A stretch of DNA of 64,000 bases from Patescibacteria group bacterium (GTDB lineage Bacteria > Patescibacteriota > Minisyncoccia > UBA6257 > GWB1-50-10). The notes below the pieces were generated by a model. That model saw nothing but the letters and a program-made list of their open reading frames with translations. It did not search any database and had not been told where the DNA came from. The stretch lies in contig JAMCYI010000011.1 of NCBI GenBank assembly GCA_023474215.1, positions 16,739 through 80,738 on the forward strand, given 5' to 3'. Made by a program: the position numbers and the translations under genes. Positions 1 through 64,000 of this stretch are shown here, piece after piece (the first letter of the stretch is position 1; every line of letters begins with the position of its first letter).

Positions 1-48
1 ACCCCCTGCGGTACGTCGACGAAAGTGCAACACCGCGGGGCGAACAAA

Positions 49-178
49 GAGCCGCAACCCGAAGGGGATACGGCAGATTTCCCCGCTGCCTTTGTCGCAT
101 TCGTCTCAGCGGATCGCTACGGATACGCCATCGGCTCCGCTTCGCGGCACTCGGTGAAATCTGCCAGTATCGCGGCTC
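49..178. repeat. REP/MITE-like inverted-repeat element
   Basis: GAGCCGC(49-55) pairs with GCGGCTC(172-178); GATACGGCAGATTTC(67-81) pairs with GAAATCTGCCAGTATC(156-171); internal mini-hairpin CCGC-TTC-GCGG. Confidence 0.55.
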
Positions 179-202
179 GTGGTATTTTCGAGGTGGGTTC
201 TT

Positions 203-958
203 ATGAGGGGATTTTGCGAACTCATCGATGCGATCTTTGATGTCGTTTTCCCGCCGATCTGCCTTTCGTGCGAAACGATCGTCGGTGAGAATGAAAAAAC
301 ATTGTCGCTCTGCACATCGTGCCGTTCCCGCCTTAAAACAACAAGCGGATTCTTTTGTCCGGCATGTGGCAGGAGACTTCCTGCACCGCATGTTCCTTGC
401 CATGGAGGAGTTCAATTCGTGCTTGCTGCACCGTTTTTTTTCGAAGATCCAGTGATTCGAAAGATTATCCATCTCCTGAAATACAGTCACATCAAGCGAG
501 CGGCTGCTCCGCTTGCCTTTTTCATCGTTTCCTATCTTCAAAGCATCACAAGCATCAAGGATGCGGGCTATGACGACTTCGTGATGATCCCGACTCCCCT
601 CCACTCCTCGCGAGAAAGAAGAAGAGGCTTCAATCAATCGCTCCTCATTGCGCAAGAAATGGAAAAATTTTCAAAGATACTCGATGGCGAGCACCGGCTG
701 CCGAATTTCCGCATTGAAGCCGGCGTTCTTGCAAGAGTGCGAAAAACGGCACCGCAGATCAAGCAATCCTCGCGCGCAGCGAGGGCCGAGAACGTCCGCG
801 GATGTTTTGCCATCCGAGACGCCTCGAAGATAGCAGGGAGGAACATATTCCTCGTCGACGACGTTTTTACTTCAGGCGCCACCATGGGAGAGCTTGCAAG
901 ACTCCTCAAAACAAACGGAGCAAAGAAGATCATCGCCATCGTTGCCGCAAAAGCGTAA
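203..958 (+). CDS. comF: ComF family protein (double zinc ribbon + phosphoribosyltransferase-like domain)
   Basis: CxxC pairs, RRRGFNQS motif and LVDDVFTSGATM PRT motif; ATG at 203 preferred over the 179 start. Confidence 0.9.
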   Translation: MRGFCELIDAIFDVVFPPICLSCETIVGENEKTLSLCTSCRSRLKTTSGFFCPACGRRLPAPHVPCHGGVQFVLAAPFFFEDPVIRKIIHLLKYSHIKRAAAPLAFFIVSYLQSITSIKDAGYDDFVMIPTPLHSSRERRRGFNQSLLIAQEMEKFSKILDGEHRLPNFRIEAGVLARVRKTAPQIKQSSRAARAENVRGCFAIRDASKIAGRNIFLVDDVFTSGATMGELARLLKTNGAKKIIAIVAAKA

Positions 959-969
959 GTTCCCTTGAT

Positions 970-3153
970 TTACTTTTCTTGGAAGAGGTTGTTCACGCGG
1001 CCGACATTGATGCAGTCGGCATTCGTAAGGCACTGCCCTTCGGATTTTTCAACTTGCGATCCGCTTTGCTGCGGCTGAAGGCCGAAGCCGCTCAAGTCGG
1101 ATGATTGCGCACCAGTGATGCTTTGATTACAAACGCTGTTCGCGGTGCAAATGGGTACCGGCGTGCCCGTCGAGCTTGCGCCGGAAACGAGCGTCTTGAC
1201 CGCAGCCCACGTTGACCACGCGCTGTCCGGGTTCGCTCTTCCGTCCGTATAGTGCACCTTCACGCGGTACGCATAGATCGTGTCCGGCGAAAGACCGCTG
1301 TCTATAACCACGGGATTCGTCGTCGTTGTAACGGATATGAAGTATGGATCATATGGCGTCGTTTGCCCTTCCGCGGTCGAAGGGGTTGTGAAGAGGGCGA
1401 TCACCTTTCCGAAGCCGGAAGCTATGCCTTGCACCGCATTGGAAACCGCCGACGCAACGCTCTTCGCCACACCGTCAAAAAACCCGGCGACCGACGACAT
1501 GATCGCATGAAGAGCGATCTTCCCGCTCACGCCGGGGGTGAAACTGCCATAGGCGCTCGAAACAAAGGTCGATGTCACGGTGGCCGTTCCGCTCAAGTGA
1601 TACTGAGGGCCGTAACTGCTCCCGCAATTGCCGGAACACGACCATGAACCAAAGACATAGTTGACCGCAGGGCTCGCATTCAAGGCGACCTGCGTGCCGT
1701 TCAAAAAGCTCGCTGAACAACTGTTCTTGCCGCCGCCGCAATCGATGCCCGAAGGATTGCTCGCCACCGATCCTCCTCCAGTAGGGCTTATTTTCACGCT
1801 GACAATAAAGTTGGTCGTTGCAGACGATGCATTGCTCTGATTCGAACATGCCGTGACCCTGTTCCCCTTCACGGCATCGTATCCGATATAGCATGCCCGC
1901 ACGGTGTAGGAATGCGTCGTATCGGATGATAGGCCGGTATCCGCGTATGACGTCGTCGAAGACGACATCGTAGACAAAAGCGATCCGTCCCGCCAAACCT
2001 CGATATATGAGGCCCGCCCTGAGTTATTGGTCCAGCTCAAATCGATCTCAGACGTGCCGTTTGCCGAAACCGTGAGATTCGTCGGCGCATAAGGCGGCGT
2101 GGTCACTGAAAAGGCGGTGGACGGCCACGTGCATGCGATGTTCGGTTGACCATCGGGTCCAGCATTCAAAACGGCATTTCCGGTGCTTGAAGCATAGAGA
2201 CCGCTAAGTCCCAATGTCGAACATTCGCGGACACGGTAATAGTAGGTTGTCGCCTCGCTCAAAGATCCGTTTGTCACCCCGTCGGTCTTACTGAAACTCT
2301 TCGTGGGATTCATGGAATCGGGAATCCACGGCGTATCGGTTATTTTCGAAAGCACGGGTACTTGGGAATTGTTCTCGTAGTGAAATTGATTCGTCGTCAC
2401 AAAATATGTCGAAGTGCTTCGTTCGATCAAGCCATAGTAGGTTGTCGAAGTCGTGTTATCTTTCCAACTCACTGTGGTAAAGACGTCGGTCGGTGTATCT
2501 TCGGTCGCACTCGCCGAAGTCGACGTCGGATTGTTCGGTGTTACTTTCATCCGCTGCACGACGAACTGGTACGATCCGGCGGTCGATGTTGAATTGTCTT
2601 TCCAATTCAAGTAGACCGTCGAGGGGCTGTTTGCGAACGCTTGCACCAGGGTCGGCGCATCGCTCGTTGTCGGACCCTGCGACCCACCAATCGAGCACGT
2701 CGTCTGATTGCTGTAGCTGAAGTTACGAGGACCTTGAACTAACCGAAGAACGTAGGTATAACTTCCCGGTGCCGGCGGATAATCGCTATACGTATAACTC
2801 CCCCCCTGCGATTGTGGAGCATACCATATGGAACTTGTCGTTACGGAACCCGTGATGTAACCGGAGGGGGTTATGGGAACATAGTTGCCGGAAACTCTTA
2901 AAAGGTCCACCTCTTGCACTGCGGAATTCGAGCCGGTCCACGTCGTAAAGATGGCACTGTTGTAAGACTGGCAACTAACGGTATATGGCACCGGCGGTTT
3001 AGGCGGAGGTGTCGGGGATGTCTGGACGGTTATCGTATCGGAATCGCAATAGCTACTATTGCACATGCCGGCCCAAACCTTCACGGCAACAAAGCCGGTC
3101 AGGATAACGAGCACTCCAACGAAAACGATTGAAGAAATTTTCTTCCCCGTCAT
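970..3153 (-). CDS. Large secreted/membrane-anchored Ser/Thr-rich protein with fibronectin type III domains and an InlB-B-like repeat
   Basis: N-terminal hydrophobic segment; FN3 motifs (APTNLTVSANGTSEIDLSW...GLSSDTTHSYTVRA); GGGSVASNPSGIDCG repeat; ATG at 3153 lies 7 nt after a TGCTATAAT box. Confidence 0.75.
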   Translation of the reverse strand: MTGKKISSIVFVGVLVILTGFVAVKVWAGMCNSSYCDSDTITVQTSPTPPPKPPVPYTVSCQSYNSAIFTTWTGSNSAVQEVDLLRVSGNYVPITPSGYITGSVTTSSIWYAPQSQGGSYTYSDYPPAPGSYTYVLRLVQGPRNFSYSNQTTCSIGGSQGPTTSDAPTLVQAFANSPSTVYLNWKDNSTSTAGSYQFVVQRMKVTPNNPTSTSASATEDTPTDVFTTVSWKDNTTSTTYYGLIERSTSTYFVTTNQFHYENNSQVPVLSKITDTPWIPDSMNPTKSFSKTDGVTNGSLSEATTYYYRVRECSTLGLSGLYASSTGNAVLNAGPDGQPNIACTWPSTAFSVTTPPYAPTNLTVSANGTSEIDLSWTNNSGRASYIEVWRDGSLLSTMSSSTTSYADTGLSSDTTHSYTVRACYIGYDAVKGNRVTACSNQSNASSATTNFIVSVKISPTGGGSVASNPSGIDCGGGKNSCSASFLNGTQVALNASPAVNYVFGSWSCSGNCGSSYGPQYHLSGTATVTSTFVSSAYGSFTPGVSGKIALHAIMSSVAGFFDGVAKSVASAVSNAVQGIASGFGKVIALFTTPSTAEGQTTPYDPYFISVTTTTNPVVIDSGLSPDTIYAYRVKVHYTDGRANPDSAWSTWAAVKTLVSGASSTGTPVPICTANSVCNQSITGAQSSDLSGFGLQPQQSGSQVEKSEGQCLTNADCINVGRVNNLFQEK

Positions 3154-3160
3154 TTCCTTT

Positions 3161-3169
3161 ATTATAGCA
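3161..3169 (-). promoter_or_regulatory. Extended -10 promoter (TGCTATAAT), probable leaderless transcript
   Basis: Perfect TGnTATAAT 7 nt upstream of ATG 3153. Confidence 0.6.
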
Positions 3170-3234
3170 AATCGATACGCCGAGAAACATGAAACCCCAT
3201 GAGGTAGATACACACTCATGGGGTTTGCTTGTTG

Positions 3235-4539
3235 CTAGTGAACGAGATAGACCGGCGACTGGCTCGCGGTCACGGTGCATTGCCCGTTTTGAACGGTTAC
3301 GGTTTGGCTGCTCCCGGTAAGCGTCGTGAGCGTTGCGCTTGATCCCGCGATGTTCCCGACCGTTACCGTCTGTGGAGTATTTGCCGTAGTCCAAATGGCA
3401 TCTATCGTCTTCTGATTCCCAGAAAAACGGTATTCGAAGATCCCGTTTCCGAAGCTATTGCTCTCGAAAGTCGCTCCACCGAGGATTCCCGTAAGAGTCT
3501 GGTAGGCATCGTAGTCCTCTTTTGAAGACAGCGCCCGATCGCGATGAACGAGACCGAAGTTATCCTCGTAAGGATCGCCCGTCCCGTCATCCCGGAAATC
3601 GTACCAAAATACCTTTTGGACTTCCGGCAGAGCGAGCAGTTGGACATATGCGCGGACCAGGTAGTCGGCTTGCTGGCTTTCTGATACGTAAGACACTCCC
3701 GTCGTCCATCCTATCTCGGTAATCCATAGGGGCTTATCCGGAAACAAGTCGTGGAAACCGGCGATCTGTCCGACGAGCATGCTGGGATAGGTGGTGTCGC
3801 CGCGCACCGTGATATCGGGTGCCACGCCGGGATACAAATCGACCGCAAGGATATCGAAATAGCTCGACCCGCCTGCGGCGTATACCTGGCTCACAAAAGA
3901 TGTGTCGGTTCCGACAACGCCTCCCATAAGAATATGGCTTTCCGGCGCAACGCTCATGATTGCTTCGTAACTTGCCCTCAAGAGCCGTACATAATCGTTC
4001 GCGTTGGGGGTTGGATGCCAGAACATCGAGAAATCTTCTTCGCTCCAGATTTCCCAGTAGTGAATCTGGTTTTTGTACCGACCCACAACTGTTTCCACAT
4101 AGCTGCTCCATTCAGCGAGCATGGTATCGGTCAAGGAAGACATATCCTTGTGATTGTTGGCTGCGCCCCACCATGACGCTCCATAGCAGAGCATCCCCAA
4201 CACGTTGATCTTCGCCTTCAGTTCCCCATTTACCGCCTTGTCGAACGGTGACCAATTGAATTGGTTCTTCTTCGGCTCGAGAACCGTCCACTCGAAAGAT
4301 TCCCGCTGCCATCGAATTCCGGCATCTGCCATCTTCGCGATAGCGGTACCAATGAGCGCGGTGTCGCTCCCCTGGTAACGGGTTGCAAGACAAGTAGTGG
4401 CGCCAAAAGGCCAACTTTCATATTCCGAGGCGAAGGTTGGGGAATCGGGAGGGTTCGGATTTGGATTCGGAGACGGAGCATCCGGCGGCTTGCATCCTGC
4501 AAGGGTAGCCACCAAGAGCATAAAAACTAATCGATTCAT
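3235..4539 (-). CDS. Lipoprotein glycoside hydrolase, clan GH-A (GH39/GH5-like)
   Basis: Lipobox LAGC; Pro/Asn linker; WEIWSEED (acid/base) and WITEIGW (nucleophile) motifs; FWYDFRD; SD GGAGGT upstream. Confidence 0.8.
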   Translation of the reverse strand: MNRLVFMLLVATLAGCKPPDAPSPNPNPNPPDSPTFASEYESWPFGATTCLATRYQGSDTALIGTAIAKMADAGIRWQRESFEWTVLEPKKNQFNWSPFDKAVNGELKAKINVLGMLCYGASWWGAANNHKDMSSLTDTMLAEWSSYVETVVGRYKNQIHYWEIWSEEDFSMFWHPTPNANDYVRLLRASYEAIMSVAPESHILMGGVVGTDTSFVSQVYAAGGSSYFDILAVDLYPGVAPDITVRGDTTYPSMLVGQIAGFHDLFPDKPLWITEIGWTTGVSYVSESQQADYLVRAYVQLLALPEVQKVFWYDFRDDGTGDPYEDNFGLVHRDRALSSKEDYDAYQTLTGILGGATFESNSFGNGIFEYRFSGNQKTIDAIWTTANTPQTVTVGNIAGSSATLTTLTGSSQTVTVQNGQCTVTASQSPVYLVH

Positions 4540-4650
4540 GAATTACCTCCTGTTCAAGAAATTCTTTTTCGTTATAAATATATGTAAATGTTCTTTTATC
4601 TCAGGCAAAACTTCTGTAAAAATCATACAATAAATGCGTCATGTTGTCAA

Positions 4651-4690
4651 AAACGGAAAAGAGGTTCAACTTTTTAAGCTGAACCTCTTT
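4651..4690 (-). terminator. Intrinsic terminator after the T9SS-CTD gene
   Basis: AAAGAGGTTCA/TGAACCTCTTT stem followed by T-runs on the minus strand. Confidence 0.65.
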
Positions 4691-4699
4691 AAACAATGA

Positions 4700-6082
4700 T
4701 CACTTGAGAAGAACCATCTTCTTGGTTTGAGTGTAGTTTCCTGCACTCAAGCGATAGAAGTAGGTGCCGCTGGGAAGTGTTCCAGCAGCGAAGGATATTT
4801 CATGAACTCCTAGGTTCATTTCATCCTCGACAAGAGTTTTAACTTCTTGACCGAGAACATTGTAAACCTTGAGTGTCACGAAAGTCCTTTTCGGAATTTC
4901 GAATCGAATCGTGGTCGTCGGATTGAAGGGGTTCGGGTAGTTCTGAGACAGGGCAAAGGTGCTCGGGTTGTGAGTTGGCTCGTCAACAGCAGTCACGGTT
5001 GTTGACGACACGACGTACACGCCATCATCGGTACCGACGAGAACGCTGTCTTTCCCGTAAGGATACAGACAACTTACGTTTTTCCCGATGAAGTCGACGT
5101 CCTGCCACGTGGTACCCGAATCGGATGAATAGTAAAGACCTCCGTCTCCAGCGATACCGGTTCCGATATCGTTATGGAAGGCGGCCCATACTTTTCCATC
5201 TACAGCAAGAACGGCAGAGGCATACATGGGCATGGGAGTTTTTCCCGTCACCTGTGCCCAACTTATGCCGTCATCCGTCGAACGGAAAACACCTTCTCCA
5301 TCGGTCGCCGCGAAGACGAAACCAGTCGAAGAATCTGAGGTAAGACCCCAAATGTTATAGCCGTTGGCTTTCATCGTTCCGTCGGGATTCGTGCTACCGT
5401 CTCCGATAGTACCGATCTCGCCGATTAAACCGCTGTCGGATTTTATCCAACTACCGCTATCACCATTGGCGGTGGAACGATAGATGCCCTCGACATAACC
5501 TTGAGGGTCACCATTACCGGTACCCGCAATGACTGTTCCTTTTGGCGTGACAGTTACGGCACGGAATCCCCCGATTGGAGGATTGAGCACATCGGACCAA
5601 CTTGAACCATTATCGCTCGAACGATAAATGGAACCGCCAAAGCTCGTTCCTACAAATATGTTGGAATCCTTCACCGCTATTGCTAACGGGCTCGGAGAAC
5701 TCATTTTAGAAACGGAGTTCCAAGAATTACCATTGTCAGTGGAATTAAAAAGATCTCCTCCCGTTCCCAAAAACAAGGTTCCGTTTGAACTCGCCTCGAT
5801 CGCATACGCAGAGGCAAACGGCATATTGGCGCCCTTCAGACCATTCATTAAATGGACCCAGGTGCTCCCCCCATTTGAGGAACGATAAAGATAATCGGTT
5901 CCGGTACCCACGAAAATAGTTCCTGTTCTGTCCACAAAAAGACATTGGGCAGCGGCATTGACCTTCACTCCGTCCAATACCCGATCCACGCCGAAATTCG
6001 TCGTAGCACTTTGCTGTGCCACGGCATCTACCGGCATCATGCTCGCAAGGAGCACAAAAGCCGAAAGAATGATTGCTTTCAT
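4700..6082 (-). CDS. BNR/Asp-box beta-propeller protein with C-terminal T9SS (Por secretion) type A sorting domain
   Basis: Signal peptide; about six S-x-[DN]-x-G-x-[ST]-W Asp-boxes; C-terminus LSQNYPNPFNPTTTIRF...LKVYNVLGQEV...LPSGTYFYRL...KKMVLLK. Confidence 0.9.
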   Translation of the reverse strand: MKAIILSAFVLLASMMPVDAVAQQSATTNFGVDRVLDGVKVNAAAQCLFVDRTGTIFVGTGTDYLYRSSNGGSTWVHLMNGLKGANMPFASAYAIEASSNGTLFLGTGGDLFNSTDNGNSWNSVSKMSSPSPLAIAVKDSNIFVGTSFGGSIYRSSDNGSSWSDVLNPPIGGFRAVTVTPKGTVIAGTGNGDPQGYVEGIYRSTANGDSGSWIKSDSGLIGEIGTIGDGSTNPDGTMKANGYNIWGLTSDSSTGFVFAATDGEGVFRSTDDGISWAQVTGKTPMPMYASAVLAVDGKVWAAFHNDIGTGIAGDGGLYYSSDSGTTWQDVDFIGKNVSCLYPYGKDSVLVGTDDGVYVVSSTTVTAVDEPTHNPSTFALSQNYPNPFNPTTTIRFEIPKRTFVTLKVYNVLGQEVKTLVEDEMNLGVHEISFAAGTLPSGTYFYRLSAGNYTQTKKMVLLK

Positions 6083-6178
6083 TTTGAATCGCTCCTTTCG
6101 AGCTTTTATCCAGTTAAAATCAGTTAATTAAAATTTTTTCACAAGGATTAAAAGCTACTTAATCCTTGACTATCAAGT

Positions 6179-6187
6179 ATTATACCA
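6179..6187 (-). promoter_or_regulatory. Extended -10 promoter (TGGTATAAT) for the T9SS-CTD gene, followed by a 5' hairpin
   Basis: TGGTATAAT on the minus strand; CAAGGATTAA/TTAATCCTTG hairpin at 6142-6168. Confidence 0.55.
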
Positions 6188-6216
6188 TAAATCTCGAAAA
6201 AAAGGAAGGGGTCGAT

Positions 6217-8475
6217 TTAGTGCAGTAATCCTCGCACTTTTACGTAGTAGGTGGTGTTGGCGTTAAGATTGGTTATGGGCTGCACGTAAGTGCCTGTCGC
6301 CGTAGAGTTTAGCACGTTGAGAGTATTCCATATCGACGGATTACTTGAAGTTGCATAGAGCACTTGGTCGTCTTTTGCATAGCTCTGCGGATTGGTCCAC
6401 TGCACCGTGAAGCTGTTCGATGTCACGCTTCCCGGCTGAATGGTGACGTTCGTCGGCCACGTGTTCGATGCCACAGGAGTGGTGGACGACGTCTGTACGC
6501 AGTAAAGCCCGTTTTGCGGATCGCTCACGTGGCTCGGATCGCAGAAAGAAATTTGCCCTATGACGTTCGCGGGAGTCGTCGCTCCCGAAAACGTGCCGGA
6601 AGCGAGAGCAAGCGATACGCCGGAAAGATTGACGTAGCCGTCAGCCGATCCAAGCGAGGGATCGGAAGTCAAAAATCTTGCATAGCCGGAAAGGGCGCCC
6701 GTACTCATGTTCACCGTCGGAAGATTGAAGCCCGGATACGTCGGATCCATGTCCCCTTCGTTGAACGAGAGCCAGCCGTAGCCGCAGCTCGGACGCGTGT
6801 CGCCTGAGAGGCATGAATTGCCGCTCCATGCATATCCCATTAGCCTCCCGGTATCGGGATTCAGGTAAACGCCGTAAGAAATCGGGCTCGTGCCGCTCAA
6901 GTTCGGCGAAACGGTATCGGAACTGAACTTCACCCAGCCGACGGCATTTGCCGCCGATGAGGGGATTGTGGAGCTGCCGGCCCACGCCCAGCCCTTCACG
7001 GGCGACATTTTGCTCAAATCGAGCGTTATCGAAGACCGGGGAACGATGATGACCGGCGTTGCATCGCCCGGGTTCAATTGATAGCTCGTTATACGGTACT
7101 GAACCGTCTGGCCGATGGTTGGCGAATCGATGTAGCAGTTGAGGGACTGAGCACCGGGACACTGCACGGTGAGTAATTGCCATGTCTGGCCGTTATCGGT
7201 GCTCTTTTGCGGATTGAACGATTGGAACTGGCCGGCCGAACTCCACAAGACCGGCACCGTGACGGTATTGTTCGAATTCACGTTTTGCACGACGGCCCGG
7301 AAGTTGCCGATCACATAGGCAGTTGTGATCGAGGTTTGTCCCGCAAATGAGCAGCCGTTCATGCTGCACGCCGATATGGAGTACGTGTAACCGGTCCCGT
7401 AGCTTGCCTGGTTATCCGTGAAACTCCTTGCGCTGCCGGAAACTGTTGCTAAAGGAACAAAACTTCCTTGGCCCGTTGCACGCTGCAAGACAAAGTGATC
7501 CACGTAGCTCGAGGGGCTCGCATCGCTCCACGTGAGCTTCACGGCAACCTGGCCCTGGTCGGGATGAAGGCCCGTACCGGTCGTCGTCGCGGAAAGTCCC
7601 GTCGGCGTGCGCGGTACGATGACGGTCGATACGCCGGACGCAATGGTCACCTGGTTCGAATCTTTCACCGTCACGCTGTTTCCGGAAACCGTATCGTCGG
7701 AAAACGGATGACAGTACAAATCCGTTTGGTAGTAGTTGATCGAGTAAATGCTGTCGCCGTTGAAAGAAACATTGCTGTCGGGAACGATGAGCGAGCCGCC
7801 GCTGAATATGCTGGATGCGCTGTATCTCGTGAGCCCCCATTGATTGGGGCCGCTTTTGCTGATCATGATGCCGAAGGTCTTGAGGTCCCGTCCGCCGAAT
7901 TCCGGATCGATCGGGATGTTGATACTGACCGAACTCCCGCCGGTCGTCGAAAACGTGGCGCCTTGCGGCCCGTTTTGATTGATCGACGGCAGGGCAGGCG
8001 TCGTTGCCGACGCTGAAACTTTGACGCCCGTTTGATAGCTGACCGGTTGCGATGAATCGACCGGCCATATCGAATAATTAATCTGCATATTGGGGTCGAG
8101 GCCGACGTAATTCGAGAGATTCGACGAACCCGGGGCGCACTGCTGGATATTAGTGAGGCCCGTGGCCGCCGTGCCATTCACGCTCGCTCCCAAAGCATCG
8201 TCGATGCAAACTTTCGGCGAGGTGTTTTGGGGATCATTCCCCAAATTGAACCCTTGCGAGGTATTGATGCTCCCCGATCGCGAAAACCAAAATGAAACGC
8301 TTGGTTGATTGGGGTTGCTTTGCCAGCCAAGTTCGATGGCGCAGGCCGAAACGGGAGTTGCCGTGAAATTGGAGATCGACGGCGTCGTTTGAGCTTTCAC
8401 CTCTGTGTGCAACCACAAGCCGGCCGCGAAGACGACGGCAAGGAGTATAAAAAATGAAATTTTTAACTTGCTCAT
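6217..8475 (-). CDS. Secreted FN3-domain protein with GxAW...GW repeats
   Basis: Signal peptide; FN3 motifs; GWAWAGS..VGWVKF, GYAWSG..YGWLSF and GALSGYARF repeats; ATGA overlap with the upstream gene at 8472-8475. Confidence 0.75.
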   Translation of the reverse strand: MSKLKISFFILLAVVFAAGLWLHTEVKAQTTPSISNFTATPVSACAIELGWQSNPNQPSVSFWFSRSGSINTSQGFNLGNDPQNTSPKVCIDDALGASVNGTAATGLTNIQQCAPGSSNLSNYVGLDPNMQINYSIWPVDSSQPVSYQTGVKVSASATTPALPSINQNGPQGATFSTTGGSSVSINIPIDPEFGGRDLKTFGIMISKSGPNQWGLTRYSASSIFSGGSLIVPDSNVSFNGDSIYSINYYQTDLYCHPFSDDTVSGNSVTVKDSNQVTIASGVSTVIVPRTPTGLSATTTGTGLHPDQGQVAVKLTWSDASPSSYVDHFVLQRATGQGSFVPLATVSGSARSFTDNQASYGTGYTYSISACSMNGCSFAGQTSITTAYVIGNFRAVVQNVNSNNTVTVPVLWSSAGQFQSFNPQKSTDNGQTWQLLTVQCPGAQSLNCYIDSPTIGQTVQYRITSYQLNPGDATPVIIVPRSSITLDLSKMSPVKGWAWAGSSTIPSSAANAVGWVKFSSDTVSPNLSGTSPISYGVYLNPDTGRLMGYAWSGNSCLSGDTRPSCGYGWLSFNEGDMDPTYPGFNLPTVNMSTGALSGYARFLTSDPSLGSADGYVNLSGVSLALASGTFSGATTPANVIGQISFCDPSHVSDPQNGLYCVQTSSTTPVASNTWPTNVTIQPGSVTSNSFTVQWTNPQSYAKDDQVLYATSSNPSIWNTLNVLNSTATGTYVQPITNLNANTTYYVKVRGLLH

Positions 8476-9113
8476 TGTTTTACACATGTATAAACCCAAC
8501 CGTTCGGCGCATCATAATTGCTATGGGAACCCATGAAACCTTCCAATATTTTTACCATGGTATAACCAGCAGCACAGCCGTTAGCACTCGAAAATTGATT
8601 GGAGACGCCAACAGCGGAATCGTTGAAGCCGCCGTTATTGTCGCATTGACTTATTGTAGCTTGACCCGTTCCAGCGATACCGCAAACATCACCCTGCGGT
8701 GGAAGGACAAGCGACCCAACCGTTACATTACCGCTCATTTTGAAAAGTCCGCCGCTTAAAACCAAATTACCGGTCTGCCCGTCTTCATACGAAGAAAAAT
8801 GCGTTTGGCCGTTCGCGACGGAAAGCATCGACTGCTGGGGAAAATTGATGAACGTATTGCTACCAAAAGAAAGGGTTCCGGGAACTTGAAGTCCAAAAGA
8901 GTTGCCACCCAATACGCTGACCGACCCAACAGAGAAATTTCCGGTTTTTACTTGAGCCGAAGGACCTTCGTCGACGGGAATGACGCCCCCGCCGCCGGCT
9001 ACATACGGAGGAACGGTCGGTTCGATAAAGGAAGCTCTCACCAAACCGAAGTAGGCCACTTGAACCGCAAGGAAGATCGCAACGATGATCAAATAGCTCG
9101 TTTGTTTTTTCAT
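8472..9113 (-). CDS. Secreted fibre/adhesin-like protein, paralogue 3
   Basis: Signal peptide; EPTVPP...QVKTG motif; Cys-rich C-terminus GDVCG...GCAAGY...TCVKQ. Confidence 0.7.
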   Translation of the reverse strand: MKKQTSYLIIVAIFLAVQVAYFGLVRASFIEPTVPPYVAGGGGVIPVDEGPSAQVKTGNFSVGSVSVLGGNSFGLQVPGTLSFGSNTFINFPQQSMLSVANGQTHFSSYEDGQTGNLVLSGGLFKMSGNVTVGSLVLPPQGDVCGIAGTGQATISQCDNNGGFNDSAVGVSNQFSSANGCAAGYTMVKILEGFMGSHSNYDAPNGWVYTCVKQ

Positions 9114-9117
9114 AATT

Positions 9118-10047
9118 TTATGTTTTCACGCAAACATGGATATCGTTAGTGCCACCGTCGATCACATACTTACCGAAGTCGACACGCTGGTATCCGGCGG
9201 GGCAGCTTTGATAAGCACCGTTGGGGTTATAGCCGCCGCAATCGTAGACCAAGTGGTCGGTATAGAGCCCGCACCATTCACCCTTAATCGGGAAATCGTT
9301 TTTGTTCACCATGACCGTACCCGCCTGAATGTTCACTCCCCCACCCATCGGCTGATAGACGAGCTCCGCATAATTATCATATTGAATTATCTGACCGATC
9401 ACTCTGCCGTACTGATCAACGCAATTTCCGCTTCCATCGGAACTGGCCCCCGAACCGTAGAGAGTTTGGCAATCCAAAAATATTTTTTCATAATCATACC
9501 CGTAACTTCCTATCGGCGGAGGCGTCGATTGACCCTTGTATGGAGCATTCACGGCACCGCTGCAATCGATGTTGTCGGTCGTGTCACAAGAAAGTATCTC
9601 GGACTGCTGCGCCGCCGTCATGGAAGAGGTCGATACGTACACCCCATCCTCTTGCCAAACACCGAAACCGGAGATCGCTTGGCTTATCAAGGTACTCACG
9701 CTGCCGTCGGTCCCAATGGTAAACCCAATGTCTTGTCCGGTCACCGGCGCCGGGAAGAAAACGTTCAATTCGTTGTTCCCGAAACCTATCCGATTGCTCC
9801 CGCCGTTCGGGGCACAGCCTTGATTGCCGTTGCCGCTGAATATGATGCATCCCCCGTTCGCCTTGAAGGTGACGCTGTCTTGGGGCGTCTGGAAGGAAGA
9901 TTGGCTCATCGATAGATCGCCTGATTTCGTTTGTCCCGAAGAATTGGTCGTAACGGGCATCGGCGATTGCTGCGCGCTCGCCAAAAGAGTCGCCCCCTCA
10001 ACGAGAATGATGGCGATAAAGAGTGCGATGAGCGATTTTTGTTTCAT
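9118..10047 (-). CDS. Secreted fibre/adhesin-like protein, paralogue 2
   Basis: Start MKQKSL at 10047 (the longer ORF overlaps the upstream gene); QTKSG motif; GEWCG...CPAGY...VCVKT. Confidence 0.7.
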   Translation of the reverse strand: MKQKSLIALFIAIILVEGATLLASAQQSPMPVTTNSSGQTKSGDLSMSQSSFQTPQDSVTFKANGGCIIFSGNGNQGCAPNGGSNRIGFGNNELNVFFPAPVTGQDIGFTIGTDGSVSTLISQAISGFGVWQEDGVYVSTSSMTAAQQSEILSCDTTDNIDCSGAVNAPYKGQSTPPPIGSYGYDYEKIFLDCQTLYGSGASSDGSGNCVDQYGRVIGQIIQYDNYAELVYQPMGGGVNIQAGTVMVNKNDFPIKGEWCGLYTDHLVYDCGGYNPNGAYQSCPAGYQRVDFGKYVIDGGTNDIHVCVKT

Positions 10048-10057
10048 AAGTTCCGGT

Positions 10058-11416
10058 TTACTTCTTAAAGCAGGTATCGACGGTATCTGGCCCATACGTC
10101 CACTGTTTATGCTCATACCCCGCGGGGCAGCCGTTTGACGGCAATATCCCTTGGCACGCTTCGGATCCGAATATTTTACTCCCCGTGCTTGCCAAATTAC
10201 CGTTACTGTCGTGGGCGTAGGCATCTTGAGATACGAATCCGCACCACGTTCCGCGCATCGGAACCGGGATTCCATTCACCGTCAAAGCGCTGCCTCCGGG
10301 GACCGATAAGACGGTTCCGGTCGGTTCCCATTTCTTGACAAGATAGGTCGTAGCAGCGTTGTTCGGCGTCGGATAACATCCGGCAGGATAGCCGATCTTG
10401 TACGGCCCGCTGGGGCAATAGCTGCACGATCCGGCTCCGTTATTGCCGCCCGAGGAATTATAGTAGTAGGTACAGCTTGCCACGTACTGCGGAACATATT
10501 CGGTATCTCCGAAAGCCGGGCAGCCCCCTCCTCCGAATGCGTTATTACCGACATAGCTTTGTGTGCTTACTTGAACCCATTGCCCCACGGCGCTCGTAAT
10601 GTCTATATTCCCCGCGCTGTCGAACGACATTCCGCATCCCCATTCCGGAGATCCGGAGAAGCTGTCGGTTGTAGCGGTAATGTAGAAATTTTTCCCGTAG
10701 CTGTCATAGTACATTCCTCCCTTCGGGTTGTAGCTCAAGGGGTCGATCAAATCGACCGCTCCACTGGGAAGTAAACTGATGCCGATACTGCTCAACGAAC
10801 TGTTCGCAATGCTCAATGTCCCCGACTTGACCTGCGTCGTCGAACCAATATCAAGGAAGTTCCCGACTTGGTTCTTCGGTGCGTAGTTCGGATTGTTGAT
10901 CGTCGGGCCGGTTGGGCCGGTTCCGGTACTCAAGTTGAAGCTGACGACTTTCACGCTCGAGAGATTGGTGGTAGGGCCAAGATATATTCCGTATGCTTCG
11001 ATTTGGCTGGCGTTCGCCACGGTGTCGGAAAAGGAAACGATCATGTTGGCATTACTCTGATAGGGATTAATACTGCCGCTTCCCACAAGTGTTGCGTTCG
11101 ATTTCGAGAACTGATTTTCGGAGCGATAGATCCAGTACGGCTGGATCGTCGAGTTGGGATTGTAAAACTTTATGGTAAGGGTAACGGTCGATGCATAGAG
11201 AGACGTGTTCGTCGCTACCGTGACCACCGCCGATTGCGGGTGCGTCGTCTTATTGCCGCCATTCCCATTATTATTGCAATTGGGGTTCGTTGGGGGGCAC
11301 GGCTCTTGAGGGACAACGGGTGCGCCGAAAACTCCTCTCGGCGCCGACACCAACACGCCGATTCCCAAAACCAAGAGGAGCGTCACGGCAAAAATTTTAA
11401 AGTTTCTTGGAAACAT
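10058..11416 (-). CDS. Secreted fibre/adhesin-like protein, paralogue 1
   Basis: Signal peptide; QVKSG motif; GTWCG...CQG...CPAGY...TCFKK. Confidence 0.7.
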   Translation of the reverse strand: MFPRNFKIFAVTLLLVLGIGVLVSAPRGVFGAPVVPQEPCPPTNPNCNNNGNGGNKTTHPQSAVVTVATNTSLYASTVTLTIKFYNPNSTIQPYWIYRSENQFSKSNATLVGSGSINPYQSNANMIVSFSDTVANASQIEAYGIYLGPTTNLSSVKVVSFNLSTGTGPTGPTINNPNYAPKNQVGNFLDIGSTTQVKSGTLSIANSSLSSIGISLLPSGAVDLIDPLSYNPKGGMYYDSYGKNFYITATTDSFSGSPEWGCGMSFDSAGNIDITSAVGQWVQVSTQSYVGNNAFGGGGCPAFGDTEYVPQYVASCTYYYNSSGGNNGAGSCSYCPSGPYKIGYPAGCYPTPNNAATTYLVKKWEPTGTVLSVPGGSALTVNGIPVPMRGTWCGFVSQDAYAHDSNGNLASTGSKIFGSEACQGILPSNGCPAGYEHKQWTYGPDTVDTCFKK

Positions 11417-11431
11417 TTTTAAACTTGAATA

Positions 11432-11450
11432 TGATATAATGATTATACCA
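11432..11450. promoter_or_regulatory. Adjacent opposed extended -10 promoters for the divergent genes
   Basis: TGATATAAT (+, 11432-11440) and TGGTATAAT (-, 11442-11450) between divergent genes. Confidence 0.55.
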
Positions 11451-11451
11451 T

Positions 11452-11946
11452 ATGCAACAGAATAAATTTAAGGTGATCATATACGTCTTAGCCGGCATCT
11501 TGATTTTAGTCGTCGGATTCATTGTTGGTTTTTACGCCGGCAGGCAAAACGGGCAAGCGATCGGCGAAGCGGCCGGCCAATCGCAGTACAAAGCATTGGT
11601 TGACTTTGCCTACCCTGCTCCAGCTCAAGAAATTCACGAAATATCCGGCGCCGTCAAATCGATCACCGCGAATTCGGTCACCTTTGTGGCAAGAGATCCG
11701 AACGATTACTTGCCGCACACCGACGGCTCTCCCTTCAGGCAAATCACCCTTACGGCAAATACGACCGCAAGCACCACGATCATGTCGGTCGACTATTCCA
11801 CGCTTGACAAGAATGGCAATCCGAAGACCGCCATCATCAGCTTGAACGACCTGAAGATCGGACAGATCATCACCGTCGACAGCAACGCCAATATACGCGA
11901 CGTTTCAAGCTTCGACGCGACCGTGATACGGGTGGTCAACCATTAA
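11452..11946 (+). CDS. Membrane-anchored hypothetical protein (DUF5666/OB-fold-like)
   Basis: N-terminal TM helix; ISGAVKSI...ISLNDLKIGQIITV pattern. Confidence 0.6.
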   Translation: MQQNKFKVIIYVLAGILILVVGFIVGFYAGRQNGQAIGEAAGQSQYKALVDFAYPAPAQEIHEISGAVKSITANSVTFVARDPNDYLPHTDGSPFRQITLTANTTASTTIMSVDYSTLDKNGNPKTAIISLNDLKIGQIITVDSNANIRDVSSFDATVIRVVNH

Positions 11947-11955
11947 TAAAGGAAC

Positions 11956-12552
11956 ATGAACTTAATACCAACGGTTATTGAAAAATCGTCGTACGGTGAA
12001 CGCGCCTACGATATCTATTCCCGCCTCCTTATGGAGCGGATCATCTTTCTCGGCGGACCCATCATGGACGATGTCGCAAACAGCGTTATCGCCCAGCTTC
12101 TCTTCTTGGACCACGAGGACCAAAAGAAGGACATCAAATTGTATTTGAATACGCCGGGTGGATCCGTGACGGCAGGTCTTGCCATTTACGACACGATGCA
12201 GCATGTAAAGGCGCCGGTCTCGACGATTTGTGTCGGCATGGCTGCTTCCATGGGCGCGGTGCTCCTCGGCTCCGGGCAAAAAGGAAAGCGGTTTGCGCTC
12301 CCCAATTCCGAGATCTTGCTTCACCAGGTAATGGGCGGCGCGGAAGGCCAAGCCATCGAAATCGAGATCACTGCACGGCAAATCGTAAAAATGAAGGATA
12401 AACTGAACCAAATCCTCGTCAAGCACACCGGACAGAAGGTGGACAAGATCGAGCGCGATACCGACCGCGATTTCTATCTCACGCCCCAAGAAGCAAGAGA
12501 TTACGGATTGATCGATGAGATCATCAAGACGAAAAATAATTTTAAGGCATAG
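11956..12552 (+). CDS. clpP: ATP-dependent Clp protease proteolytic subunit
   Basis: [16 protein letters not shown] catalytic Ser and LLHQ His motifs. Confidence 0.98.
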
Positions 12553-12587
12553 GGATTAGGGTATAGGGTATAGGGTATAGGGTATAG
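12550..12587. repeat. Heptamer tandem repeat (TAGGGTA)n
   Basis: TAGGGAT followed by four exact TAGGGTA units. Confidence 0.9.
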
Positions 12588-12597
12588 AAAATAGATG

Positions 12598-12619
12598 GAG
12601 CCGCCGCAAGGCGGCTTTT
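12598..12619 (+). terminator. Intrinsic terminator after clpP
   Basis: AGCCGCC-GCAA-GGCGGCT stem with a GNRA loop followed by T-run. Confidence 0.7.
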
Positions 12620-12677
12620 GGTTTTACCTCAACCTCTTCCTTCGAACTTTCTCTTTTTCTGTGATAAAATTTTAATC

Positions 12678-13841
12678 ATGCGAAACAAAGAAGAACTGAT
12701 CCGGAGGATTCTGAACCGGGGCGTTGAAGAAATCATCGAAAAGGAGAGTTTAACAAAGAAACTCGATTCCGGAAAGAAGCTGCGAGTCAAGTTCGGCATC
12801 GATCCCACAAAGCCGGATATTCATCTCGGCCACACTGTTCCCCTCTTGAAGCTCCGTGAATTCCAGGAACTGGGGCATAAAGCTGTGCTCATAATCGGTG
12901 ATTTCACGGCTCAAATCGGCGACCCATCCGGCCAGTCAGCTGAACGGAAGCCGCTGACCGAAAAAGAAGTGAAGATGAACATGAAGCACTACCTCGAGCA
13001 GGCGGGGAAAGTTATCGACATCAAGAAAGCGGAGGTGCGGTACAACAGCGAATGGCACAAGAAAGAGGGTCTTATGTCCATGTTGACTATGGCGAGAGCC
13101 GCCAGTATCCAACAAGTCATGAAACGGAGAGAATTCAAAGAAAGGATCAACGCTGGCGGCGACATAACACTTCTTGAATTCTTATATCCCCTCTTCCAAG
13201 GGTATGACTCGGTGAAAATAAAATCCGATGTCGAAATCGGCGGCACTGATCAGAAATTCAATCTCCTGATGGGCCGACGGGTGCAGCGCCACTTCGGCGT
13301 TCCGGAACAAGATATCATAACCGTACCGCTCATCGAGGGTACGGACGGTATTCGCAAAATGAGCAAGAGTTTTGGAAATTATATAGGCATAGCCGAGGCG
13401 CCCAATGATATATTCAGTAAGGTCATGTCCGTACCGGACGCCTTGCTCGCAAAGTATTTCGAAAATCTTACGGAAACAAAACCGACGAGCAACGATCCTT
13501 ACCAATCAAAAATGCTCCTTGGGGAAACAATTGTCCGGATGTACCACGGCCAAAAAGCCGCGGAAAAGGCGAAGGAGAACTTCGTAAAAACGTTCTCAAA
13601 AAAAGAAATGCCGGACGAGATCGAAATAAAGACGGTTTCTTCTGATGCCCTTTCAAGCGGCACCACCGCGATGCTCGTCGCTATTGGAGCAGCGAAGAGC
13701 AATAGTGAAGCCCGAAGGTTAATTGATCAAGGCGCGGTGAAAGTTGACGGAAGGACGGTTAGCGACCCCAATGAAAAAAGAAAAGATGGCGAGGTCTTAA
13801 AAGTGGGTAAGCACCGTTTCTTTAAACTAAGGAAGAAATAA
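12678..13841 (+). CDS. tyrS: Tyrosine--tRNA ligase
   Basis: GIDPT..HLGH, GGTDQKFN and KMSKS motifs, C-terminal S4 domain; ATG at 12678. Confidence 0.97.
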   Translation: MRNKEELIRRILNRGVEEIIEKESLTKKLDSGKKLRVKFGIDPTKPDIHLGHTVPLLKLREFQELGHKAVLIIGDFTAQIGDPSGQSAERKPLTEKEVKMNMKHYLEQAGKVIDIKKAEVRYNSEWHKKEGLMSMLTMARAASIQQVMKRREFKERINAGGDITLLEFLYPLFQGYDSVKIKSDVEIGGTDQKFNLLMGRRVQRHFGVPEQDIITVPLIEGTDGIRKMSKSFGNYIGIAEAPNDIFSKVMSVPDALLAKYFENLTETKPTSNDPYQSKMLLGETIVRMYHGQKAAEKAKENFVKTFSKKEMPDEIEIKTVSSDALSSGTTAMLVAIGAAKSNSEARRLIDQGAVKVDGRTVSDPNEKRKDGEVLKVGKHRFFKLRKK

Positions 13842-13842
13842 A

Positions 13843-14520
13843 TCAGTTCAAGATGAGCTTGCCGACGACGCCGGCTTGAGCACGTCCCGGTACGTCGTCA
13901 TGAAATCCGTAAATACCCGGCTTCATAATGACAAACGTGAGGAGCCGCGCACTCGAAGGCCCCACGCCGACGCTGATTGAAGAAAGGCTTGGATTGTCGA
14001 ACTTGAAGACGTGCGTATTATCATCGCTTGAAATGATCGCAAGCGTAATAATGCCACCCGCTTGGCCTGTAATGACGACCGGCGAAAAGCCGGTCGAGCT
14101 CACAGTGAGCTTCACCGCATTCGATGGTATTTGATCCTGCCCGATTTGACCCGATTGGCTGATCAGCCTGTAATCGCCGGAGGACAAACTCGGACCCGTG
14201 ATGCTCGCCCCCGCCGACGATCCGCCGGATGACGGGGTTTGCTCGCTGGGGGTTTGATTTCCGGTACTTGTGGCCGGTGCGGTCTCCGCGGGCTGACTCG
14301 GCGTTTCCACGGGAGGAGTTGTTCCTTGGCCTTGATTCCCGTTCGGAGTTTGCTGGTTCAAAGGAGGCAGAGTTACGGTTTCAGTCGATGTCGACTTGCC
14401 CCCCAAAAGACCCCCGACGTTTCCGAGCGGGGCAAGAAAGAAGATACCAAAGAAGACGATCGCGACGACAATGAGACCGATAAAAAGAAGGATGATGATG
14501 AGACGAATGGCATCTTCCAT
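13843..14520 (-). CDS. Membrane-anchored cupredoxin-fold protein
   Basis: TM helix, Pro/Thr/Ser linker, GFSP...HVF...PGIYGFHDDVPG...G.L cupredoxin-like C-terminus. Confidence 0.65.
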   Translation of the reverse strand: MEDAIRLIIILLFIGLIVVAIVFFGIFFLAPLGNVGGLLGGKSTSTETVTLPPLNQQTPNGNQGQGTTPPVETPSQPAETAPATSTGNQTPSEQTPSSGGSSAGASITGPSLSSGDYRLISQSGQIGQDQIPSNAVKLTVSSTGFSPVVITGQAGGIITLAIISSDDNTHVFKFDNPSLSSISVGVGPSSARLLTFVIMKPGIYGFHDDVPGRAQAGVVGKLILN

Positions 14521-14631
14521 GGGAAGGTTGCGTTCAATTTAACTTTATCAGATTTGCAAGGAAATAGGAACGGAAGTTTTCCCGACCCATTTCCCGAGTT
14601 CGATTCTCACTGACATTAAGGAATATAGAAG

Positions 14632-14859
14632 ACCCACTACAAGAGTGGGCTTTGTATTTTGTGCGGCCAGGGAGAATCGGCTTCGCCTCTCGCTGCGCTC
14701 GGGCTAGCCACCGCCTCGCGTCCCTCGACAAGCTCGGGGCATGCTCCGGCGTTCGATTCCCCACGTGAGCCAAGCAGTTAGCTCACTCTGGCCAGGCATA
14801 GAAAATACAAAACCCACTACAAGAGTGGGCTTTGTATTTTGTGCGGCCAGGGAGAATCG
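14632..14859 (-). mobile_element. tRNA-3'-associated mini-element, copy at tRNA-Gly, with 48-bp direct repeat
   Basis: 48-bp exact repeat at 14632-14679 and 14812-14859 (tRNA 3' end plus most of the terminator); core 14680-14750 similar to 18042-18117 and 18844-18918. Confidence 0.8.
14801..14840 (-). terminator. Hairpin terminator after tRNA-Gly
   Basis: AAAATACAAAGCCCACT/AGTGGGTTTTGTATTTT stem on the minus strand. Confidence 0.65.
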
Positions 14860-14912
14860 AACTCCCGTCTCATCCTTGGCAAGGACGTGTTCTACCACTA
14901 AACCATGACCGC
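14842..14912 (-). tRNA. tRNA-Gly(GCC)
   Basis: Cloverleaf GCGGTCA...TGGCCGC-A; anticodon loop TTGCCAA; T-loop TTCGATT. Confidence 0.95.
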
Positions 14913-14920
14913 ATCCGCTT

Positions 14921-15124
14921 CTATTGCAATGTTCCCGGCGGAGGTAACGTTGGTCCCTTGACATAGGGTACCGATCCTGCCGGTGGCCCGACAAAATTTG
15001 TCGAAGTTGCCGCGTTGCCGCTCTTTTCGGAAGAATTACTCGTTCCAATATACGATAAAACGACAAGTAAGGCAATGAGAAAGAGAAGGATGCCTAAAAG
15101 ATAAAATATGATTTTTCTCTGCAT
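14921..15124 (-). CDS. Small membrane protein
   Basis: 67-aa ORF with an N-terminal TM helix and Pro-rich tail between tRNA-Leu and tRNA-Gly. Confidence 0.6.
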   Translation of the reverse strand: MQRKIIFYLLGILLFLIALLVVLSYIGTSNSSEKSGNAATSTNFVGPPAGSVPYVKGPTLPPPGTLQ

Positions 15125-15153
15125 TTTGTGTTTACACTGAGCTTGTCGAAGTG

Positions 15154-15237
15154 TGCCCGGAGTCGGACTCGGACCGACACGCCCTTGCGGGCAACAGATC
15201 TTAAGTCTGTCGCGGCTGCCAATTACGCCATCCGGGC
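15154..15237 (-). tRNA. tRNA-Leu(TAA)
   Basis: GCCCGGA...TCCGGGC-A; anticodon arm ACAGA-CTTAAGA-TCTGT; long variable arm; T-loop TCCGAGT. Confidence 0.93.
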
Positions 15238-15273
15238 AGTTTCAATTCAGTTTAACGGGTTACCGACTAAGTT

Positions 15274-16002
15274 TCAATGTTGTTTACTATTATGCGACTT
15301 ATGAATTTGATAGTCGGGTATCCTAGAAAGGAATATGGCTTTGCGCTCCAGTCCTATTGGGAACCCAGGATAATACATATAGCGCAATAACTCATCGGAA
15401 TCTTTCATCCCATACCCCAACTTCAAAGAGGCGCCATTATTAAACACACCCAGCGCTTTCAATGGGAGATTGATTTCTTTCTTAAGGATGAACATAAGCT
15501 CTTCGAGAAACTTTCTGCTACCTGACGTAAAATTGGTCCTTAATTCACGAGCAGGTCGACCGTCCTTTGTTCTAATATACTCAACGAAGAAAACACTACC
15601 GTCGCCATCAAAATAGCCCCTTATAAAATCTCTTAAATATTTTCTTGGCACACGAGGAAAGGTAATGGTTTTACTTTTACGCCTGAATCCACCAAGTTTA
15701 GTTAAAGATCCATAGAGATGTTTCGAGTGAAAACTAACATGCCAAGCATCGTCCCCCTTGCTCCTCCTCACTGGATTAGTAGAGCTCATCGCAGACCTTA
15801 TATCCATCAGAATGTGCTTATCATTAGAGCACAACACCACCCTATATGATCGCTCCTTCCTCATATAACCGTCCGCAAACCAGAAACCAAGAATGTAAGC
15901 CATGGACGATGACCACTTATCAAAGAACTTCTCATTGAGGGTATACTTTCTACTGTGATATTTGCCTTGGGTTAATATCTTCACAAAAATATTATATCTC
16001 AA
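15274..16002 (-). CDS. Free-standing LAGLIDADG homing-endonuclease-like protein
   Basis: Two LAGLIDADG-type helices (YILGFWFADG and FIRGYFDGDG); AT-rich relative to neighbours. Confidence 0.85.
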   Translation of the reverse strand: MRYNIFVKILTQGKYHSRKYTLNEKFFDKWSSSMAYILGFWFADGYMRKERSYRVVLCSNDKHILMDIRSAMSSTNPVRRSKGDDAWHVSFHSKHLYGSLTKLGGFRRKSKTITFPRVPRKYLRDFIRGYFDGDGSVFFVEYIRTKDGRPARELRTNFTSGSRKFLEELMFILKKEINLPLKALGVFNNGASLKLGYGMKDSDELLRYMYYPGFPIGLERKAIFLSRIPDYQIHKSHNSKQH

Positions 16003-16003
16003 T

Positions 16004-16028
16004 GAGGCTTAAATAGGAATCGAACCTA
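16004..16028 (-). pseudogene. tRNA 3'-half remnant (T-arm plus acceptor-like tail)
   Basis: Minus strand TAGG-TTCGATT-CCTA-TTTAAGCCTC, ending like tRNA-Cys (GCCTC). Confidence 0.5.
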
Positions 16029-16063
16029 ACAACTAATAAAAAGGTTTTCATCGTTGTCTTTTG

Positions 16064-16135
16064 AGGCGGCAGCCGGAGTCGGACCGGCGCATAGTGGTTT
16101 TGCAGACCACCGCGTTACCGTTTCGCCATGCCGCC
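16064..16135 (-). tRNA. tRNA-Cys(GCA)
   Basis: GGCGGCA...TGCCGCC-T; anticodon arm GTGGT-CTGCAAA-ACCAC; U73 discriminator; T-loop TCCGACT. Confidence 0.93.
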
Positions 16136-16139
16136 AGTT

Positions 16140-16430
16140 TTATTTCGCTTGGTCGATGGAGAATTCGAGCTTCGGCATCGGCTTTATGTTCATTTTCCGA
16201 AGAAGCCTGCCTTGGATCTCGCGCCTCCGTCCTTCGATTATTTTATACACTTCTATCTCTTTTTCAAAGGGGAGGACGGAAACCTTGACCCTCGCGGCCG
16301 ACATGTCTTCCGCGACCTCGACCGACGTGATCGTTGCGAGCGCACCTCCGAAATCGAAATCGCTCTGGAAGATCTTATTCAGTTCTCCTTGGATGACGCT
16401 CCCCACTTTCAAATTTCGGTACGGCCTCAT
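16140..16430 (-). CDS. rbfA: Ribosome-binding factor A
   Basis: ITSVEVAEDMSAARVKVS...MPKLEFSID; directly downstream of infB. Confidence 0.85.
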   Translation of the reverse strand: MRPYRNLKVGSVIQGELNKIFQSDFDFGGALATITSVEVAEDMSAARVKVSVLPFEKEIEVYKIIEGRRREIQGRLLRKMNIKPMPKLEFSIDQAK

Positions 16431-17842
16431 AACAAGAAGAGTAAAAGATAACCTGCTTTGATCGGCGCATCGCTTTGAACCAAAAGGCCGACTTCCGTAT
16501 CCGTAGAAGCTTCCGCGGCATCTTTCCGCCCTGATTGCAAATTCAAGATTTTCCCCTCGCCGAGTTTCCGCTTATCGCTCCATACCTCAAATGACTCCTG
16601 ATTCTTGACCGGCCCTAAAACGATCTTCCCTCCGACGACCTGTTCCTTGCCTTTTGCCGCACCGAACGTTTTCAAAATTTCGATCCTTCGCATTTCCCGC
16701 GGGGTCGATTTTTCGATGTATTCCTTGATGCTCTTTTCGAGTTCATACACGATCGGCGACTCGATGATATTCACCTTTTGCGTCTTTGCGAGATTTTCCG
16801 CCGACTTATCCGTCTTTGTCTTGAATCCAAGAACCAAAGCGTTGAAAGCGGCGGCATCCTTCACATCGTTTTCAGTGATGTTGCCGACTCCCTCTTGAAT
16901 GATCCTGACTGGAACCTGAAAATTCGTGTTTTGAATGATCGTTTTCAAGGCCTCAAGTGACGCCATTTCGTCGGACTTCAAAACGAGATTCAAATGTTCA
17001 CGGCTGTCTGATTCGACGGCTTCTTTTTCTTCGATCTTTTCCACTCCAGCGCTCTTGACCTCGAGATTGAACGACGCATGGAATTCTTCGCCGACGACCG
17101 GCATTTTTTCAAATCCAATAATGACAACTGGGGAACTCGGCGACGCCGACGGAACATTTTTCCCCAAAAAATCGTTGATTTGCCGCACCTTGCCGCTCGC
17201 ACTCTCCGCTTTGATGATTTGGCCGGTTTGGAGCGTCCCGTCCTTCAAAATGCCGCTTGCAACCACCCCTTTCCGGGGATCCTTCGTACTCCGAAGGATG
17301 ATGCCGGACGCATCATGCGACGGATCGTACTCCAAATCTTCCATTTCGGCCGCAAGAGCAATGAGATCAAGGAGCTCCGGAACGCCTTCGCCCGTCTTCG
17401 CCGATATTTCTTGCCACGAAACATTCCCGCCGTATCCTTCGAGCAGCACGCCCGCTTGCGCTAGATCCTTTTTTGTTTTCTCGATGTTGGCGTTCGATTT
17501 ATCGATCTTGTTCACGGCAACGACAAAGGGGGTTTTTGTGTTTAATGCGATTTGAATCGCTTCTTTCGTCTGCGGCTGAACGCCGTCATCCGCCGCAACG
17601 ATCAAGACCGCAATGTCCGCGACCCGCGCTCCATATTGCCGCATGTTCGAAAAAGCCTGATGGCCCGGCGTGTCGATGAACGTCATCTTCGTTCCCTTAT
17701 GTTCGATCTCGTAAGCACCGATCGATTGCGTAATGCCGCCGGCTTCCCGCGCAGCGAGGTTCGTTTTCCGAATATAATCAAGGAGCGTGGTTTTTCCGTG
17801 ATCCACGTGACCCATGATGACGATGATAGGAGGCCTCCTCAT
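16427..17842 (-). CDS. infB: Translation initiation factor IF-2 (short form lacking the N-terminal domain)
   Basis: RPPIIVIMGHVDHGKTTLLD, GGITQ, DTPGH and NKID motifs; ATG at 17842. Confidence 0.97.
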   Translation of the reverse strand: MRRPPIIVIMGHVDHGKTTLLDYIRKTNLAAREAGGITQSIGAYEIEHKGTKMTFIDTPGHQAFSNMRQYGARVADIAVLIVAADDGVQPQTKEAIQIALNTKTPFVVAVNKIDKSNANIEKTKKDLAQAGVLLEGYGGNVSWQEISAKTGEGVPELLDLIALAAEMEDLEYDPSHDASGIILRSTKDPRKGVVASGILKDGTLQTGQIIKAESASGKVRQINDFLGKNVPSASPSSPVVIIGFEKMPVVGEEFHASFNLEVKSAGVEKIEEKEAVESDSREHLNLVLKSDEMASLEALKTIIQNTNFQVPVRIIQEGVGNITENDVKDAAAFNALVLGFKTKTDKSAENLAKTQKVNIIESPIVYELEKSIKEYIEKSTPREMRRIEILKTFGAAKGKEQVVGGKIVLGPVKNQESFEVWSDKRKLGEGKILNLQSGRKDAAEASTDTEVGLLVQSDAPIKAGYLLLFLL

Positions 17843-17907
17843 AACACTGGTAAAATTACCAGATAAATGATATAAATACAAGCAGTTCGCGGATTTTTTC
17901 GGAGTGT

Positions 17908-17994
17908 GGAGGCGTGGCCGAGTGGCTTAAGGCAGCATCCTGCTAAGATGTTAGGGGAGCAATCCCCTCGAAGGTTCGAATCCTTCCGCCTCCG
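17908..17994 (+). tRNA. tRNA-Ser(GCT)
   Basis: GGAGGCG...CGCCTCC-G; anticodon loop CTGCTAA; long variable arm. Confidence 0.95.
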
Positions 17995-17996
17995 CA

Positions 17997-18136
17997 GGAG
18001 CGCATGCACGTGAACCGCTTCACGTGCATGAAGATTCGAACGCCGGAGCGTGTCCCGAGCTTGTCGAGGGACGCGAGGCGGTGCCCAGCCCGAGGCGCAA
18101 AGCCGAGAGGCGAGGGAGAATCCTTCCGCCTCCGCA
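17997..18136 (+). mobile_element. tRNA-3'-associated mini-element, copy at tRNA-Ser(GCT)
   Basis: 19-bp repeat GAATCCTTCCGCCTCCGCA at 17978-17996 and 18118-18136; hairpin 18003-18030; inverted T-loop 18033-18041; core 18042-18117. Confidence 0.85.
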
Positions 18137-18141
18137 TTGAT

Positions 18142-18213
18142 GGCCTTATCGTCTAACGGCTAGGACAACGCCCTTTCACGGCGTAAATCCGGGTTCGATT
18201 CCCGGTGAGGCTA
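18142..18213 (+). tRNA. tRNA-Glu(TTC)
   Basis: GGCCTTA...TGAGGCT-A; anticodon arm ACGCC-CTTTCAC-GGCGT. Confidence 0.95.
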
Positions 18214-18233
18214 CAAAAAGTTATAATTGACTT

Positions 18234-18713
18234 ATGGACGACGAAAAGAAAATAACGTGGGAGGCGCCGGAATTCGATTATGTCGAGAAGAGCGTCGGAT
18301 GGTATTTCATTTTCGGCGTTGTGTTCTTTGCCATGATCGTCTTCGGATGGTTCAGCCGCAATTTTTTCTTTATGATCTTCCTCTTGATCGCCGGCATTCT
18401 CGTTGTTGCATTGAGCAACCGGAAACCGGAAAAGGTGAAATTCATCCTCGGAGAGGAAGCGTGTACCATCGGAGCTTCAAAGACGCCCTACCGCTATTCC
18501 GAAATGAAGGGATTCGCCATTGTGGAACGCGAACACCGGAATAACCTTCTTGTTTTCCGGCGAAACGTCGCGGTGAACCAATATTTGAAATTGCCGCTCG
18601 AGAAGGGTATAACAAGCGAGGTACGCAGCTTCTTAAAAGAGAAGCTCGCCGAAGGAAGTTACGAAGAAGGCCTCTTGGACGTTCTCATCGATCGAGTAGG
18701 TCTGGGGTCATAA
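18234..18713 (+). CDS. Conserved hypothetical membrane protein (2 TM + soluble domain)
   Basis: ITWEAPEF...KSVGWY N-terminus, two TM helices; TATAAT 6 nt before ATG. Confidence 0.75.
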   Translation: MDDEKKITWEAPEFDYVEKSVGWYFIFGVVFFAMIVFGWFSRNFFFMIFLLIAGILVVALSNRKPEKVKFILGEEACTIGASKTPYRYSEMKGFAIVEREHRNNLLVFRRNVAVNQYLKLPLEKGITSEVRSFLKEKLAEGSYEEGLLDVLIDRVGLGS

Positions 18714-18716
18714 TTT

Positions 18717-18788
18717 GCCCTCGTCGTCCAACGGACAGGACGCGAGATTGCGGATCTCGAAATAGAGGTTCGATTCCTCTCGAGGGCA
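18717..18788 (+). tRNA. tRNA-Arg(GCG)
   Basis: GCCCTCG...CGAGGGC-A; anticodon arm CGAGA-TTGCGGA-TCTCG. Confidence 0.93.
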
Positions 18789-18791
18789 CAA

Positions 18792-18938
18792 TAAAGTAAA
18801 TTGAGAAGCGCGCAAACTGCTTTGCGCGCGTTTGGAATCGAACGCCGGAGCATGTCCCGACCTCGCCGAGGGACGCGAGGCGGTGCCCAGCCCGAGGCGC
18901 GAGCCGAGAGGCGAGGGAGATTCCTCTCGAGGGCACAA
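18792..18938 (+). mobile_element. tRNA-3'-associated mini-element, copy at tRNA-Arg(GCG)
   Basis: 20-bp repeat GATTCCTCTCGAGGGCACAA at 18772-18791 and 18919-18938; hairpin 18808-18829; inverted T-loop 18834-18843; core 18844-18918. Confidence 0.85.
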
Positions 18939-18974
18939 AAATCCCGCCGGTCCATTGACCGGCGGGATCTTTTT
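18937..18974. terminator. Bidirectional intrinsic terminator
   Basis: ATCCCGCCGGTC-CATT-GACCGGCGGGAT stem flanked by A and T runs between convergent units. Confidence 0.8.
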
Positions 18975-18995
18975 GTATTCGCTGTTTTTTCTATC

Positions 18996-19403
18996 CTATT
19001 GTCCTTGCCCGAATGTTTGCGGTCCGCCTGACGTTTGGCGCAACTGGATCGAATTTGCAGTCACGCTGCCATCCGCATTCGGCGTGCCGACCACAACGAC
19101 TCCCTCGCCCGCGGTAAGATCGGACGACGAAGCCGCAACCGATTTCATGATCGGCGTCGATGTCGAATAGAAGACAATTTCCGACCCTCCGTTCGGAAGC
19201 GACACAGTAATGCTGTTCGTCGCGACCTCACTCACGGTCCCCACAACACCCGATCCGTTTTGGCCGTTCCTTGTGAACTGCCGCGTGCCGTTCGAAGACA
19301 ACGTTTTGTTGCCGGCCGATCCGCCGCGGATCAAGATGCCGAGACCGAGACCGACGACCAGACAAATGACGCCGACAATGATGGCTGTTTTATTTTTTTG
19401 CAT
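18996..19403 (-). CDS. DUF5666-like membrane-anchored protein
   Basis: TM helix; VGTVSEV...[28 protein letters not shown]. Confidence 0.7.
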
Positions 19404-19434
19404 AGTCTCTTGTTATCATTCTGCGACCTTTTCC

Positions 19435-20658
19435 CTATTCATATCGCAGCGCTTCGATTGGATTCAACTGCGAGGCCCTGCGGGCTGGATAGTAGCCAAA
19501 GAGAATGCCGATGCCTGCCGAAACGCCGAATGCGAGAATGATCGAGAAAAGCGAGACTTGTGTCGTAATGCCGGCGAGAAGAGAGAGGAGAAGCGCAAGG
19601 ATCCATCCGAGAAGGATGCCGACAAACCCCCCGGAGAACGTGATGGCCACGGATTCGACGAGAAACTGATAAATAATGTCCTTCCGCTGGGCGCCGATCG
19701 CTTTCCGAAGGCCGATTTCCCGCGTCCGTTCGGTGACCGTCGTCAGCATCATATTCATGATGCCGATGCCGCCGACAAGGAGCGAGATGCCGGCAATCGA
19801 CGCAAGAAGCATGGTAAACGTGTTTGTGATGGTCGATGCCGTTGCGACGATCTGCGCTTGGTTATAGACGCTGAAGTCCGCCAAGGCTGGGTTTGAAATT
19901 TTGTGCCGCTGGAGCAAGAGATTCGTGATGCCCTGCTGCACGGCATCCATAACTTGGGAGTTCGCCGCCTCGACGCTCACCTGGCTGATGTACGTATCTC
20001 CCGCAAGATATTGCTGGGCGGTCGTCAAAGGTACATACACCATGTCGTCGGGACTGTTGAATCCGCTGCCTCCTTGCGAAACCGTGATGCCGATGATGCG
20101 GAACGGCACCTCGTTGATCTTGATGCTTTTTCCGACGGGATCCGTTCCCGTGGCAAAAAGGTCGCTCTCGACGGTCGGTCCAATGACCGCAACGCGCTCG
20201 AAGGATTGAAGATTGGCGTTCGAAATGAACGACCCTTCGGCAATCTGGACATTCCTTACGTTTGCGTAATCCGGCGTGGTTCCGACGATCTGCGTGTTGG
20301 TGTTGGTTCCTGGCGCGGTTATTTGAAATCTCAAGTTAAGGGCCGGTGCAACGGCCGCGACCGAGGGCACTTGAGAAGCGATCGCGTCCGCATCGGCCTG
20401 TGTCAGAGTTTGTGCGCTCCCCCGCCCGCCTGACACTTGGATGCCGACGCCTTTTTGAGTGCCCGGCACGACAAAGAGCAAATTGGAGCCAGCCGACTGG
20501 ATGCTCGCTTGGATACTCGCCTGAGTGCCCTCACCGATCGCGATCATTGCGATGACCGATGCGATGCCGATCACGATGCCAAGCATCGTGAGAAACGTCC
20601 GCGCTTTATTCGCGGTCAGGGCCCAATAGGTTTCTTCCAAAAGATCAATGGTTTTCAT
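19435..20658 (-). CDS. MacB/FtsX-family ABC transporter permease
   Basis: RTFLTMLGIVIGI, VGGIGIMNMML.TVTERTREIGLRKAIGA and PIEALRYE. Confidence 0.95.
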   Translation of the reverse strand: MKTIDLLEETYWALTANKARTFLTMLGIVIGIASVIAMIAIGEGTQASIQASIQSAGSNLLFVVPGTQKGVGIQVSGGRGSAQTLTQADADAIASQVPSVAAVAPALNLRFQITAPGTNTNTQIVGTTPDYANVRNVQIAEGSFISNANLQSFERVAVIGPTVESDLFATGTDPVGKSIKINEVPFRIIGITVSQGGSGFNSPDDMVYVPLTTAQQYLAGDTYISQVSVEAANSQVMDAVQQGITNLLLQRHKISNPALADFSVYNQAQIVATASTITNTFTMLLASIAGISLLVGGIGIMNMMLTTVTERTREIGLRKAIGAQRKDIIYQFLVESVAITFSGGFVGILLGWILALLLSLLAGITTQVSLFSIILAFGVSAGIGILFGYYPARRASQLNPIEALRYE

Positions 20659-21340
20659 GGCGTTTGACTAATTCATCGCTCAATATTTTTCCATCCTTGA
20701 TATGAATGATGCGCTTCGCGTGCATTGCGACGTCGGGTTCGTGCGTAATAAGGACGATCGTCCTCCCCTCGTCGTTCAATTTCTTGAATGTACCGAGGAC
20801 GATCTCGCCGGTCTGCGTGTCGAGATTGCCGGTCGGCTCGTCCGCAAGCACGATGGTTGGGTTATTCACGAGAGCGCGCGCGATCGCAACGCGCTGCATT
20901 TGGCCGCCGGACAATTGGTTCGACCGGTATGAGAAATGCGCTTCATCAAGGCCTGCGGCGAGGATCGCCCGTTCTGCGCGCTTGTTCCGCTCTTCTTTCG
21001 GTACGCCGGCATAAATGAGCGGAAGGGAAACGTTCCGGACGACGGTCGCGCGCGGCAGGAGGTTGAACGCCTGAAAAACGAAACCGATGCGCTCCTTTCG
21101 GATATTCGCAAGTTCTTCTTCGGAGAAGGATGAGATATCTTTGCCGTCCAAAAGATACTGCCCTGCCGTCGGCGTATCGAGCGCTCCCAAGATATGCATC
21201 AAGGTCGACTTGCCGGACCCCGAAGGCCCCATGATCGCGACATACTCGCCATCTTTGATGGTGAAAGAGACACCCTTCAAAGCGTAGGTCGAAATGTCGC
21301 CATTGCTGTAGACCTTCGTAATGTCGCGGCATTCTATCAT
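20645..21340 (-). CDS. ABC transporter ATP-binding protein (MacB/LolD-like)
   Basis: [24 protein letters not shown] and DEPTGNLD. Confidence 0.97.
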
Positions 21341-21345
21341 ATTGA

Positions 21346-23055
21346 TTATCCGCCGATGCGGAATATACCGCCGCCGGGGCCGCCGAACCGTCCCGCACCT
21401 CCCGCTTGAGTCGCCGAGACGGTGCTTGCAGAAGAACTGTTGGTTTGCGTTACGACGATGTCCCCCTCCGAAAGTCCATTTGTCACTTCGGTGTTTGAAT
21501 CATCAGCCGCACCAGTTTGCACGACCGTTTCTTTCGGGGCAGCCGAAGAAACAACGAGAGAGCTTTCCGCAGCGGCCGGCGTTATCGTCGACTTGTCGAG
21601 CGTTTCCACATAACTTATGGAGCCTTGCGACTTCACTGCGGCATTGGGGACGACGAGGACGTTTTGATGGACGCCGGTCACGATATTCGCCGTCACGCTC
21701 ATGCCGGCGCGAATGGAAGGATCCTGCGTTTCAAGCGATATTTTTACGTTGTAATTCACGACGCCTTGCGTGACGGTTCCCACGTTGTCGATCTCCGCGA
21801 CTTTCCCGACGACAGTGAGATCGGGCAATGCATCGAACGTCACGGTCGCAAGGTCGCCGATCTTAATGTTCGCCACATCGGCTTCATTCAGCGTCACTTC
21901 GGCGATCTTTTGATTTGCGACGATCGTCCCGATCTCCGTGGAACCGGTGGTTCCCGCGACCGTCGATCCGGTGATGAGGTCGCCGACTTGAATGTTCAAG
22001 ATAGCGACCTCACCGGAAAAGGGCGCCGTAATGATGTTGTTGTTGTAATTGGTTTGGGCATTCTGCACCGACGCTTCCGCATTCAAAACGGAGGCTTGAG
22101 CCGCTTTGATGTCGGCATCCGTTGGCGGCGCCGTCAGTTGCGCAAGCGAGTTTTCCGCCGACGCGAGCGAATTTTTGCCGCTTTGAATGCTTTGCATGTC
22201 AGAAATGACGGTCGAAATGTTCCCTTCGACGCTCGTGACGGCAGATGCAACGCTCGACCGATCGGATGCGATGGTCGTTGCACTGAACGAAGGAGAAGCA
22301 ATCGCATTCACGAGCGAATTTTCCAAATCGAGGAAAAATGTTTTGATCGCCGAGAGATGGTTCAGCGACGCTTGGGCTTCCGCATCGAATGCACTCGAGG
22401 TCGCCGTCGGACTGAGCGCCTGGAGTTCGCTCTGCCATGCGGCAAGGTCGCTGTTCACCGCAGCCCGGTCGTTTTGGGCGTTGATCTGGGACTGCATGTC
22501 GTTCGTCGAGTAAATGAGCGTTGGAAGGGATGTGTTGGGATTGTTGAAAAGGCTGTCCGTCGTATTGTGAACAGAGCTCCAAACGGTCGTATACACGGAG
22601 TTCAAGTCGTTATACAAGCTTACGTATTCGTGGTTCAGCGAGTTTTCCGCCGAATCGACGGAAAGCTGCGACGCCTGAACCTGCAAACTGGTCGGTCCTG
22701 CAATGAGTTTTTCATAGTTCGCCTCTGCGCTTGCAAGAGCTGCCTTTGCTTGGCCAACGGAAGACGACGCTGCCGATTCGTCGAGAACGGCGATCACTTG
22801 TCCGGCTTTTACATAATCCCCTTGCTTGACCTCGACGGCCGTCACTTTTCCGGACGCCAAGGGCGTGATATTCACCTGATTCTCCCCCGAAACCTGCCCC
22901 GTACCGCTCACATATGAAACGATGGTTCCCCGCGAGGCCGTCGCGATCGCGTACGTCGTGACGGTGCTCTTCTTCAAGAACAAGAAGTAACCGGCGACTA
23001 AAACGACGACAATGACGACTGCAAGAGCCCACTTCTTTTTGAAAATTTTCAACAT
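21346..23055 (-). CDS. Efflux membrane-fusion (MacA/HlyD-like) protein with long coiled-coil insertion
   Basis: TM anchor; lipoyl halves (GKVTAVEVKQGDYVKAGQ; ITAPFSGEV); GMSVTANI. Confidence 0.9.
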   Translation of the reverse strand: MLKIFKKKWALAVVIVVVLVAGYFLFLKKSTVTTYAIATASRGTIVSYVSGTGQVSGENQVNITPLASGKVTAVEVKQGDYVKAGQVIAVLDESAASSSVGQAKAALASAEANYEKLIAGPTSLQVQASQLSVDSAENSLNHEYVSLYNDLNSVYTTVWSSVHNTTDSLFNNPNTSLPTLIYSTNDMQSQINAQNDRAAVNSDLAAWQSELQALSPTATSSAFDAEAQASLNHLSAIKTFFLDLENSLVNAIASPSFSATTIASDRSSVASAVTSVEGNISTVISDMQSIQSGKNSLASAENSLAQLTAPPTDADIKAAQASVLNAEASVQNAQTNYNNNIITAPFSGEVAILNIQVGDLITGSTVAGTTGSTEIGTIVANQKIAEVTLNEADVANIKIGDLATVTFDALPDLTVVGKVAEIDNVGTVTQGVVNYNVKISLETQDPSIRAGMSVTANIVTGVHQNVLVVPNAAVKSQGSISYVETLDKSTITPAAAESSLVVSSAAPKETVVQTGAADDSNTEVTNGLSEGDIVVTQTNSSSASTVSATQAGGAGRFGGPGGGIFRIGG

Positions 23056-23062
23056 TTTATTT

Positions 23063-23575
23063 TTATTGACTGGTCCCCGTTGCGCGATAGAGCATCACGG
23101 GACCGCTTCCACCGGACGGCAACGTCGCGTCTGTCGGAAAGATCCGGATAAGTTTCGCTTCGATCTCGCCCGTCGAACTCGGCTCGCCGATCACGACCAG
23201 CGGGTCTCCCACGTGGATATCTCCGATGGCGGCATTCGACGCACCGGCCCGGATTACGGTACTCGTATCGACGGCGATGGTTTTTTCGTTATTGTCGTTC
23301 GATTTGATGACGATCGTGCTCGATCCGACGGAAATCACCGTTCCGGCATTCCCGAAAGCACTCCGCAAACCGCTTCCCCCGCCGGACGAAACGAAGAAGC
23401 CCGGTCTCGGCTCACCGAAGAAGCGCCCGTAATTTCTTCCCCAATTCTCATTGAAATTCGCCTTTCGGATCCCCATAACGACGCCGAATCGGAAAACCAA
23501 AAGAAGGAGGATGATCTCGAGAATCCCTCCGACAACGACCCAAAACCACTTCATTTTAAGAATGTCGTGATGCAT
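23063..23575 (-). CDS. DUF5666-like membrane-anchored protein
   Basis: TM helix; GTVISV...DIHVGDPLVVIGEPSSTGEIEAKLIRIF. Confidence 0.7.
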   Translation of the reverse strand: MHHDILKMKWFWVVVGGILEIILLLLVFRFGVVMGIRKANFNENWGRNYGRFFGEPRPGFFVSSGGGSGLRSAFGNAGTVISVGSSTIVIKSNDNNEKTIAVDTSTVIRAGASNAAIGDIHVGDPLVVIGEPSSTGEIEAKLIRIFPTDATLPSGGSGPVMLYRATGTSQ

Positions 23576-23987
23576 ACGTTAATTTTGTCTTGACGGCCTT
23601 CTTGAAATTTTTGATTGCAAAAATCAAAGAAATGAAAAGGACGAGCGCAAGGGCAAGAAAACCGATGACGGGGAGGATGGGAAGCGATTCCGCGAGAGAC
23701 GCAAAATAATCGCCGAAATTTGCTATGACGGTCCCGAAATCCGAAAAGAGAAGTGGAAAGATCTGCGATGTTCCCGCCGTTGAAAATGCCGCCCCTGCCG
23801 ACTGGATCACAAAGTAAAGCCCCGCAATCGATCCGGCCGCAAAGATGCCGAAAATCGTCGCTTTTCTTTCCGCAAGCTGCTTTCTCTTCTTTTCCAAAGC
23901 AAAAATGATCCGATCGGCAAGGCCGGAAACGGTCCGATAATCCAAATCAGAGAGTATTTTCCCCAAGCGATCGGTATACCTTTCCAT
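23556..23987 (-). CDS. Membrane protein, probable anti-sigma factor
   Basis: Immediately downstream of the ECF sigma; short soluble N-terminus plus TM helices. Confidence 0.55.
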   Translation of the reverse strand: MERYTDRLGKILSDLDYRTVSGLADRIIFALEKKRKQLAERKATIFGIFAAGSIAGLYFVIQSAGAAFSTAGTSQIFPLLFSDFGTVIANFGDYFASLAESLPILPVIGFLALALVLFISLIFAIKNFKKAVKTKLTYASRHS

Positions 23988-23997
23988 CAAAGATGGA

Positions 23998-24024
23998 TAC
24001 GAGAAACCCTAAGGTTTCGGTGCA
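23998..24024 (-). promoter_or_regulatory. Candidate ECF-sigma promoter (TGCACC-N17-CGTA)
   Basis: Resembles the SigW-type TGAAAC-N16/17-CGTA; overlaps the sigma gene 3' end, about 10 nt before the next ATG. Confidence 0.4.
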
Positions 24025-24578
24025 TCCCCTGCCTCCAGTTTCTTTTTGAGCTCCTGGAGAGCCCTTCGATGTCTGCTCCGCACCGTGTTTTCGGAGATAC
24101 CCGTCGCTTCGGCGATCTCCCGGAAATTCATTTGATTCTCATAGTAGAGCACGAGGACCGACCGGTACGCCGGCGAAAGTTCTTCGAGCATCTTCCCAAT
24201 CATTATTTTCACCTCCTTCCGTTCCAGAACCTCGCTCGGGCTTTCGTTGTCATCCTCGACATTCTCCACGATGCTTTCGTTGTCTTCGGCCTCGATATCT
24301 GAGAATTTGAGTTCTCTTCGTTTCCGGAGATGGTCGATAATGGCATTCCGCGCGATTTGGAAAATCCACACCTTGAATTTCCGTTTCGTATCGAATTTCG
24401 TGAGGTTCTTCCAAACGCGGAAGAAAACATCCTGCGTCAGATCTTCCGCTTTTCCTTCGTCTTTGATGTATTGATGGATGAAGTTGAAAATATGGTCGGC
24501 ATACCGCTTGACGAGCACATCGAAAAGATGCTCCTCTCCCTGAAGGCAGAGTTCCACCAATTTTTCATCCGACCCCAT
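24009..24578 (-). CDS. ECF-family RNA polymerase sigma-70 factor
   Basis: SDEKLV, AEDLTQDVF, FKVWIFQIARN and region-4 HTH FREIAEATGISENTVRSR; ATG at 24578. Confidence 0.93.
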   Translation of the reverse strand: MGSDEKLVELCLQGEEHLFDVLVKRYADHIFNFIHQYIKDEGKAEDLTQDVFFRVWKNLTKFDTKRKFKVWIFQIARNAIIDHLRKRRELKFSDIEAEDNESIVENVEDDNESPSEVLERKEVKIMIGKMLEELSPAYRSVLVLYYENQMNFREIAEATGISENTVRSRHRRALQELKKKLEAGDAPKP

Positions 24579-24586
24579 GGAGGAGA

Positions 24587-25447
24587 TTATCGCACGAACC
24601 GGAGATAAATGCCCGACGGAACGATCCGGTCGGATGTTCTTTCGCGAATCGCGATCTCGCCGAATTCTGCGTTCTTCGCTTCGGGAAATGATCCTCCGAC
24701 TGCTTGGAGGAACGACTGCGGCGAGTACCCGGCAGCATACCCATTCAAAAGAAAAAATGATCCTGGCTTCTTCGCGAGAAGTTTCGCAAGAACACCGAGA
24801 AGTTTTTGAATATCCTCTTCGATGCGCCACACTTCATTTTCCGGCCCGCGGCCGAATGCCGGCGGATCAAGAACGATTCCTTCATAAACGTGGCTGCGCC
24901 TCACTTCCCGCTCGGCGAATCTCAAGGCATCATCGAGAAGGACCCGCATCGCGCCCTCCGGGACATCGGAAAGCTTTGCGTTTTCCTTCGCCCACAAATT
25001 GCTCTGTTTCGACGCGTCGATGTGCGTGACCGTCGCGCCGTTTTTTGCCGCAACGATCGATGCGATCCCCGTGTACCCGAAGAGATTCAAGACCTGCGGC
25101 TCTTTGAGCGCGGCGACGCGCGCGGCAAGCCATTCCCAGTTCACCGATTGTTCGGGGAAAATTCCCGTGTGCTTGAAGGACGTCAAGCGCGCCGTGAAGC
25201 GAACATCGCCCCATGACATTTCCCACGATTCGGGAACGCCTTTGTTCTTCCACGCTCCTTTCCCGCCATTCCAGGCAAATTCCGCTTGCGCTTCCTTCCA
25301 TTCCGCGGGCCGGCTTGGTTTCCAGATCGCCTGCGTTTCCGGCCGTATCACGATATATTTGCCGTACCGCTCGAGTTTTTTATTGTCTCCCGAATCGATG
25401 AGCTCGTAATCACTCCACGGTTCCGCCATAAGATCAACATTTTTCAT
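24587..25447 (-). CDS. Class I SAM-dependent rRNA methyltransferase (RlmI/YwbD-like)
   Basis: DYELIDSG..KLERYG, HTGIFPEQ, VLNLFGYTG and DPPAFGRG. Confidence 0.9.
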   Translation of the reverse strand: MKNVDLMAEPWSDYELIDSGDNKKLERYGKYIVIRPETQAIWKPSRPAEWKEAQAEFAWNGGKGAWKNKGVPESWEMSWGDVRFTARLTSFKHTGIFPEQSVNWEWLAARVAALKEPQVLNLFGYTGIASIVAAKNGATVTHIDASKQSNLWAKENAKLSDVPEGAMRVLLDDALRFAEREVRRSHVYEGIVLDPPAFGRGPENEVWRIEEDIQKLLGVLAKLLAKKPGSFFLLNGYAAGYSPQSFLQAVGGSFPEAKNAEFGEIAIRERTSDRIVPSGIYLRFVR

Positions 25448-25449
25448 AA

Positions 25450-25588
25450 TAAATTCTAAATTCAAAATCTTAAATCCTAAATAAATCCAAATGTCCTAAA
25501 TCTAAAAATACTAAACACGTGTTTTGGTCATTGTTATTTTGAATTTCGGTCATTGTTTAGGATTTAGTGCTTAGAGCTTAGGATTTCG
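25450..25588. repeat. Inverted pair of degenerate heptamer arrays
   Basis: About 7-nt periodic (T)CTAAAT/CAAAAT units on the left and TTTAGGA/TTAGTGC/TTAGAGC units on the right around CACGTG. Confidence 0.75.
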
Positions 25589-26390
25589 AAGCACCAAGAT
25601 GCTTCGCGCTCCACGCATAGAGAACGACGGCCGCGGAGACCGAGGCGTTCAGCGATTCGCATACGGGGTCCATTGGGATCCGAAGTCGTACGTCGCAAAG
25701 TTCCAGGGTCTTCTCGCGAATCCCCCGCCCCTCGTTCCCGACAATGAAAAGCGCAGGCGCATCGAATGGTTCGTCCGCAATGTTCGTGGAACCGTTCATC
25801 ACAAGACCGTAGGTTTTGAATCCCATCTCCTTGAGATCCTGAATCGCATAGTTCACGTTCCCGATCGAGACCAAGGGCACCGAAAAAACCATGCCGGCCG
25901 AGACCTTCACGACGGCGCCCGTGACCGGAGCCTGCCGGTGCTCGGGAATCAAGACGCCCGACGCGCCGAACGCGGCCGCCGACCGGATAACGGCTCCCAC
26001 ATTGTGCGGATCGGTCAGTTCATCTAAGAGGACGAGGATTGTTTCTTCCGTTGGTTTGAGATTCTTTTTAAAAACGCTGAAATCAACGACAAGCGACGTG
26101 GGATCCACAACGGCGATGACGCCTTGGTGTGACGCGTCTTTCCCCACGAGGTGCGCGGCGTCGTTCGATTTCATAATCGAGAACGGAATCCCCCGCTTCG
26201 AGAGGTTCTCCCGGAGATCCCGCTCGCTCGCTTCGGGTGAGAGGAATACCTTCTTGACCGTGTGCGGAGCTTTTGCGAGCGCTTCCTCCAAGGCATGCCG
26301 GCCGTACATATAGATCTTCTCCTGATTATGGGAGGTGCGTCCGTTGAACTTCTCCCGCCTCTCGAACTTCCTTGACCTGAATTTCTTCAT
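25578..26390 (-). CDS. rlmB: 23S rRNA (Gm2251) methyltransferase RlmB, TrmH/SPOUT family
   Basis: YGRHALEEAL, HQGVIA, DPHNVGAVIRSA, GNEGRG and ESLNASV. Confidence 0.93.
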   Translation of the reverse strand: MKKFRSRKFERREKFNGRTSHNQEKIYMYGRHALEEALAKAPHTVKKVFLSPEASERDLRENLSKRGIPFSIMKSNDAAHLVGKDASHQGVIAVVDPTSLVVDFSVFKKNLKPTEETILVLLDELTDPHNVGAVIRSAAAFGASGVLIPEHRQAPVTGAVVKVSAGMVFSVPLVSIGNVNYAIQDLKEMGFKTYGLVMNGSTNIADEPFDAPALFIVGNEGRGIREKTLELCDVRLRIPMDPVCESLNASVSAAVVLYAWSAKHLGASKS

Positions 26391-26458
26391 ATATGCTCAA
26401 GCATACCCTACGCCCACTGGATTTGACAACGTCTTCTCTGTATATAATAGTTAAATCA

Positions 26459-26524
26459 ATGAAATTGACTATTGTAATAGATTCTTGGCATTACCATCAC
26501 CTTTTCTGGCGAAAGGGTGCATAA
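26459..26524 (+). CDS. Putative leader peptide MKLTIVIDSWHYHHLFWRKGA
   Basis: 21-aa ORF after TATAAT (26443-26448) with clustered Trp/His/Tyr/Phe codons, overlapping an attenuator hairpin. Confidence 0.6.
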   Translation: MKLTIVIDSWHYHHLFWRKGA

Positions 26525-26588
26525 TGCACTTGTTCTCGATAAACGATTTTCCATTATTGAACACCCTCTCGCGAAGCAGGGTGTTTTT
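26498..26588 (+). promoter_or_regulatory. Transcription attenuator (1:2 / 2:3 / 3:4 hairpins)
   Basis: CACCTTTT/AAAGGGTG (26498-26519); terminator AACACCCT/AGGGTGTT+TTT (26560-26588); AGGGTG(26514-19) can alternatively pair with CACCCT(26562-67). Confidence 0.6.
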
Positions 26589-26604
26589 ATAATTTTCTTC
26601 TTCC

Positions 26605-27258
26605 ATGAAAATAAAACTTATACTTTTCGACATAGACAATACCCTCATATACGGCGAATCCGCTTCCCGGTATTATCGGCAATATTCCCCGCTCCTTGAG
26701 AAAACTCTCGCTTCTTGTCTCGGCATTTCCGTTCCTGAAGCAAAACGAATAGCCGACGAGCACCGGCGGATGTTTCATGGGCGTGGAGAAAAATCATTTG
26801 AGACCTACGGCGTCGGCTTGTCGGAATGGTACGAGTCAATATGCAGCTTAGACCCCCGTCCATTCATAGGCGAAATGCCGCGGGTTCGATCACTCCTCCG
26901 CTCTTTGAGAGAAGCGGGATACGAATTGGGAGCAATAACTGACGGTCCAATCAGCCAAGCGGACAGGATTTTGTCGTGCGCCGGCATTGACAAGAACACC
27001 TTCTCTCTCTTTACCGGCTGGATAAAAGGCAGAGCGATGCCAAAAGGAGGCGAGGAACAAATCTTCAGGAAAATCATAACTAAAAAGAAATTGAAGCCGG
27101 AGGAGATCCTCATGATCGGAGATTCCGTCAATACGGACATTCTTCCGGCACAAAAGTGCGGGATGAATATTCTCCACGTGAAAGGAAATGGCGCGAGCGA
27201 ATTTCCGAGCATATCATCAATCGAGGAATTGTTACAATATTTAAAGACATATGAATAA
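26605..27258 (+). CDS. HAD-superfamily hydrolase
   Basis: FDIDNTL, ITDG and MIGDSVNTDI motifs. Confidence 0.9.
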   Translation: MKIKLILFDIDNTLIYGESASRYYRQYSPLLEKTLASCLGISVPEAKRIADEHRRMFHGRGEKSFETYGVGLSEWYESICSLDPRPFIGEMPRVRSLLRSLREAGYELGAITDGPISQADRILSCAGIDKNTFSLFTGWIKGRAMPKGGEEQIFRKIITKKKLKPEEILMIGDSVNTDILPAQKCGMNILHVKGNGASEFPSISSIEELLQYLKTYE

Positions 27259-28174
27259 AAGGAAGATCAAAATACCAATCATCATCGACACCGACCCGGG
27301 GCACGACGACGCCCTCGCCATCATGCTCCTTGAAAAATCCGGTGTGGCGGATATTAAAGCCGTTACCACAGTTGCCGGAAACAGTACGATTCAGAATGTG
27401 ACCAATAATGCCCGGTACATACTCGATCTCTTGGGCGTTTCTACTCCTCTCTTTTCGGGATCTTCAAAACCGATTAAACGAAAACTAGTACAGGCCGTCG
27501 TACATGGTAAGAGCGGCCTCGATGGCGCAAAGATCAAAAAACGCGAAAAACTGACGGGTGATGCTGTGGAGAAAATCATATCGATAGTCCGAGAAAATCC
27601 CAGGGAGATTTCGATTGTTGCCATCGGCCCGGAAACCAATCTGGCAAAAGCTTTCATTCGTGATCCGAAACTTCCTTCACTCATCAAACAACTCGTGATC
27701 ATGGGCGGGGCAATTAGTGCTCCGGGAAACAAGAACAGAGTTGCTGAATTCAACGTCTTTGTTGACCCGGAAGCCGCAGACATTGTGTTCAAGACAGCAG
27801 TAAAGAAAGTATTGATACCCCTCGACGTTTGCAACGACATTGTCCTCCGAAAAACCGATTTTGAGAAGTTGAAAAAAACTCTTCTCACTGAATCCGTTTT
27901 AAGAATGATGGATAAGTACATCTACGGTTTGTCGGTCAATGAGAAAGCGAACGGTGCGTTGATGTATGATCCTCTCGCTGCTTACTACCTCATAAATCCT
28001 TCGGCATATAAACTCCAACCTATGGATATTCGGATAGAAACGGCAGGTGAGATCACAAGAGGAATGACGGTTGTGGAACGACGAACATGGGCTCAAAAGA
28101 ACCCCAATGTATTGGTAGCAACCAAAATAGATGGGGGTGTGTTCAAGAAGGATTTCTTAAGGACCCTTCAATGA
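27251..28174 (+). CDS. Nucleoside hydrolase (IUNH family)
   Basis: DTDPGHDDA, VAGN, MGGA, AEFNVFVDPEAA and YDPLA. Confidence 0.95.
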   Translation: MNKRKIKIPIIIDTDPGHDDALAIMLLEKSGVADIKAVTTVAGNSTIQNVTNNARYILDLLGVSTPLFSGSSKPIKRKLVQAVVHGKSGLDGAKIKKREKLTGDAVEKIISIVRENPREISIVAIGPETNLAKAFIRDPKLPSLIKQLVIMGGAISAPGNKNRVAEFNVFVDPEAADIVFKTAVKKVLIPLDVCNDIVLRKTDFEKLKKTLLTESVLRMMDKYIYGLSVNEKANGALMYDPLAAYYLINPSAYKLQPMDIRIETAGEITRGMTVVERRTWAQKNPNVLVATKIDGGVFKKDFLRTLQ

Positions 28175-28252
28175 TCCTCCGAACGGATGCGCTTTGCGCC
28201 CGCTTTCTCCGTTCTCGCTGCAGCGAGGTGGGATATCCAGGAAAAGCACCAT

Positions 28253-28287
28253 AAAAATAACGCGGGGGTTGATCCCGCGTTATTTTT
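28253..28287. terminator. Bidirectional intrinsic terminator
   Basis: AAAAATAACGCGGG/CCCGCGTTATTTTT. Confidence 0.8.
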
Positions 28288-28311
28288 CAGAATCGATTCT
28301 TTCTACCCTTT

Positions 28312-28623
28312 CTACTCGGCGCCGTTAAACTCGTGATTGACGTTTATGCCGTTTGGATCTTGGTGACCAATGCCGGGCACGTCTTTCTCTTTCACTTCAC
28401 CGTTTACCGACCCTTTCTCTCCTTCAATATTCGCCGATTCTTGGGTGGGTTGCCCCTCGCTAACCCCGAGGTTCGCTTGACTGCTCGTCTTTTCTATAAC
28501 CGGCGATTGATTCGCGTTTACCGACGAAGTTTGGGCGAATGACTGAGCCGCTATTGAACCGAGCGATCCCAAACCGGCAAGGGCGACGGCGAGGAGGAGG
28601 GCTGTTTTTTTATTGAATTTCAT
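28312..28623 (-). CDS. Small secreted acidic protein
   Basis: Signal peptide MKFNKKTALLL...SFA; C-terminal GHQDPNGINVNHEFNGAE. Confidence 0.65.
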   Translation of the reverse strand: MKFNKKTALLLAVALAGLGSLGSIAAQSFAQTSSVNANQSPVIEKTSSQANLGVSEGQPTQESANIEGEKGSVNGEVKEKDVPGIGHQDPNGINVNHEFNGAE

Positions 28624-28714
28624 ACCATAAAACTGATAGTTCTGACATCTCACGCCGACCTTTATATCATGAGATGGTATCAGTTTAACCGACCATTGAT
28701 GAAATCTTTGTGAA

Positions 28715-29737
28715 TCACGTCTCATCCATCAAAGGAAGGGTGATGGTCACAATCGTTCCCTTACCTACTTCGCTTTCTAAAGCAATCGCACCTCCGCATT
28801 TCTCAATAATCTCTCGAGTTATGGAGAGACCCAGGCCGGCTCCCTCCCTCTCGGAATGCGACTCATCAACTCTAAAAAATGGATCAAAGACGCGGGAAAG
28901 CTGCTCGGGTGGTATGCCAATACCGGAATCTTTTACTATCACTTTTCCAACTGCATGCTCCTTCAGGAGAGTAACGGCGACACTTCCGCCGTTTGGCGTA
29001 TATTGAATAGCATTGTGGATGATGTTCGACAACGCCCGCTCAAAGGAAATGGCATCGCCCATGACGAAAATTTCATTGTCCGCGTTTTCATTGACCGCAA
29101 GGGCAATGTGTTTCGCTCGAGCAAGTGGTAATAACTTTTTTACAACCCCCAAAGAACTCTCCGTCACCGAAAAACGTGCCGCGTTCACCTTTGCACCCCC
29201 ACCCTTTATCATTTCCAAGAGATTGTTTGCCAACGCGGTCAATCCATTGATTTCCTCGATGGCACTCTGCACAGTCTTTTTAACCGGCGAGGAAATTTCC
29301 GGCTGACCGCGGAGGGTCACCTCCATCTCCGTTTTCATAACCGCGAGGGGGGTACGGAGTTCATGGGCCGCATCGGCAATAAATCGCCGTTCTCGGTTTG
29401 TTGCTTTCTTGATCGGACGGAGTGTGATACTCGTAACAAAAAAGCCAAAAATGAGCACCAACGCTAGGACAACAATATCGGCAAAGATGATTCTCGCCTC
29501 GAGGGCTCCCGCCGCGTGATTCAGCGCCGCCTGCTGGATAGCATCGGTCGGGAAATCACCGTTCAGCGAGTCATTGAGTTCCTTGAAAAGAGTTCCATAG
29601 AGGAGGTAGCTGAAGATGCCAAGCATCACTGCCGCCGTTCCCACATAAACCGCGGTTAATTTAACGCGGGCAGTGAAAAATTCATCACGCCGCCATTTTG
29701 TAACCAACGCCGCGAATGGTTTGAATAATTTTCCCAT
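28715..29737 (-). CDS. Sensor histidine kinase
   Basis: Two TM helices, AHELRTPL H-box and N/G1/F/G2 boxes. Confidence 0.95.
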   Translation of the reverse strand: MGKLFKPFAALVTKWRRDEFFTARVKLTAVYVGTAAVMLGIFSYLLYGTLFKELNDSLNGDFPTDAIQQAALNHAAGALEARIIFADIVVLALVLIFGFFVTSITLRPIKKATNRERRFIADAAHELRTPLAVMKTEMEVTLRGQPEISSPVKKTVQSAIEEINGLTALANNLLEMIKGGGAKVNAARFSVTESSLGVVKKLLPLARAKHIALAVNENADNEIFVMGDAISFERALSNIIHNAIQYTPNGGSVAVTLLKEHAVGKVIVKDSGIGIPPEQLSRVFDPFFRVDESHSEREGAGLGLSITREIIEKCGGAIALESEVGKGTIVTITLPLMDET

Positions 29738-30353
29738 TGTCTTTCAATTTTTTGCGGATATTTTTTACGTGGACATCTACCGTATTGCTGAGCGATGAAT
29801 CGGCAAAATCCCAGGCATGATCGTACAGATCATCCCGCGTGATAACTTGGTTCTTGTTTCTCATGAGATACTCAAGTACCATAAATTCCTTCAGCGTGAG
29901 CGCAATTTCTCTCCCTGAAGAGTGCACGCGACGGGTCTGGGGATCAAGGGTGATGTTGCCGGCAGTAAGAAGCATATGCGGTTTACCTTGTGGTCTCCGG
30001 AGAAGCGCACGGACTCTCGCTACAAGCTCATCAAACGAGAAGGGTTTGGCTAGATAATCATCGGCACCTGCATTCAATCCGGAAACCTTGTCGCCAGTAG
30101 CATCGCGCGCAGTAAGCATTAGGATGGGCGTTGTAATGCCTTCGCCGCGCCACGCGCGACAAACCGCGACTCCATCCTTGCCGGGGAGCATCAAATCAAG
30201 CACGATCGTATCATAACTGTCGCGGTTCACCAACACCCTCCTTTCAGCGATCAGTCCGTCAAAAAGACAATCGACCGCGAAGCCTTCCTGCTCGAGGCCA
30301 ATCCGAAGACTCCTCGCGAGTTTTTCATTATCTTCAACAATCAATATTTTCAT
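29685..30353 (-). CDS. OmpR/PhoB-family response regulator
   Basis: ILIVED, LDLMLPG, GADDYLAKPF and winged-helix TIRGVGY. Confidence 0.96.
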   Translation of the reverse strand: MKILIVEDNEKLARSLRIGLEQEGFAVDCLFDGLIAERRVLVNRDSYDTIVLDLMLPGKDGVAVCRAWRGEGITTPILMLTARDATGDKVSGLNAGADDYLAKPFSFDELVARVRALLRRPQGKPHMLLTAGNITLDPQTRRVHSSGREIALTLKEFMVLEYLMRNKNQVITRDDLYDHAWDFADSSLSNTVDVHVKNIRKKLKDNGKIIQTIRGVGYKMAA

Positions 30354-30401
30354 CTCTTTGTACCCTTCTCCATTATAGGTGAAAGTTTTATGAAGCAGTA
30401 T

Positions 30402-31154
30402 CTACAGCTTCCGGGCAAGGAAGTAAACGCTCGGCCCAAAAAAGAACTTAGCGAGCGGCCTTTGAAAATGGTTTTCCATAAGCAATAAAAGTGAAAGAGG
30501 TATTGCCTTCTTCATAAGCGGCGAACGGAAATTCGAAACGCTCAGCGTTGTTTCAATTATGAAGTCATTCCATTCGAGGAGAGAGGCAATGGTACGAGGA
30601 TGGTGATTGACGAAAGGAATATCATCATATGATGAATGGTCGACTGATTCGCGGGACAAGAGATTCCAAAAAAGAGAGGGGGCGTACAAGAGCGCCATAA
30701 GGGCGCGAAGGCGGTTTTTAAAGTGTACCTTGTTGGGAATTTCTAAGATAAGGTATCCGCCCGGCTTCACGACGCGTGAAATTTCAGCTATTGTCTTCCG
30801 CGGATTGTCTATATAGTGAAACATTCTGACGCAGAGGGCGGCATCGCATGAGCCGTTTGGAAGAGGCATATCCCACGAGGAGGCAATAAGGAAACGCACG
30901 TTCTTTCCCTCGGTTACTCTTTCTCTCGCGGCAATCAGTTGTTCTTTTGAAGAATCAAGCAGGATAAATTTTTTCCAATCGTTCTCATAAAGAGAAACCA
31001 TGCGTCCATTGCCAGCCCCGATATCGAGGAGAAGGCCTTTCTGGGACGGCATTGCGGAAAAAAGCTTTTTCACTGCCATGAAATCGGCCTCTTTTTCGTA
31101 GTCGCGGCCGCGCCAAAACTCATCATAGCGATAGTCATCGTACGCAGATGGCAT
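30402..31154 (-). CDS. Class I SAM-dependent methyltransferase
   Basis: LLDIGAGNGR and RVVKPGGYL motifs. Confidence 0.88.
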   Translation of the reverse strand: MPSAYDDYRYDEFWRGRDYEKEADFMAVKKLFSAMPSQKGLLLDIGAGNGRMVSLYENDWKKFILLDSSKEQLIAARERVTEGKNVRFLIASSWDMPLPNGSCDAALCVRMFHYIDNPRKTIAEISRVVKPGGYLILEIPNKVHFKNRLRALMALLYAPSLFWNLLSRESVDHSSYDDIPFVNHHPRTIASLLEWNDFIIETTLSVSNFRSPLMKKAIPLSLLLLMENHFQRPLAKFFFGPSVYFLARKL

Positions 31155-31198
31155 CCTAAAAACATACCAAGAATTTATGAAGATAGCATGAAAGCGTT

Positions 31199-32173
31199 TT
31201 ACCGCCCTTCAATGATCCTCCGAACGGATGCGGCATCTTCCGCTTCCATGAGCTTTATGCGCAATTCTTTCGCGTCGTCGAAACCGGAAACATATGCCTT
31301 GAAATGCTTTTTCATGACCTCGAAATTCTTGATGCGAGCTTCCGTGTTGCTCTTGTAGAGTTTCTCGAAAAGTTCCGTGTGCGTTACTAATCTTTCCAGC
31401 TTCTCGCGGAGATCGGGCACGCGGCCCGAGAAAAACCATGGATTTCCGAAAACGCCGCGCCCCACCATGACGCCATCGAGGCCGGTTTCTTTCGCGCGCC
31501 GCTTCGCTTCGTCGAGCGATGAAATATCGCCGTTCCCCAAGAGGAGCGTCCGAGGCGCGATCTGATTTCTCATTTCCACTATCTTTGGCGCCAAGTCCCA
31601 GTGCGCCGGAACTTTCGACATTTCATTCCGCGTCCGGAAGTGGATAGTAAGCGCGGCAATATGTTCTTTAAGAAGCGCCGGCATCCAGGTTTCGATCTCG
31701 TTTTTCCGGTATCCGATGCGCGTTTTAACCGAGACCGGAAGTTTCCCCGCGCCGCGCTTTGCGGCCCGGATAATTTCCTTTGCGAGTGCGGGGTTCTTCA
31801 TGAGCGCGGCTCCCCCGCCGGATTTTTCAACACTCTTGTCGGGACACCCCATGTTGATGTCGATGCCGTCGAATCCGAGTTTTTGTATCAATGCTCCTAT
31901 TCGCTCAAATTGTTCCGGCTTGCCGCCGAAGAGCTGCGCGACAATCGGGTACTCTCGCTTGTCGTACCAAAGGTCAGGCAAGAGTTTTTGGCGCCCTTTC
32001 GAGAGGAGCCCTTCAACCGAAACGAATTCCGTCCAGAAAACGTCGGGCTTTTTGATTTCCACGAACATCCGCCGGAACGCGGCGTCCGTCACGTTCGCCA
32101 TGGGCGCCATCGCCATGATCGGTTTTTTGAGCTTTGCCCAAAACCCGAGGTTCGGTTCAGTGTCTCGCTTCAT
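31199..32173 (-). CDS. dus: tRNA-dihydrouridine synthase
   Basis: APMANVTD, IDINMGCP, VSVKTRIG, GNGDI and GVMVGRG. Confidence 0.95.
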   Translation of the reverse strand: MKRDTEPNLGFWAKLKKPIMAMAPMANVTDAAFRRMFVEIKKPDVFWTEFVSVEGLLSKGRQKLLPDLWYDKREYPIVAQLFGGKPEQFERIGALIQKLGFDGIDINMGCPDKSVEKSGGGAALMKNPALAKEIIRAAKRGAGKLPVSVKTRIGYRKNEIETWMPALLKEHIAALTIHFRTRNEMSKVPAHWDLAPKIVEMRNQIAPRTLLLGNGDISSLDEAKRRAKETGLDGVMVGRGVFGNPWFFSGRVPDLREKLERLVTHTELFEKLYKSNTEARIKNFEVMKKHFKAYVSGFDDAKELRIKLMEAEDAASVRRIIEGR

Positions 32174-32319
32174 ATATATGAAGACAGCGTACCATTTCTG
32201 ATACGCTGAGTTCAATGAGATACTACCTCACCTAGTGCTCCCTCTCGGCGTCGCGGAGAAGGATCAAGTATCCTTTCTTCCCAATCTTACCAATCTTACG
32301 AAGTCCAACTTCGTAAGAT

Positions 32320-32853
32320 TTACGATACTGCACCGACACCGGCGCGTTGTAAGAGCTTCTCCATGAACTCATCTTTGTGCTTTCGATAGGAGGTGTAGTC
32401 ATTGGGGTATTGGGCATAGAGGTCATTTTTAAAATCGGAGTATGCCCTCACTTCTTCCGGATGCGAACGCAGGTAGTCGCGCAAGGCGAGGATCTCCTGC
32501 ACCTCCGGATTGCCTTTTTCGAAAACATGAACGTTCGACAGGAGAACGTGGTCCTTCATCCGACGGAAGAGATGAGAATCGGACACCACGTACTCCGGCA
32601 GATGTTCATAGCCAAGACGCTTCATTTCCGCCGTATGCCGGTCGGCGGATGTAAGGTCGTCGACCACAATCAAAATATCAATCGTCGGCTTCCCGCTCAT
32701 GCCCGGCACCGAGGTGCTTCCGACGTGCTCAATGGCGAGAACATCACTCCCGAAGATTTTCTTTAATTCTTCCGCCTCTGCCGCAAATCGCTTCGGCCAC
32801 TCCGGGTTGTACGGCCCCACACTGTACCTGCGATTTTGATATTCTGCGTTCAT
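32320..32853 (-). CDS. GrpB family protein
   Basis: IEHVGSTSVPGMSGKPTIDI, RDYLR and Y...K motifs. Confidence 0.92.
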   Translation of the reverse strand: MNAEYQNRRYSVGPYNPEWPKRFAAEAEELKKIFGSDVLAIEHVGSTSVPGMSGKPTIDILIVVDDLTSADRHTAEMKRLGYEHLPEYVVSDSHLFRRMKDHVLLSNVHVFEKGNPEVQEILALRDYLRSHPEEVRAYSDFKNDLYAQYPNDYTSYRKHKDEFMEKLLQRAGVGAVS

Positions 32854-33299
32854 TTACCTAAATACATTCGCACTCCTTCCAGGATGCCGGATGTGAAATA
32901 CTCTGACGGATCGATCACCGCTAAGTCCAACCATTGATAGCCGGCGTGCTCGCTGCTGATCTTCAATTCCCCGCTTAAGTATTTTGCCTCAAAGAAAAGA
33001 TACAACACGTGGACGTCTTTCCCCGAACCGGTCATCGAGGCTGGGATCAAATGCCTGCCCGCGGCAACCGGCTTTTGCCGGAGCTGGAACTCAACATTTC
33101 CGATCTCTTCGGCCACTTCCCTCGCGATGATCTCGGAGAAATCTTTCCCGAACTCGTCCATATCGATCCTGCCGCCCGGCAAATCGTAGAAACCGGCATA
33201 GCTGCCGTCATCGACGGCTTTCAGCGCTAAAATCTTGCCGTCGTTCCTCTTCAGAAAGAGTTTCAGCGAAATTTGGTAGAGATCTTTTTCTTTTCCCAT
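32850..33299 (-). CDS. NUDIX hydrolase
   Basis: LPGGRIDMDE...REVAEEIG Nudix box; real start MGKEKD at 33299, just downstream of tRNA-Ser(TGA). Confidence 0.85.
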   Translation of the reverse strand: MGKEKDLYQISLKLFLKRNDGKILALKAVDDGSYAGFYDLPGGRIDMDEFGKDFSEIIAREVAEEIGNVEFQLRQKPVAAGRHLIPASMTGSGKDVHVLYLFFEAKYLSGELKISSEHAGYQWLDLAVIDPSEYFTSGILEGVRMYLGK

Positions 33300-33305
33300 A
33301 CGAGG

Positions 33306-33392
33306 CGGAAGGTGGAGGATTCGAACCTCCGAGAGGATTGCTCCTCTACCGCATTTCAAGTGCGGCGCGTTAGACCGCTCTGCCAACCTTCC
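33306..33392 (-). tRNA. tRNA-Ser(TGA)
   Basis: GGAAGGT...ACCTTCC-G; anticodon arm CCGCA-CTTGAAA-TGCGG; long variable arm. Confidence 0.95.
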
Positions 33393-33436
33393 CAGTGCTG
33401 GTATCATAAACCAGCACGAAGTCCTATGGCAAGAAA

Positions 33437-33820
33437 TTAGTACGGCCGGTGGATTCTGCTGAAAGCGCCGAAGCCGAAGAAGCTTCCCGCAATGCCCGCA
33501 ACACTCAAGATGGCGAAGACGAGGAGTACGATCACTGCAACCACGACGAGGATCTTTCCAGCATAATCGAACACCTTGAAGAATCCGTCGTACTCGGCTT
33601 GATGGTTGAACTGCGGGCTCTTTGCCGCGAGATCGTGGCCTTTCACGCCGAGGTATACCATGAAAACGATAAAGAAAGCAATGTTCACGAGCGGAATGAA
33701 GGCGAGGATGTACCACCAGAGCATCTTGTATTTTTTAATGCCGACCAAAAAGGGCAATGCGAAGAGGAACGCTCCCCACGACCACCCCGACGACGCAACG
33801 ATATGTTTGTTTTCTTCCAT
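33437..33820 (-). CDS. Membrane protein (WSWGAF motif)
   Basis: GWSWGAFLF and three hydrophobic segments; TGCTATAAT 7 nt upstream. Confidence 0.7.
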   Translation of the reverse strand: MEENKHIVASSGWSWGAFLFALPFLVGIKKYKMLWWYILAFIPLVNIAFFIVFMVYLGVKGHDLAAKSPQFNHQAEYDGFFKVFDYAGKILVVVAVIVLLVFAILSVAGIAGSFFGFGAFSRIHRPY

Positions 33821-33858
33821 AGAGTTGATTATAGCAGATAAAGATGAATAATTGAGTT

Positions 33859-34476
33859 ATGCTGAAAATCTACCTCGCGCGGCATGGGCAGGATAAAGAC
33901 AATGCCGCGGGCATCTTGAACGGCCGAAGAGACGAATTATTGACCGAACTTGGCTGGGAGCAGGCCCGGACGCTTGCAGCGGAAATCAAAAGTGCCAATC
34001 TTTCATTTGATGCGGTTTATACCTCTCCGCTCAAGCGTGCGGAGACGACTGCCCGGACCGTGACCGACGCACTCGGCGTCGCGCCGCCCATTGTTATGCC
34101 AAATCTCATCGAGCGGAACTTTGGAATCATGACGGGGAAACTTGTAAAAGATATTGCGGCACTTTGCGCACCAAATATTATCCAAGCCGATATCATCACC
34201 TACTTCCTCTCGCCCAAGGGGGCGGAAACATTCCCCGATCTCATCGAGCGAGGAAAGAAAGTAATTGAGGAGGTGCAACACCGGCACAAGGATGGGAACA
34301 TTCTCCTTGTTGGTCACGGCGACATGGGAAAAATGATCTATGCCGCCTACTATCATTTGGATTGGCGGTCGGTTCTCACGATGTTCCATTTCGGCAATTC
34401 GGAACTGCTCCTCCTTTCGGAGGATTCACCATCCGATGCCGCGCACGTTTTTACATTTAAGCAATTCAATCACTAA
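33859..34476 (+). CDS. Histidine phosphatase family protein
   Basis: LARHGQ, SPLKRA, ERNFG and LLVGHG. Confidence 0.92.
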   Translation: MLKIYLARHGQDKDNAAGILNGRRDELLTELGWEQARTLAAEIKSANLSFDAVYTSPLKRAETTARTVTDALGVAPPIVMPNLIERNFGIMTGKLVKDIAALCAPNIIQADIITYFLSPKGAETFPDLIERGKKVIEEVQHRHKDGNILLVGHGDMGKMIYAAYYHLDWRSVLTMFHFGNSELLLLSEDSPSDAAHVFTFKQFNH

Positions 34477-34507
34477 ACAAACACCCATCATAAAGATGGA
34501 TGTTTGT
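34477..34507. terminator. Hairpin terminator between the phosphatase and tRNA-Ala
   Basis: ACAAACACCCATC/GATGGATGTTTGT. Confidence 0.6.
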
Positions 34508-34512
34508 ATTTG

Positions 34513-34583
34513 TGGACCTACGGGGAATCGAACCCCGACCTCCTCCATGCCATGGAGGCGTAATACCATTTTACTATAAGCCC
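34513..34583 (-). tRNA. tRNA-Ala(GGC)
   Basis: GGGCTTA...TAGGTCC-A with G3:U70; anticodon arm CCTCC-ATGGCAT-GGAGG. Confidence 0.93.
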
Positions 34584-34615
34584 TTCTTGCCTGCACGCCG
34601 AGCAGGGTCGAAATG

Positions 34616-34687
34616 TGCACCCTGTAGGGATCGAACCTACGGTCTTTACAATGTCAATGTAACGCTTTACCACTAAGCTAAGGGTGC
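34616..34687 (-). tRNA. tRNA-Val(GAC)
   Basis: GCACCCT...AGGGTGC-A; anticodon arm TTACA-TTGACAT-TGTAA. Confidence 0.94.
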
Positions 34688-34690
34688 AGC

Positions 34691-35005
34691 TTATTTCTTT
34701 TCCTTCAATTTCCTAACAGCTATATTAATGTCATCTTCGGGATAGCGCAAGGAGGCCTCGATGAAATCCTCGATGTTGTATTGGTCGTTTCCGATCGGGA
34801 GCGTCCCGCCGAGTTTCATAATGTAGGTGCTTTTGAAGCTTCCGTCTTTTCTCTTCGTCGTCACGGTGTACACGTCGGGGTTCTCGGTCATCTCGAAATC
34901 GAAACCTTCCGCCTTGAGGCGCGCGACGGTTTTTTTCACTTCTTCCGCAACTTCGTCGGAGATTTTCAATCCTTCCCGCTCCGGCATTTCCCGCTTGATG
35001 GCCAT
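34691..35005 (-). CDS. Hypothetical protein
   Basis: 104-aa ORF with plausible charged composition and no recognised motif. Confidence 0.6.
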   Translation of the reverse strand: MAIKREMPEREGLKISDEVAEEVKKTVARLKAEGFDFEMTENPDVYTVTTKRKDGSFKSTYIMKLGGTLPIGNDQYNIEDFIEASLRYPEDDINIAVRKLKEKK

Positions 35006-35085
35006 GGGGCTATGGTATCACAAAGTCCATTGATATATCAAAATAGTACTTGGACGATACTATTTATTCTATACTTAAGGTATAT

Positions 35086-35718
35086 ATGAAATCCATAGAT
35101 GATGAAGTAATACAAAAAATAAAGAAGCTGCGCGCGACGGGCCACAGTATTTCAGAGATTAGTAAGGAATGTAGGATTTCTCCCGCAACAGCATCCCGCT
35201 ACATTAGAGGCGTCACTATAAAGAAACAACATCTAAAAAGATGGTTAGAGCGCCGTAATGCCAGTAAAATTATGTCCGAAAGAAACTGGGAGAAAGCCAG
35301 AGAAACCGCCGATGCCTTGGTGAATAAGCTCACAAGAAAAGAACTGTCACTTATTGGAGTTTCTCTCTACTGGGCAGAGGGCGCCAAACGGGATTTTACA
35401 TTCTCAAATACCGATCCCCGAATGGTTCGGGTTTTTATTACCATCTTGAAAGATATTTTTCAGATTTCAAACGATGACTTTAAAATATCGCTCCGCATAT
35501 ATGAGGATTTGAATAAAAAGGCTTGCCTCACCTATTGGTCGCAAATAACCGGTGTTAACCTAACAACGAGAAAAACGAGTGTAGATGTTCTCAAGGGATC
35601 CAAAAGGGGGAAACTAAAGTACGGGATGTGCCGGATTCGTGTTCGCAAAAGCGGCTTGCTTCTTAAGAAATTTTCTGCAATTATTGATAAAATAGTGGAA
35701 GAAACAAGGCCCTCGTAG
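35086..35718 (+). CDS. HTH + degenerate LAGLIDADG-like protein adjacent to tRNA
   Basis: N-terminal HTH (GHSISEISKECRISPATASRY) then IGVSLYWAEGAK...FSNTDP; stop codon lies inside tRNA-Arg(CCT). Confidence 0.7.
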   Translation: MKSIDDEVIQKIKKLRATGHSISEISKECRISPATASRYIRGVTIKKQHLKRWLERRNASKIMSERNWEKARETADALVNKLTRKELSLIGVSLYWAEGAKRDFTFSNTDPRMVRVFITILKDIFQISNDDFKISLRIYEDLNKKACLTYWSQITGVNLTTRKTSVDVLKGSKRGKLKYGMCRIRVRKSGLLLKKFSAIIDKIVEETRPS

Positions 35719-35780
35719 CTCAATGGATAGAGTTGCTCACTCCTAACGAGCCGATCGAGGTTCGATTCCTCGCGAGGGCA
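35709..35780 (+). tRNA. tRNA-Arg(CCT)
   Basis: GCCCTCG...CGAGGGC-A; anticodon loop CTCCTAA. Confidence 0.9.
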
Positions 35781-35819
35781 CACTTCAATCCCCTCGTCGG
35801 GGAAAGAAGGGAGATAAAC

Positions 35820-35912
35820 GGAGGAGTACCAAAGCGGTCATAATGGCACCGACTCGAAATCGGCTGGCGGGTCAAAAGCCCCACGTGGGTTCGAATCCCA
35901 CCTCCTCCGCCA
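35820..35912 (+). tRNA. tRNA-Ser(CGA)
   Basis: GGAGGAG...CTCCTCC-G-CCA; anticodon loop CTCGAAA; long variable arm. Confidence 0.92.
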
Positions 35913-35978
35913 ATAGAAACTTCGCGACTTGGAAGAGCGGAGCGACATTCAATTTCTGTACCCTCCGCCAATCAAATT

Positions 35979-37391
35979 TTATTGATACGTCGCCTGGATC
36001 CACGAGAGCATGCTTTTTGCATCTTTCGCATAGTCGTCCGATCCCAAAACGATAATCACATACGGCCGCTCTTCGGTTGGAACGGTCGAGGTTACGGTTG
36101 ATATTGTTGGGGTGGACGACGTTGCATCGAGGACTGGGAATTCACCGTTGAATATCGAAACGATGGTTCCGCTCGCCGCTCCATTTTGCCCAATCTTTCC
36201 ACCCACAAAATCCGGGTTGTCGGCGAAGACGTTGAAATTCTGAAGGTGCGAAAAAACGCTCGGGCCGTACGCGTTTGGAGCATTGTTATCCGTCGTCATT
36301 TTCAGGATGAAACTCCGGTTGTTGTAGAGATACCGCGCGAAGAGATAGAGATCGTGCGCCGTCGAGACATCACCCCAGTCGCTCCCCGACACATCCACGA
36401 AATGGGTTTGAGTCATGCCGATCGATTGCGCAGTCTGGTTCATGAGGTTCACGAAATATTTCGGCCCGAGGAAATACGAGATGGCGACGGCCGCTTCGTT
36501 CGATGATTCCCTAAGGAGGGGCTGCAAAAGATCGTAAAGGGAGAGCGTTTCGCCGGGCTTGAGGCGCGGAACGGATGTCGGAACAATCATCTCGGGCGTT
36601 ATCGTGATCGTACGCTCGATATTCACGTATTCCACCGCGACGAGCGCAGTCATGAGCTTCGTTAAGGACGCGACGGAAAGCACTTCGTCGGGATTCTTCT
36701 CCGACATCACGAAATTGCTTTCGAGATCGGCCGCGAGATAGCTCTTCGCGCCGATGCCGGGCCCCTGCACCGTTTCCTGAAAATTATCGCTCTTAAAATC
36801 ATCGCTCACGACCAAAACCGGCGTCCCGACGGAAACCGAATCGTACAGCGCTTTTGCATCGGAAGTCGACAGGCGGATGCATCCGCCGGAATACGTGGAC
36901 CCGACCGGCGTACCGTCCGGATAGTACGGCCAGCCGTGGATTAGGAAGTTCCCCTGAAAATCGAGCGCCCATGGACTATAGACATGGGCGATGCTTGAGT
37001 AGTCGCTTGGGATCTTTGATTCGACTTTATAAAGACCGGTCGGCGTTTCCCACCACGATCCCGGCTTCCCCTTTGAGAGGACGGTCACGTCCTCGGCGAT
37101 GGTGCCGTCTTTGTAATATTCCAGCCGCATCGTCGAGAGGTTGACGTAAATGAAGGTCGCTTTCTCGCCGACGAACGTTCCTAAGATCTGCTCATAAAAG
37201 TTTGCGTTCGAAAGAGCCGGCCAGGCGCCATACTGAAACACAATGCCGCCGGGCGTTCCCGCTGGAAGATTAATCTCATAGTTGTAGACGATCTCGCGGT
37301 AGAACACGAAGGCGCCGACCAAGATTCCCGCGACGATCACGAGCGAGACGATGGCAGCCCACAAAGGAACGCGATAGCGAAATACCCCCAT
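35979..37391 (-). CDS. L,D-transpeptidase (YkuD) / D-Ala-D-Ala carboxypeptidase (S11) fusion, membrane-anchored
   Basis: TM helix; ETPTGLY...IHG...SGGCIRL; ASLTKLMTA (SxxK), ESSN (SxN) and GGKIG. Confidence 0.88.
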   Translation of the reverse strand: MGVFRYRVPLWAAIVSLVIVAGILVGAFVFYREIVYNYEINLPAGTPGGIVFQYGAWPALSNANFYEQILGTFVGEKATFIYVNLSTMRLEYYKDGTIAEDVTVLSKGKPGSWWETPTGLYKVESKIPSDYSSIAHVYSPWALDFQGNFLIHGWPYYPDGTPVGSTYSGGCIRLSTSDAKALYDSVSVGTPVLVVSDDFKSDNFQETVQGPGIGAKSYLAADLESNFVMSEKNPDEVLSVASLTKLMTALVAVEYVNIERTITITPEMIVPTSVPRLKPGETLSLYDLLQPLLRESSNEAAVAISYFLGPKYFVNLMNQTAQSIGMTQTHFVDVSGSDWGDVSTAHDLYLFARYLYNNRSFILKMTTDNNAPNAYGPSVFSHLQNFNVFADNPDFVGGKIGQNGAASGTIVSIFNGEFPVLDATSSTPTISTVTSTVPTEERPYVIIVLGSDDYAKDAKSMLSWIQATYQ

Positions 37392-37411
37392 AGGGATTAT
37401 TATAGAGGAAT

Positions 37412-37780
37412 ATGTGGAATCTCATCAAAAGTTACGGGATTTATTTCCTGACGGGCGGTATCTTTACCGCACTCATCGTTGCACTCGAGGAAAACGGCGA
37501 GCGGCTCCTCTCGGGCTTCGCCACGTTGGTGCCGGTTTTCACCCTCGTTGCCTACTTCTTCATCGGCGAATCGAAGGGTGGCGCAGCTGTGGGGCAGCAT
37601 GCGTGGTTCGTTCTCGTGGGAACGATCATCTCGTGGGTCCCTTATATGATCGTGGTTGCAACGCTCGCGCCAAAGATCGGATCGAAAGCCGCCATCGGCG
37701 TCGGCCTCCTGACGTTCTTCATTTGTGCATTCGCGTATCTCGAGATCGTCCATCACTATCATTTCTTCGGCGAGCCATAA
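37412..37780 (+). CDS. Small multi-pass membrane protein
   Basis: 122 aa with four hydrophobic helices. Confidence 0.7.
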   Translation: MWNLIKSYGIYFLTGGIFTALIVALEENGERLLSGFATLVPVFTLVAYFFIGESKGGAAVGQHAWFVLVGTIISWVPYMIVVATLAPKIGSKAAIGVGLLTFFICAFAYLEIVHHYHFFGEP

Positions 37781-37837
37781 TTCTTCCTCTCCAATCCCAT
37801 AAGCATTTCTCGATTGCTTGCGAGTGAAACTTGTTGA

Positions 37838-37943
37838 GAACGTCAGAAAAATTCCCAAGCTCGCCGCGGCGCCGAGCCAGGCCCCCCGCCGAACGGCGAG
37901 TTGGGTGGCGAGGAGCGTGCGAGCGCGGAGAATTTTTACGTTC
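37838..37943. repeat. REP-like multi-hairpin element
   Basis: Outer stem GAACGT..AAAAATTC / GAATTTTT-ACGTTC around a GC-rich hairpin core. Confidence 0.55.
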
Positions 37944-38107
37944 AAAATATTTTTGAATGAACAAGCAGTCGGGAAATGCACCTTTTAAAAGTTATCCACA
38001 GATTTTCTCCGCGAAAAACTCTATAATTAAAGAAGAAGAGGAATTTACTGCGATTGAGGAGTCGACAGTCCAACGGTAAATTTCGTAAACGAAAAATAAA
38101 AAAACCA

Positions 38108-38176
38108 ATGGCAGCAAAGAAAAAGGCGAAGAAGTCTTCAAAGAAAGCCAAGAAGAGCGGCAAAAAGAAAAGATAA
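38108..38176 (+). CDS. 22-aa Lys-rich peptide MAAKKKAKKSSKKAKKSGKKKR
   Basis: Own TATAAT (38022-27), A-rich leader and terminator at 38186-38222. Confidence 0.7.
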   Translation: MAAKKKAKKSSKKAKKSGKKKR

Positions 38177-38185
38177 ATTGCTCTT

Positions 38186-38222
38186 ATAATCACCCCTCAT
38201 GAGCGAGGGGTGATTATTTTTA
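38186..38222 (+). terminator. Intrinsic terminator
   Basis: ATAATCACCCCTC/GAGGGGTGATTAT followed by T-run. Confidence 0.8.
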
Positions 38223-38247
38223 TGCCTGCTATAATAAGTGAAACCCC

Positions 38248-39282
38248 ATGAGTGACCTTAAAACCGTACGCATCATCAAGAAAACCATGCCGGCAGTCGT
38301 TTCGATCGTCCTTTCGAAGGACGTCGACGATTTAAAAGCGGAACTCCAAAAGGAAGGAAAACGGGGGAAGGTTATAAAAATTCCGGAAGACAAAATATCG
38401 CCGGAAGGCACGGTTGAAATCGGTGGCGGTTCGGGATTTTTTGTCGACAAGAGCGGCATCATTCTCACGAACAAGCACGTCATCGCCGAATCGAACGTGC
38501 GCTACAAGATCACAACCGACGACGAACGGACGTTCGACGCGGAACTCTTGGCGCGCGACCCGATCAACGATATTGCCATATTGAAAACAAAGGGCAGTGA
38601 AGGAAAAACGTTCTCCTTTTTGAAACTCGGCGATTCTTCGAGCCTCGATTTGGGCCAAATGGTCCTCGCCATCGGGAACGCACTCGGCATTTTTAAAAAT
38701 ACGGTTTCCATGGGGATCATTTCCGGCCTCTCGCGTTCCGTAAAAGCAAAACCCGATCCGGAAAAACCGATTCAAGAGCTCCGGGGACTCATTCAAACCG
38801 ACGCCGCCATCAATCCCGGAAATTCCGGAGGTCCTTTGGTCGACATGTCGGGGCGCGTCATCGGCATCAACGCCGCCGTCGTCGCCGGAGCGCAAAATAT
38901 CAACTTTGCGATTCCCGTGAATGCGGCGAAACGCGATATCCATGACCTCAAAAAATTCGGAAGGATCCGCCGGCCGCTCCTCGGCATCCGGTACGTAATC
39001 TTGGACAGTGAACTTTCCCGATCGATGCACACCGCCCTCGGCCACGGCGCGTACGTAACGAAAGAACATCCGCTGGACGACGCCGTCATCGCCGGAAGCC
39101 CTGCTGCAAAAGCAGGTATTAAAGAAAAAGATATCATCACGGAATGGAACGGCAAGCCGATCATGGACGGATCTATCCAAGAACTCTTGGAAAATTCGAA
39201 TGTCGGCGACGAGATCAAATTAAAAGTGGTGAGGAACGGCAAGACGTTCGAGACAAGCGTCGTTCTCGCCGAGCGGAAATAA
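38248..39282 (+). CDS. HtrA/DegP-family serine protease with PDZ domain
   Basis: GSGFFV, LTNKHV, DIAILK, QTDAAINPGNSGGPL and a C-terminal PDZ. Confidence 0.95.
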   Translation: MSDLKTVRIIKKTMPAVVSIVLSKDVDDLKAELQKEGKRGKVIKIPEDKISPEGTVEIGGGSGFFVDKSGIILTNKHVIAESNVRYKITTDDERTFDAELLARDPINDIAILKTKGSEGKTFSFLKLGDSSSLDLGQMVLAIGNALGIFKNTVSMGIISGLSRSVKAKPDPEKPIQELRGLIQTDAAINPGNSGGPLVDMSGRVIGINAAVVAGAQNINFAIPVNAAKRDIHDLKKFGRIRRPLLGIRYVILDSELSRSMHTALGHGAYVTKEHPLDDAVIAGSPAAKAGIKEKDIITEWNGKPIMDGSIQELLENSNVGDEIKLKVVRNGKTFETSVVLAERK

Positions 39283-39286
39283 AGGA

Positions 39287-40225
39287 CTAGTACGTATATT
39301 CGTTCACTAAGAGCCCGTTTTGATCGAGTAAGAGAACTCGGTCGTGTTTCGAATCGAACGACCACATGCCGGGGATCCAAGCGATCCATTGATTCGTCAA
39401 AAATCCGGCGGTATCGACGTTCATGTTATAGCACGATGCATAATTGAACCGGTTGAGGAATTGGACGCAGGCCGGTTCGTTGGAAAAAGAATTGAGCGAT
39501 GAGGCACTCGGCGACTTGCACGATCCCAACGAAAGGATGTAGCTTTGGCAATTGCCCGATAAGGCCGAAATGTCCGACCGATTATACATGGGGATGTAGC
39601 TGCACTGAAGCTGCGGCGAAAACGTGTACGTGTTATTGAGATATCCCATGCACTTGTTGATGCGCAAGTTCTTTGCGATGGGACTTGCCGTATTGTAAAC
39701 ATCCAAACGCCCGCCGCTCGGGAGCACGATGTCCGTCGATGGACTCAAACCCGACGGATTGTAATCATTGACTGCCTGCGGAATTTGCATCGAACCTTCG
39801 TTCGATTTGATGGTCCAGCCGCTCACGTCGATCGGCGACGCTGAACCGTACGCCGAAAGCGAAAGGTGGCTGTTATACCAAACGTACGTATAGAGGGATG
39901 TTATCCTTACGTTGCCGTAGAAGGGAGAAAGGTCCGCTGCCGTGAACCCTGGCGGAGGCGTGACCGTCGGCTTCGCGGGCGCACTTGTTGCGGGGTGCGA
40001 TGGCGAGGACGATCCTCCGCTCGTTGCGCCTCCGTTCTTTACCGTGCTCGTTCCGACGGACACCGATGGCGTTCCGTTGTTTGCGGCCGACGGTGCTTGA
40101 TAATTCAGTTTCAAGAGCGAACCGATGTTTTCGAACTTCATCGACCCCTTGAGCTCAGTCACCACATTCACGACGGCGACCGCAATCACGATGAGGACGA
40201 TGATAAGAAAGATGTATTTTCCCAT
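39287..40225 (-). CDS. Membrane-anchored hypothetical protein (lamin-tail-like segment, Cys-containing)
   Basis: TM helix, Pro/Ser linker, IDVSGWTIKS...DRVLLLDQNGLLVNEYTY. Confidence 0.65.
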   Translation of the reverse strand: MGKYIFLIIVLIVIAVAVVNVVTELKGSMKFENIGSLLKLNYQAPSAANNGTPSVSVGTSTVKNGGATSGGSSSPSHPATSAPAKPTVTPPPGFTAADLSPFYGNVRITSLYTYVWYNSHLSLSAYGSASPIDVSGWTIKSNEGSMQIPQAVNDYNPSGLSPSTDIVLPSGGRLDVYNTASPIAKNLRINKCMGYLNNTYTFSPQLQCSYIPMYNRSDISALSGNCQSYILSLGSCKSPSASSLNSFSNEPACVQFLNRFNYASCYNMNVDTAGFLTNQWIAWIPGMWSFDSKHDRVLLLDQNGLLVNEYTY

Positions 40226-40228
40226 AGA

Positions 40229-42616
40229 TTAGACGACGAGGTTAATGATCCTCCCTTTCACATATACCACTTTTTTGATCTTTGCGCTTCCGAGAGCGGC
40301 GGAAACGGTTTCGAGCTTCATTGCGGCTCCTTTCACTGCTTCTTCTTCCGCATCGTGAGGAACCATAACGCTCCCTCGCCGCTTGCCGTTCACCTGAACG
40401 ACGACTTCCACGGCTTCTTCTTTCAAAAGTTCGGGATCGTATGCTGGCCACGACTCGAAATGCACCGATTTCTTGTTCTTCAAGAGATGCCACAATTCGT
40501 CCGCGAGGTGCGGCGCGAACGGCGCGAGAATTTTCAAAAAATCGCTCCAAACGCCCGCCGGAACGGCCGCTTCGTCGCTTGTAGCATTTATAAAGACCAT
40601 CATGGAGCTTATGGCCGTATGGAACGCCATCTTTTCAATGTCGCCGCCGACCTTCTTCACCGTCGCAGCGAGAAGACGCTCGAGCTTTTCATTCCTCGCT
40701 TTTCCGATCTCTTTTTCGTGCGCAATATCCCACGTGCGCCACAAGAACCGCTTCACCCCTTCGATCCCTTTTGCGTCCCAAGCGATCGCCCGATCGAAAG
40801 GCCCCATGAACATTTCATAGACCCGCGCAACATCGGCGCCGTACGCCTCGACGATGGTATCGGGATTCACGACGTTGCCGCGCGATTTTGACATCTTGAC
40901 GCCCCCTTCCCCAAGGATCATTCCTTGCGCCGTCCGCTTTCGGTATGGTTCGCTCGTCGGGACAAGCCCTTGATCGTGGAGGAAAATGTTCCAGAAGCGT
41001 GAATAGAGCAAATGGAGCGTTACGTGTTCCATGCCGCCGTTGTACCAGTCGATCGGCATCCAGTATTTCAGCTTCTTCATCGAAGCAAATTCTTTCGCGT
41101 TCTTCGGATCGGCATATCGCAAAAAATACCAGCTCGATCCAGCCCAATTCGGCATCGTGTCCGTCTCGCGCTTCGCCTTTCCCATACATTTCGGACATCG
41201 GACGTTCACGAAACTCGCGACGGATGCCAAGGGTGATTCACCGTCATCGCGCGGTTGATAATTTTTGACGGGCGGCAGGACGACCGGCAAATCTTTGTCG
41301 GGGACCGGCACGTAGCCGCACGTTTCACAGTGAATGATCGGGATCGGCTCGCCCCAGTATCTTTGGCGCGAAAAGACCCAGTCGCGCAGATGGTAGTTCA
41401 CCGTCTTTTTTCCGCCGACAAATCTCGTGATCTCCGCTTTCGCCTGCTCGGAATCCATCCCGTCGAACTTCCCCGAATTCATAAGACTCCCCTTTCCCTC
41501 CCAAAGCTCGCCCGGCATTCCTCCCGAAACGACACGGACGACCGGCAGATTGAACTTCTTTGCAAACGCGAAATCGCGCACGTCGTGCGCGGGGACTGCC
41601 ATGATCGCACCCGTACCGTACTCGGCAAGGACATAGTCGGCGATCCATACCGGAATTTCCTTTCCATTCGCCGGATTCACCGCCGTGACGCCCTTGAGCT
41701 CGACGCCCGTTTTTTCCTTGTTCTCTGCGGTCCGCTCTTCTTCCGTTTCTTTCCGTGCGGCCTTCACGTATGATTCAACTTCCTTGAAGTTTGAAATTTT
41801 ATCCTTCAATTTCTCAACGAGTTCGTGTTCCGGCGCGAGGACCATATAGGTCGCGCCAAATAAGGTGTCGGGCCTGGTCGTAAATACCTTCATTCGGAGT
41901 GCGGAGTTCGAAATTCGAAATTCCAGTTCCGCCCCTTCGGATCGTCCAATCCAGTTCATCTGCTGCGCCTTGATCTCATCCAAATAATCGACGTGTTCCA
42001 AACCTTTCAGGAGCTTGTCGGCATACGCGGTGATCTTGAGCATCCATTGCGCCTTTTTCCGCTTCTCGACTTCCGCACCGCACCGCTCGCAATGCCCTGC
42101 GATCACTTCTTCGTTCGCGAGGCCGATCTTGTCATTTGGGCACCAATTGATATCGATTTCCGCTTTGTATGCCAAACCTTTTTTGAAAAATTGAAGGAAA
42201 AGCCACTGCGTCCATTTGTAATACTTCGGGTCGGTGGTGTTCACCTCGCGGCTCCAATCGAACGAAAATCCCAAGCTTTTGAGCTGTTTTCGGAAGGTCT
42301 CGGTGTTCTTTTTCGTCGCGACGCGCGGATCGACGCCCGTTTTGATGGCATAGTTCTCGGTGGGGAGTCCAAAAGCATCCCATCCGATCGGATAGAGCAC
42401 GTTATACCCCTCCATCCGCCGCTTGCGGGATACGATGTCCATGGCCGTAAGGCTCCGGATATGGCCGGTGTGGAGCCCTTGGCCGGACGGGTACGGGAAC
42501 TCGATGAGTGAATACCACTTTTTCTTTTTGGAAAAATCGACGGCCTTCCCGATGCCCAGTTTTTCCCATTCTTTCTGCCACTTCTTCTCGATCTTCTTGA
42601 AGTCGTACTTCGCCAT
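40229..42616 (-). CDS. leuS: Leucine--tRNA ligase
   Basis: FPYPSGQGLHTGH, GWDAFGLP, GTGAIMAVPAHD, SRQRYWGEPIP and KMSKS. Confidence 0.98.
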   Translation of the reverse strand: MAKYDFKKIEKKWQKEWEKLGIGKAVDFSKKKKWYSLIEFPYPSGQGLHTGHIRSLTAMDIVSRKRRMEGYNVLYPIGWDAFGLPTENYAIKTGVDPRVATKKNTETFRKQLKSLGFSFDWSREVNTTDPKYYKWTQWLFLQFFKKGLAYKAEIDINWCPNDKIGLANEEVIAGHCERCGAEVEKRKKAQWMLKITAYADKLLKGLEHVDYLDEIKAQQMNWIGRSEGAELEFRISNSALRMKVFTTRPDTLFGATYMVLAPEHELVEKLKDKISNFKEVESYVKAARKETEEERTAENKEKTGVELKGVTAVNPANGKEIPVWIADYVLAEYGTGAIMAVPAHDVRDFAFAKKFNLPVVRVVSGGMPGELWEGKGSLMNSGKFDGMDSEQAKAEITRFVGGKKTVNYHLRDWVFSRQRYWGEPIPIIHCETCGYVPVPDKDLPVVLPPVKNYQPRDDGESPLASVASFVNVRCPKCMGKAKRETDTMPNWAGSSWYFLRYADPKNAKEFASMKKLKYWMPIDWYNGGMEHVTLHLLYSRFWNIFLHDQGLVPTSEPYRKRTAQGMILGEGGVKMSKSRGNVVNPDTIVEAYGADVARVYEMFMGPFDRAIAWDAKGIEGVKRFLWRTWDIAHEKEIGKARNEKLERLLAATVKKVGGDIEKMAFHTAISSMMVFINATSDEAAVPAGVWSDFLKILAPFAPHLADELWHLLKNKKSVHFESWPAYDPELLKEEAVEVVVQVNGKRRGSVMVPHDAEEEAVKGAAMKLETVSAALGSAKIKKVVYVKGRIINLVV

Positions 42617-42685
42617 TATCCAACTATTCTAACCAAAAAGGGTCTCTTTTCAAAGCCTTACTCTCAATGCCCCAATAATAAAAAA

Positions 42686-42827
42686 GGAAGGGGGATTGTT
42701 TTCGAGGAAGCTCTCGGAGCTCCGATTCGCTCGGTCCGCCGCAGAGGGGAACCGGAGCGAGAGCGCAGGGCGGCACTTGCCGCCGGAGCAAGTGAACGCC
42801 CGGTCCCGAGAAGACAATCTCCCTTCC
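42686..42827 (+). repeat. Structured intergenic element, family B copy 1
   Basis: 18-bp terminal inverted repeat; core shared with 61848-61985. Confidence 0.8.
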
Positions 42828-42829
42828 GA

Positions 42830-43501
42830 CTAAAACGTGAGGTCTTCCGGCGCGCTCACTTTTTTCCACCACGTCGCCTTCACGATCTTCACACTCTTCC
42901 CATCCCGCACCATTTGCGCCATGGTTTGCGGCAAACCGAATTCTTTCGAGCCCGGGTCCGCCTGGCGCAAGGGATAATCGAAATAGCTCATATCAAGGAC
43001 GTACGCGGCGGCGTTTTCAAGCATATCCTTTCGCGCTTCCGCTTGTTCGTCGATATCAAGCACGTTCCCCGATGCATCTGTTTTGATCTCCGCCCGATGC
43101 TCGCCCGGCGAGAAACGTTCGAGTTCGGCCGCGAGGATCGAAAGCGGGTATCGGACGAGCTCTTCAAGATCTTCTTTTGCGTACAAATCATCGCCCATCA
43201 AAACGAGAAATCGATCTTTTAAAACCGGCCGGCAAAGTCCGAGCGCGTGGCCCGTACCCTTGAGCTCTTTTTGTTCGATGTACGTTATTTTTTTGCCGGC
43301 ATATATTCCGTCAAAGGTCGCCTTAATCTGGTCGCCGAGGTATCCGATCACCATAACGACCTCCTCGACGGCGTCCGGGAGATTGTTCAACTTATATTCC
43401 AAAAGTGTTTTGTCACCGATCTTCAAAAGCGGCTTCGGCGTCCCTTTCGTGAGCTCCTTCATTCTTGTGCCGAGACCGGCCGCCAGTATGACTGCTTGCA
43501 T
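42830..43501 (-). CDS. Sugar-phosphate nucleotidyltransferase (GlmU N-terminal-like)
   Basis: AVILAAGLGTRM..PKPLL, LKGTGHA and MGDD. Confidence 0.9.
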   Translation of the reverse strand: MQAVILAAGLGTRMKELTKGTPKPLLKIGDKTLLEYKLNNLPDAVEEVVMVIGYLGDQIKATFDGIYAGKKITYIEQKELKGTGHALGLCRPVLKDRFLVLMGDDLYAKEDLEELVRYPLSILAAELERFSPGEHRAEIKTDASGNVLDIDEQAEARKDMLENAAAYVLDMSYFDYPLRQADPGSKEFGLPQTMAQMVRDGKSVKIVKATWWKKVSAPEDLTF

Positions 43502-43506
43502 GATAA

Positions 43507-44370
43507 TTATTGTATACGAAAAATCCTCGCCGCGTTTGCAACTGTCGCTTCCGCCATCTCGCCGGCAGAAATCCCCTTTATTTCCGCAAGCTTCTTCACG
43601 GTTTCGATGACATATACGGGTTCGTTCCGATGTCCGCGGTACGGAACCGGTGCCACGTACGGCGCATCGGTTTCCGAGAGTATCCGGTCAAGGGGGAGAT
43701 ATTTCACGAGCGTCGCATAATCGGGCATACCGGCCTTCGGCGGATAGGTAACGGTGCCACCGAATGTGAAACTAAAGCCCATCTCAAGGAGCTTTTTCGC
43801 ATCGTCTTCGGTGCCGGTAAAGAAATGGATGATGCCCGGAATGGTATTTAGTATTTTGTAGTTAGCATTAAGTATATGAATTAAATCATTGAAAGCATCG
43901 CGGCAGTGGATCATCAATGGCTTTCCGACATCGTGCGCCAATTTTATCTGCCCGAGAAATGCCTCTTTCTGCCGGTGTTTCATTTCAGCTTCATCTCCTT
44001 CGATATGATAATAGTCGAGACCGCATTCGCCGATCGCGACCGTCTTCTGGTCGAGCGCCAGTTCTTTGTAATATTCGTAATCGAATTCCTCGCCGCGGCT
44101 CGTGAATGCTTTCGCCGCATCTCCCCCGCCCAGCTCATTCTCGTCGTGATGCGATTTTGCGGTATGGACGGGGTGGAGGCCGATCGCAGCATAGACCGGA
44201 TCGCTTTCAAATTCGTTGGCAACTTCCACGGCCCGGCGCGAGGTATCTTTTTGCGTCCCGACGTTCACCAAGCCGACCCCGGCATCAAGCGCCCGTCGAA
44301 TCGTGTCGCGGTAATCGTCTTTGAACGCCGAAAAGTGAGCGTGGGTATGAGCGTCGAAAAATTGATTCAT
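43507..44370 (-). CDS. tatD: TatD family DNase
   Basis: DAHTH, GLHP, IGECGLDY, IHCR, IHFF and ETDAPY. Confidence 0.95.
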   Translation of the reverse strand: MNQFFDAHTHAHFSAFKDDYRDTIRRALDAGVGLVNVGTQKDTSRRAVEVANEFESDPVYAAIGLHPVHTAKSHHDENELGGGDAAKAFTSRGEEFDYEYYKELALDQKTVAIGECGLDYYHIEGDEAEMKHRQKEAFLGQIKLAHDVGKPLMIHCRDAFNDLIHILNANYKILNTIPGIIHFFTGTEDDAKKLLEMGFSFTFGGTVTYPPKAGMPDYATLVKYLPLDRILSETDAPYVAPVPYRGHRNEPVYVIETVKKLAEIKGISAGEMAEATVANAARIFRIQ

Positions 44371-44441
44371 GTATTGAATTATAGACGAAATAATTCTACT
44401 ATAGGAACCAGTTTGTTTCACAATATATAAGGACCTTCATC

Positions 44442-45074
44442 ATGTTCAAAATAGTAATCTCCGACCTCGACGGCACCCTCGTGGATTCCGCCGGCTTCTA
44501 CTACCGATCATCGGTAAGCATCTTCAAGACCTTCGGCATTCACCCTCCAAGCTTCCAAACCTTCCGCGGAGAAATAACGGGGAATATACCCGGTTTTTTC
44601 TACCGGCACGGTATGAGCCATTCGGTTGCCCCTGAAACCATAGATAAAATGACTCTTTCCTATGTCCGTGAACATTGGCAGGAATACACCATACACCCCG
44701 GCGCACGAACTGCGCTTGCACTTTGCCGAGGGCTCAATATCCCCTTCTTCATCGTGAGCCATAACCTCGACGGCGTGATCAAGAAGGCTATTAAGAAGTT
44801 CGAGTTAGGGCTTTTCGTCACCGGAGCCATTTCTTCCGGCAATAAGAGCGAGTCTCTCTTTGCCATCGTGCGGAAGTATGGTGTTTCACCTCAAGATGTT
44901 TTGTTTATGGATGACACGGCAAGCGGAATACGGGATGGCAAGAATGCTGGCGTCGCAACGTTGGGTTTCCTCGGTGGGTATGAATCAAAATGGAAGATCA
45001 GCCGGGCCCGACCCGATTTTAAAACCGCCAGTTTTCAGGACGTCATGAAGGTGATCGTCCGGCGTCGGATTTAG
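44442..45074 (+). CDS. HAD-superfamily hydrolase
   Basis: SDLDGTLVDS and FMDDTASG. Confidence 0.85.
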   Translation: MFKIVISDLDGTLVDSAGFYYRSSVSIFKTFGIHPPSFQTFRGEITGNIPGFFYRHGMSHSVAPETIDKMTLSYVREHWQEYTIHPGARTALALCRGLNIPFFIVSHNLDGVIKKAIKKFELGLFVTGAISSGNKSESLFAIVRKYGVSPQDVLFMDDTASGIRDGKNAGVATLGFLGGYESKWKISRARPDFKTASFQDVMKVIVRRRI

Positions 45075-46549
45075 CGGAGGCGAGTAAACAACAACTCGCC
45101 TCTTTTCGTTTTTACGCTGCCCTCTTTCCAAACGATACTCTTCGTTATCTTTTCCGCGGTACCAGGTAGAAACGGCCCGATCATGGCGGCAACGTTGTCC
45201 AAGATGGCGATGAGATCGAAAACCGCTTTCTCCTTTTCCCCGTGATCGGAAGCGGCCCATGGCTTTTTATCGTTCACATATCCGTCTCCGAACCCGATGA
45301 GACTCCAAACGGCGCCGAGTGCTTCATGGAATTTGAATTCGTCGAGAGCTGCCGTCATTTTTTTCTTCGTTTCGTCGATCTTTTCCGCAACATCTTCTGA
45401 AACTTCGCGGCTTTTCATTTCACCGAGCCCTTCGCCGAGCGCGAGAACGCGCGCTGCAAAGTTGCCGAGACCGTTCGCCAAATTCGCGTGATAACTTTTA
45501 TCGAACTTGTCCCACGTAAAATCACCGTCTTCAAAGGGAACTAGATCGTGAAGGAGCCAAAAGCGGAGCGCGTCCGTGCCGTATTTTTCGACGACATCGA
45601 ACGGGCCCACGACGTTCCCCAGGCTTTTCGACATTTTTTGGCCGTTTGAATTCACAAACCCGTGGATCAGTATTTGCCGCGACGTCGGGAGACCGGCCGA
45701 CATGAGCATTGCCTGCCACATGGCAGATTGCTGGCGGAGATTGTCCTTGCCGGCGACCTGCAAAGCATTCGGGTGCTCATTCGTCCCCCAAAAGCGTCTG
45801 AAATTTTCTTGATCCTCCGGCCAGCCGAGCGTTGAAACATAGTTCACCAGAGCGTCGAACCAAACGTACATCACATGTTCATCGTCTCCCGGGACCGGCA
45901 CGCCCCACGGCATTTTCGACTTGAGCCGCGAGATGCTGAAATCTTGGAGCCCCGCAGAAACGAAATTCCTTATTTCCGTAAGGCGGTGGGGAGGTAAAAC
46001 GAAATCGGGGTATTTTTCATAGAGATCGAGGAGCGGCTTTTGATATTTCGAGAAACGGAAGAAATAATTTTCTTCTTCAATGACTTCGATCTTCAAATTG
46101 GGATGAATGGGACACATGCCGTCCACGAGCTCCGACTCCGTCTTCTCCAATTCGCAGCCGACGCAGTATTTGATCTGATAATTTTTTTTGTAAATATCGC
46201 CTCTCGCATCACACCGCTTCCAAAACTCCTCGACGGCGGCGACGTGGTGCGGATCCGTCGTCCGAATGAAGTTCGTGTAACTCAAGTCGAGCGCCGAACG
46301 GAGCTTGTCGAATTCAGCCGCTTTTTCGTCGACATACGCCGTTACGTCTTTCCCCGCTTCCTTGGCATTCCGATATATCTTTTGCCCGTGCTCATCCGTG
46401 CCGGTATTGAAAACGACGTTTTCGCCCAAAAAGCCGCGGTGGTAGCGCGCAATGGCGTCCGCTTGGACGATTTCCAAAGCGAAGCCGATGTGCGGTGACG
46501 CATTCACATACGGCAAGGTGGTCGTGATGTAAAAATCTTTCTTTTCCAT
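45071..46549 (-). CDS. metG: Methionine--tRNA ligase (short form)
   Basis: YVNASPHIGF, TGTDEHGQK, YVWFDAL and KMSKS. Confidence 0.97.
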   Translation of the reverse strand: MEKKDFYITTTLPYVNASPHIGFALEIVQADAIARYHRGFLGENVVFNTGTDEHGQKIYRNAKEAGKDVTAYVDEKAAEFDKLRSALDLSYTNFIRTTDPHHVAAVEEFWKRCDARGDIYKKNYQIKYCVGCELEKTESELVDGMCPIHPNLKIEVIEEENYFFRFSKYQKPLLDLYEKYPDFVLPPHRLTEIRNFVSAGLQDFSISRLKSKMPWGVPVPGDDEHVMYVWFDALVNYVSTLGWPEDQENFRRFWGTNEHPNALQVAGKDNLRQQSAMWQAMLMSAGLPTSRQILIHGFVNSNGQKMSKSLGNVVGPFDVVEKYGTDALRFWLLHDLVPFEDGDFTWDKFDKSYHANLANGLGNFAARVLALGEGLGEMKSREVSEDVAEKIDETKKKMTAALDEFKFHEALGAVWSLIGFGDGYVNDKKPWAASDHGEKEKAVFDLIAILDNVAAMIGPFLPGTAEKITKSIVWKEGSVKTKRGELLFTRLR

Positions 46550-46560
46550 CCTCTTCGAAC

Positions 46561-47592
46561 CTATTCGAAATCAAGTTCCAGACGTTTCGATTTCTTCTCC
46601 GCCAGGTAGTCGAAAATTTCTTGAACAAGGACCGCCACCGGCACGGAAAGGATGATGCCCGTGAATCCCGCAATTTCACCTCCCGCGAGGACCGAAACGA
46701 GAACGATCACCGGGTGCACCCGCATGCTCTTTCCGACGAAAATCGGTATCAAGACGTGGTTTTCAACCTGCTGAATGACAATGAAGAAAATAACCGCGTA
46801 AATCGCCAAGCTCACGGAATACGAGGCTGCGACAACAAACGCAATGAGCCCGGTGACGATCGGCCCGATGACGGGAACGATCTCGAGAATCCCAGCGATG
46901 ACGCCGAGAAGGATCGGGTACTTGACGCCGATCAAGAACATCCCGACGAAAACCGCCATGCCGACGAAAAGAGAAAGTGCGAGCTGCGTCGCAAACCACC
47001 GGCGCATTTTCCGTTCGTAATTTTTGAAGACGGTCATAACCGACCGTTCGTAGGAACCGGGCAAAATAACCTCGAGCATCCGTTCTGCCCCATGGCGCTC
47101 CACCGAAAGATAAAGCGTTACGATGACGGCCGAGAAGACGAGAACAATGTCTGTGATAAGGGACCAAAACGTCGCCGTGATCGAAAAGTTGATGGTGGAA
47201 AGGAACGTCGAAATTTGATCCAGGCCTGATTGGGCGCTTTGAATGGAAGGAAGTACGAACTTGATGCCCGGCAGCGTCGGAATGATCTCATTCAGCCGGC
47301 CGACGAAACCGGAAAATTCGACTATAAGGACGGGGATGACGAGATACAAGAAAAGTCCGACGACCGCGACCGAAAGGATAAAAATGGTGATCGTCGCAAG
47401 GATCCTCCCGAATTTCAATTTCTCGCTCAAAAATCCGACGACCGGTTCAACGCCGAGAGACAAGACGACGCCGACCAAAAGCACCGCGAAAGCGTCCCGC
47501 GCAAAATACAAAAGGAGGGCGAATCCGATGAATATGAAGATGCGCCACAGCGCCGTCCACCCTACTTCCAACTTTTGAGATGATTGGCTCAC
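46561..47592 (-). CDS. AI-2E (PerM) family transporter
   Basis: Multi-TM; VPVIGP, QQVENHVLIP and GIILSVP. Confidence 0.9.
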   Translation of the reverse strand: MSQSSQKLEVGWTALWRIFIFIGFALLLYFARDAFAVLLVGVVLSLGVEPVVGFLSEKLKFGRILATITIFILSVAVVGLFLYLVIPVLIVEFSGFVGRLNEIIPTLPGIKFVLPSIQSAQSGLDQISTFLSTINFSITATFWSLITDIVLVFSAVIVTLYLSVERHGAERMLEVILPGSYERSVMTVFKNYERKMRRWFATQLALSLFVGMAVFVGMFLIGVKYPILLGVIAGILEIVPVIGPIVTGLIAFVVAASYSVSLAIYAVIFFIVIQQVENHVLIPIFVGKSMRVHPVIVLVSVLAGGEIAGFTGIILSVPVAVLVQEIFDYLAEKKSKRLELDFE

Positions 47593-48857
47593 ACCTTCAA
47601 TATATCAAGAAAGCTTCGTTTCTTGAAGGGGCCGATAACGGCCAAGTTCAACCGATCGTTCCGGATGATCTGCCCCATGACGCTCCGGATCTGGTCCGCC
47701 GTCACGGCATTGATGCTTTTCGCAACTTCCTGGGGGGTCGAAAGCTTCAAACCGAAGATCTCTTGCGCCGCATAAAAAGACGCCAGCTCATCGGATCCCT
47801 CGAGCGCCATGAATAAATTCCCGATGAGGTGCTCTTTGGCGCGCTTCAATTCTTGAACTCCCACCGGTTCTTTCGCTATTCGGTCGAATTCCTTGAGAGC
47901 TGCCTTCAATACCATATCGATCTTTTCATGTTCGACGCCGGCCGACATTTCGAGGAGTCCGTGATCGACATATAAGTCCGCGTCGGTACGCACATAGTAC
48001 GCCGCACCGAGTTCCTCGCGTACTTTTTGAAACAAGCGCGAGCTCATTCCCCCGCCCATGATATCGGCGGCGACTTGAAGGGGGTATCGCCGCTTGTCGA
48101 ACACGTCGAACGCCCGGAATCCCACAATCAAGTGCGATTGATCGACGTCTTTGAATGAAACGAGCTCTTTCGGCCTCCTTTGTGATTCTTTCGTTTTTGG
48201 TTTTGCGCCTTTCTTGCCCGCCGGTAACTCCTTGAAATAACCTTCGGTCTTCTTCAATAAGTCGCGCGTTGCATGCCCGCCGGAGATTGTCACGATCGTC
48301 GATTGCGGTAAGTAATGCCGTCCGCGGTAATCGACGAAGTCGTCACGCGTGAGGCGCCTGATGATCTCTTTCTTTCCGCCGATATCCCAACCAGCTGGCT
48401 GATCGCCATACACCAGATTCATAAAGAGCTCTGCGACCCGCCGCATCGGCGTGTCTTCGTACATATTGAGCTCTTGAATGATGACGCCCCGCTCTTTTTC
48501 GATTTCTTGATGCTCGAACGTCGGATCCAAATACATGTCTGCGACGACGTCCAAGATTTCTGCGGCGTTTTCATTCTTCGCTTTTGCGTAATAACTCGTT
48601 GATTCCTGCGACGTGAAAGCGTTGTATTGCGCGCCGAGCCCGTCGAGTTCGGCTGCAATATCCATTGCCGTGGGGCGCTTGTGCGTTCCCTTGAAGCACA
48701 TGTGCTCTAAGAAATGCGAAAGGCCGTTGATGTTCTTCGTTTCGTATTCCGATCCAGCTTCGACGGAAACCATGACGGTCGTCGTCAAATTTTGCGACTC
48801 CGGCACCAGGATCACCCGGAGGCCGTTTTTCAGTTTGAATCGTTGCGGTTTTGTCAT
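47589..48857 (-). CDS. M16 family metallopeptidase
   Basis: HFLEHMCFKGT, NAFTS and SSRLFQKVREELG; ATG at 48857. Confidence 0.95.
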   Translation of the reverse strand: MTKPQRFKLKNGLRVILVPESQNLTTTVMVSVEAGSEYETKNINGLSHFLEHMCFKGTHKRPTAMDIAAELDGLGAQYNAFTSQESTSYYAKAKNENAAEILDVVADMYLDPTFEHQEIEKERGVIIQELNMYEDTPMRRVAELFMNLVYGDQPAGWDIGGKKEIIRRLTRDDFVDYRGRHYLPQSTIVTISGGHATRDLLKKTEGYFKELPAGKKGAKPKTKESQRRPKELVSFKDVDQSHLIVGFRAFDVFDKRRYPLQVAADIMGGGMSSRLFQKVREELGAAYYVRTDADLYVDHGLLEMSAGVEHEKIDMVLKAALKEFDRIAKEPVGVQELKRAKEHLIGNLFMALEGSDELASFYAAQEIFGLKLSTPQEVAKSINAVTADQIRSVMGQIIRNDRLNLAVIGPFKKRSFLDILKV

Positions 48858-48931
48858 GTGTTCATTATAACTGCTCAAAAAAGAAAACGACAAGCGCACG
48901 CTTGTCGTTTCCTCCGTCGAACCAATTGAAT

Positions 48932-49852
48932 TTATTGGAGAGTGAAGACGCTGCTTATGGCCGGCGTTCCGCCCTTCCCGTCGATACCGATGGATATCTT
49001 ATAGCTCCCGCTTGGAATGGAAGGGTCATATCCCCAAGCATAACTTCCCGTATCAGGAATATCGTCCGCAATGACCTTGACGATGTTGCCGCTTGTATTC
49101 AACAGGGTTATGCCGACCGTTTGGCCGGCTACCCCCTTGTCCATCCACTGGATGGTCATGATGACGTCCTTTCCGCCATTGGACCACACGCTGCCCGCCT
49201 GCGGACTTTTAATGACTACCGGCGAAGTAGAAGGCGCCACCCCAAGACTAATCCCCTCTTTGTCGCTACCCAAGACATTCCCGGTTGAGTTATAAGCAAC
49301 GAGACCAAGGGTCACTGTTGCGGGAACGTCCGAGTTATTGATGGCCGGTATGGTGAGTGCAAGATAATCCTGGGTGGGATCGTACATATCGACTGTACTG
49401 AATTTCAGCGTCGTCCCGCAGATATTTTCTCCGTTCTTCCCGGAAACCGTTACCTCTTCGGGGCAGCTGATAGAAAGGTTCCAGTAAGAGACTGCTTTAT
49501 TTTGAGGATATCCGGCAATCGAGACATTCGCGAATGCGCCGTTGGAAGACTGACCCTGGATATTTATCTTGAGAGTCACCGGGACTTGGACTACCGGGGA
49601 CGCCGAGGTGATCGGCGCCGGAATTGGAGCTTGAGGATTCGTCGAATTTACCGCAGTGGCCGTACTGCCCCCCAAAGCAACCTGAACCTTCGCTATCGTA
49701 CTGACATCTGCCCCGAAAGCCTGCAAGAGATTAACGATCGCTTGAATTTGCGACGAGGTGAGGCCGCTCGCGTACGTCTTCCCGCCTACAAAAACGACGC
49801 CGAGAATTATGATGAACGAAAAAACTGCAACGATAAATTTGTTGTGTTTCAT
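48932..49852 (-). CDS. Secreted protein with Ig-like domains
   Basis: Signal peptide; LTSSQIQAIVNLLQAFGAD N-terminal motif; SPQAGSVW...DTGSYAW C-terminal domain. Confidence 0.7.
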   Translation of the reverse strand: MKHNKFIVAVFSFIIILGVVFVGGKTYASGLTSSQIQAIVNLLQAFGADVSTIAKVQVALGGSTATAVNSTNPQAPIPAPITSASPVVQVPVTLKINIQGQSSNGAFANVSIAGYPQNKAVSYWNLSISCPEEVTVSGKNGENICGTTLKFSTVDMYDPTQDYLALTIPAINNSDVPATVTLGLVAYNSTGNVLGSDKEGISLGVAPSTSPVVIKSPQAGSVWSNGGKDVIMTIQWMDKGVAGQTVGITLLNTSGNIVKVIADDIPDTGSYAWGYDPSIPSGSYKISIGIDGKGGTPAISSVFTLQ

Positions 49853-49910
49853 ATTTTGATTTTTAATGTTTTTACTTTTTAACTATCCTTCCCCCGACCT
49901 TTCTTAAGGA

Positions 49911-51248
49911 TCACCTCAAGTGCTCTTTGAGATATGCCTCCAATTCTCCGATCTTCACCCGCTCCTGCCGCATGGTATCGCGGTCGCGGACGGTCACGTC
50001 GTCCTGTTCCAGACTGTCGAAATCGACGGTGACGCAGAAGGGCGTCCCCGCTTCGTCCTGCGTGCGGTATCGCTTGCCGATATTCCCCCGGTCGTCCCAC
50101 GCAACCATCATGTCTTTTTTCAAATCGTCGTAGATCTTCTTCGCGGTTTTCACGAGATCGGGCTTATTCGCGAGGAGCGGAAAGACCGCCGCCTTGTACG
50201 GCGCGAGACGCGGATGCACATGAAGCACCGTCCTCGTTTCTCCCTCTTTCACCTTTTCTTCCTCATATGCATTCATAAGGAAAAAGAGCGTCGCCCGATC
50301 CACGCCGCCGGATGTTTCAATGATGTGCGGCAGGAATTTTTCTTTCGTTTCTTCGTCAAAGTACGCCATATCTTCGCCCGAAAATTCCTGGTGCCTTCTC
50401 ACGTCCCAATCGCCGCGGTGATGGATGCCCTCCATCTCTTTCCACTCGCCCTCCGCGTTATACTCAATATCGAATGCCGCCTTCGCATAGTGTGCAAGCT
50501 CGTCTTTTGCGTGTTCCTTGAGCCGCAAATTCTCCTCCTTCATGCCGAGCGAAACATACCAATCCATCCGTTTTTTCTTCCAGTACTCAAAAACTTCCAT
50601 CGACTGCTTGAGATCGGGACGGACATAATACTGAAGTTCCATCTGTTCGAATTCGCGCGAACGGAACGTGAAGCCGCCGGGCGTGATCTCGTTCCGGAAG
50701 GCTTTGCCGATCTGCGCGACGCCGAACGGGATTTTCACGCGCGTCGAGCTCAAAACATTTTTGAAATTCACGTGGACGCCCTGCGTGATCTCGCCCCGCA
50801 AGTATGTCTTTTGCTTTTCGCCTTCGATGACGCCGAGGTACGTTTCAACCATCAAATTGAACTGCTTCGGTTCCGTCCAGTCACTCGCGCCGCACGTTGG
50901 GCACTTGACGTCTTTCGAAATTCGAAATTCGCCATTCGGAATTCCGATTTCGTCCTCGCGAAATCGGGCATGGCATTTTTTGCACTCGACGAGCGGATCG
51001 GAAAAGGACGTCAAATGCCCCGAGGCTTCCCACACCTTCGGGTTCATGATGATCGCGGCATCGAGGCCAACGACATCGCTTCGTTCCTGGACCATCGATC
51101 TCCAAAATTCGTTCTTGATATTGCGCTTCAGTTCCGCTCCGAGGGGGCCGTAATCCCACGTGCCCGCGAGACCGCCGTAGATCTCGCTCCCGGGAAAAAT
51201 GAACCCGCGGCGCTTGGCCAAACTCGCCACTTTTTCCCAAATGTCCAT
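49911..51248 (-). CDS. glyS: Glycine--tRNA ligase (alpha2 type)
   Basis: KRRGFIFPGSEIYGG, YLRGEITQG, GKAFRNEI, REFEQME and an anticodon-binding domain. Confidence 0.97.
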   Translation of the reverse strand: MDIWEKVASLAKRRGFIFPGSEIYGGLAGTWDYGPLGAELKRNIKNEFWRSMVQERSDVVGLDAAIIMNPKVWEASGHLTSFSDPLVECKKCHARFREDEIGIPNGEFRISKDVKCPTCGASDWTEPKQFNLMVETYLGVIEGEKQKTYLRGEITQGVHVNFKNVLSSTRVKIPFGVAQIGKAFRNEITPGGFTFRSREFEQMELQYYVRPDLKQSMEVFEYWKKKRMDWYVSLGMKEENLRLKEHAKDELAHYAKAAFDIEYNAEGEWKEMEGIHHRGDWDVRRHQEFSGEDMAYFDEETKEKFLPHIIETSGGVDRATLFFLMNAYEEEKVKEGETRTVLHVHPRLAPYKAAVFPLLANKPDLVKTAKKIYDDLKKDMMVAWDDRGNIGKRYRTQDEAGTPFCVTVDFDSLEQDDVTVRDRDTMRQERVKIGELEAYLKEHLR

Positions 51249-51297
51249 GTACTCAATTGTAAATGAAAAACTATTCTCTTGCCAAACCGAGGAGACG

Positions 51298-51548
51298 GAT
51301 TTCCAATGCTCCGGCAATATTCACTCGGGGGGTATTGGAAATCTCAAAAGTAATGGCAACGCCCCCCGAACGAGTATTGCTGGAATGAGCGTCAAAATCA
51401 CCGAAGCTTTGAGGAAGGAGCAGGAAAAGAGGACTGTTTGAATCCCGAAGCGGAGCGAGGTTGAGTTCCGCATTTTCCGTTACGCATGACGATAAGCGAG
51501 GATGATTTTAGCGAATGGAGGCCTATGAGAGAGGAGGGTGTTGCCATT
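51298..51548 (+). other. Structured intergenic region with nested and alternative inverted repeats
   Basis: Stems 51298-312/51329-343, 51311-332/51362-383, 51352-364/51536-548 and 51394-400/51503-509. Confidence 0.55.
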
Positions 51549-51577
51549 CCCTCTTGAGGAGAAAAATGAAGAAAGTC

Positions 51578-53371
51578 CTACTGAGTAACGACGCCGGAAC
51601 CCGGCGCAACGCTCGAGTCGTCCGGCAAAGCCGTCGTCACCGGCCCCGCGGAGATGTTCACGGTCGCGCCCGTAAAGTTATCCGTTGCCTGAAGATTGCT
51701 CGCGCCCAGAAGACCTTCATACGAACCGATAAAATCTGAGCTCGGCGTCGCCGAAACTTGAAACACGGCTTCTGCCGGACCGCCGAGGAACCCGCTTCCG
51801 GCAAAGATATTCCCGATGTTCCACACCATGCTTTCGGTCGACGTGTCGTATGAAATCGAAGATGATGCAACCGTCGTCGTCGCAAAACCAGTCCAGGTAA
51901 CGCCCGTCGGAAGCGGAGCCGACACGACGGCATTGCTCAAGTCGTTCCCAAAATCGCTGATCTTCCAGTGAATCGAGTACTCCGTGGCACTCCCGACGTG
52001 GGGCGGGAAAGGACCCGAGTTTTGCACGGCGGACGACGGATCGTTTGTATAACCTTTTGCGCTGAAGTAAACCAAACTCGAGATCTTCGTTTCTTCCGTC
52101 GTTTCAGCGAACGTTTGATTGCCGGACACGTAGTACGGCACCGACGGCGATGAAAGTACGACATCTGCTTTGACATACAAATTCTTATTCGAAAGTCCCT
52201 GCAGGGAAACGGGCGCGGAGAGCGTCGTCGAAAGGGTAAGGTTCAAACTTCCGACCGTGCTGGGTTCGACGAACGCGAGGGCCGGCGTCGTCGATGAATT
52301 CCACGTCACGGTTCTTGTCGAAGGATTGAAAATTCCGTCCGTCTTCACGCTCGACCAGTCCGCAAAACCGGAAAGGATCGCTTTCACGACGACATCCTTC
52401 AAAGCGATCCCGCTTTGATTGTTGTACTGGATCGAATAGTTCAACGTATCCACCGGCTTTGCGACGTAATTGTCCGATCCGTTCACGGTGACACTCACGC
52501 CGATCGGCGAAGGTGAAAGGGAAAACGTGGCTTGGTAGTCGGCAATGTCGTAGTTTTGGCCGTTCAAAACGGCGTACAGCTTCAAGGGTATCGTAAATGA
52601 AGAGGCGCTTGAGTCGGTGAATACCCCCTTGATGGTTACGGTTCCGGTCGCGTTCGCCGCAGCCGAACCGAGCGCGAAGGTGTTGGCGAGGGTCGCAGCC
52701 GGAGCGCTCGCCGACTTGAATTGAAACGAACTCGGGAAGTCCGCTTCGAGGATCATCGCGGGAAAATTAAAATCGGAACTGTTGGCATAATTGACATCGA
52801 ACGAAAGGGCGGAGCCGTTCAATATTTGATCCGGCTTTGTAACGCTCATTGCGACGGCCGAATTGGATAAAAGAACTTTCACTTCTTGCTTCACCTCGAA
52901 GCGGCTTCCCGTTTGATTGAAATAAAAGAACGAAACGTCCAATGTTTGGCTGGAATTCAAATCGCCGACCGGGATCACTTGATAGCTCTTTTTCACGAGA
53001 TCTCCAACCCCTACGTCGCCTGTATTTTCCGAGTAAACGCTTCCGCTCGTCGTCGAGTTCCAAATCAAAAGTCCGTTCGAGAGGGTTACGGCGATCGACG
53101 AGTTCGTGATCGGATTGCCGGACACGTTCGTTATGTTGAGATCCAGTTCGAAAGGAACCCCGCGCGAGACGTCGGTCGGCGCCGTGACTTCCAAATCGAC
53201 CCCCTTCGGCTGATTCAAGTAGTACGTAATGAACGCAACGCCGGCGATGATCACGGCGAGGCCGACGAAGATCATTCCCCAAAGGACTTTGGGGATCCAA
53301 GCCGAAACCGTCCTCTTGGCGGAGGACTTTCTGAATTTTTTCAATCTTTTTTCTATATCCGAGATTGCCAT
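51578..53371 (-). CDS. Membrane-anchored multi-Ig (DUF11-like) protein
   Basis: TM helix; repeated beta-rich domains (DTLNYSIQYNNQSG; NSGPFPPHVG). Confidence 0.7.
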   Translation of the reverse strand: MAISDIEKRLKKFRKSSAKRTVSAWIPKVLWGMIFVGLAVIIAGVAFITYYLNQPKGVDLEVTAPTDVSRGVPFELDLNITNVSGNPITNSSIAVTLSNGLLIWNSTTSGSVYSENTGDVGVGDLVKKSYQVIPVGDLNSSQTLDVSFFYFNQTGSRFEVKQEVKVLLSNSAVAMSVTKPDQILNGSALSFDVNYANSSDFNFPAMILEADFPSSFQFKSASAPAATLANTFALGSAAANATGTVTIKGVFTDSSASSFTIPLKLYAVLNGQNYDIADYQATFSLSPSPIGVSVTVNGSDNYVAKPVDTLNYSIQYNNQSGIALKDVVVKAILSGFADWSSVKTDGIFNPSTRTVTWNSSTTPALAFVEPSTVGSLNLTLSTTLSAPVSLQGLSNKNLYVKADVVLSSPSVPYYVSGNQTFAETTEETKISSLVYFSAKGYTNDPSSAVQNSGPFPPHVGSATEYSIHWKISDFGNDLSNAVVSAPLPTGVTWTGFATTTVASSSISYDTSTESMVWNIGNIFAGSGFLGGPAEAVFQVSATPSSDFIGSYEGLLGASNLQATDNFTGATVNISAGPVTTALPDDSSVAPGSGVVTQ

Positions 53372-53384
53372 ATAAGTGCAGCGG

Positions 53385-53921
53385 TCACTTCAAATATAGT
53401 AAATTATTTTCATTTATTTTTGAACCGCAGGATTCGCACAGAAACTCTTGGCTTCCTTCGTTGAAGAACGCGATGTCCGATGCGCCGCACCACGTGCACG
53501 ATGCATGGCGCGGGTCATATCCCAAAACGGAGATGAGGGCGACGAGGTCGAAAGCGCCGGATCGGAGCGAATGAACGAGAAGGTTCCACAACGCGGGATC
53601 AGGAACCGCTTCCGGGGAAATCGTCCGAAGGACGCTTGCCGCCCGCAAAGCTTTTGCAAGAAACTCCTCCTTCCCCTTCGACGCCCTAAAATCATCCTCC
53701 ACGACCGCGTCGGTCAAGGTGAGCGCGTTCTTTTCCACGATCTTCACCGTTGCGAGATTGCATGTGTCCAAATGGGGGGAAAGCTTCGAGACGATTTTTT
53801 TTCCTCCCGGCGCCCGTACGCGAACCCTACCGAGATCCTCCGTATAGAAATCGAAGATCTTGTCGTGCTCCTTGCTGTTTTTGAAGCCGAGAACGATGGC
53901 TCTCGTGACGTATTCGGACAT
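53385..53921 (-). CDS. recO: DNA repair protein RecO (short)
   Basis: TRAIVL...EHDKIFDFYTEDLGRV..A.G.KKI.SKL OB-fold; C-terminal CxxC...CxxC. Confidence 0.85.
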   Translation of the reverse strand: MSEYVTRAIVLGFKNSKEHDKIFDFYTEDLGRVRVRAPGGKKIVSKLSPHLDTCNLATVKIVEKNALTLTDAVVEDDFRASKGKEEFLAKALRAASVLRTISPEAVPDPALWNLLVHSLRSGAFDLVALISVLGYDPRHASCTWCGASDIAFFNEGSQEFLCESCGSKINENNLLYLK

Positions 53922-53927
53922 ATTCGC

Positions 53928-55409
53928 CTAATTGCCTTGCCCCGCCGCTTTCGGCGTCCGCCAATAGCCGAGGCGCGCTTTTCCTCCGATCATGAGCCTT
54001 GTTTGAGCATCGAGTGCCGGAATGGCGCCGAAGAAAATGAAGACGAGCGGCATAAGCGCCCACTCGACGAAATAATAGAAATAATATCTTTTCTTGAAAC
54101 CTTTGATCCGGGGCGCCATAAGAATGAGGCTCAAGACGGCCGAGACGATGATGCCGATCGTCGAAAGATTTAAAATGACGCCCGTCATCCGCGGCAGGTT
54201 ATACGACAAGATCGAGCTTTTGAAATTCTCGTTTCCAAGGATATTCGGGAGGATGCCGAACAAAAAAATGATAAACGAGCTCGTTGACCACGAAAAGAAG
54301 CCGTCGAATTCCGTCCACAGCCAAAATCGCCTGACTCTTTTCGGAATGCCACTCTCTCTTTTTAAATCCCTTGCAAGATACACGAAGTTTTCCGCCCCCC
54401 ACGCCCATCGTCGCTGTTGCTTGTAGAGATTCTTCATGGCCTCGAAAAAATTCTTTCCGACCACTGCGTCCATGTATACCGGATAGAGAAGAGGGACCGT
54501 CCGCCAATCGCCTTTGTAGCGCGCCAAGCATTGGAAGAATATCCGCGCATCCTCCGAAACGAGGTCGGTTTCCCAAAAACCCACATCGACGAGGGCTTTT
54601 AAAGGAAGGCTGTGCGAAGAAAAAGTGACCAGCTGTTCGGGGCGCGAAGATTGCATCAAATGCCAAAAGCTCGACGAAAACCCGACGAGCCGCGCAAAAA
54701 ATTTTGCATCCCCAAGATTGTTCGTGAAAAGCGGAATGGGCTGATAACTCGATCGGAGAGGATTGGGCGCTTTGAGGAAATGATACGCCAAGATGCCGAA
54801 GTAATCGCTCTCCGTTCTCGTGTCGCTGTCGAAAACGGAAACCAAAACATCCTCGTACGGAATGTGGCGTTCGTCGACGAGGACGGGTAAGGCGTGTTTG
54901 ATGGCCCACGTTTCATTGGATCCCTTCCCGGGCAGCTCGCCGGGCAAACCAGCCGGATGGAACGTTGTGGCAAACCCGCCGAATACCGATCTGAACTTTT
55001 TCTCTATCTTTTCCGCCGTCTCGCGATCCGCTTCCCCTCCCCGTTCTTCGCAGGCGAGAAGAACGAATATTTTTTCCTTCGGATAGTTCGCCTCAACCAA
55101 GCTTTCCAAACTTTGATCGACAACGCCGTATGGTTCCTTGTACATCGGCAATATAACGAGGTGGCGGATCCTTTCCCAATCCAACTTTTCCGCTTTCAGT
55201 CTTTCAAGCCAATCGATCTTGAGGTTCTTTCTCATACGCGAGAGGGCGAATCTGAGATGCAAAAACAAATAAAAAAGCTTGAGGAGCCAATAAAGATCGT
55301 AAAGTAAAATAAAAATAACGACCACTTGGGGCAACTTCCACGAAAGAAACGTAAGACCGAGGAGAGTAACCCAAGCAGCCGTGCCGGGAATCAGTTCATA
55401 AATCCGCAT
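53928..55409 (-). CDS. Membrane glycosyltransferase family 2
   Basis: PMYKE, GKGSNE, FDSD, SED and QQRRW processive motif; TM helices. Confidence 0.9.
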   Translation of the reverse strand: MRIYELIPGTAAWVTLLGLTFLSWKLPQVVVIFILLYDLYWLLKLFYLFLHLRFALSRMRKNLKIDWLERLKAEKLDWERIRHLVILPMYKEPYGVVDQSLESLVEANYPKEKIFVLLACEERGGEADRETAEKIEKKFRSVFGGFATTFHPAGLPGELPGKGSNETWAIKHALPVLVDERHIPYEDVLVSVFDSDTRTESDYFGILAYHFLKAPNPLRSSYQPIPLFTNNLGDAKFFARLVGFSSSFWHLMQSSRPEQLVTFSSHSLPLKALVDVGFWETDLVSEDARIFFQCLARYKGDWRTVPLLYPVYMDAVVGKNFFEAMKNLYKQQRRWAWGAENFVYLARDLKRESGIPKRVRRFWLWTEFDGFFSWSTSSFIIFLFGILPNILGNENFKSSILSYNLPRMTGVILNLSTIGIIVSAVLSLILMAPRIKGFKKRYYFYYFVEWALMPLVFIFFGAIPALDAQTRLMIGGKARLGYWRTPKAAGQGN

Positions 55410-55415
55410 GATGAT

Positions 55416-55820
55416 TTACCAAAGAAGAATGCCGAGCAAGCGATCGATGCTCAAAGACCCGCCGCTCAAAAACACGAGAAGCACGGCCGACGCGAGGATC
55501 AAAAGATCGAATTCATAGCCGCCGACGAAACCGCTTTTCCGTTTCACGGCCGCGATGATCACGATGAATTCAATGACGAAGAGTGCCGCGACGATTTGCG
55601 TGAAAAATCCCGCTATCAATGCCAAACCGCCGATGACCTCGAGGATCGCAACAAGCGTCCCCCACAAGCGCCCCGGTTTGAACCCCATGCTGGCAAAGCT
55701 CTCGCCCGTCGCTTTCAAATCCTTCATTTTGGGCAAACCGTGGCGAATGAAAATGAGCCCCAAGACAACCCTCAAGAACAAAATCCCCCAATCGCTCCAA
55801 ATCAACAGCAGTTGAATCAT
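55416..55820 (-). CDS. DoxX family membrane protein
   Basis: LRVVLGLIFIRHGLPK, EVIGG, GYEF and GGSLSID. Confidence 0.92.
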   Translation of the reverse strand: MIQLLLIWSDWGILFLRVVLGLIFIRHGLPKMKDLKATGESFASMGFKPGRLWGTLVAILEVIGGLALIAGFFTQIVAALFVIEFIVIIAAVKRKSGFVGGYEFDLLILASAVLLVFLSGGSLSIDRLLGILLW

Positions 55821-55888
55821 AGGGATAGTATACCCCTCCCCTTGAGCGATTTCCAGTTCCTTGATACCTTCTATACTACTGGCTTGCT

Positions 55889-56938
55889 ATGAAAATCCTA
55901 TCGATAGAAACAAGCTGCGACGAAACGTCGATCGCCTTCGTGGAAGCGTCCGGTGGGATCAAGGCCCCCCGCTTTACAGTGCTGCAGAACGTCGTTTCGT
56001 CTCAAATAGCGCTTCACGCCCCTTTTGGCGGCGTCGTTCCGAACATCGCGAAAAGGGAGCATCTGAAAAATTTACCTTTGGTTTTCAATACCATCTACTC
56101 CAAACCCTATTCCCTATCCCCTGATGTCATTGCCGTCACCGTTGGTCCCGGCCTTGAACCGGCGCTCTGGACCGGCGTCAACTTTGCAAAGGAGATCCGC
56201 AAGAAATATTTCCCGAAAGCGAAGCTTGTCGGCGTAAATCACATGGAAGGACACCTGTATTCTTTTTTGCTCGAGCAAAAAAAAATCAAATCCAAAGCTC
56301 AAATGACAAATGCCAAAACCTATCCAGCGGTGGGACTGGTGGTGAGTGGAGGGCACACGATACTCCTCTTACTCAAATCGCTCACGGAATGGAAAAAGCT
56401 CGGCGAAACGAGGGACGATGCGGTCGGCGAAGCCTTCGATAAAGTGGCTCGGATGCTCGGCCTCCCGTATCCCGGCGGGCCCGAAATCCAAAAGGCGGCA
56501 GCACAAGGCGATGCCGGGTCCATAAATTTTCCGCGACCGATGATGAAAGACAAGAACTACGATTTCAGCTTTTCCGGCCTCAAGACGTCGGTACTCTACT
56601 ATATAAGAGACCATAAAGAGCAATCACGAAACAAACATTTCGTCGAAGATGTCGCGGCGAGCTTCCAGGCGGCTGCCGTCGAAACACTCGCCCATAAAAC
56701 GGCCCGCGCCGTGCAAGAATTCAAGGCACAATCGATCATTCTTGCCGGCGGCGTCGCTGCAAACCGATCGCTCCGTGAAACGCTCGAGAGAACAAGCAAG
56801 AAACTCGGCGTGCACTTTTTTGCGCCGCCCATGGCATACAACACCGACAACGCCGCAATGATAGCCGCTGCTGCTTATATCCAAACGCTCAAAAAGAAGA
56901 ACCATCGCATTACAGCACAAGCAAATTTGACCCTTTGA
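55889..56938 (+). CDS. tsaD: tRNA N6-adenosine threonylcarbamoyltransferase
   Basis: IETSCDETS, GGVVP, HMEGH, VSGGHT, DDAVGEAFDK, FSFSGLKT and TDNAAMI. Confidence 0.97.
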   Translation: MKILSIETSCDETSIAFVEASGGIKAPRFTVLQNVVSSQIALHAPFGGVVPNIAKREHLKNLPLVFNTIYSKPYSLSPDVIAVTVGPGLEPALWTGVNFAKEIRKKYFPKAKLVGVNHMEGHLYSFLLEQKKIKSKAQMTNAKTYPAVGLVVSGGHTILLLLKSLTEWKKLGETRDDAVGEAFDKVARMLGLPYPGGPEIQKAAAQGDAGSINFPRPMMKDKNYDFSFSGLKTSVLYYIRDHKEQSRNKHFVEDVAASFQAAAVETLAHKTARAVQEFKAQSIILAGGVAANRSLRETLERTSKKLGVHFFAPPMAYNTDNAAMIAAAAYIQTLKKKNHRITAQANLTL

Positions 56939-56978
56939 AAGCTTTATTTTAGGCGGAAAATCGACCATAATAAGGTAC

Positions 56979-59171
56979 ATGAATGCCGACTTTTCGAAGC
57001 CGTACGATCCAAAGGAAACCGAATCTGGCATTTACCAAATGTGGCTCGATTCCGGGTACTTCAACCCCGATAACCTCCCAGCCGCTAAACCCCATACCCC
57101 ACACCCTAAGCCCTACGTAATCTACATGCCCCTCCCGAACGTGACGGGAACGCTCCATATGGGGCATGCCTTGGATAATACCGGATCGGATATTTTGATC
57201 CGGTATTACCGCATGAAGGGTTTCCGGACGCTCTGGCTTCCCGGAACCGATCATGCCGGTATCGCAACGCAGTACAAAGTTGAAAAAGAATTGCGTAAAG
57301 AGGGCGTTTCCCGGTTCGAGCTCGGTCGGGAAAAATTCATTGAACGCGTCTGGAAATGGAAAGAAGAGTATGGCGGCATCATCATCGATCAGCTCAAAAA
57401 ACTAGGCGCCTCAGCCGACTGGTCGCGCCTCCGGTTCACCATGGACCCGGATTACGCGAAGGACGTCCTCCAAGCCTTCGTCCATTACTACAAAAAAGAT
57501 CTTATCTATCGCGGCCTCCGTACGGTCAACTGGTGCCCGCGATGCGGTACGAGCTTATCGGAGCTTGAATTGGAACACCAGGAAGAAAAGGGGGCACTGT
57601 GGTACATCCGGTATCCAATCTCGAATGAAGGATTTCAAATTTCGAATTACGTGGTGGTTGCCACGACGAGGCCTGAAACGATGCTCGGCGACACGGCCGT
57701 TGCCGTGAATCCGAACGATAAGCGGTATGCGAAGCTCGTCGGGAAAACCGTACGGCTTCCTCTCGCCGACCGCACGATACCGATCGTCGCGGATATGAAA
57801 ATAGATCCCGGATTCGGGACGGGGGCCGTGAAGGTCACGCCGGCGCACGACATTCTCGATTTTGAGATCGGCCAGCGACATAAGCTCCCATCGATCCAAA
57901 TCATCGACGAACGGGGGAAAATGAATGCGAACGCCGGATCATATGCCGGCATGAAAACGGAAGAGGCGCGGAAAGCAATCGTCGAACGACTGGCATCCGA
58001 GGGATTGCTCGAAAAAGAGGAACCTTACGTGCACAACGTTACGATCTGCTATCGCTGTGGACACGTCATCGAGCCGATCCCTTCGATGCAATGGTTCCTC
58101 AAGATGGACAAGCTCGCCCATAGCGCCTTGAAGACGGTTCGATCCGGCACCGTGAACATTCAGCCGGAAAATTTTCAAAAGATTTATTTCGACTGGCTCG
58201 AGAACATACGCGATTGGACGATCTCGCGCCAGCTCTGGTGGGGACACCAACTGCCCGTTTACTTCTGTAAACAGGCAGCGAATGACAAATTCCAAGTTCC
58301 AAGTTCCAAAAACGGAAATAATTTTGTTGTCGCTTCGGAAAAACCGAAAACCTGCCCCTTCTGCGGGGCATGCGACATGGAGCAATCACCGGACGTGCTC
58401 GACACGTGGTTCTCGTCGGCCCTGTGGCCCTTTGCCGGCCTTTCAGAATCCGACCGGAAGAATTATTACCCCGGCAATTTCGTTTCAAATGCACGTGACA
58501 TCTTGAATTTGTGGGATGCCCGCATGATATTTTCCGGACTTGAATTCATGGGGAAGCCGCCTTTTCAAAACGTTTTCGTCCACGGCACCATCCTTACAAA
58601 GGACGGCAAACGCATGTCGAAAAGCTTGGGAACCGGCATCGATCCCCTGAAATACATCGATCAATACGGGGCAGACGCAACCCGCTTTGCTGTCGTTTGG
58701 CAGGCGAACGGACAGGATATCCGCTGGGACGAAGCGGCGGTCATGGCCGGCAGAAAATTTTGCAACAAGATATGGAACGCGAGCCGGTTTGTTCTGGAAC
58801 AAACCGCAACTTCAAAATTCGAGATTCGAAATTCGAAGTTGGCTCCACAAACCGAAGCAGACAAGGAAATCTTAAGCAAGTTGGCTGAAACCAAAAAGCA
58901 AACCGAGCAATACATCGAAACGTTCGAATTTGCGAAGGCTCTTCAAAATCTTTACGACTTCTTTTGGCACAACTTTTGCGACACCTACCTCGAAGAATCG
59001 AAGAAGCAGGTCACTGACGAGAAGATGAGACCTTCCACCCAAACGATCTTGCGGAATACCCTCATCGAATCTCTTAAAATGCTCCATCCGTTCATGCCTT
59101 TTATAACCGAGGCTGTCTATCAAAACCTCAACGAGCAAAGCGATCGATTTCTCATGACAACCGAATGGTGA
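56979..59171 (+). CDS. valS: Valine--tRNA ligase (lacking the C-terminal coiled coil)
   Basis: PNVTGTLHMGH, DHAGIATQ, GTGAVKVTPAHD, SRQLWWGH and RMSKS. Confidence 0.98.
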   Translation: MNADFSKPYDPKETESGIYQMWLDSGYFNPDNLPAAKPHTPHPKPYVIYMPLPNVTGTLHMGHALDNTGSDILIRYYRMKGFRTLWLPGTDHAGIATQYKVEKELRKEGVSRFELGREKFIERVWKWKEEYGGIIIDQLKKLGASADWSRLRFTMDPDYAKDVLQAFVHYYKKDLIYRGLRTVNWCPRCGTSLSELELEHQEEKGALWYIRYPISNEGFQISNYVVVATTRPETMLGDTAVAVNPNDKRYAKLVGKTVRLPLADRTIPIVADMKIDPGFGTGAVKVTPAHDILDFEIGQRHKLPSIQIIDERGKMNANAGSYAGMKTEEARKAIVERLASEGLLEKEEPYVHNVTICYRCGHVIEPIPSMQWFLKMDKLAHSALKTVRSGTVNIQPENFQKIYFDWLENIRDWTISRQLWWGHQLPVYFCKQAANDKFQVPSSKNGNNFVVASEKPKTCPFCGACDMEQSPDVLDTWFSSALWPFAGLSESDRKNYYPGNFVSNARDILNLWDARMIFSGLEFMGKPPFQNVFVHGTILTKDGKRMSKSLGTGIDPLKYIDQYGADATRFAVVWQANGQDIRWDEAAVMAGRKFCNKIWNASRFVLEQTATSKFEIRNSKLAPQTEADKEILSKLAETKKQTEQYIETFEFAKALQNLYDFFWHNFCDTYLEESKKQVTDEKMRPSTQTILRNTLIESLKMLHPFMPFITEAVYQNLNEQSDRFLMTTEW

Positions 59172-59866
59172 CCGACTACCTCAATTTGATCCCGGTATTT
59201 GTGATTGCCGCCATCCCGGCTCTCGTCTGGCTTCTTTTTTTCCTCAAAGAGGATCTGCATCCGGAGCCAAAAAAGATGCTCGCTATAACGTTCCTTGCGG
59301 GCATGGCGTCAAGTATCCCCGTCCTCTTCATTGAGCTCGTATTCCAAAAAATAGCGATAAGCCCGCTCCACAGCATCCTTCTCTTCATCGTTGGCATCGC
59401 TATTATCGAAGAGGTTTTTAAATTTTTCGCGACCTATCTCGCGAATGCCGAAAGTAAGTACCTCGACGAGCCCGTCGATGCCATGATCTACATGATCACG
59501 GCCGCTCTTGGATTTGCGACAATAGAAAATTTCTTCGTTGTGAGAAATAGCCTCGATATCGTGAACTTGAAGACCATCTTCGACATGCTGAATGCGGTCT
59601 CCCTCCGCTTCGTCGGTGCCACGCTTCTCCATGCGCTCGCTTCCGGTATCGTCGGTTATTACTGGGCACTCGATCGTTTCAAAAAAAAGCGCGGGGCGGT
59701 TTGGATCGGCCTTCTCATAGCAGCTGCAGTTCACGCCATTTTCAATTTCTTCGTCGTGCAATTCCAATCGAGCGATATTTTTTACCCGACGTTTTTCCTC
59801 GTTTTCATCGCATTTTGGGTTCTTGCCGACTTTGAGCGTACCAAAAGAATAAGCAACGGTGTATAA
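59165..59866 (+). CDS. prsW: PrsW family intramembrane metalloprotease
   Basis: PEP, EEVFK, LGFATIEN, HA...HAIFN. Confidence 0.9.
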   Translation: MVTDYLNLIPVFVIAAIPALVWLLFFLKEDLHPEPKKMLAITFLAGMASSIPVLFIELVFQKIAISPLHSILLFIVGIAIIEEVFKFFATYLANAESKYLDEPVDAMIYMITAALGFATIENFFVVRNSLDIVNLKTIFDMLNAVSLRFVGATLLHALASGIVGYYWALDRFKKKRGAVWIGLLIAAAVHAIFNFFVVQFQSSDIFYPTFFLVFIAFWVLADFERTKRISNGV

Positions 59867-59873
59867 TGGAAAT

Positions 59874-60320
59874 ATGGACGAAGAAAATAAGGGCAGTGAT
59901 ATCTTTGTGGAACTCGCCAAGGTGAAGAGCGATCCAGTTCCCATTAAAATCGAGGATGATAAAACTTCCATCTCTTCCGACGAAGGCGAAGGGACGCTGA
60001 CGGTTGACGTGTATGATGACGGCGACGATATCGTGGTTCAATCGACCGTTGCGGGCGTCGATGATGACGATCTCGAGATCAACATCACGACCGAATCAGT
60101 GACTGTGAAAGGCACCCGGAAGCAAGAAAAGAAAATCGAAGAAAAGAATTATTTCTATCAGGAACTTTTTTGGGGATCGTTTTCACGGTCCATCATCCTT
60201 CCTCAGGAAGTCGATCCGGACCACTCGACGGCGAATCTCTCGAAAGGCGTTCTGACCATCCGCATGCCGAAACTCACCCGCTCGAAGACAAAAAAATTGA
60301 AGGTGAAGGCAGCAGACTAG
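59874..60320 (+). CDS. Hsp20/alpha-crystallin small heat-shock protein
   Basis: VDVYD, ELFWGSFSRSIILP and GVLTIRMPK. Confidence 0.93.
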   Translation: MDEENKGSDIFVELAKVKSDPVPIKIEDDKTSISSDEGEGTLTVDVYDDGDDIVVQSTVAGVDDDDLEINITTESVTVKGTRKQEKKIEEKNYFYQELFWGSFSRSIILPQEVDPDHSTANLSKGVLTIRMPKLTRSKTKKLKVKAAD

Positions 60321-60379
60321 GGCGGATACGGAGCGGAGATACATGGAGATGAGGAGATACTATCCACAAGTATCAGTTT

Positions 60380-61828
60380 TTATCCATTTGTATCCAACCA
60401 CCTTTTTACGTATCCGTTAAATTTCTCTCCTCTGTCAAACTCGTTTTTGAATTTTTCGAAGCTCGCAGCGCCGGGAGAGAAGAGAACAACCACAGGGTTT
60501 AGGGGATAGGGTTTAGGGGATAGGGTTTTTACCCTTTCCACAATCGATTCGAGATCTTCAAATAGTTGGGGTCCCCCTTTTTTGAAGTAATTCTGCTTCT
60601 TCAGTTCGGCAATAAGCCTTTTCGTCGCGCTGCCGTTCAAGAAAAAAACATCTCCCGACGGAAGCGCGCTCCGTATCTCCTTCGCGAGCGGTTTAAAATC
60701 GAGATTTTTGTCCGTCCCGCCGGTTATTAAGATCAGCCGGCCGTTACCATGGAACCTCCGAATGGCAGCCATCACGGCATCGGGTGACGTTGCCGCCGAG
60801 TCGTTGACCACCCGCAAGCCTTCCTTTTCGAGGATTATCTCCTCCCGGTACTTTATCTCCGGCAAACTCCTCACTGCCGCCGCGATCTCGAACCAAGAAA
60901 TGCCGGCGAGGTGCGCAGCAAGGGCTGCGGCCATGAGATTTATCACATTATGTTCTCCCCTCTTTCGAGTCAACGAAACCGCACCCTCCGATATCACTTC
61001 TTCACTCCGTCCATTTTCTTGGAAAAACAAAGAGCCGTTCTTCAGGAAAATCCCGTTCTTGCTTTTCGATAAGCGTCTCAGGGAAAAGAAATAGATCTTT
61101 GCCTTCGGATGTAGTTTCAGGAAAAATGCGGTCCATCGGCTGTCGCCATTCAAAACCAGCTTTTGATCCTTCTTTTGCCCCTTGAAGATGTTCGCTTTCG
61201 CGCGCGCGTAATCTTCCATTTCTCTATAACGATTCAAATGGTCCGAAGAAAGGTTCGTTATGACGGCGATTTCCGGTGCATACTTCGACCCCGGCAAGCG
61301 TTCCAGATGCCACGACGAAAGTTCAACGACCACCGGCGTTTTCGTGCTTTTCAGCCGATCCGCCAAATCAAGAAGTGCAAGATTTGATGAATTTCCCGCA
61401 GCAGCGACATTTTTATTTCTTGTCCGCAAAAAATGAGCTACCCAATTTGTCGTGGTCGTTTTTCCCCGAGTTCCCGTGACAGCGATCACCGGATTTTCCA
61501 CGACATCAAAGAATATTCGCGCATCATTCACCAAAAGCCGCTTCCGCTTCTTTGCAACGGCGAGGTATTCGCTTTCGCGCCGCACGGCTGGATTCACGAC
61601 AATGATGTCGTTCCATTCAAAATCTTCCTTCCGATGTTCGCCAAGAATGAACTTTATTTTTTTCGCCGCGCTTCCGAGCGATCGGATCGAAGCCTCGAGC
61701 TCGCTTTTCGTCCGCATATCGGTCACCGTGACACGGGCGCCGTGGCGCACGAGCCATTTGGCCGTCGCAACGCCGCCGCCCAGGACCCCGAGTCCCATCA
61801 CTAAAACTTTTTTATCCTTAAGATTCAT
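60380..61828 (-). CDS. murD: UDP-N-acetylmuramoyl-L-alanine--D-glutamate ligase
   Basis: GLGVLGGG, VTGTRGKTTT, VVELSSW, DHLNRY, NDSAAT, GGTDK and SPGAASF. Confidence 0.95.
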   Translation of the reverse strand: MNLKDKKVLVMGLGVLGGGVATAKWLVRHGARVTVTDMRTKSELEASIRSLGSAAKKIKFILGEHRKEDFEWNDIIVVNPAVRRESEYLAVAKKRKRLLVNDARIFFDVVENPVIAVTGTRGKTTTTNWVAHFLRTRNKNVAAAGNSSNLALLDLADRLKSTKTPVVVELSSWHLERLPGSKYAPEIAVITNLSSDHLNRYREMEDYARAKANIFKGQKKDQKLVLNGDSRWTAFFLKLHPKAKIYFFSLRRLSKSKNGIFLKNGSLFFQENGRSEEVISEGAVSLTRKRGEHNVINLMAAALAAHLAGISWFEIAAAVRSLPEIKYREEIILEKEGLRVVNDSAATSPDAVMAAIRRFHGNGRLILITGGTDKNLDFKPLAKEIRSALPSGDVFFLNGSATKRLIAELKKQNYFKKGGPQLFEDLESIVERVKTLSPKPYPLNPVVVLFSPGAASFEKFKNEFDRGEKFNGYVKRWLDTNG

Positions 61829-61847
61829 ACCTTCTATTAATTATAAG

Positions 61848-61985
61848 AAAAACCATGTTATTTTGAGGCAGCTCTCGGAGGCGAGCAAGCTTGGTTCCCC
61901 GGAAGGGATTGCGAGCCGAGAGCGCAGGGCGGCCTTGGCCGCTGGAGCCAAGGAACGTCCGGTGCCGAAAAGTAACATGGTTTTT
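61848..61985 (+). repeat. Structured intergenic element, family B copy 2
   Basis: 17-bp terminal inverted repeat unrelated in sequence to copy 1; shared core with 42686-42827. Confidence 0.8.
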
Positions 61986-61988
61986 TGC

Positions 61989-63956
61989 TTAAAGGAACGG
62001 AACGATGAGGAGAGCCACAATGTTGATAACCTTGATAAGCGGGTTAATCGCGGGACCTGCGGTATCCTTATACGGATCGCCGACGGTGTCTCCCGTAACG
62101 GCAGCCTTATGAGCATCCGACCCCTTGCCGCCGAAGTTGCCCGATTCGATGTATTTCTTTGCATTATCCCACGCGGCTCCACCAGAAGTCATGGAAATCG
62201 CGATGAAAAGTCCCGAGACGATCGTGCCGATCAAGAACCCGCCGAGGGCCTCCTTTCCCAAAACGAATCCAACGAGGAGCACCATCGCGACCGGCAAAAG
62301 CGCCGGAACAATCATTTCTCGGAGCGCCGACTTCGTCACGATGTCGACGGCCTTCTTATAATCGGGTTTCGCCGAACCCTCGAGAAGTCCCTTGATTTCC
62401 CGAAACTGCCTCCGGATTTCTTCGACAATCGAGCCGGCCGCCTTACCGACCGATTTCATGGCCATCGATCCGAATAGATAGGGAATCGAAGCTCCTAAAA
62501 TGAGGCCGATTAAGACGTATGGGTTTTGAATATCGAACGTGACATTCGAAGAGATTTTTTGAACCGCGTCTGTGTATGCACTAAAAAGCACAAGTGCGGC
62601 GAGCCCGGCCGATGCGATGGCATATCCTTTCGTTACCGCTTTCGTGGTGTTCCCGACGGCATCCAAGGCATCTGTGATCTTCCGGACCTCTTCCGGAGCA
62701 CCGCTCATTTCGGCGATACCGCCGGCATTATCCGTGATCGGCCCAAATGAATCAATGGAAACGATGATGCCGGCAACGGAAAGCATCGAAACAGCGGCGA
62801 TGGCGATGCCATAGATGCCCGCAAGCAAGTATGATCCAATGATGCCGGCAACGATGACAAGAATCGGCAGGAAGGTCGCTTCCATACCAACCGAAAGGCC
62901 AATAATGATGTTTGTTCCATGCCCCGACTTCGAAGCGTCGGCGATGTTCTTCACCGGCTTGTACTTTTTCGAAGTGTAATAATCCGTGATGACGACCATG
63001 AGAGCCGTTACGAGAAGACCGATAAGGCTCGAAAGAAATATATTCATGGCATTCCCTCCCATGAATGACTGAGCGGCAAAATAGAATAAGATCGCTGCCA
63101 CAATCAAGGCGACAGCGAGCCCTTTGTAGAGTGCACCCATAATTGATTCGCTTGTACCGAGCTTCACAAAGAAACTTCCGATGATTGAAGCAATAATCGC
63201 AAGGCCGCCCATGACGAGCGGAAAGATGAGTTGGGCACCGGAAAGCGCAAGTGCGCTTCCGATCAAAATCGAAGCGGTCAAGGTCACCGCGTACGTCTCA
63301 AAAAGATCGGCGGCCATGCCGGCGCAGTCGCCGACATTGTCGCCGACATTGTCGGCGATCACGCCCGGATTCCGCGGATCATCTTCCGGAATGCCGGCTT
63401 CAACTTTCCCGACTAAATCGGTTCCGACATCCGCCGCTTTCGTAAAGATGCCACCGCCGAGGCGGGCAAAAACAGAGATTAAGCTCGCGCCGAATCCAAG
63501 ACCGATCAAACTCCGGACATCATGCGTCAAAAGGAAGAATCCTGAAACCGCAAGAAGACCAAGACCGACGACAAGGAGTCCCGTGACCGATCCGGCCTTG
63601 AAGGCGAGCGAGAGCGCCGATTTCAACCCTCGGCTCGCTGCGTCCGTCGTTTTCGAGTTCGATCGGACGGCGACGCTCATGCCGAGAAATCCCGCGAGAG
63701 CCGAAGCGATCGAGCCGACCAAAAATCCCACGGCCGTCAGCCAGCCGAGCGCGAGGTAAATTGCGACGAAAAGAATGACCGCAACGACCCCAACCGTTTT
63801 GTACTGCCGCCCAAGATATGCGGATGACCCTTCTTGGATCGCTCTCGAAATCTCTTTCATTTTATCGCTCCCCGAACCCTGCTTTTTGAGCCAGAACGCA
63901 AGGTATCCGGTATAGAGAACTGCAAGAATGACGGGGCCGAAAATCAAATAATTCAT
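61989..63956 (-). CDS. hppA: Membrane-bound proton-translocating pyrophosphatase
   Basis: [41 protein letters not shown] and [11 protein letters not shown]. Confidence 0.97.
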
Positions 63957-64000
63957 GATTTTTGATTAATTATTGATAGTATTATTCGACTTCTTTTTTA

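What the first reader, a model, noticed from the sequence alone, without database searches (positions are those of the whole stretch)
18033..18924. Element ends covary with the host tRNA (cognate inverted T-arm)
Seen: the left boundary of each core is the reverse complement of that tRNA's own T-loop region. It reads GATTCGAAC behind Ser (T-loop GTTCGAATC), GGAATCGAAC behind Arg (GTTCGATTCC) and GGGGAATCGAAC behind Gly (GTTCGATTCTCC). It can pair with the duplicated 3' fragment, closing the core in a terminal stem, or with the real T-arm in the pre-tRNA. Inference: either the ends are templated from the target during insertion (fold-back synthesis or template switching), or pairing is selected, for example as an anti-T-arm switch affecting pre-tRNA folding or as a decoy att site that absorbs integrating phages.
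Basis: partly seen in the sequence, partly recalled or inferred. Interest (0 to 1): 0.7.

Follow-up and report, generated by a model that had tools for sequence, protein, structure and literature searches.

The report
Re-addressable mini-elements at gene ends
Tiny folded non-coding inserts behind tRNA genes of Patescibacteria each carry an inverted copy of the gene end they sit in, and related inserts do the same at protein-gene ends, so the copy is likely the base-pairing address of an apparently undescribed mobile DNA and not a tRNA-specific switch.

Summary
The motifs are there, but the three window copies alone differ at one informative base. A larger sample settles it. In 117 family-1 elements the inverted segment matches its own tRNA at T-loop position 59 in 93% (33% shuffled) and beats the tRNA of the nearest-core element 102:1. 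Near-identical cores sit at different tRNAs (18 of 22 pairs).

The match is not T-arm-specific. A second core family shows the same inverted-plus-direct layout at ends of rplK, typA, lepA, fusA and RNase HI genes, six of seven antisense to the mRNA. In three, the two gene-end copies differ mostly at synonymous sites, so one was probably imported. The direct copy is recurrently damaged at positions 55-60.

Best reading (0.6): enzyme-less integrative mini-elements that replace a gene end, using a folded single-strand guide that is rewritten on moving. No enzyme, circle or transcript was found. Serine recombinase, mature-tRNA priming and an intron role were not supported. An RNA switch or decoy is unlikely as the cause.

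The scan found this family before on other DNA; six literature searches found no description.

The parts
17908..17995 (+). tRNA-Ser(GCT), intact host gene; G53 = 17974, upstream copy of 3' fragment 17978-17996
   Evidence: ARAGORN; repeat D9
18003..18030 (+). Hairpin H of Ser element (this hairpin type occurs in G000 in front of all 3 family-1 cores)
18033..18041 (+). Inverted segment (guide) complementary to Ser positions 53-61
18042..18117 (+). Family-1 core: two imperfect hairpins with tandem GA loops and covarying stems
18118..18136 (+). Direct copy of Ser 3' fragment from position 57 (19 nt exact); tRNA-Glu starts 6 nt later
   Evidence: D9
18717..18789 (+). tRNA-Arg(GCG), intact host gene; G53 = 18768
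18808..18829 (+). Hairpin H of Arg element
18834..18843 (+). Inverted segment complementary to Arg positions 53-62
   Evidence: I3
18844..18918 (+). Family-1 core (92% identical to the Ser core)
18919..18938 (+). Direct copy of Arg 3' fragment from position 57 (20 nt exact), followed by a terminator-like hairpin
14841..14912 (-). tRNA-Gly(GCC), intact host gene; G53 = 14862
14788..14839 (-). Trailer hairpin plus inverted copy of the acceptor 3' strand (14788-14794)
14765..14786 (-). Hairpin H of Gly element
14751..14762 (-). Inverted segment complementary to Gly positions 53-64 (one G-T)
14679..14750 (-). Family-1 core of Gly element
14632..14678 (-). Direct copy of Gly 3' fragment from position 57 plus part of the trailer hairpin
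14576..14608 (-). Second inverted T-arm segment and the left stub of a family-2 core, in tandem behind the Gly element

Best explanation
The inverted segment matches the end of whichever gene the element sits in, and it is likely the base-pairing address of a small non-coding mobile element that would fold as single-stranded DNA and insert by replacing that gene end. Shown: the layout is intact gene end, trailer or hairpin, inverted copy of the gene end (split by hairpin H in 92 of 117 family-1 copies), conserved folded core, direct copy from a fixed register. Hairpin H and the core travel together between loci while the inverted copy between them stays cognate. Inferred step 1: the mobile form is the unit between the two direct copies, in which the inverted segment pairs with the gene-end copy and forms a folded attachment stem. 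Inferred step 2: the intact target pairs better than the element's own partner (positions 53-56 have no partner in family 1; a bubble sits at 55-60 in family 2), so the segment picks the target and exchange occurs around positions 55-60, leaving the displaced old end as the direct copy. Inferred step 3: on moving to a new gene, the inverted segments are rewritten from the adjacent intact gene by fold-back template switching. The enzyme is unknown and presumably acts in trans.
For: Covariation, 0 of 10,000 shuffles, robust to one element per tRNA type and 102:1 against the nearest-core neighbour's tRNA, with 14 ties. Family 2: 92% vs 65% at 57-64, n=19. Cores at least 90% identical share the tRNA in only 4 of 22 pairs. 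H identity tracks core identity (0.72 at core identity of 93% or more, n=9, against about 0.53) and not tRNA type (0.56); the segment upstream of H is also cognate (6.1 vs 4.7 of 8, n=75). In G066 several tRNA loci share the left hairpin type and core type (9 matches listed). Position 55, absent from the family-1 direct copy, follows odd T-loops in 3 of 4 cases read (L093, L106, L334 yes; L225 no). Family-2 complementarity runs past position 53 (13 vs 6.6 nt, 160 of 10,000), so the partner or template is the intact gene. Seven protein-gene targets, six antisense. In L396, L406 and L432 the two gene-end copies differ at 23 synonymous vs 10 non-synonymous codons, and the inverted segment scores 11/10/11 against the functional copy and 10/8/11 against the direct copy. 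Lesions cluster at the junction: 13 of 16 insertions in family-1 direct copies fall after position 59; 32 of 34 family-2 copies are altered in 53-61. Where CCA is not encoded, the inverted copy follows the genomic trailer in 7 of 10 and TGG in 0 of 10.
Against: No enzyme found: no recurring mobility gene downstream of 71 elements (one each of serine recombinase, Y1, GIY-YIG and rve), and no family match in viral contigs with either strict pattern. No excised, empty or circular junction in four runs, all assembled contigs. At 59-62 the guide and direct copy drift about equally (32 vs 26), as a passive relic would. Guide mismatches are 11 G-T vs 10 A-C, against 55 vs 23 in core stems, p=0.13, so selection on guide pairing is not shown. 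No case had the direct copy pairing better with the tRNA 5' half (0 of 108, biased by detection). In four other coding cases the two copies are nearly identical, which fits local duplication equally well. The hint that close cores have similar T-arms rests on 9 non-independent pairs (1.56 vs about 2.7 differences). DNA versus RNA as the folded form is not settled by the loop sequences.
Confidence: 0.6

Rival explanations
1. Passive by-product: the element inserts with a plain target-site duplication, and the inverted segment is created and kept cognate only by fold-back or quasi-palindrome template switching. It plays no part in target choice.
For: Template switching can create and perfect stems (PMC8794818, passages). 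Guide and direct copy drift about equally. No wobble excess in the guide. Run-on past position 53. 25 of 117 copies lack H, some with one long uninterrupted inverted copy.
Against: It does not explain the fixed 10-11 nt H-to-GAAC spacing in 73 of 92, the scattered TC-to-GA changes that give tandem GA pairs (16 of 117; nearest core also GA in only 3 of 16), GTGA for GTTC in 16 of 34 family-2 direct copies, or the imported alleles.
Confidence: 0.17
2. RNA-intermediate element: a read-through or antisense transcript is reverse transcribed, and the inverted segment is a cDNA copy of the precursor's 3' end joined to the core by template jumping.
For: Precise right junction and variable left junction, small insertions at the junction, tRNA-sense strand wobble in the closing stem (9 G-T), and reverse transcriptases in the 3 element-rich genomes tested (base rate not measured).
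Against: No TGG or mature-tRNA signature (0 of 10). Elements occur both sense and antisense to host transcripts. No RVT_1 match in G000 or G007 (93% and 90% complete). No RNA cover of the elements in the one RNA run (weak).
Confidence: 0.1
3. Host-selected RNA switch: the segment is kept because it pairs with the T-arm of the pre-tRNA and tunes maturation.
For: Predicted T-stem probability falls from 0.78 to 0.07 with the element, and the guide pairs with the real arm in 87 of 104. The Ser element must be read through if tRNA-Glu, 6 nt downstream, shares the promoter (inference).
Against: Same layout antisense to mRNAs and at non-T-arm sites. Patchy presence: the Arg element is not found at that tRNA in G003 or G007, and the strict pattern occurs in 3 of 301 phylum genomes. 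The match persists 3.6 kb away across an island (L334). No wobble excess.
Confidence: 0.08
4. Decoy attachment site that absorbs integrating phages or islands.
For: Serine-recombinase reading frames run into the direct copy at two loci (L128, L190).
Against: The T-loop of the direct copy is incomplete or damaged. In L334, L335 and L336 later DNA entered at the true tRNA end, in front of the element. A decoy needs no inverted copy and no core.
Confidence: 0.03

Closest known systems
tRNA/tmRNA-targeting integrative islands (tyrosine integrase; Islander, PMC4383910, passages read)
   Same: Target gene regenerated on one side with a displaced fragment on the other; crossover in the T-loop or T/acceptor junction; 5' and 3' fragment types both occur.
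   Different: About 100-200 nt, no integrase or cargo, an inverted target copy inside, a conserved folded core, and one core type found at 36 tRNA types and tmRNA (family 2 also at protein-gene ends).
CTX-phage integration via folded single-stranded attP (PMC3089051, passages read)
   Same: Two inverted target-like sites that pair into a stem; one functional and two non-functional target-like copies after integration; attP variants differ with the dif target.
   Different: CTX uses host XerCD at dif. Here targets share little more than a leading G and vary freely; no phage genome; no enzyme known.
IS110 bridge RNA (PMC11208160, passages read)
   Same: An element-borne segment covaries with the target by base pairing across the junction.
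   Different: No recombinase gene in or beside the elements, no IS110 match in 5 carrier genomes, both segments pair with the same strand, a 17-60 nt direct copy rather than a 2-nt core, and no RNA shown.
IS200/IS605 single-strand transposons (IS608; PMC5934647, passages read)
   Same: Subterminal imperfect hairpins, with short segments at their feet that could pair with the cleavage sites (GAAC with GTTC; the covarying triplet with the last core bases).
   Different: IS608 inserts after a fixed tetranucleotide and carries tnpA; its engineered extension lies 3' of the left hairpin and reads upstream of the cut. Here the match is 5' of the hairpin, reads mostly downstream, and a gene end is duplicated.
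TIGR arrays (PMC12045711, passages read)
   Same: Two short target-matching segments split by a hairpin, in parasitic bacteria.
   Different: No repeated array, no Tas gene seen nearby, both segments match one strand, and the target is the adjacent host gene.

Membership tests
tRNA-integrating islands (tyrosine integrase) | Regenerated target gene plus displaced fragment marking the ends | tested here: met
   Direct copy starts at position 57; first 5 nt exact in 85 of 117; coding cases
tRNA-integrating islands (tyrosine integrase) | Integrase gene inside the element | tested here: not met
   Window elements are about 140-215 nt with no such ORF; G000's single PF00589 match is on another contig; none among 71 downstream ORFs
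IMEX / CTX-type folded attP | Inverted target-like sites able to pair into a stem | tested here: met
IMEX / CTX-type folded attP | Target is dif, recombined by XerCD | tested here: not met
   Targets are tRNA, tmRNA and protein-gene ends
IMEX / CTX-type folded attP | Single-stranded circular intermediate | not testable with these tools
   Only assembled contigs were available; no such joint seen
IS110 bridge-RNA elements | DEDD recombinase gene | tested here: not met
   0 of 5 carrier genomes match PF01548; none among 71 downstream ORFs
IS110 bridge-RNA elements | Target guides pairing with both strands | tested here: not met
   Both cognate segments are complementary to the same strand
IS200/IS605 or REP-RAYT (HUH Y1) | Y1 transposase between or beside the hairpins | tested here: not met
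   G000's two PF01797 genes lie on C16 with unrelated flanks; 1 of 71 downstream ORFs is Y1
IS200/IS605 or REP-RAYT (HUH Y1) | Insertion after a fixed short motif with no flanking duplication | tested here: not met
   Long direct copies; targets vary beyond a leading G. 'No duplication' as an IS200/IS605 trait is recalled.
TIGR-Tas | Array of 5-15 repeat units with spacers on opposite strands and a Tas gene | tested here: not met
   Single or tandem-pair elements, same-strand segments. My motif count used the snoRNA C/D consensus (box C 2 of 117), not TIGR's CCA/UG boxes, so it is not a box test.
tRNA-primed retroelements | Primer-binding site complementary to mature tRNA including CCA | tested here: not met
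   0 of 10 TGG, 7 of 10 genomic trailer
tRNA T-loop intron | Gene functional only after joining the 5' part to the downstream fragment | tested here: not met
   Only 2 of 257 read as tRNA solely in joined form: one N-masked, one a spare beside an intact Ser(GGA)
Rfam-described RNAs | Match to a covariance model | tested here: not met
   No family other than tRNA above its gathering score in 14000-19500

The most novel reading that the evidence does not exclude
These are natural DNA-guided integrators: enzyme-less single-stranded elements whose self-carried inverted segment selects the target by base pairing and is re-programmed at each move by copying the neighbouring gene, served in trans by an unidentified Patescibacteria protein that can recombine at almost any gene end.
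Probability: 0.3. Interest if true: 0.9.

Novelty: new variant of a known kind. Interest (0 to 1): 0.68.

Why it matters
Known gene-restoring integrative elements get their site from a protein (integrase, XerCD) or from a guide RNA tied to a recombinase gene. Here unrelated non-coding cores keep a target-matched address at 36 tRNA types, tmRNA and conserved protein genes, and change address faster than their cores diverge. That points to an unrecognised sequence-programmed insertion route in genome-reduced bacteria. It also appears to swap alleles of gene ends between lineages. The fixed register and the lesion window at positions 55-60 give a defined substrate for finding the enzyme. For annotation, the short direct repeats behind tRNAs in these genomes need not be prophage scars.

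Tried and rejected
Large serine recombinase as partner: it lay upstream of the element in 3 of 5 orphan loci. In L334 and L335 short repeats of the tRNA's very end bound a separate island; in L337 the tRNA was not within the fetched stretch. The family is in 188 of 301 phylum genomes against 3 of 301 for the strict core pattern, and has no match in G000. Rejected as specific partner; co-occurrence was uninformative.

Y1, GIY-YIG and tyrosine recombinase genes of G000: present; the Y1 flanks were read and are unrelated; the other two lie on other contigs than the family-1 copies and their flanks were not examined.

Viral contigs: a loose pattern gave 29 hits that I did not examine and took for probable chance matches; strict patterns gave 0 and 0.

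T-loop intron: rejected; the first try returned nothing because of a parsing error. Mature-tRNA priming: rejected.

Age proxy: guides are no better matched beside long exact direct copies (5.05 vs 5.36 of 6), which is uninformative on timing. Wobble test: not significant. Left-stem covariation is circular, because that stem was used to locate the left end, and is not counted. Codon counts were out of register and are replaced.

Reads: four contig sets showed no element-skipping joint, and the RNA run did not cover the elements; no conclusion drawn. A further four runs could not be examined. My recollection that IS608's engineered guide had the same geometry was wrong.

Literature searches (listings only) showed no description of these elements; the tRNA passages of PMC3184786 were irrelevant. 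Subscription journals and supplements were not seen and could hold a description.

Full report
Setting. The window lies on contig C12 of a 704-kb genome, G000. Loci carrying the same core are titled as Patescibacteria-type or uncultured MAGs. ARAGORN finds 11 tRNAs in the window. Rfam has nothing but tRNA above threshold in 14000-19500.

Observation. Behind Ser(GCT), Arg(GCG) and Gly(GCC) the order is: intact tRNA, trailer, hairpin H, inverted T-arm segment, a 72-76 nt core, then a direct copy of the tRNA from position 57. H of this type precedes all three cores and was not found before other tRNAs in G000. On their own the three copies are not proof, since each segment scores within two matches on all three arms. 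In G000, 12 of 40 tested tRNAs carry an inverted own-T-arm match within 140 nt, against 3.8 permuted, with at least three core types.

The larger test. Collection scans gave 80 genome and 80 metagenome loci, both capped, plus 30 loci from relatives. Of 169 distinct core matches, 151 had a parsable left end and 117 an upstream T-arm; the other 52 were dropped, many being truncated or orphan. A few misregistered rows (L005, L063, L255) were kept, which lowers the match. The inverted segment matches its own tRNA at position 57 in 81% (59% shuffled), 59 in 93% (33%), 62 in 89% (65%), 63 in 80% (42%) and 64 in 72% (27%), 0 of 10,000 shuffles each. With one element per tRNA type (36 types) the match is 86% vs 55%. 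Against the tRNA of the element with the most similar core and a different T-arm, the own tRNA wins 102, loses 1 and ties 14. Family 2 gives 92% vs 65% on 19 rows kept from 30 loci plus G000.

Cores move; the address is rewritten. Only 4 of 22 core pairs at 90% identity or more share a tRNA. H identity rises with core identity and does not follow tRNA type. A second cognate segment, complementary to the acceptor strand, lies upstream of H (6.1 vs 4.7 of 8; n=75), and H sits 10-11 nt from the GAAC in 73 of 92. In G066, loci at different tRNAs share left hairpin and core types. So element-derived parts flank target-specific parts on both sides. The partner is the intact gene. Position 55, missing from the family-1 direct copy, follows unusual T-loops in 3 of 4 cases read. 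One of these, L334, lies 3.6 kb from its tRNA. Family-2 complementarity sometimes runs past position 53 (160 of 10,000 shuffles). Where CCA is not encoded, the inverted copy follows the genomic trailer (7 of 10) and never TGG.

It is not about the T-arm. Family-1 cores also occur at the tRNA 3' end with an inverted copy of that end (L012, L020, L027). Family-2 cores occur at the 5' ends of rplK, typA, lepA, fusA and RNase HI genes on the opposite strand, at the 3' end of rplK, and at a tRNA-Leu 5' end on the opposite strand. Gene names are best NCBIfam hits; typA, lepA and RNase HI scored below the curated cut-offs, the first two on truncated ORFs. One such copy is in G000 itself (C16), named from its shared motif with L432. 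In L396, L406 and L432 the functional and direct copies differ at 23 synonymous and 10 non-synonymous codons, which neutral decay would not give, so one end probably came from another lineage. In the other four the copies are nearly identical except at the junction or the gene start. Later allele replacement by homologous recombination could mimic the import and is not excluded.

A lesion window. In family 1, GA replaces TC opposite G57-A58 in 16 of 117, only at G57 tRNAs (0 of 19 A57 tRNAs), and these are scattered among cores. 13 of 16 small insertions in the direct copy fall after position 59. In family 2 only 2 of 34 direct copies keep 53-61: 16 read GTGA, 2 have a mini-hairpin insertion and 14 have other changes (rows needed positions 62-69 intact). 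I infer that positions 55-60 are where exchange occurs, with the lesions being either a built-in bubble or what locks a copy in place. The right closing stem of the core covaries with 107 Watson-Crick and 9 G-T triplets of 117, favouring folding of the tRNA-sense strand.

Against. No partner gene recurs. Serine recombinase islands are independent where resolved. IS110 has no match in 5 carriers. Reverse transcriptases occur in 3 of those 5 but not in G000. No excision joint was seen. Guide and direct copy drift about equally, and the wobble test is not significant. Folding predicts that a read-through RNA would lose its T-stem (87 of 104), so an RNA-level effect remains possible, most plausibly as a cost or side effect.

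Comparison. It works like a gene-restoring integrative island (PMC4383910, passages) with a CTX-like folded attachment stem (PMC3089051, passages) and bridge-RNA-like guide covariation (PMC11208160, passages), but fails a defining feature of each, and of IS608 (PMC5934647, passages) and TIGR (PMC12045711, passages). Template switching is an established way to rewrite stem arms (PMC8794818, passages). Six searches (listings only) showed no description; the library lacks most subscription papers and I read no supplements. Earlier notes of this scan report the same kind of element on other DNA. They are not independent support.

Verdict. A real and general feature. Best reading 0.6: an enzyme-less, gene-end-replacing mini-element whose inverted copy is a re-writable base-pairing address. 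Passive by-product 0.17, RNA intermediate 0.1, RNA switch 0.08, decoy 0.03. Interest 0.68.

Noticed in passing
window 15274-16002 (-): 242-aa ORF directly behind tRNA-Cys with a LAGLIDADG_3 match (E 1.5e-10); a similar-looking ORF start follows tRNA-Leu(CAA) on C13.
   Followed up: partly
window 35935-35965 (+): Degenerate direct copy of the Ser(CGA) 3' end with a family-2-like right stub and no inverted segment; probably a decayed element.
   Followed up: no
window 14679-14750 (-) vs L024, L025: The Gly core's first hairpin resembles the window's Ser and Arg cores, while the orthologous Gly elements in G003 and G007 have a short hairpin; suggests gene conversion between paralogous cores.
   Followed up: partly
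window 17819-18062: Two runs carry a divergent haplotype block spanning the infB start and the Ser element, with compensatory changes in hairpin H, beside a nearly identical downstream gene.
   Followed up: no
G000 C16 about 1200-1420: Family-2 element at the 5' end of a probable RNase HI gene, with inverted and direct copies of the gene start.
   Followed up: yes
L334 6225-6593; L337 8307-8543: Serine recombinase islands carry an inverted copy of the recombinase gene's own 3' end upstream of its start. Of 30 sampled recombinase loci, 9 had a convergent tRNA near the gene's 3' end.
   Followed up: partly
L110 / L338 about 2181-2400: tRNA-Ser(GGA) 5' part whose only 3' end lies behind the element; the genome has another intact Ser(GGA), so it is likely a broken spare.
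   Followed up: yes
L222, L231, L237: Tandem arrays of the whole unit (gene-end copy, hairpin, inverted segment, core) at one tRNA.
   Followed up: partly
G048, G064, G066: The three element-rich genomes tested encode reverse transcriptases, while G000 and G007 had no match; base rate in the phylum not measured.
   Followed up: no
G000 C16 46339-46566 and 66531-66761 (L180, L181): Two Y1-transposase-like genes; L181 is flanked by its own short palindromes, one also in frame, unrelated to these elements.
   Followed up: partly
G000 C4 14571-14795 and C10 7371-7562: An Arg(TCG)-Lys(CTT) pair with the same spacer appears on two contigs, at the end of C4; possibly an assembly overlap.
   Followed up: no
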